Positions 1 to 64,000 of a DNA stretch of 64,000 nt are shown in pieces. The translations under genes were made by a program, and so were the position numbers. Below the pieces are notes generated by a model. The model made no database searches and had not been told where the DNA came from. It saw only the letters and a program-made list of their open reading frames with translations. Each line of letters begins with the position of its first letter. The first letter of the stretch is position 1. The stretch lies in contig OZ219787.1 of the NCBI GenBank assembly GCA_964291285.2, forward strand, positions 1,824,001 to 1,888,000. The letters run 5' to 3'. The DNA is from Alphaproteobacteria bacterium (GTDB taxonomy: Bacteria > Pseudomonadota > Alphaproteobacteria > Bin95).

Positions 1-337
1 GGCTCATCCGGCGCACCTGCAGCGGGAACGCCAGGTTCTCCGCGACCGTCATGTGCGGAAACAGCGCGTAGTTCTGGAAGACCATTCCGATGCCGCGTTT
101 GTGCGGCGGAATGTTGTTGATCGGGCGGCCGCCAAGGCTGATCTGGCCGTGCGTGGCCACCTCGAACCCGGCCAGCATCATCAGGCAGGTGGTCTTGCCG
201 GAACCCGAAGGGCCGAGCATCGTCAGGAACTCGCCGCGCGCGATTTCGAGATTCAGGTTCTTCACGACTAGCGTTTCGCCGTCGTAGCTCTTCTGAACGC
301 CGTCAAACGCGACGAAAGCGCGGTCTCGGTCCGTCAC
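1..337 (-). CDS. ABC transporter ATP-binding subunit, PotA-like (5' part; runs off window)
   Basis: Manual translation from GTG at 337, preceded by AGGAG: MTDRDRAFVAFDGVQKSYDGETLVVKNLNLEIARGEFLTMLGPSGSGKTT (Walker A) ... GMVFQNYALFPHMTV (Q-loop). Not in the ORF track because it is truncated by the window. Confidence 0.9.
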   Translation of the reverse strand, partial: MTDRDRAFVAFDGVQKSYDGETLVVKNLNLEIARGEFLTMLGPSGSGKTTCLMMLAGFEVATHGQISLGGRPINNIPPHKRGIGMVFQNYALFPHMTVAENLAFPLQVRRMS

Positions 338-497
338 GGTGTCTCCTGTAGCCGACAGTTGCGAGCGGACGCTAACACAAACGGAGCGGCAATCGATAGG
401 GGGCTTGAGATATTCGACCGCCCGGCGGGGTTTCGCCTCCCTGCGGTTGCTGCTATTCGCCCCGGGTCCGCAACCCTCAAGCGAAGGAGTTTCCGGA

Positions 498-740
498 ATG
501 GCCCAGCAACTCCTCCACCTCGTTTTCGGCGGGCGCCTGGTGCACCCCGACGGAACCGAATTCGCAAACCTCAAGGCCCTGGATATCGTCGGCATCTACC
601 CCAACTACGCCGAGGCCGCCAGGGCGTGGCGCGGCAAGGCGCAAGGCACGGTGGACGATGCGCACATGCGCTACTACGTCGTGCACCTGCACCGCCTGCT
701 GGACCCGGACAACCACGAACACGCGGAAGGACATTGCTGA
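498..740 (+). CDS. DUF4170 family small protein
   Basis: MAQQLLHLVFGG...LDIVGIYPNYAEA..AWRGKAQ.TVDDAHMRYYVVHLHRLLDP matches the alphaproteobacterial DUF4170 pattern; AAGGAG RBS upstream. Confidence 0.85.
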   Translation: MAQQLLHLVFGGRLVHPDGTEFANLKALDIVGIYPNYAEAARAWRGKAQGTVDDAHMRYYVVHLHRLLDPDNHEHAEGHC

Positions 741-2386
741 TGGACGGCGGGGAGGCGCTGGCGGAGACGCTTGCAGCATGGGGCGTGGATGCGGCCTTTG
801 CGGTTCCGGGAGAAAGCTACCTTCCCGTCCTCGCGGGGCTGCAGCGCCGGGCGAATGCGATCCGCCTCGTCACGCCCCGCCATGAATCGGGCGTCACCTT
901 CGCCTGTACGGCCTATGGCAGAATTGCCGGCAAGCCGGCGGTCGGCCTCGTCAGCCGCGGTCCCGGCTCTACCAATGCCTCCATCGGCCTGCATGTCGCC
1001 CGACAGGATTCCGTGCCGGTGCTGCTGGTGATCGGCGACGTGCCGACCGCCTCCAAGGGACGGGAGGCGTTCCAGGAAATCGACTACCACAAGATGTTTT
1101 CCGGCATAGCGAAAGCGGTGTTCGAGCCGGAGACGGCGGCGGAGGTGCCGGACAAGGCGGCCCGCGCGCTCGAACTCGCCATGGAGGGGCGGCCGGGACC
1201 TGTCGTACTGGTCATGCCCAAGGACATTTCGGACGGCGACGCAGGCGCGCCGGCCGTGCCGCAGCCTGTCCCGCGCGCTCCGGTACTTCCGGACGCCGAA
1301 ACCATTGCCGGGGCGGCGCGGCTGATCGATGCCGCCCGCCGCCCGGTCGTCATCGCGGGAGAACTGATCGCGTTCGAGGGGGCGGAAGCCTCGCTTTCCG
1401 GATTCGCTGCAGCCAGCGGCGCGGCCGTAACCACCGCCTATCGGTGCCAGGATGCGATCGCCAATGACGAGCCGGCCTATATCGGTCATCTGGAGATCAA
1501 CCGCGACAGCTTTCAGGAGCAAGGCTGGGAGGAGGCGGATCTCGTCATCGCGGCCGGTGCGCGTCTGGACGGCATCACGACCCGCGACTTTTCGATGGTC
1601 CGGGACGATCAGACGTTGATCCACATTCATCCCGACGCCGCGGTCCTGGAGCGCTGGCCGTCCGGAGCAGCGATCCGGGCCGATGCAGGGCCCGCACTGG
1701 AGGCGCTCTCCGCCGCCGTTGCGAACGGCAGTCCGGGCCGTCTCGATTGGCGGGCGGACCTGAACAGGGCCTACCGGGATTTTTCGGAGCCCGGCGGCGT
1801 TCCCGTTCACGGTCGCGTCGATCTCGCGGAAATCACTGCCGAAACCCGGAGGCAATTGCCGTCCGATGCGGTGGTCATCACCGACAGCGGCACCTTTGCG
1901 CGATGGGTGCATCGGTATTTTCGGTTCGCCGGACCCCGCACCCAGGCAGGGCCGATGGCCGGCGCGATGGGCTACGGCGTGCCCGGCGGCATCGGCGCCG
2001 CGCTCGCCCGGCCACGGTCTCCGGTCGTCGTATTCGTCGGCGACGGCGGCTTCCTGATGACGGGGCAGGAGGCCGTGACGCTGGTGCAGGAACGCCTGCC
2101 GGTGAAGATCATCGTCTGCGACAACAATGCGTGGGGGTCGATCCTCACCTCGCAGCAGTCGCGCTACGGCGAGGCCGGAGTCTTCGGCACGAGGCTGGAA
2201 AGCCCGGATTTCGAGGCGGTCGGCCGCGCTTACGGCCTCCATGCAAGCCGCGTGCGGGAGACGGGAGAGTTCGCCGGCGCCTTCGCGGCCGCGCTTGCGC
2301 ATCCGGGGCCGGCGCTGATCCACCTCGAACTCGACGAGCGCGATATCTCGCCCTTCACCGGCGCCTCGCAGTCATACCGCGTCTGA
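740..2386 (+). CDS. Thiamine-diphosphate-dependent enzyme (acetolactate synthase large subunit-like)
   Basis: VPGESYL, RHESG, SRGPGSTNAS, AFQEID motifs and the ThDP motif GDGGFLM...NN; ATG overlaps the upstream stop (TGATG). Confidence 0.9.
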   Translation: MDGGEALAETLAAWGVDAAFAVPGESYLPVLAGLQRRANAIRLVTPRHESGVTFACTAYGRIAGKPAVGLVSRGPGSTNASIGLHVARQDSVPVLLVIGDVPTASKGREAFQEIDYHKMFSGIAKAVFEPETAAEVPDKAARALELAMEGRPGPVVLVMPKDISDGDAGAPAVPQPVPRAPVLPDAETIAGAARLIDAARRPVVIAGELIAFEGAEASLSGFAAASGAAVTTAYRCQDAIANDEPAYIGHLEINRDSFQEQGWEEADLVIAAGARLDGITTRDFSMVRDDQTLIHIHPDAAVLERWPSGAAIRADAGPALEALSAAVANGSPGRLDWRADLNRAYRDFSEPGGVPVHGRVDLAEITAETRRQLPSDAVVITDSGTFARWVHRYFRFAGPRTQAGPMAGAMGYGVPGGIGAALARPRSPVVVFVGDGGFLMTGQEAVTLVQERLPVKIIVCDNNAWGSILTSQQSRYGEAGVFGTRLESPDFEAVGRAYGLHASRVRETGEFAGAFAAALAHPGPALIHLELDERDISPFTGASQSYRV

Positions 2387-2480
2387 CCGCGGCGCAGTCG
2401 GGAGGGCCTCTTCTTGAAGCGGGACTCCCGCTGTTCTAGCGTGCGGCGCCCAGGTTCGAGGCCCGAGGGGGGAAGCCGGC

Positions 2481-2903
2481 ATGAGCATCCGCATCGAGAC
2501 TCTCGACGCGTTCTTCAATCCGAAATCCGTGGCCATCGTCGGTGCCTCGTCCAACTTCACGAAGATCGGCGGCCGGCCGGTCCACAACATGAAAATCTCG
2601 GGCTATGGCGGCAAGGTCTATCCGGTCAATCCGGGCGCTGCCGAGATCCAGGGCTTGCCGGCCTTCCCGGCCGTGGGCGACATTCCGGACGCCGTCGATA
2701 TGGCGGTGATCGTCGTGCCGATGCCGCATGTGGAACCGGCGGTGACGGCCTGCATCGAGAAGGGCGTGAAGGCCGCCATCGTGCTGTCCTCCGGTTTCGC
2801 CGAGATTTCCGAGGACGGCGCGCGCGCCCAGCGCCGTTTGGCCGATCTCGGCGCCGAAGGCGGGCTCCGTATCATGGACCCCAATGTAACGAGATATTTT
2901 TAA
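2481..2903 (+). pseudogene. Acetate-CoA ligase (ADP-forming) family, N-terminal CoA-binding domain only
   Basis: FFNPKSVAIVGAS, VYPVNP, SSGFAE; similarity ends at RIMDPN (~2885, normally R.xGPNC.G), followed by AT-rich foreign sequence. Confidence 0.75.
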
Positions 2904-3387
2904 CCTTCTATACGGACTTGATTTTACTGGTTTTTTCTGGCCTCCGGCAAATCAAGCCTGTTTTCAGATAGCGGCCCGAGACCGGATCGATCCGAAAAGA
3001 GGCGTTGCCGGCTCGCGCATGCCGACAAACGGTCCATCGCCCGAAGGGCATGACGATGATTCCGCTGCGGGATGACAACCCGGCCCGTCTCCCGCCGCGC
3101 GCGTGTAACGCCGTCGAGGCGTTCGGCGAGCGGACGGGCAAGCCGGGACTGGCCGTACATCCGCGGACACCGGTCCGAATGCGCCGGGCGGCAATCGTGT
3201 GGCGGCCGTGAGCTTCGGAGCGTGCGCATCCGGCGTGTCGGCGGTTCGGGGCAGGGCTGGCGCGCATGTCCGGGGTGGTGGAAATCCCCTGACCGATCCC
3301 TTTGCAAGGCAGGCCGGCGGTCTCCAGAGTGACGCCGGTTGCCGGGCCGTTGCGGGCGGCGCCGGGAAGGACCTGGAGGAGAGCGGG

Positions 3388-3490
3388 ATGGGCGCGACCG
3401 AACCGGAATTCATGGGCACGCGGCATGTGGCGGCGCGGCTCGGGCTCTCGCCCCGCACGCTGGGGGCTGCCGGGTGAGCGGGGGCGCCCA
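3388..3490 (+). pseudogene. Excisionase/AlpA-like helix-turn-helix remnant
   Basis: EFMGTRHVAARLGLSPRTL, then an apparent frameshift into a CRVSGG-like continuation; GGAG-rich RBS upstream. Confidence 0.45.
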
Positions 3491-3670
3491 AAGGGTAGCC
3501 AGAACGGCGCAAGCATGAGAAGGAAGAACGACAAGCCTGACTTGACTGCGACCGCCACCGTCCCGGTCAATCCCGGCTGACCGAAAACCAGGTGCCCGGA
3601 GCCACGCCCAAGGCTGGTCGCGACTTGCCGAACCCCCTGGACAGAATCACTGAAATCCGCAATCTTCGTT

Positions 3671-5609
3671 GAGGCGTGTGCGCTGTTTGGAAGTTCTTTC
3701 TGAGCAAGGCATTGCGGAGGGTCTGGATTTTTCTTACCCCGTCAGGATGGCTGATTTCCGGGGTTTTTGCGGTTTGGAGGGAAAGGTTTTGTGGATTTCC
3801 ACCCCATGGCCGTGCGCGGGCTGGTTTTCGGGCGCGTCGCGTTGAGGCGCGGGACTGAGTAGAAGGTGTCGCCATCGGGCCTGCGGCCCTTGTTCCATCC
3901 ACCGGCGCTGGTTGGGAGAACATGATGGCGACAGCGGAGAAGTTAGCCTTTTCGTGGTGGTCTGTGGAGGGCCTTGCGGACCTTGAGCGTCTGCGTGTGG
4001 TGCTCGACACGCTTCCCGACGAGAAGGTTGTGGCTGCGCTTGAGGCGGGTCGCGGTCGCGGGCGGAACGACTATCCGGTACGGGCGATGTGGCGTGCGTT
4101 GATCGCGGGGATCGTGTTCCAGCATGCCTCGATGCAGTCGCTGCTGCGTGAGCTGGGCCGCAACCCGGCATTGCTTGAGATTTGCGGGTTCGAGGCGCTG
4201 CCCTTGCAGGGTGCGCCGGTGGTGGCGCTTTGCGCGGGGCGGGTGGTGAGGTATCCGGCGCCGTTGCGCTCGACGGTGCCGGGCGCCTGGAACTTCTCGC
4301 GGTTCCTGGGGCGCGTGGTGCGCCTTGAGGACGAGCGCGGCCTTGTGTCGGGGATGATCGGGCGTCTGCGCGCCTCGCTGTTCGAGGAGTTGCCGGACTT
4401 CGGTCGCCATCTCGGGTATGACGGCAAGGCGGTGGCGAGCCACTCGACGGGCCGGGTTGCCGGGGCCAGGGGGCAGACCTCGGACCCCGATGCGGACTGG
4501 GGCAGGCACGAGACGGGCGGGGTGAACGCGAAGACCGGCGCGGTGTGGAAGAAGGTGAAGTCGTGGTTCGGCTACGGGCTGCACCTGATCGCCGACACGG
4601 ACCACGAGGTTCCTGTGGCCTTCGAGGTGACGCGGGCGTCGGCATCGGAACCCGGGGTGCTGTCCGGGATGCTGGAGGAGTTGTTCGCCGAGGCGCCGGA
4701 GATGGCCGGGCGCTGCGCCGATTTCAGCGCCGACCGCGGTCTCGACAACGCCCGCCTGAAGGCGCGGTTGTGGGACAGGTGGCATATCCGCCCGCTGATC
4801 GACACGCGCCTGATGTGGCGGGCGGAGAAGAAGGAGCCGGGCCATGACCCGGCCCGGCCGATCACGCGACCGCTGTTCCCCGGGCGCGCCGACGTCATCG
4901 TTCATGACGAACGCGGCCGGGTGTCCTGCGTGTGCCCGCAGACCGGCGAGGTCCGCGCCATGGCCTTCCAGGGGTTCGAGGTCGGGCGCGGCGTCTGCGG
5001 CACGCTCAAATACCGCTGCCCCGCAGCCGCCTTCGGCTTCGAGTGCAAGGGACGCCGGGCCTGCCATCGGGCGGGTGGGGTGAAGTCCGGCGAATACGGC
5101 CGCATCCTGCGCGTCGACCTCGACAGCCATGACCGGCGTATCTTCACGCCCACGCCCTAGGGCAGCCCGTCATGGCGGCGCGGATACAACCGGCGCACCG
5201 CCATGGAGCGGATCAACGCCCGCCTCGACCGCAGCTTCAACTTCGAGACCCATTACATCCGCGGACGCGCGAAGATGAAGACCCGCATCGGGCTGGCCCT
5301 GGCGGTCATGATGGCCATGGCGCTTGCACAGGCCCGCGCCGGACGCGTCGCACGCATGCGCTCCCTGGTCGGCCCGGCGCCATACCTCGATACCGGCTGA
5401 CCCCTCAGCCGACTGCCGACAACGCTGACCCAACCCGCCGGACCCCGGCATACGGACAAACGCGACCGAAGGCCGGCGATGCTGCCGGGCTGGGCCGCTC
5501 AAGTTCGAAAAGCAACCGCGGCGACCGCCTCGAACGCCGGAACAAACAACATCAACACCCGGACCCAACGTCCCATCCGACCGGAAAAACCCCACAGCGC
5601 AAATTTCTC
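3671..5609 (+). mobile_element. IS1182/IS5-like insertion sequence, copy 1 (1939 bp)
   Basis: Imperfect 16-bp TIR GAGGCGTGTGCGCTGT / GAGAAATTTGCGCTGT; near-identical copies at 22807, 27283 and 52469; no matching target duplication here. Confidence 0.9.
3922..5400 (+). pseudogene. DDE transposase (DUF772-like N-terminus) with a nonsense mutation
   Basis: Matches the 492-aa ORFs at 23058 and 27534 but has TGG>TAG at 5158-5160. Confidence 0.9.
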
Positions 5610-5667
5610 TCCGGTTGAGCGGCGCTTCCGGTATTCTATTCGATGCGATACTAGGTCGGAGAAGACG

Positions 5668-6765
5668 ATGCCGCAGGACACAGCAGGCCTCGACAGGCCG
5701 AAATGGCTCGGCTATCTGCAACTTGCCGTCATTCTCGGCGCGATCGCTGTTGCGCTCTATCTCGCCCGGGCTCCGGAACGGGTCGAGCGTATCGACCGGT
5801 CGGCGCTGGCGGCTGAGGAAAGAAGACTGATCGTCAGCATCGTTCGGCCGGAGCCGACCGAACGGGCGCTCACCCTCCGTCTGACCGGCTCCGTCGTGCT
5901 GAAGGAGCGGGCGACCGTCATGTCCGAAGTCGTCGGGCGCGTTGTCTGGGTCTCGCCGGACTTCGCGCCCGGCGGGTCGATAGATGCGGATGAAGTCTTT
6001 ATCAGGATCGATCCCGAAGAATATGAGCTCAAGGTCGAACAGGCCCGGTTGGAGGTCGCGGGTCTTGAACACGAAATAAGCGGGCAGGAGGTCCGGAACG
6101 AAGACACAGCGGGCACGGCCCTGAAGCTGGAGAAGGCGCTCGTGGAGCTGCGGCTGGCGGAGTTGCAGCTTCGCAGGACGGAGATTTCCCTTCCCTTCGA
6201 TGCCCGTGTGATCTCTTCTAGCGTCGAGGTCGGCGAACTTGCAGGACCAGCGGAAAAGGTTGGCGAGGCTGCGGTGCTGGGTGTAGTCTATCGCCCGGAA
6301 TCGATTCGCGTGACCGCGCCCATCGAGCAACGGGACCTCAAGCATCTCTCGCCTGTCGTCGGGCGAACAGCCAAAGTCCGCACCAGGACAGGAGTCTACA
6401 GGGCGAACGTCGCGGGAGTTTCCCCGGTCGTGGCGCCGACAAGCCGGCTCGCGTCGGTTTTCCTGAAGTTCTCGGACGACCTGCCGGTCGCGCGCCGGCC
6501 GCTGCCCCACACTTTCGCCGAGATCTCCATTGAGGGCCCGGCGCATCGGAATGTCTATGTGCTGCCCGAAGCGGCCTCACAGGCGAACGAACGCGTCTGG
6601 GTTGTCAGGGACGGCGCGCTGAACTCGGTCGAACCGCAAGTGCTGGGCCGAATCGACGGCGGATGGGTGGTGCAAGCCTTCGACGCGGGCGACGGCGTCG
6701 TTATCGGCACCTTGCCGGCAGCCCGCGAGGGTCTTGCCGTAACCGCCGCGAAACCGCAGGAATAG
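5668..6765 (+). CDS. RND efflux periplasmic adaptor (membrane fusion protein)
   Basis: N-terminal TM (LAVILGAIAVALYL), lipoyl halves SEVVGRVVWVS and ISLPFDARV, coiled hairpin; GGAG RBS; adjacent to an RND permease. Confidence 0.9.
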   Translation: MPQDTAGLDRPKWLGYLQLAVILGAIAVALYLARAPERVERIDRSALAAEERRLIVSIVRPEPTERALTLRLTGSVVLKERATVMSEVVGRVVWVSPDFAPGGSIDADEVFIRIDPEEYELKVEQARLEVAGLEHEISGQEVRNEDTAGTALKLEKALVELRLAELQLRRTEISLPFDARVISSSVEVGELAGPAEKVGEAAVLGVVYRPESIRVTAPIEQRDLKHLSPVVGRTAKVRTRTGVYRANVAGVSPVVAPTSRLASVFLKFSDDLPVARRPLPHTFAEISIEGPAHRNVYVLPEAASQANERVWVVRDGALNSVEPQVLGRIDGGWVVQAFDAGDGVVIGTLPAAREGLAVTAAKPQE

Positions 6766-6775
6766 GGGGCGGCGC

Positions 6776-9700
6776 ATGAGCAACATGGACGATGGAGGCG
6801 GCTCCGGCGGGACCGGAACGCCTGTGCAGCGGGGCCCGATCGCCTGGTTTGCGGCAAACCCCGTCGCCGCGAATCTGCTGATGGTCTTCCTGATCGTCGC
6901 CGGCGCAATCGCCGGTTCGCGGCTCGCGGTCCAAGACCTCCCGGAGTTCGACCAGCGGCGCGTCTCCATCATGATTCCGATGCCCGGCGCCTCGCCGACA
7001 GAAGTGCACGAGGACGTCGTCCGCCGGGTTGAGGAAGCGATTATCGGCATATCCGGCGTCAGCCGGGTGGTCAGCACGGCGAAGGAAGGCATCGGCCTGA
7101 TCGATGTGGAACTGGAAGTCTTTGCCGACAACGCAATGGTGCTGAACGATGTCACACGTGCCATCGACGCCTTGGAGAATTTCCCGCCGCCAAACGCCGA
7201 ACCGCCCGAAATCAAGCTGGTCCGGTGGAGAAACGATGTCGTAACGATCGCGGTGTCTTCCGGTGCGGTGACCGAAAACCAGCTTCGGCTTGCGGCAGAA
7301 AGCCTGCGCGACTCGCTGCTGGCCCTACCGACCGTGTCCCACATAAGGGTGGAAGGCACGCGCGACCGGGAGATCACGATAGAGCTGAACGAGGAGGACC
7401 TGCGGCGAAACCGGCTCCAGATATCTGACGTCAGGCAGGCAATCAGTCGGGATTCTCTCAACCTGACCTTCGGAGAGCTGCGGACCGAAGCAGGCGGCGT
7501 TGTGCTGCAGGTGGTCGCGAAGCGGGAGCATAGTGCGGAGTTCAAGGATATACCGCTCATTACGCGGCTCGACGGAACGGTGGTGACGCTCGGCGATGTC
7601 GCCAGGATTCGCGATGGTTTCGTCGATGAGAATGTTCTGACGGAAACGGCCGGCGTGCCGGCGGTATTCCTGCGGATAACCGCGACCGGCAGGCAATCGA
7701 CCAAGGAAATGAGGAACACTGTCGTGGAGTTCCTTGGCGGTTACAGCCCGCCCGCGCATGTTTCGGTCAATATCTGGGACGACAAGGTCGAGGCGACCGT
7801 CGAGCGGTTGACACGGATCTTCGCCAATTCCGCGATCGGCGCGGCGCTGGTGTTCATCTGCCTGGTCGCGGTGCTCGACCTCCGGGTGGCGTTCTGGACG
7901 ACTTTCGGCATTCCTCTGGCCTTCATCGGGTCGCTGATTTTCTTCGCCCCGGCCGGCCTGACGCTGAATATGGGCACCCTGTTCGCGTTCTTCCTGATGG
8001 TCGGCATTGTGGTGGATGATGCCGTTGTCGTCGGGGAGAGCATCGCCACGGAACGGGCCCGGACCGGCTCGGCGCTGGCCGCGGCGATTTCGGGCGCGAG
8101 GGCTGTGGTCGGGCCGCTGGTCGTCGGCGCGGCCACGACGCTGATCGCGCTGGTTCCCCTACTGTTCGTCACCGAGGGCGGATGGCAGATCATGAGAATG
8201 ATTCCCTATGTGGCGCTGTTTGTGCTCATCATATCGCTGGTGGAGGCGTTCCTCATCCTGCCGGCGCATTTGGCGTATGACAGGCCCTGGAGCGCGCCGC
8301 CGCTGAGCGGCTGGCAGGGGGCAGTGCGCGGCTGGCTCGACGGCGTCCGCGACAGCGTGGTGGCTGCAACCGTTTCCTGGTCGGTGCGCCATGTCTGGAT
8401 GGCGGTTGGAATCGGCATCCTCGTCGTTGTCTGCGCAGTGCTGCTTGTGCGCTACCACGAGGTACGGGTCCTGTTCGCGGAGGAGAGGACGGACATTAGC
8501 AACTCGGTCCAGGCGGAGTTGCGCCTGCCTGCCGGATCGCCGTTCGAGGCGACGCTTGCCGCCGCCGAGCGCTTCAGGGATGCGGCCAAGGGTGTGAACG
8601 ACGATCTGGGGGGGGCAGCGATCAAGTCTGTCAGCATGGTCGTCGGGAAGATCCTGTCCACTTGGCCCAGGGATGACGCGGTCAGGGGCGAACATGTGGC
8701 GACGGTTAAGGCGCACCTTTACCGCCGTCCCGTCCGCGATGCCGCGCCCGCCGAAGTGGAGCGCGCGTGGCGGGCCCGCATCGGCGATATTTCGAGCTTG
8801 GAACATGTGGAATATGTGTTGACCCGAGGCAAGATCAGGCCGAACCTAGCCTATTCGATCCGACATAATGATCGGGAGTTGCTGCAGGGGGCCGCGCAAA
8901 AACTGCGCTCGGCGCTCGCTGCGATACCCGGCGTGTACGGTGTTTACGACAGTCTCTCGCCCGGCAAGCGTCAGCTCGAGATAGAAGTGACGCCGGCCGG
9001 CAAGGCGGCCGGGCTTTCGCCGGCGCTGCTGGGAGCGCAATTGCGCGCCCGGCTTCATGGCGCCGAAGCGCAGCGCATCCAGCGTGGCCGCGAGGAAATC
9101 GAGGTCGTCGTCAGATATCCCTCGGAACGCCGCCGGAGCCTGAAGGAACTGGCCGGGATGCGCATAGACCGGCCCGGCGGGGGCGAGATTCCGCTCTTCC
9201 TGGCGGCCACGCTCACGGAAAAACAGGAGTTGGCCGAACTGACGCGGATCGACGGCAAGCCGGCGGTCTTTATTGAGGCGAGAGCCGACGCCGCAGTCAT
9301 TACGCCGATCCAGGCCCGCAGGCTTATAGAGGACGGCGTCGTGCGGGAACTGCGCGCCGCGCATCCCGGCATCGCGGTGGAGAGGGACGGCGGCGCTCGA
9401 AACGAACGGCGGGTGCTGGAAACGCTGGCTACCCTGGTGCCGCTTGCGCTGATCGCCATGTATGCGGTCATGGCGGCGTTCCTGCGCAGCTACTGGAAAC
9501 CGCTGGTCGCCGCAGCCGGAATCCCGGCCGCCTTCGCCGGGGCGGTGCTGATGCACTGGATACTCGGCTGGGACTTCAACTTCATGTCGATCTTCGGGAT
9601 CGTCGCCGTCTCAGGCGTCGTCGTGAACGATGCGCTGGTGCTGCTCGACCGCTACAACATCATCCGCCGGGAGAACGACGCCCTGCCTGCGATCGCCGCC

Positions 9701-9916
9701 GCGGCGGCCGCCACGCGCCACCGCTTCCGCGCCGTGCTGCTCACCAGCCTGACGACGGTGCTCGGCCTCTCGCCCCTGCTCTACGAGCGCAGCGACGCCC
9801 TGCTCTTCCTGGTGCCGTTCGTGGCAAGCATGCTGGGCGGGCTCGTGCTGGCGGGCATGTTCGTCCTGTTCCTCCTGCCGGCGATGGTCATGATCGCCGA
9901 CGGCAGGCATGAATAG
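6776..9916 (+). CDS. RND efflux permease (AcrB/AcrD/AcrF family)
   Basis: 1046 aa; NPVAANLLM, GIVVDDAVVVGE, GVVVNDALVL, RFRAVLLTSLTT. Confidence 0.95.
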   Translation: MSNMDDGGGSGGTGTPVQRGPIAWFAANPVAANLLMVFLIVAGAIAGSRLAVQDLPEFDQRRVSIMIPMPGASPTEVHEDVVRRVEEAIIGISGVSRVVSTAKEGIGLIDVELEVFADNAMVLNDVTRAIDALENFPPPNAEPPEIKLVRWRNDVVTIAVSSGAVTENQLRLAAESLRDSLLALPTVSHIRVEGTRDREITIELNEEDLRRNRLQISDVRQAISRDSLNLTFGELRTEAGGVVLQVVAKREHSAEFKDIPLITRLDGTVVTLGDVARIRDGFVDENVLTETAGVPAVFLRITATGRQSTKEMRNTVVEFLGGYSPPAHVSVNIWDDKVEATVERLTRIFANSAIGAALVFICLVAVLDLRVAFWTTFGIPLAFIGSLIFFAPAGLTLNMGTLFAFFLMVGIVVDDAVVVGESIATERARTGSALAAAISGARAVVGPLVVGAATTLIALVPLLFVTEGGWQIMRMIPYVALFVLIISLVEAFLILPAHLAYDRPWSAPPLSGWQGAVRGWLDGVRDSVVAATVSWSVRHVWMAVGIGILVVVCAVLLVRYHEVRVLFAEERTDISNSVQAELRLPAGSPFEATLAAAERFRDAAKGVNDDLGGAAIKSVSMVVGKILSTWPRDDAVRGEHVATVKAHLYRRPVRDAAPAEVERAWRARIGDISSLEHVEYVLTRGKIRPNLAYSIRHNDRELLQGAAQKLRSALAAIPGVYGVYDSLSPGKRQLEIEVTPAGKAAGLSPALLGAQLRARLHGAEAQRIQRGREEIEVVVRYPSERRRSLKELAGMRIDRPGGGEIPLFLAATLTEKQELAELTRIDGKPAVFIEARADAAVITPIQARRLIEDGVVRELRAAHPGIAVERDGGARNERRVLETLATLVPLALIAMYAVMAAFLRSYWKPLVAAAGIPAAFAGAVLMHWILGWDFNFMSIFGIVAVSGVVVNDALVLLDRYNIIRRENDALPAIAAAAAATRHRFRAVLLTSLTTVLGLSPLLYERSDALLFLVPFVASMLGGLVLAGMFVLFLLPAMVMIADGRHE

Positions 9917-9968
9917 GGCAGAACAGGCCGACCTCGGGGGGCATAACAAGGTTTGGCGAAACGCCGTT

Positions 9969-10060
9969 GAGGCGTGTGCGCTGTTCGGCAGTCCTTTCTG
10001 AGCAAGGGGCGCCGAATGGGATGAGATTTTTCTTACCCCATCGGCGTGTTTGATTTCTGC
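9969..10060 (+). mobile_element. Diverged orphan left end related to the 1939-bp IS
   Basis: GAGGCGTGTGCGCTGTTCGGCAGTCCTTTCTGAGCAAGG...GATTTTTCTTACCCC aligns with 3671-3740 with several substitutions. Confidence 0.7.
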
Positions 10061-10264
10061 CGGATCCGGCGCGCCGCCCAGTGCGGTTTGCGCGATTTCC
10101 ACTATCGGGACATCGTGCGCACGGAGGATGAGGCGGGCGAGTGGATCGAGGTCCATGACGGGCCGAAGGTCCGGCGGCGCTATCCGTTCAGCTATCCTGC
10201 GCAAGCCTGTAGAGACGTGGACAAGAGGGGTGCCGATTCTCACCAAAGGAGCCGGCGATTCTCA

Positions 10265-10427
10265 GTGCGCCGTGGAAAGGCGCGTTATCCCAGTGGGTGC
10301 GAATCCCGCCCAACCCTTGTCGCTTCGGTTGGAAGCAACCAGAGCGGCTTACGGGTAAAAGTTCCGTCGGGCCGTGGAAGTCCTCCGGCTGATTGAACAG
10401 GAAGCCCGGCACCAGAGAGGATTTTAC
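10265..10427 (+). ncRNA. Group II intron 5' fragment (start of domain I)
   Basis: Begins GTGCG (the GUGYG 5' consensus) with hairpins GCGCC-GTGGAAA-GGCGC and GGGTGCGAATCCC; cut off by an IS1380 end at 10428; no RT ORF or domain V seen. Confidence 0.55.
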
Positions 10428-10524
10428 CCTAAATCCGGCAGTTGAGGATGGCGGGGCCTTGCCGAATTCCTTGTAGTCTGCGGGTATGAGCGGCTTTTCA
10501 GGGGCCGAAGAGGCTCACCCTTTG
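10428..10524 (+). mobile_element. IS1380 left-end fragment
   Basis: TIR CCTAAATCCGGCAGTTGA plus the first codons MSGFSGAEEAHPL of the IS1380 transposase; breaks at CCCTTTG. Confidence 0.85.
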
Positions 10525-10762
10525 CCGTGAAACAGATTCGGTCGAGGGGCGCGCGGAGCGGTTCCAACGCCGTGTTGCGGCGTTGGCGGGTATGGCCGGG
10601 ATCGGCTCGGCGGAGACGAGCGGTGGACTTCCCCGATGTGGCCCTTGGCGGTCCCGCGTTGCCGTCTGGCGTGTTTCAGGGGGCTCAGGCGGCGTTGAGT
10701 TCTGGCGCGTTGACGGGTGCGATGTAGCCGTATCGTCGGAGCATGCGGATCCATCGGGGGGC
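10521..10762 (-). mobile_element. Right-end remnant of an unidentified element ending TTTCACGGCAAA
   Basis: Minus strand reads ...PRWIRMLRRYGYIAPVNAPELNAA* (stop 10685), then ~160 bp ending TTTCACGGCAAA, the same terminus as the 207-bp unit. Confidence 0.45.
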
Positions 10763-11385
10763 GGGTGTACGTCTGATTTGCCGTGAAAATGGTTGGGGAT
10801 CGGGCGCACAAAACCCCTCCCCGCCAAAGCACTGCTCCCGAGGCGTCCGATACTCGCCATCTGCGGCGCCCGTCTTGCGGACCGTGACCGGTAGGCAACC
10901 CCGTAAAAGCCCGAAGTCCCGCCCGCGCGGCCGGCACCTGTTTTCATGATACGGGGTGGCCGACCCGCCCGGCAATGGACGTTTTGCCGTGAAAATGGTT
11001 GGGGATCGGGCGCACAAAAACCCCACCCCGCCAAAGCACTGCTCCCGAGGCGTCCGATACTCGCCATCTGCGGCGCCCGTCTTGCGGACCGTGACCGGTA
11101 GGCAACCCCGTAAAAGCCCGAAGTCCCGCCCGCGCGGCCGGCACCTGTTTTCATGATACGGGGTGGCCGATCCGCCCGGCAATGGACGTTTTGTGAGATT
11201 CATGCTCTTGCGCTGGCGTGCCGTTCCCAGAAGTCGTCGAAGCGGTTGCTTTCGACGGCGCAGCGCAGGGCGATGATGGCGTTGGCGCCGTCGACGGTCC
11301 AGCGCATGCCGCCTTGCTTGAGGCGGGCGCCGACGATGTTCTTGCAGCCTCCCTCGACCACGCCGGAGGCAACGCACAGGCCCAC
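10763..11385 (-). mobile_element. ISKra4-family right-end remnant, with its IR split by two 207-bp units
   Basis: C-terminus GLCVASGVVEGGCKNIVGARLKQGGMRWTVDGANAIIALRC...FDDFWE; removing the units restores the end ATCTCACAAATCAGACGTACACCC. Confidence 0.75.
10778..11193 (-). repeat. Head-to-tail tandem pair of a 206/207-bp non-coding unit
   Basis: CCGTGAAAATGG starts at 10781 and 10987, with the last junction at 11193; third copy in inverted orientation at 13581-19470. Confidence 0.95.
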
Positions 11386-12502
11386 CGCCGTCGTTTCGTC
11401 CGGGAACACCCTGTTCCAGTCCCCGAAGGGCTGGTTTGCGGTGATCGGCAGGGATCGCCGCTCGTAGCGCGCCGAGATGAGTTCGAAGAGGACGCTGGTC
11501 TCGGCCCGGTCCTTCTGGACATAGGCGATGTCGTCGAGGATCGGCAGGTGGTAGCGGTCGAGCCTGGCCAGCATGGCTTCCAGAGCGAGCTCGCGGCGCG
11601 CGACCTGCATGCGCTGCACCAGATCGGTGGTGCGGGTGAAGAAGACACGGTATCCGTTCTCGACCGGGGCAAGGCCGATGGCGGACGCCAGATGGCTCTT
11701 GCCGACGCCTGGCGGTCCGAAGATGAGGCAGTTGGCGCCCTGGTCGAGCCAGGCGTCGCCGACGGCCAGGGCATTGACCTGTGCCTTCGAGATCATCGGC
11801 ACGACGCTGAAGTCGAAGGCGTCGAGGGTCTTGCCCGGGATCGGCCTGGCTTGCCTGAGATGGCGTTCGATGCGCCTGCGGTCGCGCTCGGCGAGCTCGT
11901 GCTCGACGAGGGTTGCGAGGAAGCGAGCGGCGGTCCATCCCTCGGCGTCGGCCCTCTTGGCGAAGCTCTGCCAGAGCTGGTTGATCGTCGGCAGGCGCAG
12001 ATCGGTGAGCATCGGGGAGAGCTTGATGGCGTCGACCTTGTTGGGATCGGCGGCGATCCTGTCCCGGTTGTCGGTCATACCACGCCTCCCGCGTCGAGCA
12101 GGGTGCCATAGCCGGCAAGGAGCGGCCTGGCGATGCGGATGCTGGGCATGCTCCCCGGGTGCGGTGCGAAGCGCGCCTTGAGCTTGTCGAGATCGGGGAG
12201 CCGGTCGGCATTGAGGGCCTTGTCGATGGAGTGGGCGAGATCGGCCTCGCAGTTCTCCTCGTGGGCGAGCGCCAGGAGGGCGACCGCGAGCCGGCAGGCC
12301 CGGCGCTCGCCCACCCGCTCCAGGGCCGTCTCGAAGCAGCGCCGGCAGGCCTCGCGCCGGAACAGCGCGTCGCGATAGACCGGGTTCAGGAGCGCCATCG
12401 GCTTCTTCTTCAGCGAGTGGATGACGTGGCGGTAGTTGACGACATGAGCGTTGGGGCCGGTAGCGCCGGCGCGTCCGCGCGGCAGGGTGAGCATATGGGT
12501 AC
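11381..12502 (-). pseudogene. istB: IS21 remnant: istA 3' end (12075-12502) and 3'-truncated istB (to ~11381)
   Basis: Closely similar to the intact IS21 at 40339-43126; GPPGVGKS Walker A; istB is joined in frame to the ISKra4 tail. Confidence 0.85.
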
Positions 12503-12518
12503 TACCAACGGCGCTGGT

Positions 12519-13578
12519 TCAGAACCCATTGGCCCATTTTCGGGTTCCGATGGAGGCGATGCGTTCTGGTTGTGAGACGAGATTGTTCCAGGCCTGGCAG
12601 CAGTGATCGAGTATGTCGTCGTAGTTCTGGAAGACGCGGTTCGAGAGCCGGTTTTCGCGCATGAACTGCCAGACATTCTCGACAGGATTGAGCTCGGGGG
12701 ACCGGGGCGGGAGCGGCATGAGGGTTATGTTGTCGGGCACTTGGAGGGTCGAGGAGGTGTGCCATCCGGCCCGGTCGAGCATGACGAGGGCATGGGCTCC
12801 GGGTTCAACGGTGAGGGCGATCCCGGCGAGGTGGGCGTTGAGTGCCTCCGTGTTGGCGTGGGGCATGACGAGGCCGGCGGCCTTGCCCTTATGCGGGCAT
12901 ATGGCGCCGAAGATGTAGGCCGGGATGGTTCTCTGGTCCTTGGGGGCTGACGGTCGGGTGCCGCGTTTCGCCCATCGCCGGGTGATCTTGTTCTTCTGCC
13001 CGACGCGCGCCTCGTCCTGCCACCAGACTTCGACCTCGACGCCGTCACCGAGTGCAGCGCGGATGTCCCTCAGGCGGTCGGGGAAGTTTTTTTGAACGCC
13101 GCCAACGCAGCTTCGTCCCGGGCATAGTGGCGCGGGCGCGCAGAGAGCCTGGCGTAGCCCATGCGACGCAACTCCTGTCCGACCGTCGTCACCCCCAGCG
13201 ACACGCCGAACTGCTCGCTGAGCCATGCCGCCAGGTCGCAGCGCCGCCACCGCACCACGCCGTGGATCGCCGGGTCCGGACCACTCTCCACTACCGCCGC
13301 CAGGGCCGCGCGCTGTTCCTCGCTCAGTTTGTAAGCCGGACCCGGAGCCTTGCGGTTCACCAGGCCCGCCGGACCCGCCACGTTGAAGCGCAGCACCCAG
13401 TCCCGAATGATCTGCAGCCCCACACCCGCTACCGCGCCGCGTCCAAACGACGATGACCGTCGTAGATCAGCGCCAGCGCCAGAAGACGACGGCTCTGTCC
13501 CCCGTCCCGGCTCCGCTTCGCAAGACCACGCAAGGCAGCCGCATCGAAATCCCCCCGCAACGGGATCGCCGCTCCCAT
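12519..13578 (-). pseudogene. IS630 transposase (HTH part plus DDE part)
   Basis: WWQDEARVG, LDRAGWH, SPELNPVENVW; slippery TTCAAAAAAAC near 13090 (probably programmed) plus an extra frameshift near 13430. Confidence 0.85.
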
Positions 13579-16512
13579 CACAAACGTCCATTGCCGGGCG
13601 GGTCGGCCACCCCGTATCATGAAAACAGGTGCCGGCCGCGCGGGCGGGACTTCGGGCTTGTACGGGGTTGCCTACCGGTCACGGTCCGCAAGACGGGCGC
13701 CGCAGATGGCGAGTATCGGACGCCTCGATCGTGTCCCGAGCCGTGGTGTAAGAGCCTGGCGCCCGTGGCGGTGTCCGGCGGGTAGGGCCGGTAGGCTCAG
13801 GCTGCCACGGCGGGCAGCTTGACGGTTGCATTGTCGCTCACGGGAGCGATGGATTCCAGCGTTACGTATCTGGCTCTCTGGACGGCCCATTCGTCGTTCT
13901 GCTCGAGCAGGATGGCACCGATCAGGCGGGTGATGGCGTTCTCGTTGGGGAAGATGCCGACGGTGTTGGTGCGCCGCTTGATCTCGCCATGGAGGCGTTC
14001 GAGCGGGTTTGTGGAGTGCAGCTTGGCGCGATGCGCGGCCGGGAAGGTCATGTAGGCGAGAACATCGTGCTCGGCCTCGTCCATGATGGCGGCGAGCTTC
14101 GGCGCCTTGGGCCTGAGCTGGTCGGCGACCTGGCGCCACTGGGCGGAGGCGCTGTCTGCATCCTCCTGGGCGAAGGCGGTGGTGACGAAGGCGGAGACGA
14201 CGCGCCGGCCCTGCTTGCCGGCATGGGCGAGCAGGTTGCGCATGAAATGCACGCGGCATCTCTGCCATGTGGCGCCGAGGATGCGGGTCGCGGCGGCCTT
14301 CAGGCCCTTGTGGTCGTCGGAGATCACCAGCTTGACGCCGCGCAGGCCGCGCCGGGCGAGCGAGCGCAGGAAGTCGGTCCAGAAGGTCTCGGCCTCGGAC
14401 GCGCCGATCGCCATGCCGAGCACCTCGCGCCGGCCCTGGTCGTTGACCGCCACCGCGATGGTGACCGCGACCGAGACGATGCGCCCGGCCTCGCGCATCT
14501 TCACATAGGTCGCGTCCAGCCACAGATACGGCCAGTCGCCCTCCAGCGGCCGGTCGAGGAAGTCGCGGATCTTGTCGTCGATCTCGCCGCACAGCCTGGA
14601 CACCTGGCTCTTGGAGATGCCCGACATGCCCATCGCCTGCACCAGGTCGTCGACCGAGCGGGTGGATACGCCCTTGATGTAGGCCTCCTGGATCACCGCC
14701 GTCAGCGCCTTCTCCGCCATCCGCCGCGGCTCAAGGAAGCCCGGGAAGTAGCTCCCCTTGCGCAGCTTCGGGATCTTCAGCTCGACCGTGCCGGCGCGCG
14801 TCTCCCAGACCCGGTCGCGGTAGCCGTTGCGGTGCGTGATCCGGTCCGGCGAACGCTCGCCGTGCCCGGCGCCCGCAAGGCCCTCAACCTCAGACTTCCT
14901 GACCTCGTGACGATGTTTGTTGCGGGCGGCGTTCTGGGAACTTTTTGAGTTCGGTTCATTTTTCGTCTGTTTCGGCTGATTTTCGCTGGCTGCCGTGTCC
15001 AGGTTCGGGTATTTTAATTTGACACTGGATACGAGATTTCAACCATGTCGATTACCCTTCCCCTGAGCCCTCCGGAGGCGGTTCCGATCGGCAGCAGTTG
15101 TTTCGCCATTCTGATTTCGGACGACAGCTTCACCTACTTCTCCAACCTCGTTCCCTTTGACAGCCACGCCGCCGATGACCGCGCGGCCATGCTGTTGCGG
15201 ATCGGCCGCCTGGCTGCGATCAGCGCGGTCTCGCGGCAGGATCTGGCCGACGCTTTCGGTGTCTCGCGTGCAACGGTCCAGCGCGCACGACGGCGCTACC
15301 TGGCCGAGGGCGAAGCGGAGTTTCTGAAGCCCCGGCGCGGTCGGGGACCTTCGGTGTTCACGCCGGAGCTGGCGGAGAAAGCGACGGCGTTGCTGGAAGG
15401 GGGCCTGAGCGGCTCTGCGGTGGCCCGAGTTCTCGGCGTGTCAGCGCCGTCGGTCAACAAGTGGCGGCGGCAGGGGGTGATCGGCAACGCGGAGGCGTGT
15501 CGGGAGCGCGGCAGCGCGGCAGTGGCGGTGCCGCCTGACGCGGGTGGGGCGCCCGAGGGCAGTGTCGATGACGAGAGTGCCGGTGCCGCCGGGCCGGCGA
15601 CGGCAGCGGGGCTGGAGGCGCAGACGGATCGCAGCGCGCGCGACCGGCGGGACCGGCAGGCGCCGATGGGGCGCGCGACTTGCGATGTCCGGGCTCGGGT
15701 GTTGGCCAGCTGCGGGCAGGCGGGACCGGTCGAACCGCAGTTCACCGCCGCCGCCCGCGGCGTGCGCTTTGGCGGCGTTCTCGCCGCCCTGCCGGCCCTG
15801 CTGAAGGAAGGCCTGCTCTGCGAGACCGGCCTCCTGCCGTTGCTGTCGAAGGGCTACTACGGCCTGCCCACGATCCTGCTCTTCCTGGCCTTCATGACCC
15901 TGGCGCGGGTGCGCAACCCCGAGAGCCTGCGCTACCAGGCACCGGGCGAATGGGGTGCGGTTCTCGGTCTCGACCGCTGCCCCGAGGTCAAGACGCTACG
16001 GCGCAAGATCGGGCTCATGGCCAACGACGAAGCCAGCGTGCAGGCGTGGCAGCTCGCTCTTGCGAGACGCTGGCAGGAGGAGGAGCCCGAGCTCTGGGCG
16101 ACGCTGGCCGTTGACGGGCACGTCAAGGTCTACGCCGGCCGCAAGGGGCGCCTGCCCAAAAACACTTCGTCTCGCGCGAGAAGCTGTGCCTGCCGGCGAG
16201 CACCAGCTACTGGATCAACGCCTTGGGCGGCAAGCCCCTGCTGTGCCTGCACAAGCCGCTGGACCCGAAGATGGTCGCCGCGATCGAATCCGACGTGGTG
16301 CCGGCGTTGCAGGCGCTCGGGATCGTCGACGCCGGGACAGCGGACCTGACCGCCGGGCAGCCCGGCCAGCCCGTGCTCACACTGGTCTTCGACCGCGAGG
16401 GCTGGAGCCCGGAGCTGTTTCGCCGGCTGGCCAGGCGCGGCATTGCCTGCCTGACCTGGCACAAGAACTTCAGGGGCGGGGACTGGCCGGCCGAGGACTT
16501 CAGTGCGATGAT

Positions 16513-18208
16513 CCTAAATCCGGCAGTTGACAGGCTTGATCGCTGTCTCGGGGTAGTGTGAACGGCCGGATTTGGGCGTGGATTTCAGCACGTGGTCGCG
16601 GCCCTGGGTGGCGGCAGCCAGGGTTGACGCCCCGGTTCGCGGCCATGGAGGTATTTCCTGAGCGCCTCGGCGAGGATGCGGCGCCAGCGATCCCCGGCGC
16701 TCAACTGCTCCGCAGTTTGCGTCAGCGACCGGAAGAAGCCGGCGATCCGGCGCAGCGCCGCCATCACCGTCTTGCGACGCCCGTGATGGGAGGTCACCGT
16801 CAGCCGGGTCTGGCCGGCGTGGTGGGTCTGGCGGGCAACCCCGTGCAGGAGCAGCGGCCGGCTGGTGATCGCCTCGCGGTGATGGTCGGGGTCGGCGAGG
16901 CGCACGAACAGGCTCCACCAGTTGTAGATGAGCGCGACCAGCCGGGCCATGTGCCGGCAGCGCGTCAGGTCGCGCGTGGTGAAGCCGCCCCAACCCCACT
17001 GGTTCTTCAACTCGTCGAAGCCGTTCTCCGCGTCCGCCCGGTCGCGGTAGAGCTGGGCCAGCGAGCGTATCTCCAGGTCCAGCGAGGTCGCCAGCACCGC
17101 GAACTCCCACACCCCGGTGCCGGGCTGCGCCTCGGTCCAGAACAGCTCGCCCTGGGCCTTGTCGCCACGCGTCAGCGCCAGCGTCGCAGGAAGCCGCCGG
17201 CGCAGCACCACAACCCGGCGCGTCCGGCTCCAGCCCTGCAGACGCAGATCGGCCCCGATCCCCGACCAGCCCTGGCCTGCATCCTCCCAGCCGTCCCGCG
17301 CCATCAGCCGCTCGGCAAGCCGGCGCGCCCCCTTCGTCAGGCGCAGCTTGAACAGATAGTCCGGACCCGCAGCCTCGCACGACGCCATGTTGGCCTCGCT
17401 GCCCCAGTCCTTGTCGCCCCGCACCAGACGCGGCCAGCGATCCCGCCCAAGACGGTCGAGCAACGCCCACAAGGACGGCGCCGCGCGCCTCGAATGGTGA
17501 TGGTTGCCCGGCGCCACCTCGACATCCAGAACAAGCCGCGTGCCCGCCATCAGGAACGCATGGCAGGCGTGCGAGGGGCGGCCCGGCTTCTTCGGGTTGT
17601 AGCTCACAACCGCTCCCTCCTGACGACCGTAAAGCGCCTTGATCGTCGTGTCGCAGTCCAGAACCCACGGCTCCCTCAGCAGCGGACGGACCACCTCGTC
17701 CAGATGGCCCTGAAGCCACGATGTGCCGACATCCGCACCGATCCGCTCCAGACCGCGCCGCACCGAATCCTCGCTCGCAACCTTGTCCATACCCAGCAGC
17801 GCAGGGTTCACCCCGTCGCCGCGCAGCGACGTGATGTGCGCATAGCGGGACTGCCCCGCCAGAACCGACAGAAGAACCGTCCCCAGGACATCCCGCTTCG
17901 ACGGCGCGTTCGGGCTCGTGTAGTGCAGCGGGCAGTCCGCAACCAAAGCGTCAAAGCGACCGCTTACCTTCAGGTATTCCGAGAAAAACGCCAGATGCCC
18001 CAGCGGCGTCACCGCCGCATCAGGGTCCCATTCCACATGAACCGCGCCGCCGAAGGTGTCCACCTTCACCGACGCTCGGGCGACATCCCGCACAGCGCCA
18101 GGATAATCACCCAAAGGGTGAGCCTCTTCGGCCCCTGAAAAGCCGCTCATACCCGCAGACTACAAGGGATTCGGCAAGGCCAAGCCATCCTCAACTGCCG
18201 GATTTAGG
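16513..18208 (-). mobile_element. IS1380-family element, intact
   Basis: TIR CCTAAATCCGGCAGTTGA at both ends; 5-bp TSD ATGAT. Confidence 0.9.
16585..18150 (-). CDS. IS1380-family transposase
   Basis: 521 aa; LDCDTT, VRGDKDWG, YRDRADAENGFDELK (DDE with YREK-like motif). Confidence 0.85.
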   Translation of the reverse strand: MSGFSGAEEAHPLGDYPGAVRDVARASVKVDTFGGAVHVEWDPDAAVTPLGHLAFFSEYLKVSGRFDALVADCPLHYTSPNAPSKRDVLGTVLLSVLAGQSRYAHITSLRGDGVNPALLGMDKVASEDSVRRGLERIGADVGTSWLQGHLDEVVRPLLREPWVLDCDTTIKALYGRQEGAVVSYNPKKPGRPSHACHAFLMAGTRLVLDVEVAPGNHHHSRRAAPSLWALLDRLGRDRWPRLVRGDKDWGSEANMASCEAAGPDYLFKLRLTKGARRLAERLMARDGWEDAGQGWSGIGADLRLQGWSRTRRVVVLRRRLPATLALTRGDKAQGELFWTEAQPGTGVWEFAVLATSLDLEIRSLAQLYRDRADAENGFDELKNQWGWGGFTTRDLTRCRHMARLVALIYNWWSLFVRLADPDHHREAITSRPLLLHGVARQTHHAGQTRLTVTSHHGRRKTVMAALRRIAGFFRSLTQTAEQLSAGDRWRRILAEALRKYLHGREPGRQPWLPPPRAATTC

Positions 18209-19602
18209 ATGATCGTTCCCATTCACGGACCCGCGGCGAACGCCAGCGCCACCATGCTGCTGGCCGAGAAGCCGGTGACGTTGAAGAACGGCTTCAGGGT
18301 GCGCCAGATCCGCCGCCTGCTCGACAACGGCCGTCAGGTTCCGCTGGTCACCACCGATCCGCACAAGCCGGTGGCGGAGGCCGCAGGCGCCTTGTTCTCG
18401 CGCTGGTCGCAGGAAAACTTCTTCAAATACATGCGCGACGAGTTCAATCTCGACGCCCTGCCGACCCACGAGATCGAGCCTCTCGCTGCCGATACCATGG
18501 TCGTCAGCCCGCTGCGGCGGGCCTACGACAAGGCAATCCGCCGCCTCGACCACCAGCTTGGCCGCCTGCGCAACCGCATCGCCGACGCCGCCCACAGGAA
18601 GCAGCCGACGGGCGAACTCAAGAGGGAACTCAGGGACCTCGAGGGCGGCCGTGAGATTGTCAGATCCAGCCGCAGGGAGGTGCCCACGCACTGCCGGGCC
18701 GGCGACCTCGACGAAGCCGGACAGCTCAATGCCTTGCCCTCACGCGAGCGCCTCCTACTCGACATCATCCGCATGATCGCCTACCGCGCTGAAACCCGCT
18801 TGATGCTTCCCGTCATGCAGGCGCAGGGCCACAAGCCCCACCCACGGAAACTGCTTCAGGCACTCTTCACCGCCGATGCCGACATCCTGCCGGACCCTGC
18901 CAACGGCGTCCTGCGGGTCCGCATTCTCGGCCTCGCAAATGACGCCTGCGACCGCCAGATCAAGCCTCTTCTGGCCGAACTCAACGCCACCGAAACGCAC
19001 TTCCCCGGCAACCGTATGCGCATGGTCTACGAGGTCGGCATAACCCCAAAATCCGCGCGCACCGGTGCCAAACAAAATTAGCAGAGGTCAGGAAGTCTGA
19101 ACCTCAAGCGCCATCAGACGCGCGGCCGTGAACCCGATCATCTCGCGAAGCAGATCGGCGTCGGAACTCTTCTCCAACAGCGCCCGCAGGGTCATCATGT
19201 CGGTGGTGGTCATCGTGGTACTCCTCCGGTCGGATGGACTGTGGAAGCCCAACCCTACCGGCACCGCGATGGTCATCCGCTATGGATAAGTGGCCCGCCG
19301 CCGCCAGACTCCAGACGGTCGCGGCGGCGGGCCACTTACCCACAGCTACCGATGGTGGCTCCAGCTCCTACACCACGCCTGGGGGCACGACCGACGCCTC
19401 GGGAGCAGTGCTTTGGCGGGGTGGGGTTTTTGTGCGCCCGATCCCCAACCATTTTCACGGCAAAACGTCCAATTCAACCCGCCCACCTTGAATCAGAAAC
19501 CGAACCGGAAGGGAAGCCTCTTCGTATCCGTTCGGGTTCCGGGGGATGAGGATTGGGTTATCCGCTTGTCGGCATTTTCACACCGGGGCGACGGTTGTGC
19601 TT

Positions 19603-20484
19603 CTACCGATTGAGGGTGCGTTGCCAGTCTTTTCGCAGTGTGCGGAGCCAGATGTCCTTTTTCGGCTGGTCTCGTTTGTTGTGCCTGTCGTAGCGTCCCC
19701 GGCCCTGGGTGGTCCCGACGCGGGTCCAGCCCGATGCGCGGTATACGGCACCGGTGTAGCGGGGCGTTTCGACGAAGGTCTCGATGAGCACCGGCGTGAT
19801 GTTGTAGCGCCCGGTCCAGTCGATGGGCAGGCGGCGGCGCACGATGGCGAGGATGTGCGAGCCGAGGTTGGGGATCTCGATCCAGGGCAGGATCAGGAAG
19901 CGCGGGTTGTCGACGACGAGAGGAAGGTTCTTTTCGCGCAGTTCGGGCGTCCATCCGATGAAGCGGTCGCGCGGGGCGAGCTTCCATGCGGCGGTGGAGA
20001 AGCCGAGCATGGCGACGGGCCAGCCGTTGCGGTCGTGGACGGCATAGCGCATCTGGGCGCCGACCAGTGTCTTGTGTCCGAGATAGTGGTAGCGGGCGAT
20101 GAACTCGTTCCAGAGCCTGCCTTCGCGGGTGCTGTGCACGACGGTGCGGAAGTCGAGCGGGCGGACCTCGTCGAGGGTCGTGGGCGCCGGGAACAGCGGC
20201 GGTTCGGTGTCGGGTCCGAACTGGACCGGCCTGGGCCGGTGCTGCCGCCCCCTCGGCGGCGGCAGCTCGATGAGCCCGTCCTTGTGCATGGCGAGCATGG
20301 CGACACGGGCCATCATGTCCTTCAGTCCGCCGTCGGGCTTGAGCCAGCCGATGCGCCGGCAGAACTCGATCGACAGGGCGCGGCGGGAGAGCGGGGCGGG
20401 ATCGGCGATCAGGGCACGCAGCAGCGCCATTTCATCTTCGGTGAAGTCGCGCCCGTAATAGCGACACTCGACCGCGCCGGTCAT
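19603..20484 (-). CDS. DUF4338 (DruA-like) domain protein
   Basis: YYGRDFT..E, WNEFIARYHYLG, VVDNPRFLILPW, ETFVE..RYTGAVYRASGW..VG.TQGRGR; ATG overlaps the tnpC stop. Confidence 0.8.
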   Translation of the reverse strand: MTGAVECRYYGRDFTEDEMALLRALIADPAPLSRRALSIEFCRRIGWLKPDGGLKDMMARVAMLAMHKDGLIELPPPRGRQHRPRPVQFGPDTEPPLFPAPTTLDEVRPLDFRTVVHSTREGRLWNEFIARYHYLGHKTLVGAQMRYAVHDRNGWPVAMLGFSTAAWKLAPRDRFIGWTPELREKNLPLVVDNPRFLILPWIEIPNLGSHILAIVRRRLPIDWTGRYNITPVLIETFVETPRYTGAVYRASGWTRVGTTQGRGRYDRHNKRDQPKKDIWLRTLRKDWQRTLNR

Positions 20485-22646
20485 CCCGCCGCCGCGAGTT
20501 CGCGCCGGCGCGCCTCGCTCATCGACCACGGCAGCCAGGGCGAGAGGTCTTCCGGCGGCTCGCCGCCGTTCTCCGCGCACGCGGTCAGCCATTCACCGAG
20601 CCAGCGCCGGACGTCGATGCCGTTGATCGCCAGCGTGCCGGCCACCGAGTACATCGTTGCCGTGAACCCGGCGCCTTTCTCGCTGTCGGAGCCGAACGAG
20701 AGCCGTCGCCCGATGACCGCGAAGCGCAGGGAGAGTTCGCCGCGGTTGTTGTCCATGGGCACGAACGGCTTGTCGACGAAGACGCACAGCCCCTCGCGGT
20801 GCTTGAGGAGCGAGCGCAGCGGCCTGGCCCTGCGCGCCCTGTCCGTCAGCCCGGCCAGTTCCGCTTCGGCGGCCGCGAACAGCTCGTCGACCGCCTTCTT
20901 CAGCCTGGCGTGCGCGACGTCGAACGCCGGCGTCTGGCGTTCGAGAGGGTGAGCGGGGTCGTAATGCTCCAGCCGCGCCTCGTTGAGCCGGTAGATCTCC
21001 GCGATCCGCTCGATCCATCTCTGGCACCAGCGCCTGAGCCGCACCCGCCCGGCCGCGCCGTCGATGAACGAGCGCCTTTGGTGCGCCCAGCACCATTGCA
21101 GGATCACCTTGCCGGCGAGTTCGCGGGCCAGCTTTCTGTAGGCGCTGAACCGGTCGCAGACCAGAACCACGATGCCCTGTGTCGAACCGAACAGCTTCAT
21201 CGCGACCTCGGCGCTGCGCGAGGGATCGATGTGGTAATAGACCGCGTCCGGGCTCACCGAGGTCCACAGCCAGGCGCGGCTCGACCGGCCTTTCTCGCGC
21301 CAGGCCTGAACGCGCCAGGATGTTTCGTCGGCATGGCGCAGGGCCGCGGTGTTCTGGTGCGCAAGGATCGCCTCGGCCAGCGGCTCGAACAGCGGCACGA
21401 AGCGCTTGATGCTGTCGGCCAGGGTGCCCGGCGAGATCGTCAGCCCCATGTCGGCCAGCCAGGCCGCGACCCGATGCAGCGGCCGGCAGCAGACGAACCG
21501 TTCGTAGAGCATGCACGTCCAGACGCTGATCCCGTAAGGCGTGGTCTCGAACAGTCGCACCGCCGGCGGCGCGGTCACCTCCCGCGGCGCGGAGGCGCAG
21601 TCGCAAGCCCGGCGCCAGCGCGACCGGACGATGGTGCGCTCGCAGGCCTCGACATCGATCTCGAAGAGGGTGGTGCGCCGCTCGCCGTTGGCGACATAGG
21701 GCTTGCCGCAACGCGGGCAGATCCGCGCATCTTCCGGCGGGTCGCGCGTCTCCTTCTTCTTCCTGAGCCCGGGGCGCCGGGTGCGGCCGTGCCCGGCGGT
21801 GCCGCGCTGCTGGCCGCGCTCGCGCCCGGTGCCCGGCTTCTTCTGCCGCTCGCTCCTGCTGCCGTAGAGCGCCTTCGACAGGACGCTGCGGGTCGAGCGC
21901 AGCTTGTCGAGGTCGCCTTCCAGCTTCTCGACCCGCGCGGCCAGCGCGGCATTCTCGCCCTTCAGATCCCGCACCTCGGCGCGCAGCCCGGCATTCTTCT
22001 CCCGCAGCGACCCGATCAGCTCCGTGGCCCGCACGACCGCCGCCCGCAGCCGGTCGTTGCGCGCGCGCAGCCACGCGATCGTGCCCTCCCCGGCCTTCAC
22101 CAGCCGCCTGGCCGCGGCGAGATGCCGGTCGAACCGCCTGCGCAGAGATTCGGCCACGCGCTCGCCCTCGCGGTGTACCTTCGCGAGCCGCGAGCGCTCC
22201 CGGTCGATGTCCTGCTTCAACCAGTTGATCTCGTCCCGGTGGCGCGCCTCGACCCGCTCCCGGTGCTCGTGAGACCGGCGCAACGAGAGGTAAAGACCGG
22301 CGATCTCGTCGTCCTGATACTCGACCCTGCGCTCCAACGCCTTCATGGCCCGCGACGCGGTCCTGGTTACGGCCAACTTGAGCTTGAACCGGCAAGTCTC
22401 AAGCTGCCTCTCCAGAGAACGCACGCGCGTACAGGCGTCCCTCTCCGACCAGCGCAGTTCCTCGCGGCGCAACTCCGCCACGCGTGCGCGACCCCGTTCC
22501 TCCTCGATCCGCGCCTCTGCCTCTTCAAGCACAGACGCCCAGTCGAGCGGCTCGCACGCCGGCATCACCATGGGAGGCGACCACAAGGTGTCGCCCCCCT
22601 CGGCCAGCGTCAGGTCGGTGCAGAAATCCGCGTCGAAAACCGCCAT
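20481..22646 (-). CDS. IS66 TnpC-type transposase with a long coiled-coil N-terminus
   Basis: CPRCG zinc motif, HADETSW, VCDRFSAY, CWAHQRR, DNNRGE..LR. Confidence 0.85.
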   Translation of the reverse strand: MAVFDADFCTDLTLAEGGDTLWSPPMVMPACEPLDWASVLEEAEARIEEERGRARVAELRREELRWSERDACTRVRSLERQLETCRFKLKLAVTRTASRAMKALERRVEYQDDEIAGLYLSLRRSHEHRERVEARHRDEINWLKQDIDRERSRLAKVHREGERVAESLRRRFDRHLAAARRLVKAGEGTIAWLRARNDRLRAAVVRATELIGSLREKNAGLRAEVRDLKGENAALAARVEKLEGDLDKLRSTRSVLSKALYGSRSERQKKPGTGRERGQQRGTAGHGRTRRPGLRKKKETRDPPEDARICPRCGKPYVANGERRTTLFEIDVEACERTIVRSRWRRACDCASAPREVTAPPAVRLFETTPYGISVWTCMLYERFVCCRPLHRVAAWLADMGLTISPGTLADSIKRFVPLFEPLAEAILAHQNTAALRHADETSWRVQAWREKGRSSRAWLWTSVSPDAVYYHIDPSRSAEVAMKLFGSTQGIVVLVCDRFSAYRKLARELAGKVILQWCWAHQRRSFIDGAAGRVRLRRWCQRWIERIAEIYRLNEARLEHYDPAHPLERQTPAFDVAHARLKKAVDELFAAAEAELAGLTDRARRARPLRSLLKHREGLCVFVDKPFVPMDNNRGELSLRFAVIGRRLSFGSDSEKGAGFTATMYSVAGTLAINGIDVRRWLGEWLTACAENGGEPPEDLSPWLPWSMSEARRRELAAAG

Positions 22647-23057
22647 GCGCGAGACCGTAGCGCATGCGCGAAGTAGTTACCAGTCAGAAAATCCGTGGAG
22701 GCATACGATCCCCCGGAACCCGAACGGATACGCCTCTTCATGAGTCAAAAACCAGCACCGCTGGTATGACTCGTCGCGATATCGAATATTTTTAATCGTC
22801 ATTGTTGAGGCGTGTGCGCTGTTTGGAAGTTCTTTCTGAGCAAGGCATTGCGGAGGGTCTGGATTTTTCTTACCCCGTCAGGATGGCTGATTTCCGGGGT
22901 TTTTGCGGTTTGGAGGGAAAGGTTTTGTGGATTTCCACCCCATGGCCGTGCGCGGGCTGGTTTTCGGGCGCGTCGCGTTGAGGCGCGGGACTGAGTAGAA
23001 GGTGTCGCCATCGGGCCTGCGGCCCTTGTTCCATCCACCGGCGCTGGTTGGGAGAAC

Positions 23058-24536
23058 ATGATGGCGACAGCGGAGAAGTTAGCCTTTTCGTGGTGGTCTG
23101 TGGAGGGCCTTGCGGACCTTGAGCGTCTGCGTGTGGTGCTCGACACGCTTCCCGACGAGAAGGTTGTGGCTGCGCTTGAGGCGGGTCGCGGTCGCGGGCG
23201 GAACGACTATCCGGTACGGGCGATGTGGCGTGCGTTGATCGCGGGGATCGTGTTCCAGCATGCCTCGATGCAGTCGCTGCTGCGTGAGCTGGGCCGCAAC
23301 CCGGCATTGCTTGAGATTTGCGGGTTCGAGGCGCTGCCCTTGCAGGGTGCGCCGGTGGTGGCGCTTTGCGCGGGGCGGGTGGTGAGGTATCCGGCGCCGT
23401 TGCGCTCGACGGTGCCGGGCGCCTGGAACTTCTCGCGGTTCCTGGGGCGCGTGGTGCGCCTTGAGGACGAGCGCGGCCTTGTGTCGGGGATGATCGGGCG
23501 TCTGCGCGCCTCGCTGTTCGAGGAGTTGCCGGACTTCGGTCGCCATCTCGGGTATGACGGCAAGGCGGTGGCGAGCCACTCGACGGGCCGGGTTGCCGGG
23601 GCCAGGGGGCAGACCTCGGACCCCGATGCGGACTGGGGCAGGCACGAGACGGGCGGGGTGAACGCGAAGACCGGCGCGGTGTGGAAGAAGGTGAAGTCGT
23701 GGTTCGGCTACGGGCTGCACCTGATCGCCGACACGGACCACGAGGTTCCTGTGGCCTTCGAGGTGACGCGGGCGTCGGCATCGGAACCCGGGGTGCTGTC
23801 CGGGATGCTGGAGGAGTTGTTCGCCGAGGCGCCGGAGATGGCCGGGCGCTGCGCCGATTTCAGCGCCGACCGCGGTCTCGACAACGCCCGCCTGAAGGCG
23901 CGGTTGTGGGACAGGTGGCATATCCGCCCGCTGATCGACACGCGCCTGATGTGGCGGGTCGAGAAGAAGGAGCCGGGCCATGACCCGGCCCGGCCGATCA
24001 CGCGACCGCTGTTCCCCGGGCGCGCCGACGTCATCGTTCATGACGAACGCGGCCGGGTGTCCTGCGTGTGCCCGCAGACCGGCGAGGTCCGCGCCATGGC
24101 CTTCCAGGGGTTCGAGGTCGGGCGCGGCGTCTGCGGCACGCTCAAATACCGCTGCCCCGCAGCCGCCTTCGGCTTCGAGTGCAAGGGACGCCGGGCCTGC
24201 CATCGGGCGGGTGGGGTGAAGTCCGGCGAATACGGCCGCATCCTGCGCGTCGATCTCGACAGCCATGACCGGCGCCTCTTCACGCCCACGCCCTGGGGCA
24301 GCCCGTCATGGCGGCGCGGATACAACCGGCGCACGGCCATGGAGCGGATCAACGCCCGCCTCGACCGCAGCTTCAACTTCGAGACCCACTACATCCGCGG
24401 TCGCGCGAAGATGAAGACCCGCATCGGGCTGGCCCTGGCGGTCATGATGGCCATGGCGCTTGCACAGGCCCGCGCCGGACGCGTCGCACGCATGCGCTCC
24501 CTGGTCGGCCCGGCGCCATACCTCGATACCGGCTGA
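23058..24536 (+). CDS. IS1182/IS5-like DDE transposase, intact
   Basis: 492 aa; YDGKA, SDPDADWG, WFGYGLHL, ADRGLD, RTAMERIN. Confidence 0.85.
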   Translation: MMATAEKLAFSWWSVEGLADLERLRVVLDTLPDEKVVAALEAGRGRGRNDYPVRAMWRALIAGIVFQHASMQSLLRELGRNPALLEICGFEALPLQGAPVVALCAGRVVRYPAPLRSTVPGAWNFSRFLGRVVRLEDERGLVSGMIGRLRASLFEELPDFGRHLGYDGKAVASHSTGRVAGARGQTSDPDADWGRHETGGVNAKTGAVWKKVKSWFGYGLHLIADTDHEVPVAFEVTRASASEPGVLSGMLEELFAEAPEMAGRCADFSADRGLDNARLKARLWDRWHIRPLIDTRLMWRVEKKEPGHDPARPITRPLFPGRADVIVHDERGRVSCVCPQTGEVRAMAFQGFEVGRGVCGTLKYRCPAAAFGFECKGRRACHRAGGVKSGEYGRILRVDLDSHDRRLFTPTPWGSPSWRRGYNRRTAMERINARLDRSFNFETHYIRGRAKMKTRIGLALAVMMAMALAQARAGRVARMRSLVGPAPYLDTG

Positions 24537-24721
24537 CCCCTCAGCCGGCCGCCGACAACGCTGATCCAACCCGCCGGACCCCGGCATACGGACAAACGCG
24601 ACCGAAGGCCGGCGATGCTGCCGGGCTGGGCCGCTCAAGTTCGAAAAGCAACCGCGGCGACCGCCTCGAACGCCGGAACAAACAACATCAACGTAAGCGG
24701 TGCGGGGGAGGCACCCGGCTT

Positions 24722-26341
24722 TCAGCTTGACGGCGTCTGGAAGTTCCAGGGCAGGAGTTCGTCGATGCGGCTGTTGGGATGACCTGCCGCGATCTTTTCG
24801 AGCGTGATCTTGAGCCAGGCGTAGGGCTCGACACCGTTCATCTTCGCCGTCTCGATGAGCGAGCCGATGCGGCCCCAGGAGCGCGCGCCCTCGTCGTGGC
24901 CGGCGAACAACGCATTTTTCGCGGTGAGCTTGATCGGCCGGATCCGATTTTCGACGAAGTTGCTGTCCATCTCGACGCGCCCGTCGTGCAGGAAGACCAG
25001 CAGCCCGTCCCACTGGTTGGCGATGTAGGTCAACTTCTCGCCGAGGCGGGACTTGGGCGAGACGCGCGAGCGCTGCTCGTCGAGCCACACCCCGAAGGCG
25101 TTCACCAGCGGCGCGGACCCGGTCCAGCGGACGAACTGGCGCGTCGCCGGCTCCTCACCCCGGATCCTGTCCTCGATCCTGTAGAGCTGCGCGATGCGCT
25201 CCAGTCCGGCCTTCGCGATCGGCGAGCGGCTGCTGTCGAACACCGTCTCAAGGCCGCGCCTGGCGTGTGCCCAACAGGCACAGAGCGTCAGCGCCCCGCC
25301 CGGGCGATCCGCCCGGCCGAGCCGGTTGTGGCCGGCATAGCCGTCGACCTGCACCGATCCCTGGAAGCCCTCGAGGAGCTTCTCGCCATGCTTGCCGCTG
25401 CGCCCGGGCGCATACTCATACGCCACCCCCGGCGGGTCCGCCCCGGACCAGGCCCGCTGGTCGCGCACCATGGTCCACAGATAGCCGGTTTTGGTCTTGC
25501 CCCGGCCCGGGTCGAGAACCCGAACCGTGGTTTCGTCCAGACCCAGGGTGCTCGACGTCTTCAGCGCCGTCTTCAGGCGCTCATACACGGGGCGCAAGTG
25601 GAACGCCGCCTTGCCGACCCAGCCGGCCAGCGTCGAGCGGTCCAGTTGCAGCCCCGAGCGGGCATAGATCCGGGCCTGGCGGTACAGCGGAAGGTGGTCG
25701 GCATATTTGGAGATCAGGACATGGGCGATGGCGCCTTCGGTCGGCAGCCCACCCTCGATCAGCCGCGCCGGCGCCGGCGCCTGGGTAACGCCTTCCTCGC
25801 ACTTGCGGCAGGCGTATTTCGGGCGCACCGTGACGATCACCCGCAACTGCGCCGGCACGATGTCGAGCCTCTCGGCGCGGTCCTCGCCGATCTTCACCAT
25901 CTCCCCGCAGCCGCAGGGGCACAGCGTGCTCTCCGGCTCGATCACCTGCTCGATCCGTTCCAGGTGCTCCGGCAAATGGCCGAGATTGCGCTCCGGGCGG
26001 GGCTTCCTCGGTGCGCGCGGCGGCGACGGATTGTCGGCCGCGGCCTGTGCTTCCCCCTCCGCAGACGCGCCCTCCAGCTCCTCGAACGCCAGCTGGCGCT
26101 CGTCCGCCGACAGCTTCTCCGACCTCTTGCCATACACAAGGCGGACCAGTTCGAGGTTCAGATGCTCCAGACGGCGGATGCGCGCCGACAGCGCCTCATT
26201 CTCACCCGCGAGGCAGACCTTCTCTTCCGTCAGCGTCCTGTTCTCGGTGCGAAGCGTCTCCAGCGCCGCAAGCGCCTGCCTCGCAGCAGACGCCTGTTCG
26301 GGCGTCAGCGTGTCGAGGTCCATCTCCGCAAGCGCTGCCAT
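24722..26341 (-). CDS. tnpC: IS66 transposase TnpC
   Basis: KYADHLPLYRQ, LDETT, QVDGYAG, CWAHARR, DSNFVENRIRP, IDELLPW. Confidence 0.95.
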   Translation of the reverse strand: MAALAEMDLDTLTPEQASAARQALAALETLRTENRTLTEEKVCLAGENEALSARIRRLEHLNLELVRLVYGKRSEKLSADERQLAFEELEGASAEGEAQAAADNPSPPRAPRKPRPERNLGHLPEHLERIEQVIEPESTLCPCGCGEMVKIGEDRAERLDIVPAQLRVIVTVRPKYACRKCEEGVTQAPAPARLIEGGLPTEGAIAHVLISKYADHLPLYRQARIYARSGLQLDRSTLAGWVGKAAFHLRPVYERLKTALKTSSTLGLDETTVRVLDPGRGKTKTGYLWTMVRDQRAWSGADPPGVAYEYAPGRSGKHGEKLLEGFQGSVQVDGYAGHNRLGRADRPGGALTLCACWAHARRGLETVFDSSRSPIAKAGLERIAQLYRIEDRIRGEEPATRQFVRWTGSAPLVNAFGVWLDEQRSRVSPKSRLGEKLTYIANQWDGLLVFLHDGRVEMDSNFVENRIRPIKLTAKNALFAGHDEGARSWGRIGSLIETAKMNGVEPYAWLKITLEKIAAGHPNSRIDELLPWNFQTPSS

Positions 26342-26392
26342 GGCCCGCTCGATAGCACAGTGTCGGGGAGCCGGGGGCCCCGATCCGCTGAG

Positions 26393-26746
26393 TCATTCCG
26401 CCTCAGCCGGGGCCCGGACGGACAGCGCCCGAACACGACGCCAGTCCAGCCCGCAGAACAGCGCCTCGAACTGTGCATGGTTCAGCGTCATGACACCGTC
26501 GCGGATCGCAGGCCACACGAAGCCCTGATCCTCCAGACGCTTGTAGACCATCACCAACCCGGTCCCGTCATGGAAGACGAGCTTCAGCCTGTCGCTTCGT
26601 TTTGCCCTGAAGAGGAAGACCGTTCCCGTGAACGGGTCCTTGCGCAACACGCTCTTCACATGCGCAACAAGGCCGTCGTGCTGCTTCCTGAAGTCCACGG
26701 GCTTCGTCGCAACGACGATCCGCACACGGTTCGATGGGAAGATCAT
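26393..26746 (-). CDS. tnpB: IS66 accessory protein TnpB
   Basis: PVDFRKQHDGL, FRAKRSDRLK, KRLE..FVWP. Confidence 0.95.
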   Translation of the reverse strand: MIFPSNRVRIVVATKPVDFRKQHDGLVAHVKSVLRKDPFTGTVFLFRAKRSDRLKLVFHDGTGLVMVYKRLEDQGFVWPAIRDGVMTLNHAQFEALFCGLDWRRVRALSVRAPAEAE

Positions 26747-27141
26747 GACGCCGCGTTCAGCGCAGAAACGATCTCCGCCAACCGTCCCGCCGGCACGGCC
26801 GCGTCCAGACGGACCGTAACCCTGTCCATAACGACTTCCAGACGCGCGCCGCTCGCCTCACCGACACCGCTACCCTCCGCCCGGACAACCAGCGGCGCAA
26901 ACGCCACTTCCGCCGCAGGCAAAACAAGCCGACCTTCCCGCGCCAGGCGACGCCAGCCCGTCAACTGGTTCGCATGGACGCCATGTCTGCGCGCAACCTC
27001 GCGAACCGTCGCACCCGGCTCCAGCGTCTCCGCCACAATCCGCGCCTTCAAATCATCCGGCCAGCGACGACAACCGCCTCCAACCGGAAGCACTTCTACG
27101 CTCCTGAGTGTCTCAACTGAGCCCAACATTGTGAAACTCAC
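26743..27141 (-). CDS. tnpA: IS66 accessory protein TnpA (HTH)
   Basis: RRWPDDLKARIVAETLEPGATVREVARRHG...WRR. Confidence 0.9.
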   Translation of the reverse strand: MSFTMLGSVETLRSVEVLPVGGGCRRWPDDLKARIVAETLEPGATVREVARRHGVHANQLTGWRRLAREGRLVLPAAEVAFAPLVVRAEGSGVGEASGARLEVVMDRVTVRLDAAVPAGRLAEIVSALNAAS

Positions 27142-27282
27142 CTCCTGCTCAAATCACAGAAGGGGAATCCCAAATCACGCCTTCAACTGGAAGGTGGCTC
27201 AGCCGCCCCGCTTACACATCAACACCCGGACCCAACGTCCCATCCGACCGGAAAAACCCCACAGCGCAAATTTCTCACTGTT

Positions 27283-29221
27283 GAGGCGTGTGCGCTGTTT
27301 GGAAGTTCTTTCTGAGCAAGGCATTGCGGAGGGTCTGGATTTTTCTTACCCCGTCAGGATGGCTGATTTCCGGGGTTTTTGCGGTTTGGAGGGAAAGGTT
27401 TTGTGGATTTCCACCCCATGGCCGTGCGCGGGCTGGTTTTCGGGCGCGTCGCGTTGAGGCGCGGGACTGAGTAGAAGGTGTCGCCATCGGGCCTGCGGCC
27501 CTTGTTCCATCCACCGGCGCTGGTTGGGAGAACATGATGGCGACAGCGGAGAAGTTAGCCTTTTCGTGGTGGTCTGTGGAGGGCCTTGCGGACCTTGAGC
27601 GTCTGCGTGTGGTGCTCGACACGCTTCCCGACGAGAAGGTTGTGGCTGCGCTTGAGGCGGGTCGCGGTCGCGGGCGGAACGACTATCCGGTACGGGCGAT
27701 GTGGCGTGCGTTGATCGCGGGGATCGTGTTCCAGCATGCCTCGATGCAGTCGCTGCTGCGTGAGCTGGGCCGCAACCCGGCATTGCTTGAGATTTGCGGG
27801 TTCGAGGCGCTGCCCTTGCAGGGTGCGCCGGTGGTGGCGCTTTGCGCGGGGCGGGTGGTGAGGTATCCGGCGCCGTTGCGCTCGACGGTGCCGGGCGCCT
27901 GGAACTTCTCGCGGTTCCTGGGGCGCGTGGTGCGCCTTGAGGACGAGCGCGGCCTTGTGTCGGGGATGATCGGGCGTCTGCGCGCCTCGCTGTTCGAGGA
28001 GTTGCCGGACTTCGGTCGCCATCTCGGGTATGACGGCAAGGCGGTGGCGAGCCACTCGACGGGCCGGGTTGCCGGGGCCAGGGGGCAGACCTCGGACCCC
28101 GATGCGGACTGGGGCAGGCACGAGACGGGCGGGGTGAACGCGAAGACCGGCGCGGTGTGGAAGAAGGTGAAGTCGTGGTTCGGCTACGGGCTGCACCTGA
28201 TCGCCGACACGGACCACGAGGTTCCTGTGGCCTTCGAGGTGACGCGGGCGTCGGCATCGGAACCCGGGGTGCTGTCCGGGATGCTGGAGGAGTTGTTCGC
28301 CGAGGCGCCGGAGATGGCCGGGCGCTGCGCCGATTTCAGCGCCGACCGCGGTCTCGACAACGCCCGCCTGAAGGCGCGGCTGTGGGACAGGTGGCATATC
28401 CGCCCGCTGATCGACACGCGCCTGATGTGGCGGGTCGAGAAGAAGGAGCCGGGCCATGACCCGGCCCGGCCGATCACGCGACCGCTGTTCCCCGGGCGCG
28501 CCGACGTCATCGTTCATGACGAACGCGGCCGGGTGTCCTGCGTGTGCCCGCAGACCGGCGAGGTCCGCGCCATGGCCTTCCAGGGGTTCGAGGTCGGGCG
28601 CGGCGTCTGCGGCACGCTCAAATACCGCTGCCCCGCAGCCGCCTTCGGCTTCGAGTGCAAGGGACGCCGGGCCTGCCATCGGGCGGGTGGGGTGAAGTCC
28701 GGCGAATACGGCCGCATCCTGCGCGTCGACCTCGACAGCCATGACCGGCGTATCTTCACGCCCACGCCCTGGGGCAGCCCGTCATGGCGGCGCGGATACA
28801 ACCGGCGCACCGCCATGGAGCGGATCAACGCCCGCCTCGACCGCAGCTTCAACTTCGAGACCCATTACATCCGCGGACGCGCGAAGATGAAGACCCGCAT
28901 CGGGCTGGCCCTGGCGGTCATGATGGCCATGGCGCTTGCACAGGCCCGCGCCGGACGCGTCGCACGCATGCGCTCCCTGGTCGGCCCGGCGCCATACCTC
29001 GATACCGGCTGACCCCTCAGCCGACTGCCGACAACGCTGACCCAACCCGCCGGACCCCGGCATACGGACAAACGCGACCGAAGGCCGGCGATGCTGCCGG
29101 GCTGGGCCGCTCAAGTTCGAAAAGCAACCGCGGCGACCGCCTCGAACGCCGGAACAAACAACATCAACACCCGGACCCAACGTCCCATCCGACCGGAAAA
29201 ACCCCACAGCGCAAATTTCTC
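27283..29221 (+). mobile_element. 1939-bp IS copy 3, tandem with copy 2
   Basis: Flanked on both sides by ACTGTT (6-bp TSD). Confidence 0.95.
27534..29012 (+). CDS. IS1182/IS5-like DDE transposase, intact
   Basis: 492 aa, nearly identical to 23058-24536. Confidence 0.85.
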   Translation: MMATAEKLAFSWWSVEGLADLERLRVVLDTLPDEKVVAALEAGRGRGRNDYPVRAMWRALIAGIVFQHASMQSLLRELGRNPALLEICGFEALPLQGAPVVALCAGRVVRYPAPLRSTVPGAWNFSRFLGRVVRLEDERGLVSGMIGRLRASLFEELPDFGRHLGYDGKAVASHSTGRVAGARGQTSDPDADWGRHETGGVNAKTGAVWKKVKSWFGYGLHLIADTDHEVPVAFEVTRASASEPGVLSGMLEELFAEAPEMAGRCADFSADRGLDNARLKARLWDRWHIRPLIDTRLMWRVEKKEPGHDPARPITRPLFPGRADVIVHDERGRVSCVCPQTGEVRAMAFQGFEVGRGVCGTLKYRCPAAAFGFECKGRRACHRAGGVKSGEYGRILRVDLDSHDRRIFTPTPWGSPSWRRGYNRRTAMERINARLDRSFNFETHYIRGRAKMKTRIGLALAVMMAMALAQARAGRVARMRSLVGPAPYLDTG

Positions 29222-29423
29222 ACTGTTGAAGTTGGGCTTGACATATTGGAGGCGGGCAGCTCAAATTGAGTGGCCTCAGGTCGGGGGGAACTTCCGCGTT
29301 TTCGGGCCGGGTCGACGATGGACTTGAAGTTCAGCAGCGAGGTTGTCTCTGATGTAGTTCCGGTGCATCGGCGCGCCTGTAACGCAAGTCCTGTCCGGCG
29401 GTTTTCGTGGCCGATGCATGTAT

Positions 29424-30952
29424 GGGGCTGTTGAAAAGGCTCGATGTCTGTGACTCACTGCATCGATATCTTGTGTTCGAGGAAAGAGAGCCACCAGATG
29501 TTGGGTCACAAGAGCCGCGATCAGTTGGAACTTTTCATCACGGGCTCGCTTCGGCAGCTGGTGCCCGAGGATCATGTTCTGGCGCGCGTAGCCCGAGTTT
29601 TGGACCTTGGCTGGCTGCGCGAGGAAGTGGCGGAGTGCTATTGCGCGGACAACGGCCGGCCGGGCATCGACCCGGAAGTTGCGGTGCGGCTGATGTTGGC
29701 CGGTCTGCTGCTCGGGATCGTTCACGACCGCAGGCTGCTGCGGGAGGCGCAGGTCAACCTCTCGATCCGCTGGTTCATTGGCTACGGTCTGCACGAGCGT
29801 CTTCCCGACCATTCGAGCCTGACCCGGATCCGCCAGCGCTGGGGCGAGGAACGCTTCCGGTCGATCTTCCGGCGTACGGTGACGGCCTGTCTGGAAGCGA
29901 AGATCGCCATGGCCGATGTCGTGCATGTCGACGCGTCACTGATCCGCGCCGATGTCAGCTGGGAGAGCTTGGTCGAGCGTCATGCTGACGAGGTGATGGC
30001 AGAGAACCGTGGCGGAGAGGAGATCGAGGCGGAGAAGAAGGGCCGGCAGAGCGGCAAGTACAAGAAGGTGAGCCGCACCGATCCGGATGCGAGCATGGCG
30101 ACCACGTCGCGCAAGCAGCGTCTTGAGCCTTGCTACAAGCAGCACACGGCGGTCGACGACATGAGAGGCGTGGTTCTCGATGTCGCCGTGACGACCGGCG
30201 AGGTGAACGAGGGCGATATGATCGAGGCCCAGCTCGACGAAGTTCGCAGGATCTCGGGTCGCGAGATCGGAACGGTGACGGCCGATGCCGGCTACGCCTA
30301 CGCCAAGGTCTATGCCGGTCTTGAGCGCCGCAGCATCGACCCGGTGATCCCGGCCAAGAAGGAACCGATCAAGACCCGCGTCCCCTTGCGCCGCTTCCGT
30401 TACGATGCCAGGCACGACATTCTCAAATGCCCACGCGGGAAGATCCTGCGTCCGCAACGGCGCGTAAAGCATGGCCGTTTCTTCTACTCCAGGTCCAAGG
30501 ACTGCAAGCGTTGCCCACTCAAGGGTGACTGCCTGTCGAAAGGACGCGTCAACAAGGCGGTCGTCGTCGGCGACCATTATCCGGCGCTGCTTCGTGCACG
30601 GCGCCGACGCATACGCTGGAGCGACGAGGATCGGCGGCTGTATCGGCGTCACCGCTGGCGCTCGGAGGGCTTCCACGGCGAAGCCAAGACCTGGCACGGT
30701 TTGAGCCGGGCCGTCCGCCGCGGCCTCGACAACATGAAGATCCAAGCCTACCTGACAGCGGCGGCGATCAACCTCAAGCGGCTCGCGGTCCGCCCTTCTT
30801 GCCACCCTGTCGGCCATCTGGACGGCTCGGACGGTCGCTTCGGGCCTCTTACGGGCCCGTCACGCCTGACCCGTCCCCAATGTGCCGGCGACCGCCGAAG
30901 CAACGGGATGAGGCGAGAACCGCGCGACAAGACTGAGTTCTTCAACAGCCCC
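29424..30952 (+). mobile_element. IS1182-family element; transposase from 29498, apparently frameshifted near 30790 and reading past the right end
   Basis: TIR GGGGCTGTTGAA; 6-bp TSD ATGTAT; GRPGIDPE, LPDHSSLTRIRQRWG, HVDASLIRA, TADAGYA, NLKRL. Confidence 0.9.
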
Positions 30953-31145
30953 ATGTATTCAGTTCTTGCAGAAACACTTCGCTGTTTTTCCCCCGCCCTG
31001 TCGACGATGCCCTACGCCGCGCTTCCGGATCGCATGACGAATGGCTGGCGTATCTGCGTTGCTGCAACGCCATGGCGATAAGCGCTCGCGCGTTCGATGC
31101 GCGAAGGCGCGGCCTCCGGTTTGCGTGCCGCGTGGGTAGAACGTC

Positions 31146-32156
31146 TTGACGACCAGCGGCGGCATGCCCGGACATTCCGGTTCTGAGCTGACGAAACTGC
31201 TCGAAACCGTCGATATCGGTCGCAGCAGGACGGTCGGGGAGGAAGGCCCTGCGCCGGAGACCGCCGACCAGTATGCCGCCCATATCATCTGGACGGCCAG
31301 CAAGCCGCTGCTGCCGAAGCGGCGCTATCTCATTCATTTTGCCAATGTCTCAGCGGTTGCGCAGGTCACCGAGATCGTTCACCGGATCGATACGGATACG
31401 CTGGAGCATATGGCTGCAAGGACCCTGGGTCCCGAAGAGATCGGCTATTGCAAGCTGTCGCTCGACCGGCCTGTTGAGTTGGATTTTGCCGCCGACCGCA
31501 GGGCGGGCGTGTTCAGCCTTGCCGACCTGCTCACCGGCGAGGAAGCGGGCACGGGCGCCATCGAATTCGCGCTCCGCCGCGCGACCAATATCGTCCGGCA
31601 GGAGTTGAAGATCGACAAGGCGGCGAGGTCGCACGCTCTCGGGCAGCGCCCCTGCGTGTTATGGATGACCGGCCTGTCCGGGGCGGGGAAATCGACTGTC
31701 GCCGACCGCGTGGAACAGAAGCTCCATGCAAGCGGCAGGCGCACATATCTTCTGGACGGGGACAATGTCCGGCTCGGGCTCAACAGGGACCTCGGTTTCA
31801 CCGAGCGCGACCGGGCCGAGAACGTCCGCCGCGTGGCCGAGGTCGCGAAGCTGATGGCCGATGCGGGGCTGATCGTGATCGTTTCCTTCATCTCCCCATT
31901 CAGGTCCGAACGCAGCATGGCGCGCGACCTGATGGAGGAAGGCGAGTTCCTGGAGATATTCGTGGACGCGCCGCTTGCGGTCTGCGAGACACGCGACCCG
32001 AAGGGCCTCTACGCCAAGGTGCGCAGGGGCGATCTCGTGAACTTCACCGGGATCGATTCCCCTTACGAACCCCCGGAAGCTCCCGAACTGCGGATCGATA
32101 CGGCGACGATGACGGTGGACCTCGCCGCGGACGCAGTAATTCGATTGCTGGATTGA
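31146..32156 (+). CDS. cysC: Adenylyl-sulfate (APS) kinase with an N-terminal CysN C-terminal barrel remnant
   Basis: WMTGLSGAGKST, LLDGDNVR.GL, SFISPF, RDPKGLY, FTGIDSPYE; the N-terminal third resembles the last domain of CysN/NodQ; start uncertain (31146 or 31164). Confidence 0.9.
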   Translation: MTTSGGMPGHSGSELTKLLETVDIGRSRTVGEEGPAPETADQYAAHIIWTASKPLLPKRRYLIHFANVSAVAQVTEIVHRIDTDTLEHMAARTLGPEEIGYCKLSLDRPVELDFAADRRAGVFSLADLLTGEEAGTGAIEFALRRATNIVRQELKIDKAARSHALGQRPCVLWMTGLSGAGKSTVADRVEQKLHASGRRTYLLDGDNVRLGLNRDLGFTERDRAENVRRVAEVAKLMADAGLIVIVSFISPFRSERSMARDLMEEGEFLEIFVDAPLAVCETRDPKGLYAKVRRGDLVNFTGIDSPYEPPEAPELRIDTATMTVDLAADAVIRLLD

Positions 32157-32250
32157 TGTCGGGATTTCCGCTGCCGCTTACCAGACGCGCTCCCCTGCCC
32201 GCCGGCTGTCCCGGCGGACGAAGGGCCGCAACACGACCGGGAGGCGTTCG

Positions 32251-33297
32251 ATGACCGGCCGGGCACTGCGCTATCCACCGGTTATCGTTCTCAGTTCCGG
32301 CCGCTGCGGGTCGACGATGTTGTCCAACATGTTGAACCTGCATCCGGATCTCCTCAGCATCTCCGAGTTTTTTACATTTCACAGCACTGCCTTGTTCAGC
32401 CGATGGCGCCTGACCGGAAACGGAATGTGGCATGTTCTTACCCATCAACCGCAATTGGTTCGTTATCTTCTGAGAAAAGACTACGAAGAACTGCTGTATC
32501 CCTTCGAAGATCCCGATTCCCGGTTTGGACGAAAAACTGTCCCTCCCATTCTATGCGTGACGCTTCCTCACTTGACAAATCACTACGAAAGACTCTTCGA
32601 TGAGATGGAACCGGTCGTGCGAAGTTTTCCACGCCAGTCTCCTGCAAAACATTGTCGTGATCTTTTCGAGTGGTTGTGTGACAGATTCGACCGGAAGGTA
32701 TGGGTTGAACGCTCCGGCGGGTCTTCCATGTATGCGTCGAGGCTCATGTACAGATTTCCGGAAGCCAAGGTGATCAACATGCACCGGGACGGGCGGGATG
32801 TTGCGCTTTCCATGTTTCAACATCATCCATTCAGAGGAATTGCGCCCTACATAATTGCCCTCCAGAAGCGAAGATACGATCCCTTTAGAGTCGAGGCGAA
32901 ACATGGCGAATTCTGGGATTCGATGGCGCTGCGCCTGCAACCTTTGAAGTATTTGTCCCGGTTCCCGATCCCCATGTCCGCCGACCGGTTGGAGATCGCG
33001 CACTTCGGCGCAATATGGAGCTCGATGGTAGGAGCAGCTCAGGACTTCATCCAGAACCTGCCGTCGGAACAGGTCCTGGAGGTACGGTTTGACGATTTGC
33101 AGCAAAATGCAGAGTGGGAGCTGCGTCGTATAATCCGGTTTATTTCCAGAGATTTGGAAAACGAGGACTGGATTCACGAAGCAGCCGGGATACCGAGGCC
33201 GTCCCGGTCCAAATTTGGCCGGCTCGATCCGGAAGAACGGGCGACATTGACCGAAGCCTGCCGGCCGGGTCTGGAGCGGCTCGGCTACGCCGTGTAG
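32251..33297 (+). CDS. PAPS-dependent sulfotransferase
   Basis: 5'-PSB loop SSGRCGSTML and 3'-PB motif HRDGRDVALS; visibly lower GC than flanks. Confidence 0.9.
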   Translation: MTGRALRYPPVIVLSSGRCGSTMLSNMLNLHPDLLSISEFFTFHSTALFSRWRLTGNGMWHVLTHQPQLVRYLLRKDYEELLYPFEDPDSRFGRKTVPPILCVTLPHLTNHYERLFDEMEPVVRSFPRQSPAKHCRDLFEWLCDRFDRKVWVERSGGSSMYASRLMYRFPEAKVINMHRDGRDVALSMFQHHPFRGIAPYIIALQKRRYDPFRVEAKHGEFWDSMALRLQPLKYLSRFPIPMSADRLEIAHFGAIWSSMVGAAQDFIQNLPSEQVLEVRFDDLQQNAEWELRRIIRFISRDLENEDWIHEAAGIPRPSRSKFGRLDPEERATLTEACRPGLERLGYAV

Positions 33298-33311
33298 AGC
33301 GCGGCGTAGCG

Positions 33312-34709
33312 GTGGCGGAGCCGGGAGCGAGGAGCGCGGCCGAGGGCGTCTATACGACCGGCCCGGTCGGGCGCCACCTGCTGCGCATGGCCGGGCCCGC
33401 TTCGACGGCACTGCTGTTCATCTTCCTGGCCGACCTGGTGACCCTCTTCTATGTCTCGCTATTGCGCGACGAGCGGTTGATCGCTGCTGTCGGGCTCGCG
33501 AGATTCATCGAGTATTTCGTCATTGCCATCGGGCTCGCCTTTGCGTCATCGGCGACCGTGCAGGTCAGCCAGTCGCTCGGCGCCGGCGACAAAGCGCTGG
33601 CCGTGCGGCAGGCGACCTCATGCCTGGTCGTCACCCTGGCCGTCCTGTGCGCCGCCGTCGGATTGGCGCAGGTCTTTCGCGGCGCGGCTCTCGCCTCCTT
33701 CGTGGAGCCGGGCGCGGTCTTCGACGCTGCGGACCTCTATCTGGAGATCGCCCTGTATTCCGTCCCCCTGGCAGCGGTGAGCCTGGCGACGGGCGCGATA
33801 TTGCGCGGTGCCGGCGACGTGCGCCGATCCGTGGCGGTGACCGTTTCGGGCAGTCTGGCGGCCCTGGCGGTCAGCCCGGCGCTGATTTTCTGGGCCGGTC
33901 TGGGCCTGGAGGGAGCCGCCTGGGCGCTGCTGGCGGACCGCGCGATCAGCGCGGCGCTCGGCGTCGGGTTCGTCATCCGCAAATACCGTCTCCTGAAGCT
34001 TCCCGACATTTTCGAGACGGTTCGCGACGCCGGGCCCGTTCTGGCAATCGCGGGGCCGGCCGCCCTGTCGGAACTCGCGACGCCCACAATCTGGCTGCTG
34101 GCGACCTGGTGGGTCGCGGCGTTCGGGGACAGCGCGCTTGCCGCATGGGCGCTGCTCGCACGGATCACCTTGCTCGCGGGGTGCGGGATCATGGGACTGA
34201 CCATCGCGCTCAACCCGGTGCTGGGGCAGAATTACGGTGCCGGCGACACCGGCCGGACCGCCGCCAGCCTTCGCAGCGCGGCGGTGTTCTCCATCTGCTA
34301 CGTCATTGCGGTCTGGGCGCTGTTCGCGTCGACCTCCGGCCAGATCTCCCGAATGTTCGATCTGACGGCGGGAGCGTCGGGCCTGGTGCATGTTTACGCC
34401 CTGTACGGTTTCGCCGCGCTCGTCCCGGCAAGCATGGCAGCGCTCTGCAGGCCGGTATTCTACCATTTCGGACGTTCCTTCTGGACGACGGTCCTGGACT
34501 GGACGGCGAACGTCCTGACGCTGCTTGCGCTGGTCCTGCTTGTGGGAATGCCGGATGGGGAGCCGGTCGCGTTCGCGCTTGGCGCGGCGGCGGCAGTGTG
34601 CGCCGTGCCGATCGGCAGAGCTCTCGCCGGTTCTCTCTCGCTCGGGCTTGCCTGGCGCCTTGTTGCGCAAATGAGGGCGCCGGAACCATGGCCGAAGGAT
34701 GCGGCATGA
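33312..34709 (+). CDS. MATE family transporter
   Basis: About 12 hydrophobic segments; VSQSLGAGD, ILRGAGD, GQNYGAGD repeats; GTG start inferred. Confidence 0.85.
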   Translation: MAEPGARSAAEGVYTTGPVGRHLLRMAGPASTALLFIFLADLVTLFYVSLLRDERLIAAVGLARFIEYFVIAIGLAFASSATVQVSQSLGAGDKALAVRQATSCLVVTLAVLCAAVGLAQVFRGAALASFVEPGAVFDAADLYLEIALYSVPLAAVSLATGAILRGAGDVRRSVAVTVSGSLAALAVSPALIFWAGLGLEGAAWALLADRAISAALGVGFVIRKYRLLKLPDIFETVRDAGPVLAIAGPAALSELATPTIWLLATWWVAAFGDSALAAWALLARITLLAGCGIMGLTIALNPVLGQNYGAGDTGRTAASLRSAAVFSICYVIAVWALFASTSGQISRMFDLTAGASGLVHVYALYGFAALVPASMAALCRPVFYHFGRSFWTTVLDWTANVLTLLALVLLVGMPDGEPVAFALGAAAAVCAVPIGRALAGSLSLGLAWRLVAQMRAPEPWPKDAA

Positions 34710-35247
34710 GACGAAGAACGAAACTGTGGATTGCTCTGCCGGCGGCGTTCGCCGCCGCGATCCTTCTCGCAGGCGGAGCGGGCTGGTTCTGGCTGCGCAC
34801 ATCGCTGCCGCAGCTCGACGGCGAGATCCGGCTTCCCGGCCTCCAGGAGCGGGGAGAAGTGATCTACGACGCCAACGGCATTCCCCATATCCGGGCGGCG
34901 ACGGTCGACGATGCCTATTTCCTTCTCGGATACGTGCATGCGCGCGACCGGATGTTCCAGATGGACTTCGCGCGCCGGATCGGCAGCGGAACGCTTTCCG
35001 AAGTCGTCGGCGAGCGAACGCTCTCCATAGACCGTATGGCGCGGACGCTCGGGACGGAACGGAATGCGGAGCGGATTCTCTCGCGCCTGCCGGAGGATGC
35101 AGTCGGGATTCTGAATGCCTATACCGCCGGCATCAACGCCTGGCTGGCAACGCGGTCAGGCGCGCTGCCGCCCGAATTCGTCCTGCTCGGCTACGAACCG
35201 AAACCGTGGCGGCCGAAGGATTCGCTGGCACGGAGCGGCGTCAAACT

Positions 35248-37753
35248 CAGACTTCCTGACCTCTGCTAATTTTGTTTGGCACCGGTGCGCGCGGATTTTG
35301 GGGTTATGCCGACCTCGTAGACCATGCGCATACGGTTGCCGGGGAAGTGCGTTTCGGTGGCGTTGAGTTCGGCCAGAAGAGGCTTGATCTGGCGGTCGCA
35401 GGCGTCATTTGCGAGGCCGAGAATGCGGACCCGCAGGACGCCGTTGGCAGGGTCCGGCAGGATGTCGGCATCGGCGGTGAAGAGTGCCTGAAGCAGTTTC
35501 CGTGGGTGGGGCTTGTGGCCCTGCGCCTGCATGACGGGAAGCATCAAGCGGGTTTCAGCGCGGTAGGCGATCATGCGGATGATGTCGAGTAGGAGGCGCT
35601 CGCGTGAGGGCAAGGCATTGAGCTGTCCGGCTTCGTCGAGGTCGCCGGCCCGGCAGTGCGTGGGCACCTCCCTGCGGCTGGATCTGACAATCTCACGGCC
35701 GCCCTCGAGGTCCCTGAGTTCCCTCTTGAGTTCGCCCGTCGGCTGCTTCCTGTGGGCGGCGTCGGCGATGCGGTTGCGCAGGCGGCCAAGCTGGTGGTCG
35801 AGGCGGCGGATTGCCTTGTCGTAGGCCCGCCGCAGCGGGCTGACGACCATGGTATCGGCAGCGAGAGGCTCGATCTCGTGGGTCGGCAGGGCGTCGAGAT
35901 TGAACTCGTCGCGCATGTATTTGAAGAAGTTTTCCTGCGACCAGCGCGAGAACAAGGCGCCTGCGGCCTCCGCCACCGGCTTGTGCGGATCGGTGGTGAC
36001 CAGCGGAACCTGACGGCCGTTGTCGAGCAGGCGGCGGATCTGGCGCACCCTGAAGCCGTTCTTCAACGTCACCGGCTTCTCGGCCAGCAGCATGGTGGCG
36101 CTGGCGTTCGCCGCGGGTCCGTGAATGGGAACGATCATCGCACTGAAGTCCTCGGCCGGCCAGTCCCCGCCCCTGAAGTTCTTGTGCCAGGTCAGGCAGG
36201 CAATGCCGCGCCTGGCCAGCCGGCGAAACAGCTCCGGGCTCCAGCCCTCGCGGTCGAAGACCAGTGTGAGCACGGGCTGGCCGGGCTGCCCGGCGGTCAG
36301 GTCCGCTGTCCCGGCGTCGACGATCCCGAGCGCCTGCAACGCCGGCACCACGTCGGATTCGATCGCGGCGACCATCTTCGGGTCCAGCGGCTTGTGCAGG
36401 CACAGCAGGGGCTTGCCGCCCAAGGCGTTGATCCAGTAGCTGGTGCTCGCCGGCAGGCACAGCTTCTCGCGCGAGACGAAGTGTTTGGGCAGGCGCCCCT
36501 TGCGGCCGGCGTAGACCTTGACGTGCCCGTCAACGGCCAGCGTCGCCCAGAGCTCGGGCTCCTCCTCCTGCCAGCGTCTCGCAAGAGCGAGCTGCCACGC
36601 CTGCACGCTGGCTTCGTCGTTGGCCATGAGCCCGATCTTGCGCCGTAGCGTCTTGACCTCGGGGCAGCGGTCGAGACCGAGAACCGCACCCCATTCGCCC
36701 GGTGCCTGGTAGCGCAGGCTCTCGGGGTTGCGCACCCGCGCCAGGGTCATGAAGGCCAGGAAGAGCAGGATCGTGGGCAGGCCGTAGTAGCCCTTCGACA
36801 GCAACGGCAGGAGGCCGGTCTCGCAGAGCAGGCCTTCCTTCAGCAGGGCCGGCAGGGCGGCGAGAACGCCGCCAAAGCGCACGCCGCGGGCGGCGGCGGT
36901 GAACTGCGGTTCGACCGGTCCCGCCTGCCCGCAGCTGGCCAACACCCGAGCCCGGACATCGCAAGTCGCGCGCCCCATCGGCGCCTGCCGGTCCCGCCGG
37001 TCGCGCGCGCTGCGATCCGTCTGCGCCTCCAGCCCCGCTGCCGTCGCCGGCCCGGCGGCACCGGCACTCTCGTCATCGACACTGCCCTCGGGCGCCCCAC
37101 CCGCGTCAGGCGGCACCGCCACTGCCGCGCTGCCGCGCTCCCGACACGCCTCCGCGTTGCCGATCACCCCCTGCCGCCGCCACTTGTTGACCGACGGCGC
37201 TGACACGCCGAGAACTCGGGCCACCGCAGAGCCGCTCAGGCCCCCTTCCAGCAACGCCGTCGCTTTCTCCGCCAGCTCCGGCGTGAACACCGAAGGTCCC
37301 CGACCGCGCCGGGGCTTCAGAAACTCCGCTTCGCCCTCGGCCAGGTAGCGCCGTCGTGCGCGCTGGACCGTTGCACGCGAGACACCGAAAGCGTCGGCCA
37401 GATCCTGCCGCGAGACCGCGCTGATCGCAGCCAGGCGGCCGATCCGCAACAGCATGGCCGCGCGGTCATCGGCGGCGTGGCTGTCAAAGGGAACGAGGTT
37501 GGAGAAGTAGGTGAAGCTGTCGTCCGAAATCAGAATGGCGAAACAACTGCTGCCGATCGGAACCGCCTCCGGAGGGCTCAGGGGAAGGGTAATCGACATG
37601 GTTGAAATCTCGTATCCAGTGTCAAATTAAAATACCCGAACCTGGACACGGCAGCCAGCGAAAATCAGCCGAAACAGACGAAAAATGAACCGAACTCAAA
37701 AAGTTCCCAGAACGCCGCCCGCAACAAACATCGTCACGAGGTCAGGAAGTCTG
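35248..37753 (-). mobile_element. Unclassified DDE element, intact copy (2506 bp)
   Basis: Perfect TIR CAGACTTCCTGACCTC; 5-bp TSD AAACT. Confidence 0.95.
35266..37599 (-). CDS. 777-aa putative DDE transposase with two N-terminal HTH motifs
   Basis: LADAFGVSRATVQR and VARVLGVSAPSVNKW; AVDGH, VFDREG, RWSQENFFK; fills a TIR-bounded element. Confidence 0.8.
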   Translation of the reverse strand: MSITLPLSPPEAVPIGSSCFAILISDDSFTYFSNLVPFDSHAADDRAAMLLRIGRLAAISAVSRQDLADAFGVSRATVQRARRRYLAEGEAEFLKPRRGRGPSVFTPELAEKATALLEGGLSGSAVARVLGVSAPSVNKWRRQGVIGNAEACRERGSAAVAVPPDAGGAPEGSVDDESAGAAGPATAAGLEAQTDRSARDRRDRQAPMGRATCDVRARVLASCGQAGPVEPQFTAAARGVRFGGVLAALPALLKEGLLCETGLLPLLSKGYYGLPTILLFLAFMTLARVRNPESLRYQAPGEWGAVLGLDRCPEVKTLRRKIGLMANDEASVQAWQLALARRWQEEEPELWATLAVDGHVKVYAGRKGRLPKHFVSREKLCLPASTSYWINALGGKPLLCLHKPLDPKMVAAIESDVVPALQALGIVDAGTADLTAGQPGQPVLTLVFDREGWSPELFRRLARRGIACLTWHKNFRGGDWPAEDFSAMIVPIHGPAANASATMLLAEKPVTLKNGFRVRQIRRLLDNGRQVPLVTTDPHKPVAEAAGALFSRWSQENFFKYMRDEFNLDALPTHEIEPLAADTMVVSPLRRAYDKAIRRLDHQLGRLRNRIADAAHRKQPTGELKRELRDLEGGREIVRSSRREVPTHCRAGDLDEAGQLNALPSRERLLLDIIRMIAYRAETRLMLPVMQAQGHKPHPRKLLQALFTADADILPDPANGVLRVRILGLANDACDRQIKPLLAELNATETHFPGNRMRMVYEVGITPKSARTGAKQN

Positions 37754-40590
37754 AAACTGGCCAACCTGGTTTGGGAGTGGGAGAACGAAGCCCTTCGCGG
37801 CGCGCTCGCGGCAAGATTGTCTCCCGCGCAACTCTCCGACCTTTTCCCCGAGGACGTCGATGGTGCCTTGTCCGGCGCCGGTCGCGCCCTGACGATTGCG
37901 GGACGCACGCCCGTTGCGGCCCAATGGAAGTCCTTGTGGAGGGCCATGTCCGGCGGCTCGCGATCGGAGGCACAGGCGTCCAATGCGTGGGCCGTTGCAG
38001 GCGGCAGGACGGCAAGCGGCCTCCCCATACTGGCCAGCGATCCCCATCTGGCGCTGACAGCGCCGGGACTCTGGTATCTCGCGCGTCTGGAAGCGCCGGG
38101 ACTCAGCCTGGCGGGTGCAACGGTTCCGGGCGGACCCGTTTTCGTTCTGGGCCATAACGACGCCATTGCGTGGGGCGTAACCAATGCAGGCAGCGACTTT
38201 CAGGATTTCTTCATAGAGCGCATAAGCGAAGGCGAGCCGGGCCGTTACGACGCGCCCGGCGGATCACGGCCGTTCGATGAGCGGATCGAAATCATTGCCG
38301 TGAAGGGGCGGGAACCTGTGGAGCTGGTCGTCCGGGAAACGCGCCACGGCCCGGTGGTTTCCGACCTCGCGCCCGATTTCGCCGCCCTCGACGGGCAACA
38401 TCCCGGGAAGCGGGACCGTGTCGTCGCCTTCTCCTCCACGCTTCTTCGCGACGACGACCTGACCTTCCTCGCCTTTCTCAGGTTGAACCGGGCGCGGAAC
38501 TGGGCCGGTTTCACGTCCGCCCTGGAGAGTTTCCATTCTCCTCATGTCACCATCACCTATGCCGACATAGATGGAAATATCGGCTTCCTGTCGCCGGGGC
38601 GGGTTCCGATACGCAGCACCGGCGACGGCTGGCTACCCTCAGCCGGCTGGACCGGCGACGGGGACTGGACCGGGTTCGTGCCGCACGATGCGCTTCCGCG
38701 CGCCTTCAACCCGCCGTCGGGCCTGCTCGTGCATGCCAATCAGCGCATCGTCCCTGCCGATCATCCGTGGTTCCTCGCCCGCCGCTGGCCGCCGCCATAC
38801 CGGGCGGAACGGATCAAGGCGCACATGGAACAGGTCGCTCCGCGCACGGTTGCAACGGAAACGGCGCTGCAGCACGACGAGTTCTCCGGCGCCGCGGCGG
38901 ACCTCGTCCCCCTGTTTCTCACGCTCGCCGAACCCGCCGGGATGGACGAAAACGGGAGACGCGCATTGTCCCTGCTGCGCGGCTGGGACTTGCGTATGGC
39001 GCGCGCATCGGCGGCGCCGTTGATATTTGCGGCCTGGCTCGCGGAAGTGAACCGCGGCCTCTACGCCGACGAACTCGGCGATCTCTTCCAGCCCTTTTTC
39101 GGCCTCCGGCCGGGCACGGTCGCCCACATGCTGACGAGCCGTCGGGCATGGTGCGACGATGTGACGACAACGCAGGTCGAGACTTGCGACCAGACCGTCG
39201 CCGCCGCTCTTTCACGCGCTCTCGACGATCTGGCGCGCCGCTACGGAGACGACATGGACGACTGGCATTGGGGAGAGGCGCACCGGGCCGCATTCGGCCA
39301 TATCCTGCTCGGCCGCATTCCGGTCCTGAAGCGGTTGGCGGATATCCGCATCGAAACGGGAGGCGGCGGCTTCACCGTCAATCGCGGGCGGCACAGCGTA
39401 GCCAATGAGGAGGCGCCCTTCGCCGCCAACCACGGCTCCGGCTATCGCGCGGTTTACGACCTGTCCGATCTCTCGAACTCCGTGTTCTCCGTCGGAACCG
39501 GCGCCAGCGGCAATTTCCTGTCCTGGCGCTACGACAACACGACCCGCCGGTGGCGGGACGGCGACTATATGCGCATTCCCCGAACCCGTGCCGAGGCCTT
39601 GCAGGCGGCGGCAGGGGTGCTGACCCTCCTGCCGGGGTCGTAGCCGTCTCCCGGCGCCATGAGCGATTGACCGCGCTGGACCCCGAAGGGTACGGGCGCG
39701 GAGCCTGACAGCAGTCGAGGCAAGCGGGGGCGTTTCACCCTAAATCCGGCAGTTGACAGGCTTGATCGCTGTCTCGGGGTAGTGTGAACGGTCGGATTTG
39801 GGCGTGGATTTCAGCACGTGGTCGCGGCCCTGGGTGGCGGCAGCCAGGGTTGACGCCCCGGTTCGCGGCCATGGAGGTATTTCCTGAGCGCCTCGGCGAG
39901 GATGCGGCGCCAGCGATCCCCGGCGCTCAACTGCTCCGCAGTTTGCGTCAGCGACCGGAAGAAGCCGGCGATCCGGCGCAGCGCCGCCATCACCGTCTTG
40001 CGACGCCCGTGATGGGAGGTCACCGTCAGCCGGGTCTGGCCGGCGTGGTGGGTCTGGCGGGCGACGCCGTGCAGGAGCAGCGGCCGGCTGGTGATCGCCT
40101 CGCGGTGATGGTCGGGGTCGGCGAGGCGCACGAACAGGCTCCACCAGTTGTAGATGAGCGCGACCAGCCGGGCCATGTGCCGGCAGCGCGTCAGGTCGCG
40201 CGTGGTGAAGCCGCCCCAACCCCACTGGTTCTTCAACTCGTCGAAGCCGTTCTCCGCGTCCGCCCGGTCGCGGTAGAGCTGGGCCAGCGAGCGTATCTCC
40301 AGGTCCAGCGAGGTCGCCAGCACCGCGAACTCCCATACTATAGCGCGACAATCTGGATGAGAGCCGCGCGTCAATCAGGATGAGATTCCCGGCGGCAGCG
40401 ACGAGGGAGAGGATTGTGTCGCGCGGCGGGGATTGCAAGCGGTTTTTGGTTTTGATTGTCGCGGCGCGACAGGTTCCGAGGATTTTTGATTGTCGCGGCG
40501 GTCCGGTGGGCCGGAGATGAAGCGGCCCGCGGAGGCGATCCCCGCGGGCCGTGAGTGTGAGGGCAGTTCGGCCGAGCTGGTGGCCTCGGG

Positions 40591-43040
<2,450 letters not shown>

Positions 43041-44242
43041 CTACGCCCTCCCTCCGTTCCGGGCCGCCGCCTTCCCTCGTCTCATCCTGATTGACGCGGA
43101 AGTCTCAAGTTGATTGTCGCGCCGCACCCATACCCCGGTGCCGGGCTGCGCCTCGGTCCAGAACAGCTCGCCCTGGGCCTTGTCGCCACGCGTCAGCGCC
43201 AGCGTCGCAGGAAGCCGCCGACGCAGCACCACAACCCGGCGCGTCCGGCTCCAGCCCTGCAGACGCAGATCGGCCCCGATCCCCGACCAGCCCTGGCCTG
43301 CATCCTCCCAGCCGTCCCGCGCCATCAGCCGCTCGGCAAGCCGGCGCGCCCCCTTCGTCAGGCGCAGCTTGAACAGATAGTCCGGACCCGCAGCCTCGCA
43401 CGACGCCATGTTGGCCTCGCTGCCCCAGTCCTTGTCGCCCCGCACCAGACGCGGCCAGCGATCCCGCCCAAGACGGTCGAGCAACGCCCACAAGGACGGC
43501 GCCGCGCGCCTCGAATGGTGATGGTTGCCCGGCGCCACCTCGACATCCAGAACAAGCCGCGTGCCCGCCATCAGGAACGCATGGCAGGCGTGCGAGGGGC
43601 GGCCCGGCTTCTTCGGGTTGTAGCTCACAACCGCTCCCTCCTGACGACCGTAAAGCGCCTTGATCGTCGTGTCGCAGTCCAGAACCCACGGCTCCCTCAG
43701 CAGCGGACGGACCACATCGTCCAGATGGCCCTGAAGCCACGATGTGCCTTCATCCGCACCGATCCGCTCCAGACCGCGCCGCACCGAATCCTCGCTCGCA
43801 ACCTTGTCCATACCCAGCAGCGCAGGGTTCACCCCGTCGCCGCGCAGCGACGTGATGTGCGCATAGCGGGACTGCCCCGCCAGAACCGACAGAAGAACCG
43901 TCCCCAGGACATCCCGCTTCGACGGCGCGTTCGGGCTCGTGTAGTGCAGCGGGCAGTCCGCAACCAAAGCGTCAAAGCGACCGCTTACCTTCAGCTATTC
44001 CGAGAAAAACGCCAGATGCCCCAGCGGCGTCACCGCCGCATCAGGGTCCCATTCCACATGAACCGCGCCGCCGAAGGTGTCCACCTTCACCGACGCTCGG
44101 GCGACATCCCGCACAGCGCCAGGATAATCACCCAAAGGGTGAGCCTCTTCGGCCCCTGAAAAGCCGCTCATACCCGCAGACTACAAGGGATTCGGCAAGG
44201 CCAAGCCATCCTCAACTGCCGGATTTAGGTTCACCGCTGTCG

Positions 44243-46684
44243 CTAGGTACCGCCGCCTGACTTCTGTTCCGCAGACAGATATGCAGCGATGCGGGCGGCC
44301 GCCGCCTCCGCCTTCGAAACGACCTCCTCGAAATCCCTGGCGTCGCAGGCCCGGGCCACGGTGGCTTTGACCGTGTCCTCCCAATGCGCCTCGCCGGCCT
44401 GTCCGCCGTTCGCCAGCGACAGGACACACTCCAGGCCCAGCAGGAAACCCGCTGCCTCGGCAAGTTCCTCCGCCGTTTCGGATTCGAGGATTCCGTGTTC
44501 TCCGGCCTTCTTCAGGACAGCCGCCGGGCCGTCCCCGCCTGCCATATCCGGATGGCTCCCACCATATTGCAGACGCAACCCGAGCGCGGCCCGTTCGAGA
44601 TCGCCCAGACCGCCCGGGCCTTCCAGGATCGCAAGGAGCAACCGCTCACCTTCCTCGTCCGGGACGGGGTGAAGAATATCGTCGGCCGACGGGCCCTGCC
44701 GGAGGAGGATCGACCGTCTGGCTTCCTCGAACCGTTCGGCGAACTCGCCGGGGCGGTCGCCGACCACGCACACGACTCTGGCCGACGCCGCATCCCGCAG
44801 AAAATCCGCATCCGGCTTCCCCGCGCCGTCCGCAAAACGCTCCAGCGCCCCGGTAACATTGTGGTTCCCGCTGCCCGGGGGCCGCATATGGACGGACCTG
44901 ACCAGCATGTTGTTGGCCGACCACTGCGCCGCGACCTTGTTGAACCTCCTGCAGAACTCGCCGGCATGGTCTTCCAGGACGAATCCGTTGCCTTCGATCT
45001 CCGATCCGCCATCCGCCAGAGCGATGATCTCGACTTCCGATTCGAAGGTCATCCGGCGTTCGCCGAGCCTGCCGAGAGCCACAAAGGCGATGCCGTCGCA
45101 GGCAACCGGGCCTCGATGAACAACGAATTCGTCGAGAACGGCCCGCGCCAGCAGAGTTATCGCCGCGTCGGCCATGTTGGAAAGCGGCCGGCCGGCGTCC
45201 TGCCCCAGAACGTGCCCCCGCATCATCCTTACGCCGATCTGGAAGGCCTGGTCGTTGCACCATATTTGTGCATTTTCGGCGACTTCCTCGGCCATATCCG
45301 TTTCCGAGAGGTCCATATCTTCAATCATTTCGCCGTAGCCGAACTCATGGCCGTAATGGAGCCGCAGCAACCCCCTCTGGGCAAAGAGCAACTCGTCAGG
45401 CTCCATGTCTATATTGTCGGGAACGGTGATCTGCTGAAATTGCCGGCCGGTAACGCTGTCGATCAGCGGATAACAGACCTCCATATATCGTGCCAGACAT
45501 GGCGCGCCTTGCATAATCTCCGAAATCAAGGGGAGCGACCCAGGCCGGTGGCGGTAGGCTTCGCTGGAAAGCGCCCGCCAATCCTTGACATCGGGATAGA
45601 ATTTGCGCCGCCATTCTTCGACAAGCGGGTTCATTTTCCGAAACCAGGCCGATGGAAAGAGAAGCAGGGTCATCATCGAACCGTAGTGCGACGGAAGGCT
45701 CGGAGCCTTGTCCTCGGGAAGGCCGTGAAGCAATGGGTACGGCCTGGTCGGCTTGTCGTGATGATCCGAGTGCCGCTGTATGGAGAAATACAGATAGTTC
45801 GAAGCACTGGAATGATTCCAGGAATGATGCGGCTGGATCCGTTCGTACTTGCCGTTCGGCCTCAGGACACGCTGCAAACCGTAATGTTGCATATAATCGA
45901 CGGCTCTGATCCCCCAGGCTGCGAACAAGGCAATAAACGCCCAGGCGGCGAGCCCCAGCCATCCTCCGATAGCAAGCGCCAGGGCGGGCCAGGCGGCCCA
46001 CATGGCGGCCCATAGCCAGACCGGATTCGACTTGTGCCAGAACGACAGACCGCGGCGGGCCAACCGGCGATGCTGGACACGAATCGCCTCCGCATAGACA
46101 TAGGGAAGTCCGGTAAAGAAGTAATTGTAATAGCTTTGCCCAAGTCGCGCGGACTCCCTGTCCCGCGGCGTTGCGACATTCGGATGATGCATATAAACAT
46201 GTTCCGTGTACATGTGCGGCATGGCGATTGCGCCCATCGTGAATTCCGCCAGCCGCCGCATCCATAGTTTCGGCCTGTGGATCAGGTCATGCGACGTTAT
46301 GGTTACGAGTCTGCCGAGCATTCCGCAAAATACGAGCAGAACAAGGCGTTCGTAGAGCAGCAGGGTCGGTAAGTTGCATACGGCCCAAAGTATGAAGATC
46401 ACCAACAGAGGATAAAGTACTGCCCATAAAACGAGAATGGCCATATGCCAGAATACCCGGGACTCCGGCGTGTTGCGATCCAGGTTCGGGACATCGTTCT
46501 TGCATAATGTTTCCACAATTTTGATATAGGGAATAAGCGGCAAGATAATCCATGGAACGACCCATGGAATGAAGTCGGGCAGCAAGTCCAGCGCCATGGC
46601 TATAACCAAAGGCACAAGCAGCAGCGTGATTGAAAACGGAAGCGCGCCTCTCAGGCCGGTCCCGGCTGTGCGGGACCGGTTCAT
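44243..46684 (-). CDS. AlkB-type membrane di-iron monooxygenase fused to a degenerate GlnE-like adenylyltransferase domain (813 aa)
   Basis: TM helices plus His boxes HDLIH, EHVYMHH, DYMQHYG, IQRHSDHH; C-half FQIGVRMMRG...AGRPLSNMADA, ALGRLGERRMTFESEVEI, MRPPGSG, GGLGDLE; ATG at 46684 overlaps the upstream stop (ATGA). Confidence 0.8.
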   Translation of the reverse strand: MNRSRTAGTGLRGALPFSITLLLVPLVIAMALDLLPDFIPWVVPWIILPLIPYIKIVETLCKNDVPNLDRNTPESRVFWHMAILVLWAVLYPLLVIFILWAVCNLPTLLLYERLVLLVFCGMLGRLVTITSHDLIHRPKLWMRRLAEFTMGAIAMPHMYTEHVYMHHPNVATPRDRESARLGQSYYNYFFTGLPYVYAEAIRVQHRRLARRGLSFWHKSNPVWLWAAMWAAWPALALAIGGWLGLAAWAFIALFAAWGIRAVDYMQHYGLQRVLRPNGKYERIQPHHSWNHSSASNYLYFSIQRHSDHHDKPTRPYPLLHGLPEDKAPSLPSHYGSMMTLLLFPSAWFRKMNPLVEEWRRKFYPDVKDWRALSSEAYRHRPGSLPLISEIMQGAPCLARYMEVCYPLIDSVTGRQFQQITVPDNIDMEPDELLFAQRGLLRLHYGHEFGYGEMIEDMDLSETDMAEEVAENAQIWCNDQAFQIGVRMMRGHVLGQDAGRPLSNMADAAITLLARAVLDEFVVHRGPVACDGIAFVALGRLGERRMTFESEVEIIALADGGSEIEGNGFVLEDHAGEFCRRFNKVAAQWSANNMLVRSVHMRPPGSGNHNVTGALERFADGAGKPDADFLRDAASARVVCVVGDRPGEFAERFEEARRSILLRQGPSADDILHPVPDEEGERLLLAILEGPGGLGDLERAALGLRLQYGGSHPDMAGGDGPAAVLKKAGEHGILESETAEELAEAAGFLLGLECVLSLANGGQAGEAHWEDTVKATVARACDARDFEEVVSKAEAAAARIAAYLSAEQKSGGGT

Positions 46685-47727
46685 GATTCCCTGAGATCGT
46701 AACCGAGGCGTTCGAGGCTTGACCGGCAGGATTCGGTCAAGGCGGCGCGCTCGGCGGGAATGAGGTCTCCCAGCTTCGAGGGTGTCGGGCGGGGGATCCG
46801 CGCCGCCTCCTTCACCCATTCCGGATCTTCGAGAGACGGATCGAGAAACCGCGCGAGGCGCGCAATCTCCTTCTCCGGTTCGCTCTGCATGTCCTCGAAC
46901 CGCACACGCAGCACCTTTTCCGGCGGAAGCGTGTCGAGAAACCGGTCCGCCAAGTCGACTATGTCCGACCAGAATTTCCCGAATTCGGCAAGCGTGAATT
47001 CCCGGTCTCTGGTTCTGCTGAACAGAAAGACGACATACACGAGAAGCTGGGTGCGCAGCATCGCCCAGTCCCGGAACGCATGTCCCGAGACCCCTGTCAT
47101 CGGTTTCAGCGCATCCACGCCATACTCCCTCATGGTCACAATGTAGCGCATGGCTTCGCGGAACACGGGGTGCTTCTTCATCGACATGGCGGTATCGCGC
47201 CCGTCGCGGTAGAGATGGATGAACTTCGCCTCGGGAAACATTTGCGCCAGTCTGGGCGCATACATCCCGGCCCCGCCCGAGCGCTCCACCCAGACCTTTC
47301 GGTCGAACTTCCCGCGCAACCACGCGAACATCGCCCGGTAATGATCGGCCGCATATTGGCGCGGCTGCGAGCGGATCACCGGCTCGAGCTCGTCGAGAAG
47401 GTCGTCGGGCCGGTCGGTGATATGCGGAAGCGTGACCCACGAAATGGGGGGTATCTCCGCGCCGGCATAGCGGCCGCGCGGGGTGCCGACCGGGTACAAG
47501 AGCGCTTCGGAGTGGCTGCCGAGTTGCCGGCGCTGCGCCCTCGTCTGCCTGCTGACGATGCTCCACATCTCGTTGCCGGTCAGGCGCCGGAAGTGAAACA
47601 GGGCGCGACCCTGCAAGATAAACAACTCGGATATGCTGAGAATGTCCGGATGCGAGTTCAGGACGTCGGACAGCATGGTCGAACCGCAGCGTCCGGAACT
47701 GACGACGATTGCTGGAGAGATGTCCAT
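46681..47727 (-). CDS. PAPS-dependent sulfotransferase (paralog of 32251-33297)
   Basis: SSGRCGSTML, KVWVERSGG, YRDGRDTAMS, LERLGY; 348 aa from the ATG at 47727. Confidence 0.9.
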   Translation of the reverse strand: MDISPAIVVSSGRCGSTMLSDVLNSHPDILSISELFILQGRALFHFRRLTGNEMWSIVSRQTRAQRRQLGSHSEALLYPVGTPRGRYAGAEIPPISWVTLPHITDRPDDLLDELEPVIRSQPRQYAADHYRAMFAWLRGKFDRKVWVERSGGAGMYAPRLAQMFPEAKFIHLYRDGRDTAMSMKKHPVFREAMRYIVTMREYGVDALKPMTGVSGHAFRDWAMLRTQLLVYVVFLFSRTRDREFTLAEFGKFWSDIVDLADRFLDTLPPEKVLRVRFEDMQSEPEKEIARLARFLDPSLEDPEWVKEAARIPRPTPSKLGDLIPAERAALTESCRSSLERLGYDLRES

Positions 47728-47869
47728 GGCCTGCCTCAATTTTACCCTCAAGCGGGCTCCGACCCGACCAATACCCCTTTGGACTCGGGGAATCGCCCGC
47801 AACGGCTAGAACAATCAGCTATACTTCGTATAGTAGTTGGCAATACTCATCAAGTCCTTTGTTTTCGAG

Positions 47870-48005
47870 GGTGAGGGGGCTTGTCGCATTGGCGCTGATG
47901 GCCGCCCGGAGGACGCCGGATCGGGGACCGCTGGAGAATGGCCAGCGCATCGTGCTGACGCGCGTCCCGGAGATCGCTCCCGGCGTCGAGGCCCGGGCGC
48001 CGTGA
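47870..48005 (+). pseudogene. C-terminal remnant of an RND adaptor gene
   Basis: GPLENGQRIVLTRVPEIAPGVEARAP* resembles an MFP C-terminus; its stop overlaps the RND GTG start. Confidence 0.5.
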
Positions 48006-51000
48006 TCGCGTTGTTCGCCCGCCACCCGACGGCGGCGAACTTGCTGATGGCGGCCATGCTGGTGGTCGGGCTGCTGGCGCTCGGGCGGATGAACAAGCAG
48101 TTCTTCCCGGATTTCGGCATCGATGCGGTCGTCGTCTCCGTGGCCTGGCCCGGCGCCGGCGCGGAGGACGTGGACAACACCATCGTCCAGGCGCTCGATC
48201 CCGAGATCCGCTTCCTCGACCGCGTGAAGCGGGTGATCTCCAACTCCCAGGAGGGTCTCGCGAACATTCGGATCGTTTTCGAGGCCGGGACCGACATGCA
48301 GGCGGCGCTGGCGGACGTGGATGCCGCCGTGTCGCGCGTCGCGACCCTGCCCGAGGACAGCGAGGCGCCCTGGATCCGGCGCGTGGTGCGCTACGAGAAC
48401 CTCTTGCGCATCGTGCTTTCCGGGGACCTGCCGGAGCGCACGATCAAGACCTGGGCGCTCCGCATGCGCGACGGGCTGATCCGCGCTGGCGTCGACGAGG
48501 TGGAGACGGTCGGCGCGCGCGACGAGTGGATCCTGGTCGAGGCGGACCAGCGCGACCTGCTGGCGCTCGACCTGCCGATCTCGGAAATCTCCAGCCGGAT
48601 TGCCGGCGCCTCGCGCGACATTCCGGGCGGCGACACGGGCGGGCGCACGGTCTCGCGCGTGCGTTCGCTCGGGCTTGCGCGCACGGCCGAGGAGGTCGCT
48701 GCGGTCGAGGCGCGTGCGTTTCCGGACGGGCGCAGGCTGACGCTGGGCGAGGTCGCGGAGGTCACGGAAGCGTGGAACGAGGACCAGCCGCGGGTCTGGT
48801 TCGACGGCCGCCCGGCGGTGGAACTCGTCGTCAAGCGGGCCACGACGGCGGATGCGCTCGAAACCGCCAAAGCCGCGGCGCGGTTCCTGGACGAGTTCGT
48901 GCCCACCTTGCCGCCAGGCGTTACGGTACACCGCTATGACGAGTCCGCGGAACTGATCGACCAGCGCATCGACCTTCTGGTGCACAACGGCATCGGCGGG
49001 CTGGTCATCGTGCTGATCGTGCTGTTCCTCTTCCTGAACGCCCGCACGGCGCTGTGGGTGGCCGCCGGCATACCCGCGGCCTTGCTCGCCGCGATGGCGC
49101 TCGCCTGGGGCCTCGGGCATTCCGTCAACATGATCATCCTGTTCGGGACGATCCTCGCCATCGGCCTCGTGGTGGACGACGCCATCGTGGTGGCCGAACA
49201 TGCCGAGACGCGCGCGCGCCGGGGCGACGATCCGCTGCAGGCGGCCATGGAGGGCGCGCGGCGCATGGCGGGGCCGGTGTTCTCGTCGAGCCTGACCACC
49301 ATCGCCGCCTTCCTGCCGCTGGTGCTGATCGGCGGCGTGATGGGGCAGATCATCCGGGAGATCCCGATCATCGTCGTGCTGGCGCTGGCGGCCAGCCTCG
49401 TCGAGTGCTTCCTGGTGCTGCCCGGCCATCTGCGCCATTCGCTGGCCGCAACCGCAGCCGCCGCGGAAGGCCGGGCTTCCCGCTTCCGCCGGAGGTTCGA
49501 CGAAGGCTTCCGCCGGTTCCGCGAAGGGCCGTTCCGGCGCACGGTCGCGCGCGCGCTCGACCACCGCTACCTGGTGCTGGCGCTGGCGGTCGGCTTCTTC
49601 CTCGTCAGCCTCGGCATTGCGGCCAGCGGGCGCATCGGCTTCACCTTTTTCCCGTCGGTCGAGCCGAACAACATCTTCGCGAACCTCCGCATGGTTCCGG
49701 GCACGACCGGCGAGGAAACGCTGGAACGCCTGATGCAGATCGAGCGGGGCGCCCGCGCCACGGCCGAGGACTTCGGCGAGCCCGGCCTGGTGCATACCTC
49801 ACTGGTCGTCCAGGGCATACAGCGCAACCAGGCCCTGTCCGGACTCCACCGGCGCGACGACACGGTGGGCGCCGTGGTCGTGCAGCTCGTCGATTCCGAC
49901 AAGCGCGACGTGCGCACCGAAGCCTTCGTGCAGGCATGGCGGGACCGCAACGGGCCGGTCGTCGGGGCCGATGCTCTGACCATCCGCGCCGCGACCGGCG
50001 GGCCGCCCGGACGCGAGATCGACGTGCGCCTGTCCGGCGACAGCCTCGACGACCTCAAGGCGGCGGCCGGGCGCGTGAAGGCCCTTCTGGCCTCATATCC
50101 GGGCGTGAGCGCCATCGGCGACAACCTCGCCTACGGCAACCGGGAAATGCAGCTTCGGGTGACGCCGGCGGGCCGGGCGATGGGCTTCGACATCTCGCGG
50201 GCGGGCAGCCAGCTTCGCAGCGCACTCCAGGGCGACACGGCGCTCCGCTTCGCCAGGGGCGATGAGGAGGTGGAGGTCAGGGTCCGGCAGACGGAGAACC
50301 CGGGCGGTCTCGGCGCGCTCTACCTGTTCGGCCCGAACGGGACCGAGGTGCCGCTGAGCGCCGTGGTGACCGTGACGCCCTCCAGCGGCTATGACGTGAT
50401 CCGCCGCGAGCGGGGCCGGCGCGAGGTCTCGGTGACGGCGGAGGTGGACGAGACCGTCACCACCAACAACGTGGTGCTCTCCGCGCTCCGGCGGGACGGC
50501 CTGGCGGAGATCGCCGGGGATGCGGGCCTCGAATGGCGTTTCGCGGGCAAGGCGGAGGAGCAGGCCGAGACCTTTGCCGACATGGGCGTCGGCGGGGCGA
50601 TCGGGCTGGCCGGCATGTTCCTGGTGCTTGCCTGGATCTTCGGCAGCTACAGCCGCCCGCTGGCGGTGCTGGCGGTGGTGCCGCTCGGCTTCATCGGCGT
50701 CTCGCTCGGCCATTTCTTCACCGGCTTCGACCTCACCATCCTGTCGATGATCGGCATGATCGGGCTCTCCGGCATCGTCATCAACGATTCGATCGTGCTC
50801 ATCGTGGCGATCACGGACCACGAGCAGGAAGGCAAGCCGCCGCTGCAGGCCATAGAGGACGGGGCCTGCGACCGCCTGCGTGCGGTGATCCTGACCTCGC
50901 TCACCACCATCAGCGGCCTGCTGCCGCTCTGTTTCGAGACCAGCCTGCAGGCGCAGTTCCTGATCCCGGTGGCGCTCACCATCGTGGCCGGCCTGGCTAC

Positions 51001-51079
51001 CGCAACCCTGCTCATCCTGTTCGTCGTGCCGGCCATGCTGGCCGTCGGACACGACCTGAGGCGCCTGAAGATGAACTGA
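48002..51079 (+). CDS. RND efflux permease (AcrB/AcrD/AcrF family)
   Basis: HPTAANLLM, GLVVDDAIVVAE, GIVINDSIVL, RLRAVILTSLTT. Confidence 0.95.
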   Translation: MIALFARHPTAANLLMAAMLVVGLLALGRMNKQFFPDFGIDAVVVSVAWPGAGAEDVDNTIVQALDPEIRFLDRVKRVISNSQEGLANIRIVFEAGTDMQAALADVDAAVSRVATLPEDSEAPWIRRVVRYENLLRIVLSGDLPERTIKTWALRMRDGLIRAGVDEVETVGARDEWILVEADQRDLLALDLPISEISSRIAGASRDIPGGDTGGRTVSRVRSLGLARTAEEVAAVEARAFPDGRRLTLGEVAEVTEAWNEDQPRVWFDGRPAVELVVKRATTADALETAKAAARFLDEFVPTLPPGVTVHRYDESAELIDQRIDLLVHNGIGGLVIVLIVLFLFLNARTALWVAAGIPAALLAAMALAWGLGHSVNMIILFGTILAIGLVVDDAIVVAEHAETRARRGDDPLQAAMEGARRMAGPVFSSSLTTIAAFLPLVLIGGVMGQIIREIPIIVVLALAASLVECFLVLPGHLRHSLAATAAAAEGRASRFRRRFDEGFRRFREGPFRRTVARALDHRYLVLALAVGFFLVSLGIAASGRIGFTFFPSVEPNNIFANLRMVPGTTGEETLERLMQIERGARATAEDFGEPGLVHTSLVVQGIQRNQALSGLHRRDDTVGAVVVQLVDSDKRDVRTEAFVQAWRDRNGPVVGADALTIRAATGGPPGREIDVRLSGDSLDDLKAAAGRVKALLASYPGVSAIGDNLAYGNREMQLRVTPAGRAMGFDISRAGSQLRSALQGDTALRFARGDEEVEVRVRQTENPGGLGALYLFGPNGTEVPLSAVVTVTPSSGYDVIRRERGRREVSVTAEVDETVTTNNVVLSALRRDGLAEIAGDAGLEWRFAGKAEEQAETFADMGVGGAIGLAGMFLVLAWIFGSYSRPLAVLAVVPLGFIGVSLGHFFTGFDLTILSMIGMIGLSGIVINDSIVLIVAITDHEQEGKPPLQAIEDGACDRLRAVILTSLTTISGLLPLCFETSLQAQFLIPVALTIVAGLATATLLILFVVPAMLAVGHDLRRLKMN

Positions 51080-51090
51080 ACCTACTGCCA

Positions 51091-51952
51091 CTAGTCACCT
51101 GGCACTGAAGTAGAGTTCATTGTAGGATGGTCTTTCGGGTCGGACAAAGGAGGTCATCTCGATGGGGCGCGGTACGGGACAGCCGCTGGCGGCCTTGGTC
51201 TTGAGCGATGAGGAACGGTCGTTTCTGGAAGCGCAGGTTCGGCGTCACCGTGTGGCGCGCTCGCTGTCGGATCGCTGCCGCATGATCCTGCGTTGCGCTG
51301 ACGGGCTGGGCAACAAGGCGGTAGCCGCAGAACTCGGCATGCACGAGCACACCGTCGGCAAGTGGCGCAGGCGTTTCGTCAAGAACCGCATCGAGGGGCT
51401 TTCGGACGAGCCCCGTCCGGGGCGCCCGCGGAGCATCGCGGACGAGAAAGTGGCGGAAGTGATCGAGCGCACGCTCACCTCGACGCCTGCGGACGCGACC
51501 CACTGGTCGCTGCGCTCGATGGCGAAGGAGGCGGGGCTGTCACACACGTCGATCTGGCGCCTCTGGGGCGCCTTCGGCCTGCAGCCGCACCGGGCTGAGA
51601 CGTTCAAGCTGTCGGCCGATCCGCACTTCGTGGACAAGGTCCGCGACATTGTCGGCCTCTACCTCTCGCCGCCGGACCGCGCGCTGGTGCTCTGCGTCGA
51701 CGAAAAGAGCCGGATCCAGGCCCTCGACCGCACCCAGCCGGTCCTGCCGATGCTGCCCGGCATCCCTGAGCGGCGCACCCACGATTACAAGCGCAACGGC
51801 ACGACCTCGCTGTTCGCGGCGCTCGACATCGCCACCGGTGCGGTGATCGCCAAGTGCTATCGCCGCCACCGGGCCAGGGAGTTCCTCGACTTCCTTTGTC
51901 CGACCCGAAAGACCATCCTACAATGAACTCTACTTCAGTGCCATGTGACTAG
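51091..51952 (+). mobile_element. Truncated IS630 element bounded by two copies of its left end; transposase fragment 51162-51926
   Basis: 61-bp inverted repeat (1 mismatch) starting CTAG; [35 protein letters not shown]; the last DDE residues are missing. Confidence 0.85.
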
Positions 51953-52016
51953 CTTTTAGGAGTTTGCGTTTTCGATTCACACTCCCGTTTCCGTTTCTGT
52001 TGAGTTGGGGTGTGAG

Positions 52017-52468
52017 ATGGAGGAGTTTTTGTCAGTATTCGAAGGAGTTACGGATCCGCGTCGCAGCAATGCGACGCGCCACTCTCTGCACGAGATGCTT
52101 ATGATCGCGCTGCTCTCGACCTTGTGCGGCGGGGAGGGATGCGCGGACATGGAGCGTTTCGGTCGGGCGAAGGAAGGGTTTCTGCGCCGTTTCATGGAGT
52201 TGAAGCACGGCATCCCGAGCCACGATGCGTTTTCGGACCTGTTCAACGCCCTCGATCCCGACAGCCTGCAGAAAGTGCTGCTGCGGCTTCTGGAGGACTG
52301 GGCGGCGGTTCTGGACGGCGATGTGATCGCGATTGACGGCAAGTCGCTGCGGCGTTCCTTCGCCGATGCCGCGGCGCGCTCGCCGGTGCATCTGGTGCAG
52401 GCCTTCGCCGCCGGGACCCGCCTGATGCTCGGCCAGGTGAAGGTCGATGACAAGTCCAACGAGATTGC
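52017..52468 (+). pseudogene. ISAs1-family transposase 5' fragment
   Basis: DPRR..TRHSL, GIPSHDAF, IAIDGKSLR, KSNEI; cut by IS copy 4. Confidence 0.9.
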
Positions 52469-53904
52469 GAGAAATTTGCGCTGTGGGGTTTTTCCGGTCG
52501 GATGGGACGTTGGGTCCGGGTGTTGATGTTGTTTGTTCCGGCGTTCGAGGCGGTCGCCGCGGTTGCTTTTCGAACTTGAGCGGCCCAGCCCGGCAGCATC
52601 GCCGGCCTTCGGTCGCGTTTGTCCGTATGCCGGGGTCCGGCGGGTTGGGTCAGCGTTGTCGGCAGTCGGCTGAGGGGTCAGCCGGTATCGAGGTATGGCG
52701 CCGGGCCGACCAGGGAGCGCATGCGTGCGACGCGTCCGGCGCGGGCCTGTGCAAGCGCCATGGCCATCATGACCGCCAGGGCCAGCCCGATGCGGGTCTT
52801 CATCTTCGCGCGTCCGCGGATGTAATGGGTCTCGAAGTTGAAGCTGCGGTCGAGGCGGGCGTTGATCCGCTCCATGGCGGTGCGCCGGTTGTATCCGCGC
52901 CGCCATGACGGGCTGCCCCAGGGCGTGGGCGTGAAGATACGCCGGTCATGGCTGTCGAGGTCGACGCGCAGGATGCGGCCGTATTCGCCGGACTTCACCC
53001 CACCCGCCCGATGGCAGGCCCGGCGTCCCTTGCACTCGAAGCCGAAGGCGGCTGCGGGGCAGCGGTATTTGAGCGTGCCGCAGACGCCGCGCCCGACCTC
53101 GAACCCCTGGAAGGCCATGGCGCGGACCTCGCCGGTCTGCGGGCACACGCAGGACACCCGGCCGCGTTCGTCATGAACGATGACGTCGGCGCGCCCGGGG
53201 AACAGCGGTCGCGTGATCGGCCGGGCCGGGTCATGGCCCGGCTCCTTCTTCTCGACCCGCCACATCAGGCGCGTGTCGATCAGCGGGCGGATATGCCACC
53301 TGTCCCACAACCGCGCCTTCAGGCGGGCGTTGTCGAGACCGCGGTCGGCGCTGAAATCGGCGCAGCGCCCGGCCATCTCCGGCGCCTCGGCGAACAACTC
53401 CTCCAGCATCCCGGACAGCACCCCGGGTTCCGATGCCGACGCCCGCGTCACCTCGAAGGCCACAGGAACCTCGTGGTCCGTGTCGGCGATCAGGTGCAGC
53501 CCGTAGCCGAACCACGACTTCACCTTCTTCCACACCGCGCCGGTCTTCGCGTTCACCCCGCCCGTCTCGTGCCTGCCCCAGTCCGCATCGGGGTCCGAGG
53601 TCTGCCCCCTGGCCCCGGCAACCCGGCCCGTCGAGTGGCTCGCCACCGCCTTGCCGTCGTAGCCGAGATGGCGACCGAAGTCCGGCAACTCCTCGAACAG
53701 CGAGGCGCGCAGACGCCCGATCATCCCCGACACAAGGCCGCGCTCGTCCTCAAGGCGCACCACGCGCCCCAGGAACCGCGAGAAGTTCCAGGCGCCCGGC
53801 ACCGTCGAGCGCAACGGCGCCGGACGCCTCACCGCGCGCCCTGCGCAAAGCGCCACCACCGGCGCACCCTGCAAGGGCAGCGCCTCGAACCCGCAAATCT
53901 CAAG

Positions 53905-55811
53905 CCCAACTTCAACAGTGACGATTAAAAGTATTCGATAGAACAGGGAGTTACACCGGCATCGCCGGGTGTACCCACTACATTTCGTTGATTTTGGGGA
54001 CGGTCAGGCTTTGTGTTCGCGCCAGTTCGGCGGCAGCGCGATGCCGACGGCCTGGAAGACCTTTCCGACCTGGCCCTCGACATGGGTGCGGGTGGTGATG
54101 CGCTTGCCGTCCTTCTCGATGGTGGCCTCTTGCAGGCGGTCGAGATCGCGGATCAGGTCGTCCCATTCGACGTTGACGTTGGCGGCGGCGCAGCGGTCGG
54201 CCAGTTCCTTCTGGAGGACGAGCGCGAGGAAGGAGCAGAAGACGTGGCCGCGGATCGCGGCGTCGCAGGAGTGGTAGATCGGGCGGGTGCGCAACTGGGC
54301 CTTCGCCCGGCGGAACAGGTCTTCCACCGTGAGCAGCTCCCGGTAGCGGAGCACGGCATTGAGCGGCGTCATGCCGGCGTTGGTGCGCAGCACGAAGATG
54401 CCGTCGAAGCCGGCCTCCTCGGCGAGCTTGCCGGCGTCGATCTCGAACGCCTTGCCCGCGCCCGTGCGGCGCAGATAACGCCGGTAGGCGCTGTTGCCGA
54501 TCAGCGCTTTCTCGCCGTCCGCAAGGCGGCGCTGGAGGCCGTCCACCACGGCCTGCCGGTCGGCGCGGTCCTTCTGTGCCTCCGCCTCGTTGCGGCACAC
54601 GATGTAGCGCGCGCCGCCCACCGTGACTTCCTTCACGAACAGCTGCGTCTCGCCGCGCGGACGCTTGAGGAGCAGCGGCACAAAGGGCTTCGTGTCCTTC
54701 AGCACCACCTCGCGGACCACCTTCGTGCGCCGCTCGCGCGCGCCCAGGATGTAGTCCAGCCCCCGCTCTTCCAGCGCCGCTATCGTCGCCGCCGAGATCA
54801 TCCCCCGGTCCGCCACCACGCACACACGACCGATCCCGAAGCGTGACCGAAGACGGTCCACGATCGGCAGCAGCACCCTGGTGTCGGCCGTGTTGCCCGG
54901 CAGCATCTCCGTGCACACAGGCCGGCCCTCGCCGTCCAGCACCACCGCCAGAACCATCTGGCGCAAGTCCGGGCGATGGTCCTTCGAGTAGCCGTGCGCG
55001 CCCAGCGTCTCGCCGCCCGCGCCGTGGAACGACAGCGTCGTGGTGTCCATGAACACCACAGACAGGTCGGTGAACAGGTCCCGCCTGTGCTCGAACAGAC
55101 GCTCCTCGATCCCGTCCTTCACGCAGCGCGGCGCAAGCGCGCCTTCCGCCGGCGCCTCCAGCTCCTCCCCGAGCCAGGCCATCGCCCGATACAGCTGATG
55201 AAGCCGCAACCCCTCGATCCCCTCGATCGCGTAGTCGGCCATCCACTTCTCGCAGGACCGGTCCGAACCCGACACGAACAGACGGTGCAGAACGCTCACA
55301 AACACCGCCCGCTCGACGGCGAACCCGAAGCCGCGACCGTCCAGAAGCTCCTTCACGACAGCGCCCACGCCCAGCCGATCCCACAGCCGACCGAACAGCA
55401 GCGGACCGCCGACCCGCACGCAGGCCAGCGCGCCCGCCTCCATGTCCTCCAGCACCACGGACCGCTCCGAATGGCGCGCCAGGGACGCGATCAGACGGTC
55501 CAGCTCCCCGCTCGCCTGCAACACGTCCTTGCGGCCGAGCGCGCGGATCGTGCGCTGGCGCACCCGCTTGCCCTCGCGCACGCTCTCCACGAGGTAGAGA
55601 TAGCGGTGGCCCCGGGCGGTCGTTTCGCGCACGAACATGACCGCGTTGTATGTCTTCGATATCGACCAATCAAGAAAACAAGGCCAAATCAGCAAAAATG
55701 TTTCACTACATTTTTCTCAACCCGCGCCAATCATCACCTCACTATCCAATCATTTCAACAACTTGGCGAAACCGCGCCCGGCAAAAATCGACACCGACTG
55801 TTCAAGTTGGG
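53905..55811 (-). mobile_element. IS1634-family element
   Basis: TIR CCCAACTTCAACAGT / CCCAACTTGAACAGT; 5-bp TSD TCAAG. Confidence 0.9.
54004..55638 (-). CDS. IS1634-family transposase
   Basis: YLYLVESVREGKRVRQR, FMDTTT, GYSKDHRPD, VADRGMIS, LRTRPIYH, IRGHVFCSFLAL. Confidence 0.9.
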   Translation of the reverse strand: MFVRETTARGHRYLYLVESVREGKRVRQRTIRALGRKDVLQASGELDRLIASLARHSERSVVLEDMEAGALACVRVGGPLLFGRLWDRLGVGAVVKELLDGRGFGFAVERAVFVSVLHRLFVSGSDRSCEKWMADYAIEGIEGLRLHQLYRAMAWLGEELEAPAEGALAPRCVKDGIEERLFEHRRDLFTDLSVVFMDTTTLSFHGAGGETLGAHGYSKDHRPDLRQMVLAVVLDGEGRPVCTEMLPGNTADTRVLLPIVDRLRSRFGIGRVCVVADRGMISAATIAALEERGLDYILGARERRTKVVREVVLKDTKPFVPLLLKRPRGETQLFVKEVTVGGARYIVCRNEAEAQKDRADRQAVVDGLQRRLADGEKALIGNSAYRRYLRRTGAGKAFEIDAGKLAEEAGFDGIFVLRTNAGMTPLNAVLRYRELLTVEDLFRRAKAQLRTRPIYHSCDAAIRGHVFCSFLALVLQKELADRCAAANVNVEWDDLIRDLDRLQEATIEKDGKRITTRTHVEGQVGKVFQAVGIALPPNWREHKA

Positions 55812-56319
55812 TCAAGCAATGCCGGGTTGCGGCCCAGCTCACGCAGCAGCGACTGCATCGAGGCATGCTGGAACACGATCCCCGCGATCAGAGCCCGCCA
55901 CATCGCCCGCACCGGGTAGTCGTTGCGACCCCGGCCTCGACCCGCCTCAAGCGCAGCCACAACCTTCTCGTCGGGAAGCGTGTCGAGCACCACACGCAGA
56001 CGCTCAAGGTCCGCAAGGCCCTCCACAGACCACCACGAAAAGGCTAACTTCTCCGCTGTCGCCATCACGTTCTCCCAACCAGCGCCGGTGGATGGAACAA
56101 GGGCCGCAGGCCCGATGGCGACACCTTCTACTCAGTCCCGCGCCTCAACGCGACGCGCCCGAAAACCAGCCCGCGCACGGCCATGGGGTGGAAATCCACA
56201 AAACCTTTCCCTTCAAACCGCAAAAACCCCGGAAATCAGCCATCCTGACGGGGTAAGAAAAATCCAGACCCTCCGCAATGCCTTGCTCAGAAAGCACTTC
56301 CAAACAGCGCACACGCCTC

Positions 56320-56630
56320 AGGAGAGGGTCGTGCGGCCGGATGACCTGCTGATGATGAAGCCGGACGAACAGTATGTGGTCGCGGCGTCGAAGGAGTTTC
56401 CGCGGGACGCGATGCGGTTGCGGAATACGCAGTACTGGAAGCACCGCCAGACCGGGGACTTCGCCGACCCGAACCCGTATGTGGAGCGGAAGCTCAAGGC
56501 GGCCGGGCTGTTGAACCGGCGAGAGAGGATGTCGGCGGAGGAGCGCTTCGAGCGGGATTTCGCGAAGGCGAGGGAAGAGGTGCGGGCGCGGCTGGGACCG
56601 GCCGCCTGGAGGCGGCCGGCGCCAGCGTGA
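56320..56630 (+). pseudogene. C-terminal tail of a VirD4/TraG-like coupling protein
   Basis: RVVRPDDLLMMKPDEQYVV...YWK...ADPNPY resembles type IV coupling protein C-termini; 5' part lost at the IS end. Confidence 0.5.
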
Positions 56631-56650
56631 GGCGTAAACCGAGAATGGCT

Positions 56651-57923
56651 GCCGTGGGAATCCACGACCGTTTCCATGGAGCGCCGTGTGGCGCGAGCGA
56701 GTGTTTCCATGGACCCGCGGTTCGCGCCGTGGAACGCAGGACCGGTCCACGTGACGCCGTGGAAATCCACGGCCGTTTCCATGGATCGTCGTGTGGCGCG
56801 GGCGATCGTTTCCATGGACCCGCGGTTCGCGCCGTGGAACGCAGGACCGGTCCACGTGACGCCGTGGAAATCCACGGCCGTTTCCATGGATCGTCGTGTG
56901 GCGCGGGCGATCGTTTCCACGGGCGCATGGTCCGCGACATGGAACGCAGGACCGGTCCACGTGACGCCCTGGGAATCCACGGCCGTTTCCATGGATCGCG
57001 GTGTGGCGCGAGCGAGCGTTTCCATGGATCCGCGGTTCGCGCCGTGGAACGCAGGACCGGTCCACGTGACGCCGTGGAAATCCACGGCCGTTTCCATGGA
57101 TCGTCGTGTGGCGCGAGCGAGCGTTTCCATGGATCCGCGGTTCGCGCCGTGGAACGCAGGACCGGTCCACGTGACGCCCTGGGAATCCACGGGCGTTTCC
57201 ATGGATCGTCGTGTGGCGCGAGCGAACGTTTCCATGGATCCGCGGTTCGCGCCGTGGAACGCAGGACCGGTCCACGTGACGCCCTGGGAATCCACGGCCG
57301 TTTCCATGGATCGCGGTGTGGCGCGAGCGAGCGTTTCCATGGATCCGCGGTTCGCGCCGTGGAACGCAGGACCGGTCCACGTGACGCCGTGGAAATCCAC
57401 GGGCGTTTCCATGGATCGTCGTGTGGCGCGAGCGAGCGTTTCCATGGATCCGCGGTTCGCGCCGTGGAACGCAGGACCGGTCCACGTGACGCCCTGGGAA
57501 TCCACGGGCGTTTCCATGGATCGTCGTGTGGCGCGAGCGAACGTTTCCATGGATCCGCGGTTCGCGCCGTGGAACGCAGGACCGGTCCACGTGACGCCCT
57601 GGGAATCCACGGGCGTTTCCATGGATCGCGGTGTGGCGCGAGCGAGCGTTTCCATGGATCCGCGGTTCGCGCCGTGGAACGCAGGACCGGTCCACGTGAC
57701 GCCGTGGAAATCCACGGGCGTTTCCATGGATCGTCGTGTGGCGCGAGCGATCGTTTCCATGGATCCGCGGTTCGCGCCGTGGAACGCAGGACCGGCCCAC
57801 GTGACGCCGTGGGAATCCACGGCCGTTTCCATGGATCGTCGTGTGGCGCGGGCGAACGTTTCCATGGATCCGCGGTTCGCACCGTGGAACGCAGGACCGG
57901 TCCACGTGACGCCGTGGGAATCC
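56651..57923. repeat. Tandem array of about 12 x 105-bp palindrome-rich units
   Basis: ACCGG(T/C)CCAC recurs at 56741, 56846, 56951 ... 57896 with exact 105-bp period; only point variants between units. Confidence 0.98.
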
Positions 57924-57997
57924 GGAGATGGCTGGAAGGACCGGGTGGACATGAGTCCCTTGGGTGCCGGCGATGGTGGCGGAGCGGAGGAAGTGAG

Positions 57998-59419
57998 ATG
58001 AAGGCGTCCAACAAATTCCTGTTCGACATGAGGTCGGTCGAGGCGATCGAGCCCGGGGAAAAGGAGAGGATCGCCTGGGACGAGGAGGTGGAAGGATTCG
58101 GGCTTCGCGTTCTGCCTTCAGGGACCCGGTCGTGGATCGCGAGCCGCAGGGTGAGGGGCGAGGACGGGAAGGTCCGGCGTCGGCGGGTGACGATCGGCCG
58201 GTTTGAGGATGTGGGGCTCGAGGAGGCGAGGAAGGAGGCGAGGAGAGTGTTGTCCGGTTCAGAGGAGGCGGCTGGTGCGGTGCAGGAGGAAGACGTTGGG
58301 GCGCCGGCGGAAGGAGCGACTGCGGGAATGCCGCAGGACATGAAGGATGCGGGGGAAGGCGCGGTGTGGGTGAATCCCGATGACGACGTGGAGCCGCGGG
58401 AGGCGGAGCATTTCCATCCGGAGACGGGCGAGATCCTGTCAGGATTTGGAGGGGAGGACGACGGCGGTTGGGTAGACGAAGGGCTCGATCTCGATGACTT
58501 GAGCCGGTCGGCGGCCGCAGGGGAGAGAGTTGCGGCTCGTGAAGAGGAGGCAGGACCGGACAGGGTAGCCATGGCGGACGTGCTGGGTGGGGTTCTGCAA
58601 GGGGTTGATGGCGACGGCCGTGAAAGGAGGGAGGGCGGTACCGGGCGAGGCGAAGGACCGGAACTCGGTGCGGACGAGAGCGAGCATGAAGGGATCGTAT
58701 CGGAAGCTGCCGATGTCACGGATGGGGATTCTTCGAAGTCGCCGGTAGGGGACGACGGGTCTGTCCGGTCCGGGCCAGGCGTTGGTGCGGAGATGGTTCG
58801 GAAGGTGGGAGGAGCCGTGGCGACGGTTGCGGGTCAGGCAGCGAGGTTGGGAAGAAAGGCGAGGACGGACCGTGGAAACGGCAGCGAGCCGGAGGATGAG
58901 GCGGCAAGCCGGCCTGCCGAAGTGGCGGACGTGCATGACGCCGGCATCGAGGAGGTGCCGCCGCCGGCGCGTCTTGTGAAGCGGCAGCGGCGCGGCGAGG
59001 GAACGGAGGGGGGAAATCGGGAGGGGATGGAAGTCAGTGACGAGACGGCAGCGGGGGTGGCGCGGAATCTTGACGAAGCGGGGGGCCTGCTGGACCGGAT
59101 CGCGGAGACCGGCGAGAAGCTGATGCCGCTGTTGGAGGACGTGTCGAGCTCGCTGACCCTGTTTTCGAAGGATGTCCGGAACTGGCGTCGTCGCTGGGTA
59201 GGGCCTGTGGTCGTGTTGGTGGTCCTGGCGCCGGTGCTGGTTGGGGCGGGACTGTTGATCCAGAGCCGGTTCCCGCTGCTGCCCAGGGCGGACCCGACAG
59301 GCGGGTGGAAGGACCATGTCTGGGAGCAGTACGGGCCCGCCCTCGTGGAATGCTACCGGCGCGCGCAGGCGACCGAAGCGGGGCGCACGGACTGCGCGGT
59401 GGAGGTGCGGGCCAGGTAA
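57998..59419 (+). CDS. Integrase arm-type DNA-binding domain (DUF4102-like) protein with acidic linker and C-terminal TM helix
   Basis: WDEEVEGFGLRVLPSGTRSW...RRVTIGRF...LEEARKEARR; no tyrosine-recombinase catalytic domain; TM WVGPVVVLVVLAPVLVGAGLLI; GGAGG RBS. Confidence 0.75.
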   Translation: MKASNKFLFDMRSVEAIEPGEKERIAWDEEVEGFGLRVLPSGTRSWIASRRVRGEDGKVRRRRVTIGRFEDVGLEEARKEARRVLSGSEEAAGAVQEEDVGAPAEGATAGMPQDMKDAGEGAVWVNPDDDVEPREAEHFHPETGEILSGFGGEDDGGWVDEGLDLDDLSRSAAAGERVAAREEEAGPDRVAMADVLGGVLQGVDGDGRERREGGTGRGEGPELGADESEHEGIVSEAADVTDGDSSKSPVGDDGSVRSGPGVGAEMVRKVGGAVATVAGQAARLGRKARTDRGNGSEPEDEAASRPAEVADVHDAGIEEVPPPARLVKRQRRGEGTEGGNREGMEVSDETAAGVARNLDEAGGLLDRIAETGEKLMPLLEDVSSSLTLFSKDVRNWRRRWVGPVVVLVVLAPVLVGAGLLIQSRFPLLPRADPTGGWKDHVWEQYGPALVECYRRAQATEAGRTDCAVEVRAR

Positions 59420-59438
59420 GGCCCGCGGAGGTTGGCGC

Positions 59439-60464
59439 ATGTACAGCGACGCCGAGATCGATGCGGCAGTCCGGGACGGCGCGCTCGCGCCGGAGGCCGC
59501 ACTTGCGTTCCGTGCGCATGTGGCCCGGGCGCGCGCGGGGCCGGTCGGCGGCGAGGAGCACGTCCGCCTCGTGACCGGCTTCAACGACATCTTCACGGGG
59601 ACCGCCGCGGCGCTGGCGCTGGCCGGCCTGGCCTGGCTCGCCGGCAGCCTGCATGCCGCCCTCGGCGGCGCGGCGGTGGCGCTCGCCTCATGGGCGCTGG
59701 CGGAGTATTTCACCCGCCGCCGGCGCATGGCGTTCCCCTCCCTGCTGCTGCTGGCGGGGTTCGCCGGCGGCGTCTTCCAGGCCGCGTTCGAGGCCGCCGG
59801 CGCGGCCGGGCTCGATGCCGCGGACCCGGCCGCCGCCCTGGCGGGCGCCTGCGCGGCGCTGGCGGCCGGCCTGCACTGGCGGCGCTTCCGGGTGCCGGCG
59901 ACGGTGGCGGCCGGCGCGGGCGCGCTGGTCGCGGTTGCACTGGCCCTGACCGCCGCGGCCGTCCCGGAGGCCCATGCGGAGGCGGCGGTGCTCGCGGCCA
60001 TGTTCCTCGCCGGCGCCGGGGTGTTCGCCCTTGCCATGCGCCGGGACCTCTCCGACCGCGAGCGCGCCACCCGCAGGGCCGATACCGCGTTCTGGCTCCA
60101 CCTGCTGGCCGCGCCGCTCATCGTCCACCCGGCGTTCTCGCTCCTCGGCGAGGGCGGCGGCGCGCCCGGGCCGACCGCCGCGGTCGCCCTGCTCTACGCG
60201 CTGCTGGCCGTCATCGCGCTGGCGGTGGACCGGCGCTCGCTGCTGTTCGCGGCGCTCGCCTACCTGCTGACCGCGATCTACGACCTCACCCGGGGGGTGG
60301 AGTCCGTCGGGTCCCGCCTCGCGCTCGCCATCCTGGTCGCGGGCGCCGCGCTGCTGCTGCTCTCCGCCTTCTGGCGCCGCGCCCGCAGCGCCGTGCTGCG
60401 CGCCCTGCCGGCCTCATGGCAGGCCGCGTTGCCCGCATCGGCCCCGCCAGCACCGGCGCCGTGA
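59439..60464 (+). CDS. Conserved hypothetical polytopic membrane protein
   Basis: MYSDAEIDAAV..GAL, EEHVRLVTGFNDIF, AFWLHLLAAPLIVHP, ALAVDRR; many TM segments; strong GC3 bias. Confidence 0.75.
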   Translation: MYSDAEIDAAVRDGALAPEAALAFRAHVARARAGPVGGEEHVRLVTGFNDIFTGTAAALALAGLAWLAGSLHAALGGAAVALASWALAEYFTRRRRMAFPSLLLLAGFAGGVFQAAFEAAGAAGLDAADPAAALAGACAALAAGLHWRRFRVPATVAAGAGALVAVALALTAAAVPEAHAEAAVLAAMFLAGAGVFALAMRRDLSDRERATRRADTAFWLHLLAAPLIVHPAFSLLGEGGGAPGPTAAVALLYALLAVIALAVDRRSLLFAALAYLLTAIYDLTRGVESVGSRLALAILVAGAALLLLSAFWRRARSAVLRALPASWQAALPASAPPAPAP

Positions 60465-60537
60465 CACGCCCGGACGGCCAGGAACCCGGAGCGGAAGGAA
60501 AGCCCCCGGGGCGCGAACCGGCCCGGAAGGAGAGACG

Positions 60538-60723
60538 ATGACCGGAAAACCGACAATGACAGCGACAGACTCCCGGCGCGCCGCCTGCGCCTTCGAGACG
60601 CTGAACGACATCGCCAGGCACTCAGGCGACAAGGGCCTGCTGATCGACATGGAACGCTTCGCGCTTGAGCTGTGCGAGACGCTGAAAACCTCGCTGCGGC
60701 TCATGCCTGGCAACGACTGCTGA
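60538..60723 (+). CDS. Small hypothetical protein
   Basis: 61 aa; AAGGAG RBS; coding-like codon use. Confidence 0.4.
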   Translation: MTGKPTMTATDSRRAACAFETLNDIARHSGDKGLLIDMERFALELCETLKTSLRLMPGNDC

Positions 60724-60783
60724 AACCGGAAGGGACCGGGCGGCTGACGCCGACCGCGCCAGGAGGAACGCCTGAAATGTGGA

Positions 60784-61437
60784 TCAGGACCGACAGGCGT
60801 CAGCGGAAGGTTTGTACGCAGGATTACTCCAGGCCCTTCCGGACCGGTTTCGTTTGACGATGTCGGCGACGGTATTTTTGGAGATCTGGAGGTCTCTGGC
60901 TATCCACCGGTAGCTCCGCCCGTCTTCGACGGCCTTGAGGACGGCGGGGGCGAGGCGGTCGGACTTGGGTCTCTGGCCGGGCTGGCGCCCGAGCTTTTTT
61001 CCACGGGCTCTGGCGGCGGCGAGTCCGGACTTGACGCGTTCGGAGATCAGGTCGCGTTCGAACTGGGCGATTCCGGCCAGCAGCGTGGCCATCATGCGCC
61101 CGTGGGGCGTATCGAGTTCGAAGGTCATGCCGTTCATGGCGACGAGGGAGACGTTCCATCCGGCGAGGCGGTGCAGGGTTTCGAGGAGGTCCTGCGTCGA
61201 GCGGCCCCATCGGGAGAGTTCGGTGACGAGCACGGCGTCGATCGAGCGGGCCTGGGCGAGGGCGATCACGCGGTTTCGCTCGCGCCGTGCGTTTCGGGTT
61301 CCGGAGGCGGTCTCGAGGAAGGTTCCGGCGACGTCGAACCCGGCGCGTCCCGCGAACGCCTCCAGGTCGCGGACCTGCCGTTCGCAGGACTGGTCGGCGG
61401 TCGAGACCCGTGCGTAGATGGCGGCGTTGCGTCCCAT
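60784..61437 (-). CDS. Serine recombinase (resolvase/invertase)
   Basis: YARVSTADQ, VTELSRWGRS, AQFERDLISERVKSGLAAARARG..LGR, C-terminal HTH. Confidence 0.95.
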   Translation of the reverse strand: MGRNAAIYARVSTADQSCERQVRDLEAFAGRAGFDVAGTFLETASGTRNARRERNRVIALAQARSIDAVLVTELSRWGRSTQDLLETLHRLAGWNVSLVAMNGMTFELDTPHGRMMATLLAGIAQFERDLISERVKSGLAAARARGKKLGRQPGQRPKSDRLAPAVLKAVEDGRSYRWIARDLQISKNTVADIVKRNRSGRAWSNPAYKPSADACRS

Positions 61438-61486
61438 TTGAACCTACCCGGCCGGAGCATGGATAAACCGTTGATTCCACGGGGGC

Positions 61487-61520
61487 GTGTATTGTGCAGA
61501 ATATACACCTGTTCAACAGG
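61487..61520. promoter_or_regulatory. Putative res/operator site upstream of the resolvase
   Basis: Adjacent inverted repeats GTGTAT-N10-ATACAC and CCTGTT-C-AACAGG, 50-85 bp before the ATG. Confidence 0.35.
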
Positions 61521-61631
61521 GACACGTCAGGATGCCGCGCCGCCTCTCTCGCCCTCGTCCCGTGAGAGCGTTCCCGGAATCCCGTCCGACACGGCCTCCC
61601 TGGAGCGCTGCTACAGCCTTCCGGACGACGA

Positions 61632-61970
61632 TCAGGACGGGCAAGAGTTCGGGTTCGGGCCGAAGTGGAACCCCCGGACGCGCGGGAAGGCGTCCGCGTA
61701 ATCCCAGGTCTCGTCTTCCGTGCCCAGACAGGCGACCAGGATGGACGAGCCGTCCTTCCAGGTGACGGTGAGGCTGTTCGGGTTCGAGGAGCCGGTGTAG
61801 TCGACGACGCGGCTGGCCGGGGCCAGGGCGATACGGTGTTCGTCCTCGTCGACCATCCAGCGCTTTTCGACGTCTTCCCAGAATGAGTCCTCGGCACCGT
61901 AGCGTGCGACGAAGCGGTCGGCGGCAGGGGCGTTTGCGGTAACGGCAGGTGGCGGGTCGCCGGCGCTCAT
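61632..61970 (-). CDS. Hypothetical protein
   Basis: 112 aa; ATG overlaps the upstream stop (ATGA); coding-like codon use. Confidence 0.55.
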   Translation of the reverse strand: MSAGDPPPAVTANAPAADRFVARYGAEDSFWEDVEKRWMVDEDEHRIALAPASRVVDYTGSSNPNSLTVTWKDGSSILVACLGTEDETWDYADAFPRVRGFHFGPNPNSCPS

Positions 61971-64000
61971 GCCGAGAGTCCCCTGCCCTGGTCCCGCACG
62001 GCCTGGCGCCGTGTGATCGCGGCGGCCTGGCGGGTCCAGACTTCCTCGTTGATGTGGGCGATGCCGTCAGCGAAGCCCGGAGGAAGGCCCTGGGCGATGC
62101 GTCGCGTTGATATGGGTTCGCGGGTCTGGGCGGCGTGGTCGAGGAAAGCGCGGACCATGGAGAGCGATTGCTTTGGCCATGCGCGGCTCTGGCGGGCGAA
62201 CTCGTAGACCGCCTCCGGATTGCGTTCGTCTTCCGGCAGGAAAGTCTGGCGGATGAGGCCGGCGAACTCGCCGGGGTCGAAGCGCTGGTCCTGGACGATG
62301 TCGTCGGAGCCGGGGCGCAGCGCGACCTGGTGGGGCTCCCGGTTGGCAGAGCGGGCCGCCTGGCGGATCGCGCGGAGTTCCTCGGCGATATCGACCAGGT
62401 CGACCCTCTTGCGGTCGATGTGGTCGCGGTGGGCGGGATCCTCGTTGGCGAACCAGTTGTCGAAGGTCTGGACGATCTTCTCGGCGCGGACGTCCCAGCG
62501 GCGGTATTCGGGGCTGATGTTCTTGAGGGGCGTTCCGGGTTCCGTTGGTCCATGGCGCTCGAGGATGGCCTGGTAGTGGGCGAGATGTTCGCGGCCCCGG
62601 GAGACCGCGCCGACGATTTCGTCGCGGACACGGGTCTCGCTTTCCAGGACAGCCTTGAGGCTCGTGAGGAAGCTGCGGTCGCCGGGGGTGAGATGCGGGC
62701 TTGTGAGGACGCGGTTGATGTCGGGTTTGAGTGCTTCGATGCCGGGCTGGTAGATGAGGGCGGTTTCGCCGGCGGCGATGTCGGCGTCTTCCCAGGCCTC
62801 CCGGATACGGGCGCACTCCCGGTCCACGATCTCCGGAGGGTCGATGAGGATGTCGTGCGAAAGCGGTCCGTCCATGTCGGGCTCCATGTTCCGGATTTCG
62901 ATCGGATGAGGAGCGTTGCGGGCGGCTTCGACGAGTTCGGACGCGGCGCGGTCCTTGCCGGCGCCGAAAGTCCAGAGAGTGGCGGGAGGGATGCCGATCA
63001 GGAGCGTGTCGCGGTCCTGGAGGTGGTGTGCGGCGTAGGTGGTCGGGCGGTGCGTAACGCAGGCGACCCCGTGCATGGCGGCCCATTCGGCAGCGTGCAG
63101 CCCGGCTCCTTCGTGGTTTATGCAGTGGATGACGAGGGGGGTGTCGGGCGTGCGGGCGCGCTCGGCGTTGAGCAGCTCGGCGACGCGGTGACCGTGCTCA
63201 CGTCCGAGGGAACGGCCTCCGACGATGGCCAGATGGCGGCCGTCAGGGGCGAGGGTTTCGGTCTTGTGGAGATCGCGTGCGCGCTTCTGGCGCTCCATGA
63301 GCCAGTCGCCGGCGCTCTGCGTGGTGGCGGGCGCCCGGGCATGCGGGCGAAGACCGGTCCATTTGGAAACGGCCTTCTCCGCGTATCCCGACAGTTCCCG
63401 AAGGTAGGAGGCGGTCTCCCGGAGACGGGGCAGGCGATTGGCGCCCTTGCCGGTCCGGGATATGTGCTGCAGGGACTTGTCCACCTCGCGCTGAAGGGTG
63501 CGGAAGATGGCCGCGAACCGCGAGAGCAGCATGTCGCGGTCGGAGGGGACGAGGTCGGAGGGTTCGACGGCGCTGGGATGGTCGTCGGGACAGAGCGTGG
63601 CGATATTCGTGTAGATGGTGTCGATCAGCTGGCGATGCGCAGCGCGAAGCTCGGAGTGGCGTTGCCGGATTTCTTCGGGGGTGTTGGCGCCGTCGAGGTG
63701 CCGGGTGCGCCTCCGGTCCCGCTGGTCGAAACGCCGGGACATATCGACCGTCCCGGCCTTTGCGAAGATGTCGGCGGTCGATGCGGCAAGGCTGAGATGT
63801 TCGCTGCGGGCGACGAGGTCCTGGTAGGCCTGGTCTCGCTCGTGAAGTTCGGCTGGCGAGAGCATGTACTCGAAGGCCTCGCCGCTCTGTTCCCGGTCTG
63901 GTTCGCTTCGGGCGAGCGCAAGGTGCTCCCGCTCGGACCCGGGAGTGTTTTCGAGGTTCAGGCCCGCGCGCTCGCGGCGTTCGGTTGCGAGGCGCTCGTC
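61967..64000 (-). CDS. Large mobile-element protein with a SLOG/DUF2493-like domain (5' end outside the window)
   Basis: Frame is open to 64000; LAIVGGR...GAGLHAAEWAAMHGV...RD.LLI; ends RDQGRGLSA, like many conjugative-element proteins. Confidence 0.6.
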   Translation of the reverse strand, partial: DERLATERRERAGLNLENTPGSEREHLALARSEPDREQSGEAFEYMLSPAELHERDQAYQDLVARSEHLSLAASTADIFAKAGTVDMSRRFDQRDRRRTRHLDGANTPEEIRQRHSELRAAHRQLIDTIYTNIATLCPDDHPSAVEPSDLVPSDRDMLLSRFAAIFRTLQREVDKSLQHISRTGKGANRLPRLRETASYLRELSGYAEKAVSKWTGLRPHARAPATTQSAGDWLMERQKRARDLHKTETLAPDGRHLAIVGGRSLGREHGHRVAELLNAERARTPDTPLVIHCINHEGAGLHAAEWAAMHGVACVTHRPTTYAAHHLQDRDTLLIGIPPATLWTFGAGKDRAASELVEAARNAPHPIEIRNMEPDMDGPLSHDILIDPPEIVDRECARIREAWEDADIAAGETALIYQPGIEALKPDINRVLTSPHLTPGDRSFLTSLKAVLESETRVRDEIVGAVSRGREHLAHYQAILERHGPTEPGTPLKNISPEYRRWDVRAEKIVQTFDNWFANEDPAHRDHIDRKRVDLVDIAEELRAIRQAARSANREPHQVALRPGSDDIVQDQRFDPGEFAGLIRQTFLPEDERNPEAVYEFARQSRAWPKQSLSMVRAFLDHAAQTREPISTRRIAQGLPPGFADGIAHINEEVWTRQAAAITRRQAVRDQGRGLSA

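Follow-up and report, generated by a model that had tools for sequence, protein, structure and literature searches.

The window, the whole 64,000-nt stretch of DNA analysed in this work, contains a non-coding tandem array (56651-57923, + strand) followed by an ORF (57998-59419, + strand) encoding a 473-aa protein. On the left of the array lies the 3' remnant of a T4CP (VirD4/TraG-like) gene (56320-56630, + strand; residues ~578-678). It was located by tblastn with the intact T4CP of the paralogous copy C2, residues 578-675 of which match 56319-56627 with 74% identity; intact homologues of this T4CP carry PF02534 with E values of 5e-42 to 8e-44 (8e-44 in the C2 copy). The gene is cut by an IS element (54004-56319, - strand) made up of a transposase gene at 54004-55695 (PF01609, E 9e-15) and the end of the element. 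Similarity to the C2 T4CP begins at 56319/56320, and the segment 55802-56325 is found in 25 or more copies in the genome. The IS element is outside the module, yet it sets the left edge of the module in the window. A VirD4-like tail had been noted here in the first-pass annotation; the T4CP assignment stands, but the gene is interrupted and the window copy is detached from the secretion genes, which lie on another contig. With a truncated T4CP and the secretion genes elsewhere, any role of this copy in transfer would either be exerted in trans or be lost. Downstream, the ORF list and profile search give a polytopic, multi-helix membrane protein gene without any family match (59316/59439-60464, + strand), as had been annotated before. 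It falls in a block (59261-60797) that is 98% identical to the C2 and C5 copies, and its absence from loci L001 and L002 makes it likely to be cargo and not a component of the core module. The conserved neighbours further right are a serine resolvase (60784-61437, - strand), a 112-aa ORF (61632-61970, - strand), and a large YAcAr/SLOG-domain protein (61967 to beyond 64000, - strand).

The 473-aa protein begins with an arm-type DNA-binding domain (residues 1-90; 57998-58267, + strand). Its only Pfam match is PF13356 (Arm-DNA-bind_3) at residues 14-85, with an E value of 1.5e-10 and 41.4 bits against a cut-off of 27; this profile is matched above its cut-off by the C2 paralogue and the L001 homologue as well. 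In the AlphaFold model residues 10-90 have a pLDDT of 87-94, and the top three Foldseek matches in the PDB are the arm-type domains of P4-like integrases, whose fold combines a beta-sheet with a C-terminal helix (3ju0, 3jtz, and 3rmp; E 9e-5 to 4e-4, target TM-score 0.67-0.82, rmsd 1.5-2.1 Å). A phmmer comparison of the arm domain with 3jtz gave an E value of 0.024. The protein shares the fold and the Pfam family with these integrases but has neither their core-binding nor their catalytic domain; a linker, a helix, a TM segment, and a tail take their place. No recombinase catalytic domain was found, and Pfam and NCBIfam gave no match past residue 85, which agrees with the earlier reading of the sequence. 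A tyrosine recombinase or P4-like integrase was ruled out, as there is no Phage_integrase domain with an R-H-R-Y active site after the arm and disorder is predicted over residues 91-346.

The linker (residues 91-340, ~250 aa; 58268-59017, + strand) is acidic and disordered, with a net charge of -33 and pLDDT below 50, and holds an invariant ETGE and a nearly invariant P at residues 141-145 (58418-58432). It leads into a conserved helical, coiled-coil-like segment with an Arg cluster at its end (residues 341-398; 59018-59191, + strand), defined by model and alignment. This segment is conserved in A1, A2, and A5, is modelled as a helix at 348-387, and has its counterpart in helix 19-69 of a modelled short homologue. 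The single TM helix (residues 399-422; 59192-59263, + strand) coincides with a hydropathy peak of 2.76 at 403-421 and a modelled helix at 393-424. The RRRW sequence ahead of it predicts an N-in, C-out orientation by the positive-inside rule only, which would make the 51-residue tail (59264-59419 with the stop codon, + strand) periplasmic. The tail is modelled with a pLDDT of ~80 (88-95 in the short homologue) and has the invariant residues D432, P433, G436, W437, H440, W442, Y445, G446, C452, and C466, the two cysteines being invariant in 10 out of 10 family members. Among the matches listed, no Pfam, NCBIfam, or PDB entry corresponds to the C-terminal module of helix, TM segment, and tail. 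The order of array and arm/linker/helix/TM/two-Cys protein first read from the sequence was thus recovered by TRF, PF13356, the AlphaFold model, and hydropathy analysis.

Nine full-length homologues with 35-66% identity and 96-100% coverage were found, with the C2 paralogue as one further match whose best local alignment covers 28%. Protein length in the family varies from 278 to 566 aa and linker length varies widely. Invariant arm residues include W27, D28, E29, F34, G35, R37, G42, W46, and R63. Judged by sequence conservation, the ORF belongs to a conserved family; the earlier concern that it could be a chance fusion of an integrase fragment is refuted by the nine full-length homologues. 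The same C-terminal tail is also present in homologues that lack a DNA-binding domain, so the core role of the family needs no DNA binding.

The genes around these loci are those of a Dot/Icm-like (type IVB, IncI-like) conjugation cluster with a T4CP and a TrwC-type relaxase. In the intact C2 copy DotA/TraY, which shares an operon with a T4CP, was detected by TIGR04346 with an E value of 6e-67 and 226.7 bits against a cut-off of 100. On the contig of the window, a TrwC-type relaxase gene is located at G000:C3:1896544-1897359, ~8.5 kb past the end of the window. The conjugation context proposed earlier is therefore real. Thirteen arm-bearing loci were compared: the window, C2, C5, L001-L005, and L021-L025. 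The T4CP gene is immediately upstream in eight of them and not within 8 kb in three, and the contig is too short in the remaining two. Among 14 arm-lacking homologues, eight are encoded directly downstream of the T4CP gene and three directly upstream of the TrwC relaxase gene.

The window array has a period of 105 bp, 12.1 copies, 94% matches, and a TRF score of 2217, and 12 of its units can be aligned in register. Each 105-bp unit contains two copies of GTTTCCATGGA, one of AATCCACGG, and an invariant CCGTGGAACGCAGGACCGGTCCACGTGAC; many of the repeated motifs are palindromes, such as TCCATGGA, GGACCGGTCC, and CACGTG. There is no coding signature in the array: GC content by codon position is 0.73/0.64/0.62 in the frame of the gene and no frame has a GC3 of at least 0.8, while the genes on either side have a GC3 of 0.84-0.94. 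In a genome-wide motif count, 23 out of 25 occurrences of GTTTCCATGGA fell inside the window array, and the array motifs are found practically nowhere else in the genome. This confinement indicates a site acting in cis, not a regulon spread over the genome, and the array is a putative cis-acting binding site of the arm domain. About 30 distinct arrays with a period of at least 30, at least 3 copies, and a score of at least 200 exist in the 6.1-Mb genome, and three of them sit roughly 75-140 bp upstream of the paralogues of this gene (3 out of 3). An array upstream of each paralogue is more than chance.

The motif counts also bear on an earlier alternative in which the system acts as an integrase decoy or competitor, the array soaking up integrase arms or the protein competing for arm sites and thereby controlling excision. 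The domain is the same as in P4-like integrases and there are 57 arm-domain matches in the genome. However, no integrase adjoins any of the three copies in the genome, the most similar arm domains of integrases share only 42-47% identity, the array motifs do not occur at other sites that an att region could use, and the membrane anchor would have no obvious role. We consider this alternative extremely improbable.

The array begins 20 nt past the T4CP stop codon and occupies the entire intergenic space up to a 74-nt spacer (57924-57997, + strand), in which a Shine-Dalgarno-like GGAGG can be read ahead of the ATG. Neither a sigma-70-like promoter nor an intrinsic terminator was found in 56200-58200. 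Since the array separates the T4CP gene from the gene of the arm protein in an apparent operon, dense binding could block read-through, autoregulate, or set downstream expression. These features would suit a ToxR-like membrane-bound one-component regulator, in which the tail senses an envelope or mating signal and the arm domain binds the array and controls transcription. In ToxR, CadC, and TcpP, a DNA-binding domain in the cytoplasm is joined through a linker and a single TM segment to a small periplasmic part with two Cys, and the topology predicted here agrees with theirs. A further parallel is StbA of R388, which also acts as a regulator and recognises repeats located at its own promoter (PMC3098194). 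On the other hand, 12 units of 105 bp with several candidate sites each go far beyond the needs of a promoter, and the array motifs occur at practically no other locus in the genome. The OmpR/PhoB-type winged helix that defines the ToxR family is replaced by an arm-type domain, the context is a conjugation cluster, and the target is a large array; the tail has only ~50 residues and also occurs in homologues without a DNA-binding domain. We regard a regulator of this type as unlikely.

When the arm-bearing loci were searched with TRF, 10 out of 13 had a clear array directly upstream, with 4.6 to 16.6 copies and periods of 105, 48, 52, 157, or 42, ending ~40-170 nt ahead of the start codon. The other three (L003-L005), which have no T4CP upstream, contain degenerate repeats only. 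After duplicates were collapsed (C2=C5, L004=L005, L021=L022, L024=L025, and L023 with an identical arm), six out of eight lineages had clear arrays. An adjacent array was found at none of the 14 loci of arm-lacking homologues. These counts, from the homologue survey that the first-pass annotation had suggested, show that the pairing of array and protein is conserved and specific to arm-carrying homologues.

The pairing weighs on a reading in which the C-terminal module is a secretion accessory or an inner-membrane protein of the entry-exclusion type, and the array acts otherwise than by binding the arm, for example as a structured RNA, a single-stranded DNA, or a recombination-prone spacer. 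The gene studied here directly follows DotA/TraY and the T4CP, and exclusion genes occupy a similar position in IncI plasmids. Read-through of the operon would place the array in a transcript, and the single-strand fold of one array unit is better than that of shuffled sequences (z -3.4, with 1 out of 200 shuffles as good). Against this, the restriction of arrays to arm-bearing loci (10 out of 13 plus three degenerate versus 0 out of 14) is left unexplained, the arm domain is clearly constrained, and an Rfam search of 55800-60600 at E <= 1 gave only two chance-level matches, both outside the array. It is very unlikely that this reading is correct.

Lags near 52, 105, and 157 bp are common to the arrays, and the window, L001, L002, and in part L021 share an identically oriented core of AATCCACGG..TCCATGG; the proteins of these loci are only 38-43% identical. 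Array motif groups follow arm-domain identity. Comparison of the window with C2 showed 89.5% identity in the T4CP tail and the near-identical block noted above, but only 72% in the arm region and no alignment at all between the arrays. Co-resident paralogous elements thus carry unrelated arrays and diverged arm domains between highly similar flanks. Simple linkage could account for part of the co-variation of array and arm.

Unrelated arrays and diverged arms between such flanks are what is expected of specificity or incompatibility determinants, and an array right upstream of the gene of its presumed binder is the classic layout of a centromere. The module might therefore be an NTPase-free segregation or maintenance device, with a centromere-like array and a reader that fixes copies to the growing envelope so that both daughters inherit them. 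A scan of the listed ORFs of the window, L001, and the C2 copy found no ParA/ParM/TubZ-type NTPase gene. The lack of a partner NTPase has a precedent in StbA, for which segregation without one has been described (bioRxiv 10.1101/2022.04.29.490116). The absence of a ParA-like protein among these neighbours still counts against segregation, as does the presence of the three copies on contigs of 0.45-2.2 Mb, which means that the window copy, at the least, passes to daughter cells as part of a large replicon and has no need of partition. The module is also tied to T4CP and relaxase genes rather than to replication genes, and the position of the gene is unchanged in arm-lacking homologues. We regard segregation as distinctly unlikely.

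Our preferred but tentative reading is that the array is loaded with arm domains and the element is thereby tethered to the inner membrane, the protein serving as an accessory of the T4CP and relaxosome. Array and gene would form one two-part module of a conjugative element. The protein would span the inner membrane, with a cytoplasmic N-terminus and a small, periplasmic two-Cys tail, the arm domain being suspended from the long, flexible acidic linker. Many copies of the arm domain may then bind the short repeated motifs just upstream of their own gene, and such multivalent binding would turn the array into a membrane-attached patch of element DNA. The C-terminal module, encoded right after the T4CP gene or right before the relaxase gene, would be an accessory of the DNA-transfer genes, and the addition of arm and array would keep the DNA at the membrane next to the coupling protein and favour its hand-over to the secretion channel. 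Several observations fit this tether less well. No oriT was located, and ~14 kb separate the array from the relaxase gene, which is encoded on the opposite strand, so the array does not obviously belong to a relaxosome site. Arrays of 0.3-1.3 kb far exceed the known sites of accessory proteins, and the palindromic motifs differ from the classic direct-repeat pattern of arm sites. The loci with degenerate repeats lack an upstream T4CP, the core role of the family is, as the arm-lacking homologues show, independent of DNA binding, and the window copy has only a truncated T4CP, with the secretion genes on another contig.

As a tether the protein would be functionally analogous to TraM/TrwA-type relaxosome accessories, or to positioning by StbA/stbDRs, with a membrane anchor in addition. 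TraM bridges oriT to TraD. In F-like plasmids TraM (with TraD), and in R388 TrwA (with TrwB), is an element-encoded, sequence-specific DNA-binding protein with several sites near its own gene that links the transferred DNA to a membrane-bound coupling protein (PMC3159463; PMC12857230), as is proposed for the protein studied here. Both are small, soluble ribbon-helix-helix tetramers with few sites inside oriT, whereas the reader here would consist of an arm fold, a ~250-aa acidic linker, and a TM anchor of its own, and its site would be a 0.3-1.3 kb tandem array. No sequence relationship to TraM or TrwA was found, PF13356 being the sole Pfam match. In R388, StbA binds two sets of five direct 9-bp repeats (stbDRs) upstream of stbA and beside the mobility genes; this system determines where in the cell the plasmid is positioned and trades stability off against transfer, and closeness of the plasmid to the membrane correlates with transfer (PMC3098194). 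In both systems the repeats lie upstream of the gene of their known or presumed binder, near mobility genes. However, StbA is a soluble HTH protein without a membrane anchor that retains plasmids at the nucleoid and reduces transfer, and its repeats, spaced by 11 bp, cover ~110 bp in total compared with the 0.3-1.3 kb arrays. In the TraB/clt system of Streptomyces plasmids, a membrane-associated transfer protein reads direct 8-bp repeats near its gene, in a locus of transfer that acts in cis (PMC4447253). The recognition domain of TraB belongs to the FtsK-like motor itself, which moves double-stranded DNA; in the system studied here, motor (the T4CP) and repeat reader are two proteins and a relaxase is present.

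A stronger form of the tether, a "membrane centromere" in which array and reader make up a new kind of NTPase-free cis/trans DNA-docking device beside a type IVB T4CP, is possible but doubtful. If it were true, dozens of single-pass proteins, each with one arm on a long acidic leash, would capture a phased array and pin the conjugative element to the inner membrane, and array and arm would co-diversify as a specificity cassette that keeps related co-resident elements from cross-talk. Our literature search found no description of an array paired with a membrane-anchored arm protein, in line with the earlier remark that no described system with this layout was known.

The C-terminal module was also compared with known families. 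Neither MobB (PF17511, Mobilization_B) nor DUF6118 (PF19613) had an HMM match in the whole genome at E <= 1, and both are absent at the same threshold from the 25 listed of 52 families for 44 C-terminal-module proteins. Language-model similarity of residues 340-473 reached 0.86 for MobB of R1162/RSF1010 and 0.85 for DUF6118, scores that count as no more than a lead, being below 0.9. MobB is a membrane-associated relaxosome accessory.

A tandem array of a 105-bp unit lies at 56651-57923 in the window (12.1 copies with 94% matches by TRF). When the units were aligned in register, we observed an invariant block, GTTTCCATGGA, twice in each unit, and a 29-nt invariant run per unit from CCGTGGAAC through CACGTGAC. 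A few variable columns follow a higher-order pattern of about three units (315 bp) from 56966 to 57910, which indicates recent unequal exchange or amplification of a block of three units. The motifs are confined to the array: 23 of the 25 occurrences of GTTTCCATGGA in the genome fall inside it, as do all occurrences (11/11) of two 17-mers that were tested. The array is non-coding, with a GC3 of 0.62-0.73 compared to 0.84-0.94 in the flanking genes and a GC3 excess in none of the frames. A coding repeat was considered, as 105 bp corresponds to 35 codons and an open frame runs from 56627; this idea was rejected since the GC3 signal is absent, the homologues share the start Met, and the 52- and 157-bp periods of arrays at other loci are not multiples of three.

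The 473-aa ORF (57998-59419) starts 74 nt past the array end and is preceded by a GGAGG-type ribosome-binding site. Its sole family match is the arm-type DNA-binding domain PF13356 (residues 14-85, E 1.5e-10), and the assignment holds both by HMM and by fold: the top three matches in a PDB structural search are arm domains of P4-like integrases. An AlphaFold model based on an alignment of ten family members is confident only at residues 10-90 (pLDDT 87-94) and in the C-terminal tail (about 80). Disorder is predicted for residues 91-346, which carry a net charge of -33; a single hydrophobic helix follows at 399-422, preceded by an Arg cluster, and the last 51 residues form a tail in which two Cys are invariant. 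The array and the protein were thus described correctly in every particular by the first-pass annotation. Within the otherwise unalignable acidic linker, an ETGE motif with a nearly invariant P (residues 141-145; 58418-58432) is kept in 14 of 14 aligned members and occurs twice in the arm-lacking relative P0025; it is a candidate short docking motif for some partner.

Nine full-length relatives (35-66% identity) and one paralogue were found in a collection of 5.8 billion proteins. An exhaustive HMMER search added a few further relatives, together with numerous 90-370-aa proteins in which the C-terminal module alone (helix, TM, and tail) is shared. The conserved parts in the alignments are the arm domain, the linker ETGE, the helical segment, and the tail D-P-x-x-G-W-x-x-H-x-W-x-x-Y-G ... 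C ... C, and linker length ranges between about 20 and about 350 residues; the family is modular. It is rare: of 401 genomes sampled from the class, 5 have a match to the C-terminal module, and arm-bearing proteins number about 10 in large protein collections. The module matched no Pfam family (44 members scanned at E <= 1; best 25 of 52 weak families) and no NCBIfam entry. A PDB profile search of the module returned no relatives and only a designed helical protein (E 0.019), and a Foldseek search of PDB with the model of a 158-aa homologue (mean pLDDT 78.9) gave 0 matches. Mobilization_B and DUF6118, both language-model leads (0.85-0.86), failed HMM tests. In the plasmid collection, neither the DNA of 55900-60600 nor the short arm-lacking homologue P0058 had a match, and the protein search returned arm-domain matches only, at integrase-like places (7 records). 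Another genome, G006, encodes six arm-lacking homologues, four of them beside genes for a type IV coupling protein (T4CP). Two arm-lacking paralogues in the window's own genome (G000:C1:432777-434114 and G000:C4:312471-312845; about 340-370 aa, with a coiled-coil N-terminal part) precede 1729-aa TrwC relaxase genes by about 50 nt and follow a truncated TrwC-like ORF.

In intact copies, the arm-TM gene closes a co-directional block that encodes, in order, a 1014-aa protein with a weak VirB4-like P-loop match, a 174-aa protein, a 380-aa protein, a 757-aa DotA/TraY protein (TIGR04346, E 6e-67), and a VirD4/TraG-type coupling protein (PF02534), followed by the array and the arm-TM gene. This block is a Dot/Icm-like (type IVB, IncI-like) transfer cluster. 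A TrwC-type relaxase is encoded about 14 kb away in a convergent block, together with a resolvase, a 112-aa ORF, and a large protein with a YAcAr/SLOG domain; the relaxase families PF03432, PF03389, and PF07514 had no match in the whole genome. The YAcAr/SLOG protein (61967-64000 in the window, minus strand; L019:974-5728) is conserved beside the module in the window, on contigs C2 and C5 of the same genome, and at loci L001 and L037, and is 1584 aa long in C2.

We found an upstream array at all three arm-TM paralogues of this genome: 12.1 copies of 105 bp in the window, and 8.2 copies of 48 bp about 130 nt upstream of the gene in the identical C2 and C5 copies. Arrays of comparable strength number only about 30 in the 6.1-Mb genome. 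Among homologues from further genomes and metagenomes, the array period is 52 bp at L001 (9.2 copies) and L002 (11.7 copies), 157 bp at L021/L022 (4.6 copies), and 42 bp at L023 (at least 7.1 copies, cut by the contig end) and L024/L025 (16.6 copies); L003, L004, and L005 show degenerate repeats only, in a patch of about 220 bp. Arrays are therefore clear at 10 of 13 arm-bearing loci and degenerate at the other three, or clear in 6 of 8 lineages after duplicates were collapsed; ordinary integrase-like genes with an arm domain only (L007-L010, and L026-L100 except L037) were left out of this count. Arm-lacking homologues have an adjacent array at 0 of 14 loci, with flanks of mostly only 1.5 kb (L006, L037, L102-L105, L107, L108, and L110-L115, from a handful of genomes and not independent). 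The nearest repeats at these loci are a 29-bp repeat in two copies about 1.2 kb off (L115) and an 18-bp repeat in three copies about 6 kb off (L006). Since 8 of the 14 arm-lacking loci lie directly 3' of a T4CP gene, the array tracks the arm domain, not the T4CP. The first-pass annotation raised the question of whether tandem arrays lie upstream in homologues with the arm domain, and these counts support that pairing (10/13 clear and 3/13 degenerate with the arm domain, 0/14 without it).

The arrays themselves are partly related. By autocorrelation, the window, L001, L002, L021, and L004 have lags in common, near 52, 105, and 157 bp. The window, L001, and L002 all carry, in one orientation, a core of AATCCACGG, 3-5 nt, and then T/C-CCATGG, which L021 retains in part; the proteins of these core-sharing loci are only 38-43% identical. 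A second group (L003/L004 and L023/L024) carries CCGGTCCC-type motifs, and the C2/C5 array is distinct from both groups. The array groups follow arm-domain identity, which is 77% between L001 and L002, 64-65% between L003/L004 and L023/L024, and 47-55% between C2 and all others. This agreement could come in part from linkage alone. Linkage accounts less easily for what is seen between the window and C2: the T4CP tails are 89.5% identical, the arm region between the flanks is 72% identical, and the arrays cannot be aligned. Over 59261-60797, a block that takes in the final 160 nt of the arm-TM gene, then the membrane-protein gene and the spacer as far as the resolvase, the window and the C2 and C5 copies share 98% identity; outside this block the arm-TM protein is 44-55% identical to those copies. 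The block likely results from recent gene conversion between co-resident elements. In the comparison with C2, array and arm domain behave as one exchangeable or fast-diverging cassette, like specificity determinants. The periods of 105, 52, 157, and 42 (21) bp lie about 0.05 turn or less from whole multiples of the 10.5-bp helical repeat and the 48-bp period of C2/C5 does not; in this small sample of related arrays it is only a hint at phasing of the sites along one face of the DNA.

Taken as a step by itself, we consider it quite probable that the arm domain binds the array motifs. In the most economical reading, that of tethering, the arm domain would recognize motifs of the upstream array; by the positive-inside rule the N-terminus would be cytoplasmic and the tail periplasmic, where its two Cys could pair as a disulfide. 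The array would thereby become a multivalent DNA patch attached to the membrane. The C-terminal module is taken as a DNA-transfer (Dtr) accessory because it is encoded after the T4CP (8/14) or directly before a TrwC relaxase (3/14), and the addition of arm domain and array would carry element DNA to the site of that accessory. Against tethering, the relaxase is distant, the arrays far exceed known accessory sites in size, many array motifs are palindromic rather than direct, and the T4CP neighbor is absent at L003-L005. A complex prediction for the full T4CP with residues 155-474 of the C2 paralogue, a stretch without PETGE, scored 0.00 and speaks neither for nor against binding. A rival explanation is a ToxR-like membrane regulator or a transcriptional roadblock: the array occupies the whole intergenic space of an apparent single operon, where a search turned up neither a promoter nor a terminator. 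Another is a tether for segregation that works without an NTPase. On the features tested, the protein falls outside the ToxR family and classical partition systems, as well as integrases, MobB, and DUF6118. The C-terminal module might also be unrelated to DNA and the array work as RNA or single-stranded DNA; the fold z of one unit, -3.4, favors such a role. No known RNA family of the Rfam type matches within the array. The integrase decoy that the first-pass annotation offered as an alternative found no support. Of its main interpretation, that the protein binds the array and tethers the element to the membrane, the array-protein pairing and the conjugation context stand, while binding and tethering are inferred.

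The route by which conjugative-element DNA reaches the membrane-embedded secretion channel is still poorly understood. Known solutions are soluble accessory proteins (TraM, TrwA) or positioning systems (StbA/StbB). If the tethering reading is true, a membrane-anchored reader of a large dedicated array would solve the channel-finding problem in a direct, physical way and would be, as far as we found, the first integrase arm domain used outside recombination. The compact, orthogonal pair of array and reader might then serve as a tool to tether DNA to membranes; the rarity of the family limits its general importance, unless the mechanism is wider in other guises. The functional kind is already known, as the layout belongs with cis-acting repeat arrays and a putative cognate DNA-binding protein of a mobile element. 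That coupling of this sort is important is seen in known systems: TraM is described as linking oriT to TraD (PMC3159463; PMC12857230), the repeat-binding StbA of R388 and its partner StbB as deciding plasmid proximity to the polar membrane, in correlation with transfer (PMC3098194), and Streptomyces TraB as recognizing 8-bp repeats in clt (PMC4447253). The new features are the arm domain outside a recombinase, the built-in membrane anchor, and the very large array between the T4CP gene and the gene of its reader. A search of the full-text literature found no description of the layout, in agreement with the first-pass annotation; supplementary annotations could still hold such genes.

The T4CP gene of the window copy is split. 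Only the last ~100 T4CP codons (residues ~578-675) are retained, at 56319-56627, the remainder being cut off by an IS. A matching T4CP head that covers residues 1-582, with 89% identity to the C2 copy, is found on another contig at G000:C2:257040-258785, where it adjoins an IS copy and a DotA gene (98.5% identity). Both break points carry a AAGGAGAG-like stretch. The split fits one IS insertion with target duplication, followed by IS-mediated rearrangement between replicons; provided that the assembly is correct, the window arm-TM copy is separated from the secretion genes. The upstream remainder of the window is a mosaic in which IS transposases alternate with ordinary genes such as AcrB, MatE, and penicillin amidase. 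Two 492-aa ORFs at 23058-24536 and 27534-29012, about 4.5 kb apart and with identical GC profiles, are copies of one IS, the first with the transposase domains DUF772 and DDE_Tnp_1. The genome as a whole is extremely rich in mobile elements, with 57 arm-domain matches, 21 TrwC relaxase matches, four DotA/TraY genes, and one IS end in at least 25 copies. Outside the window, a 61-bp-period array at G000:C3:1392390-1393577, in which a conserved repeat of about 29 nt alternates with variable stretches of about 32 nt, looks like a CRISPR array.
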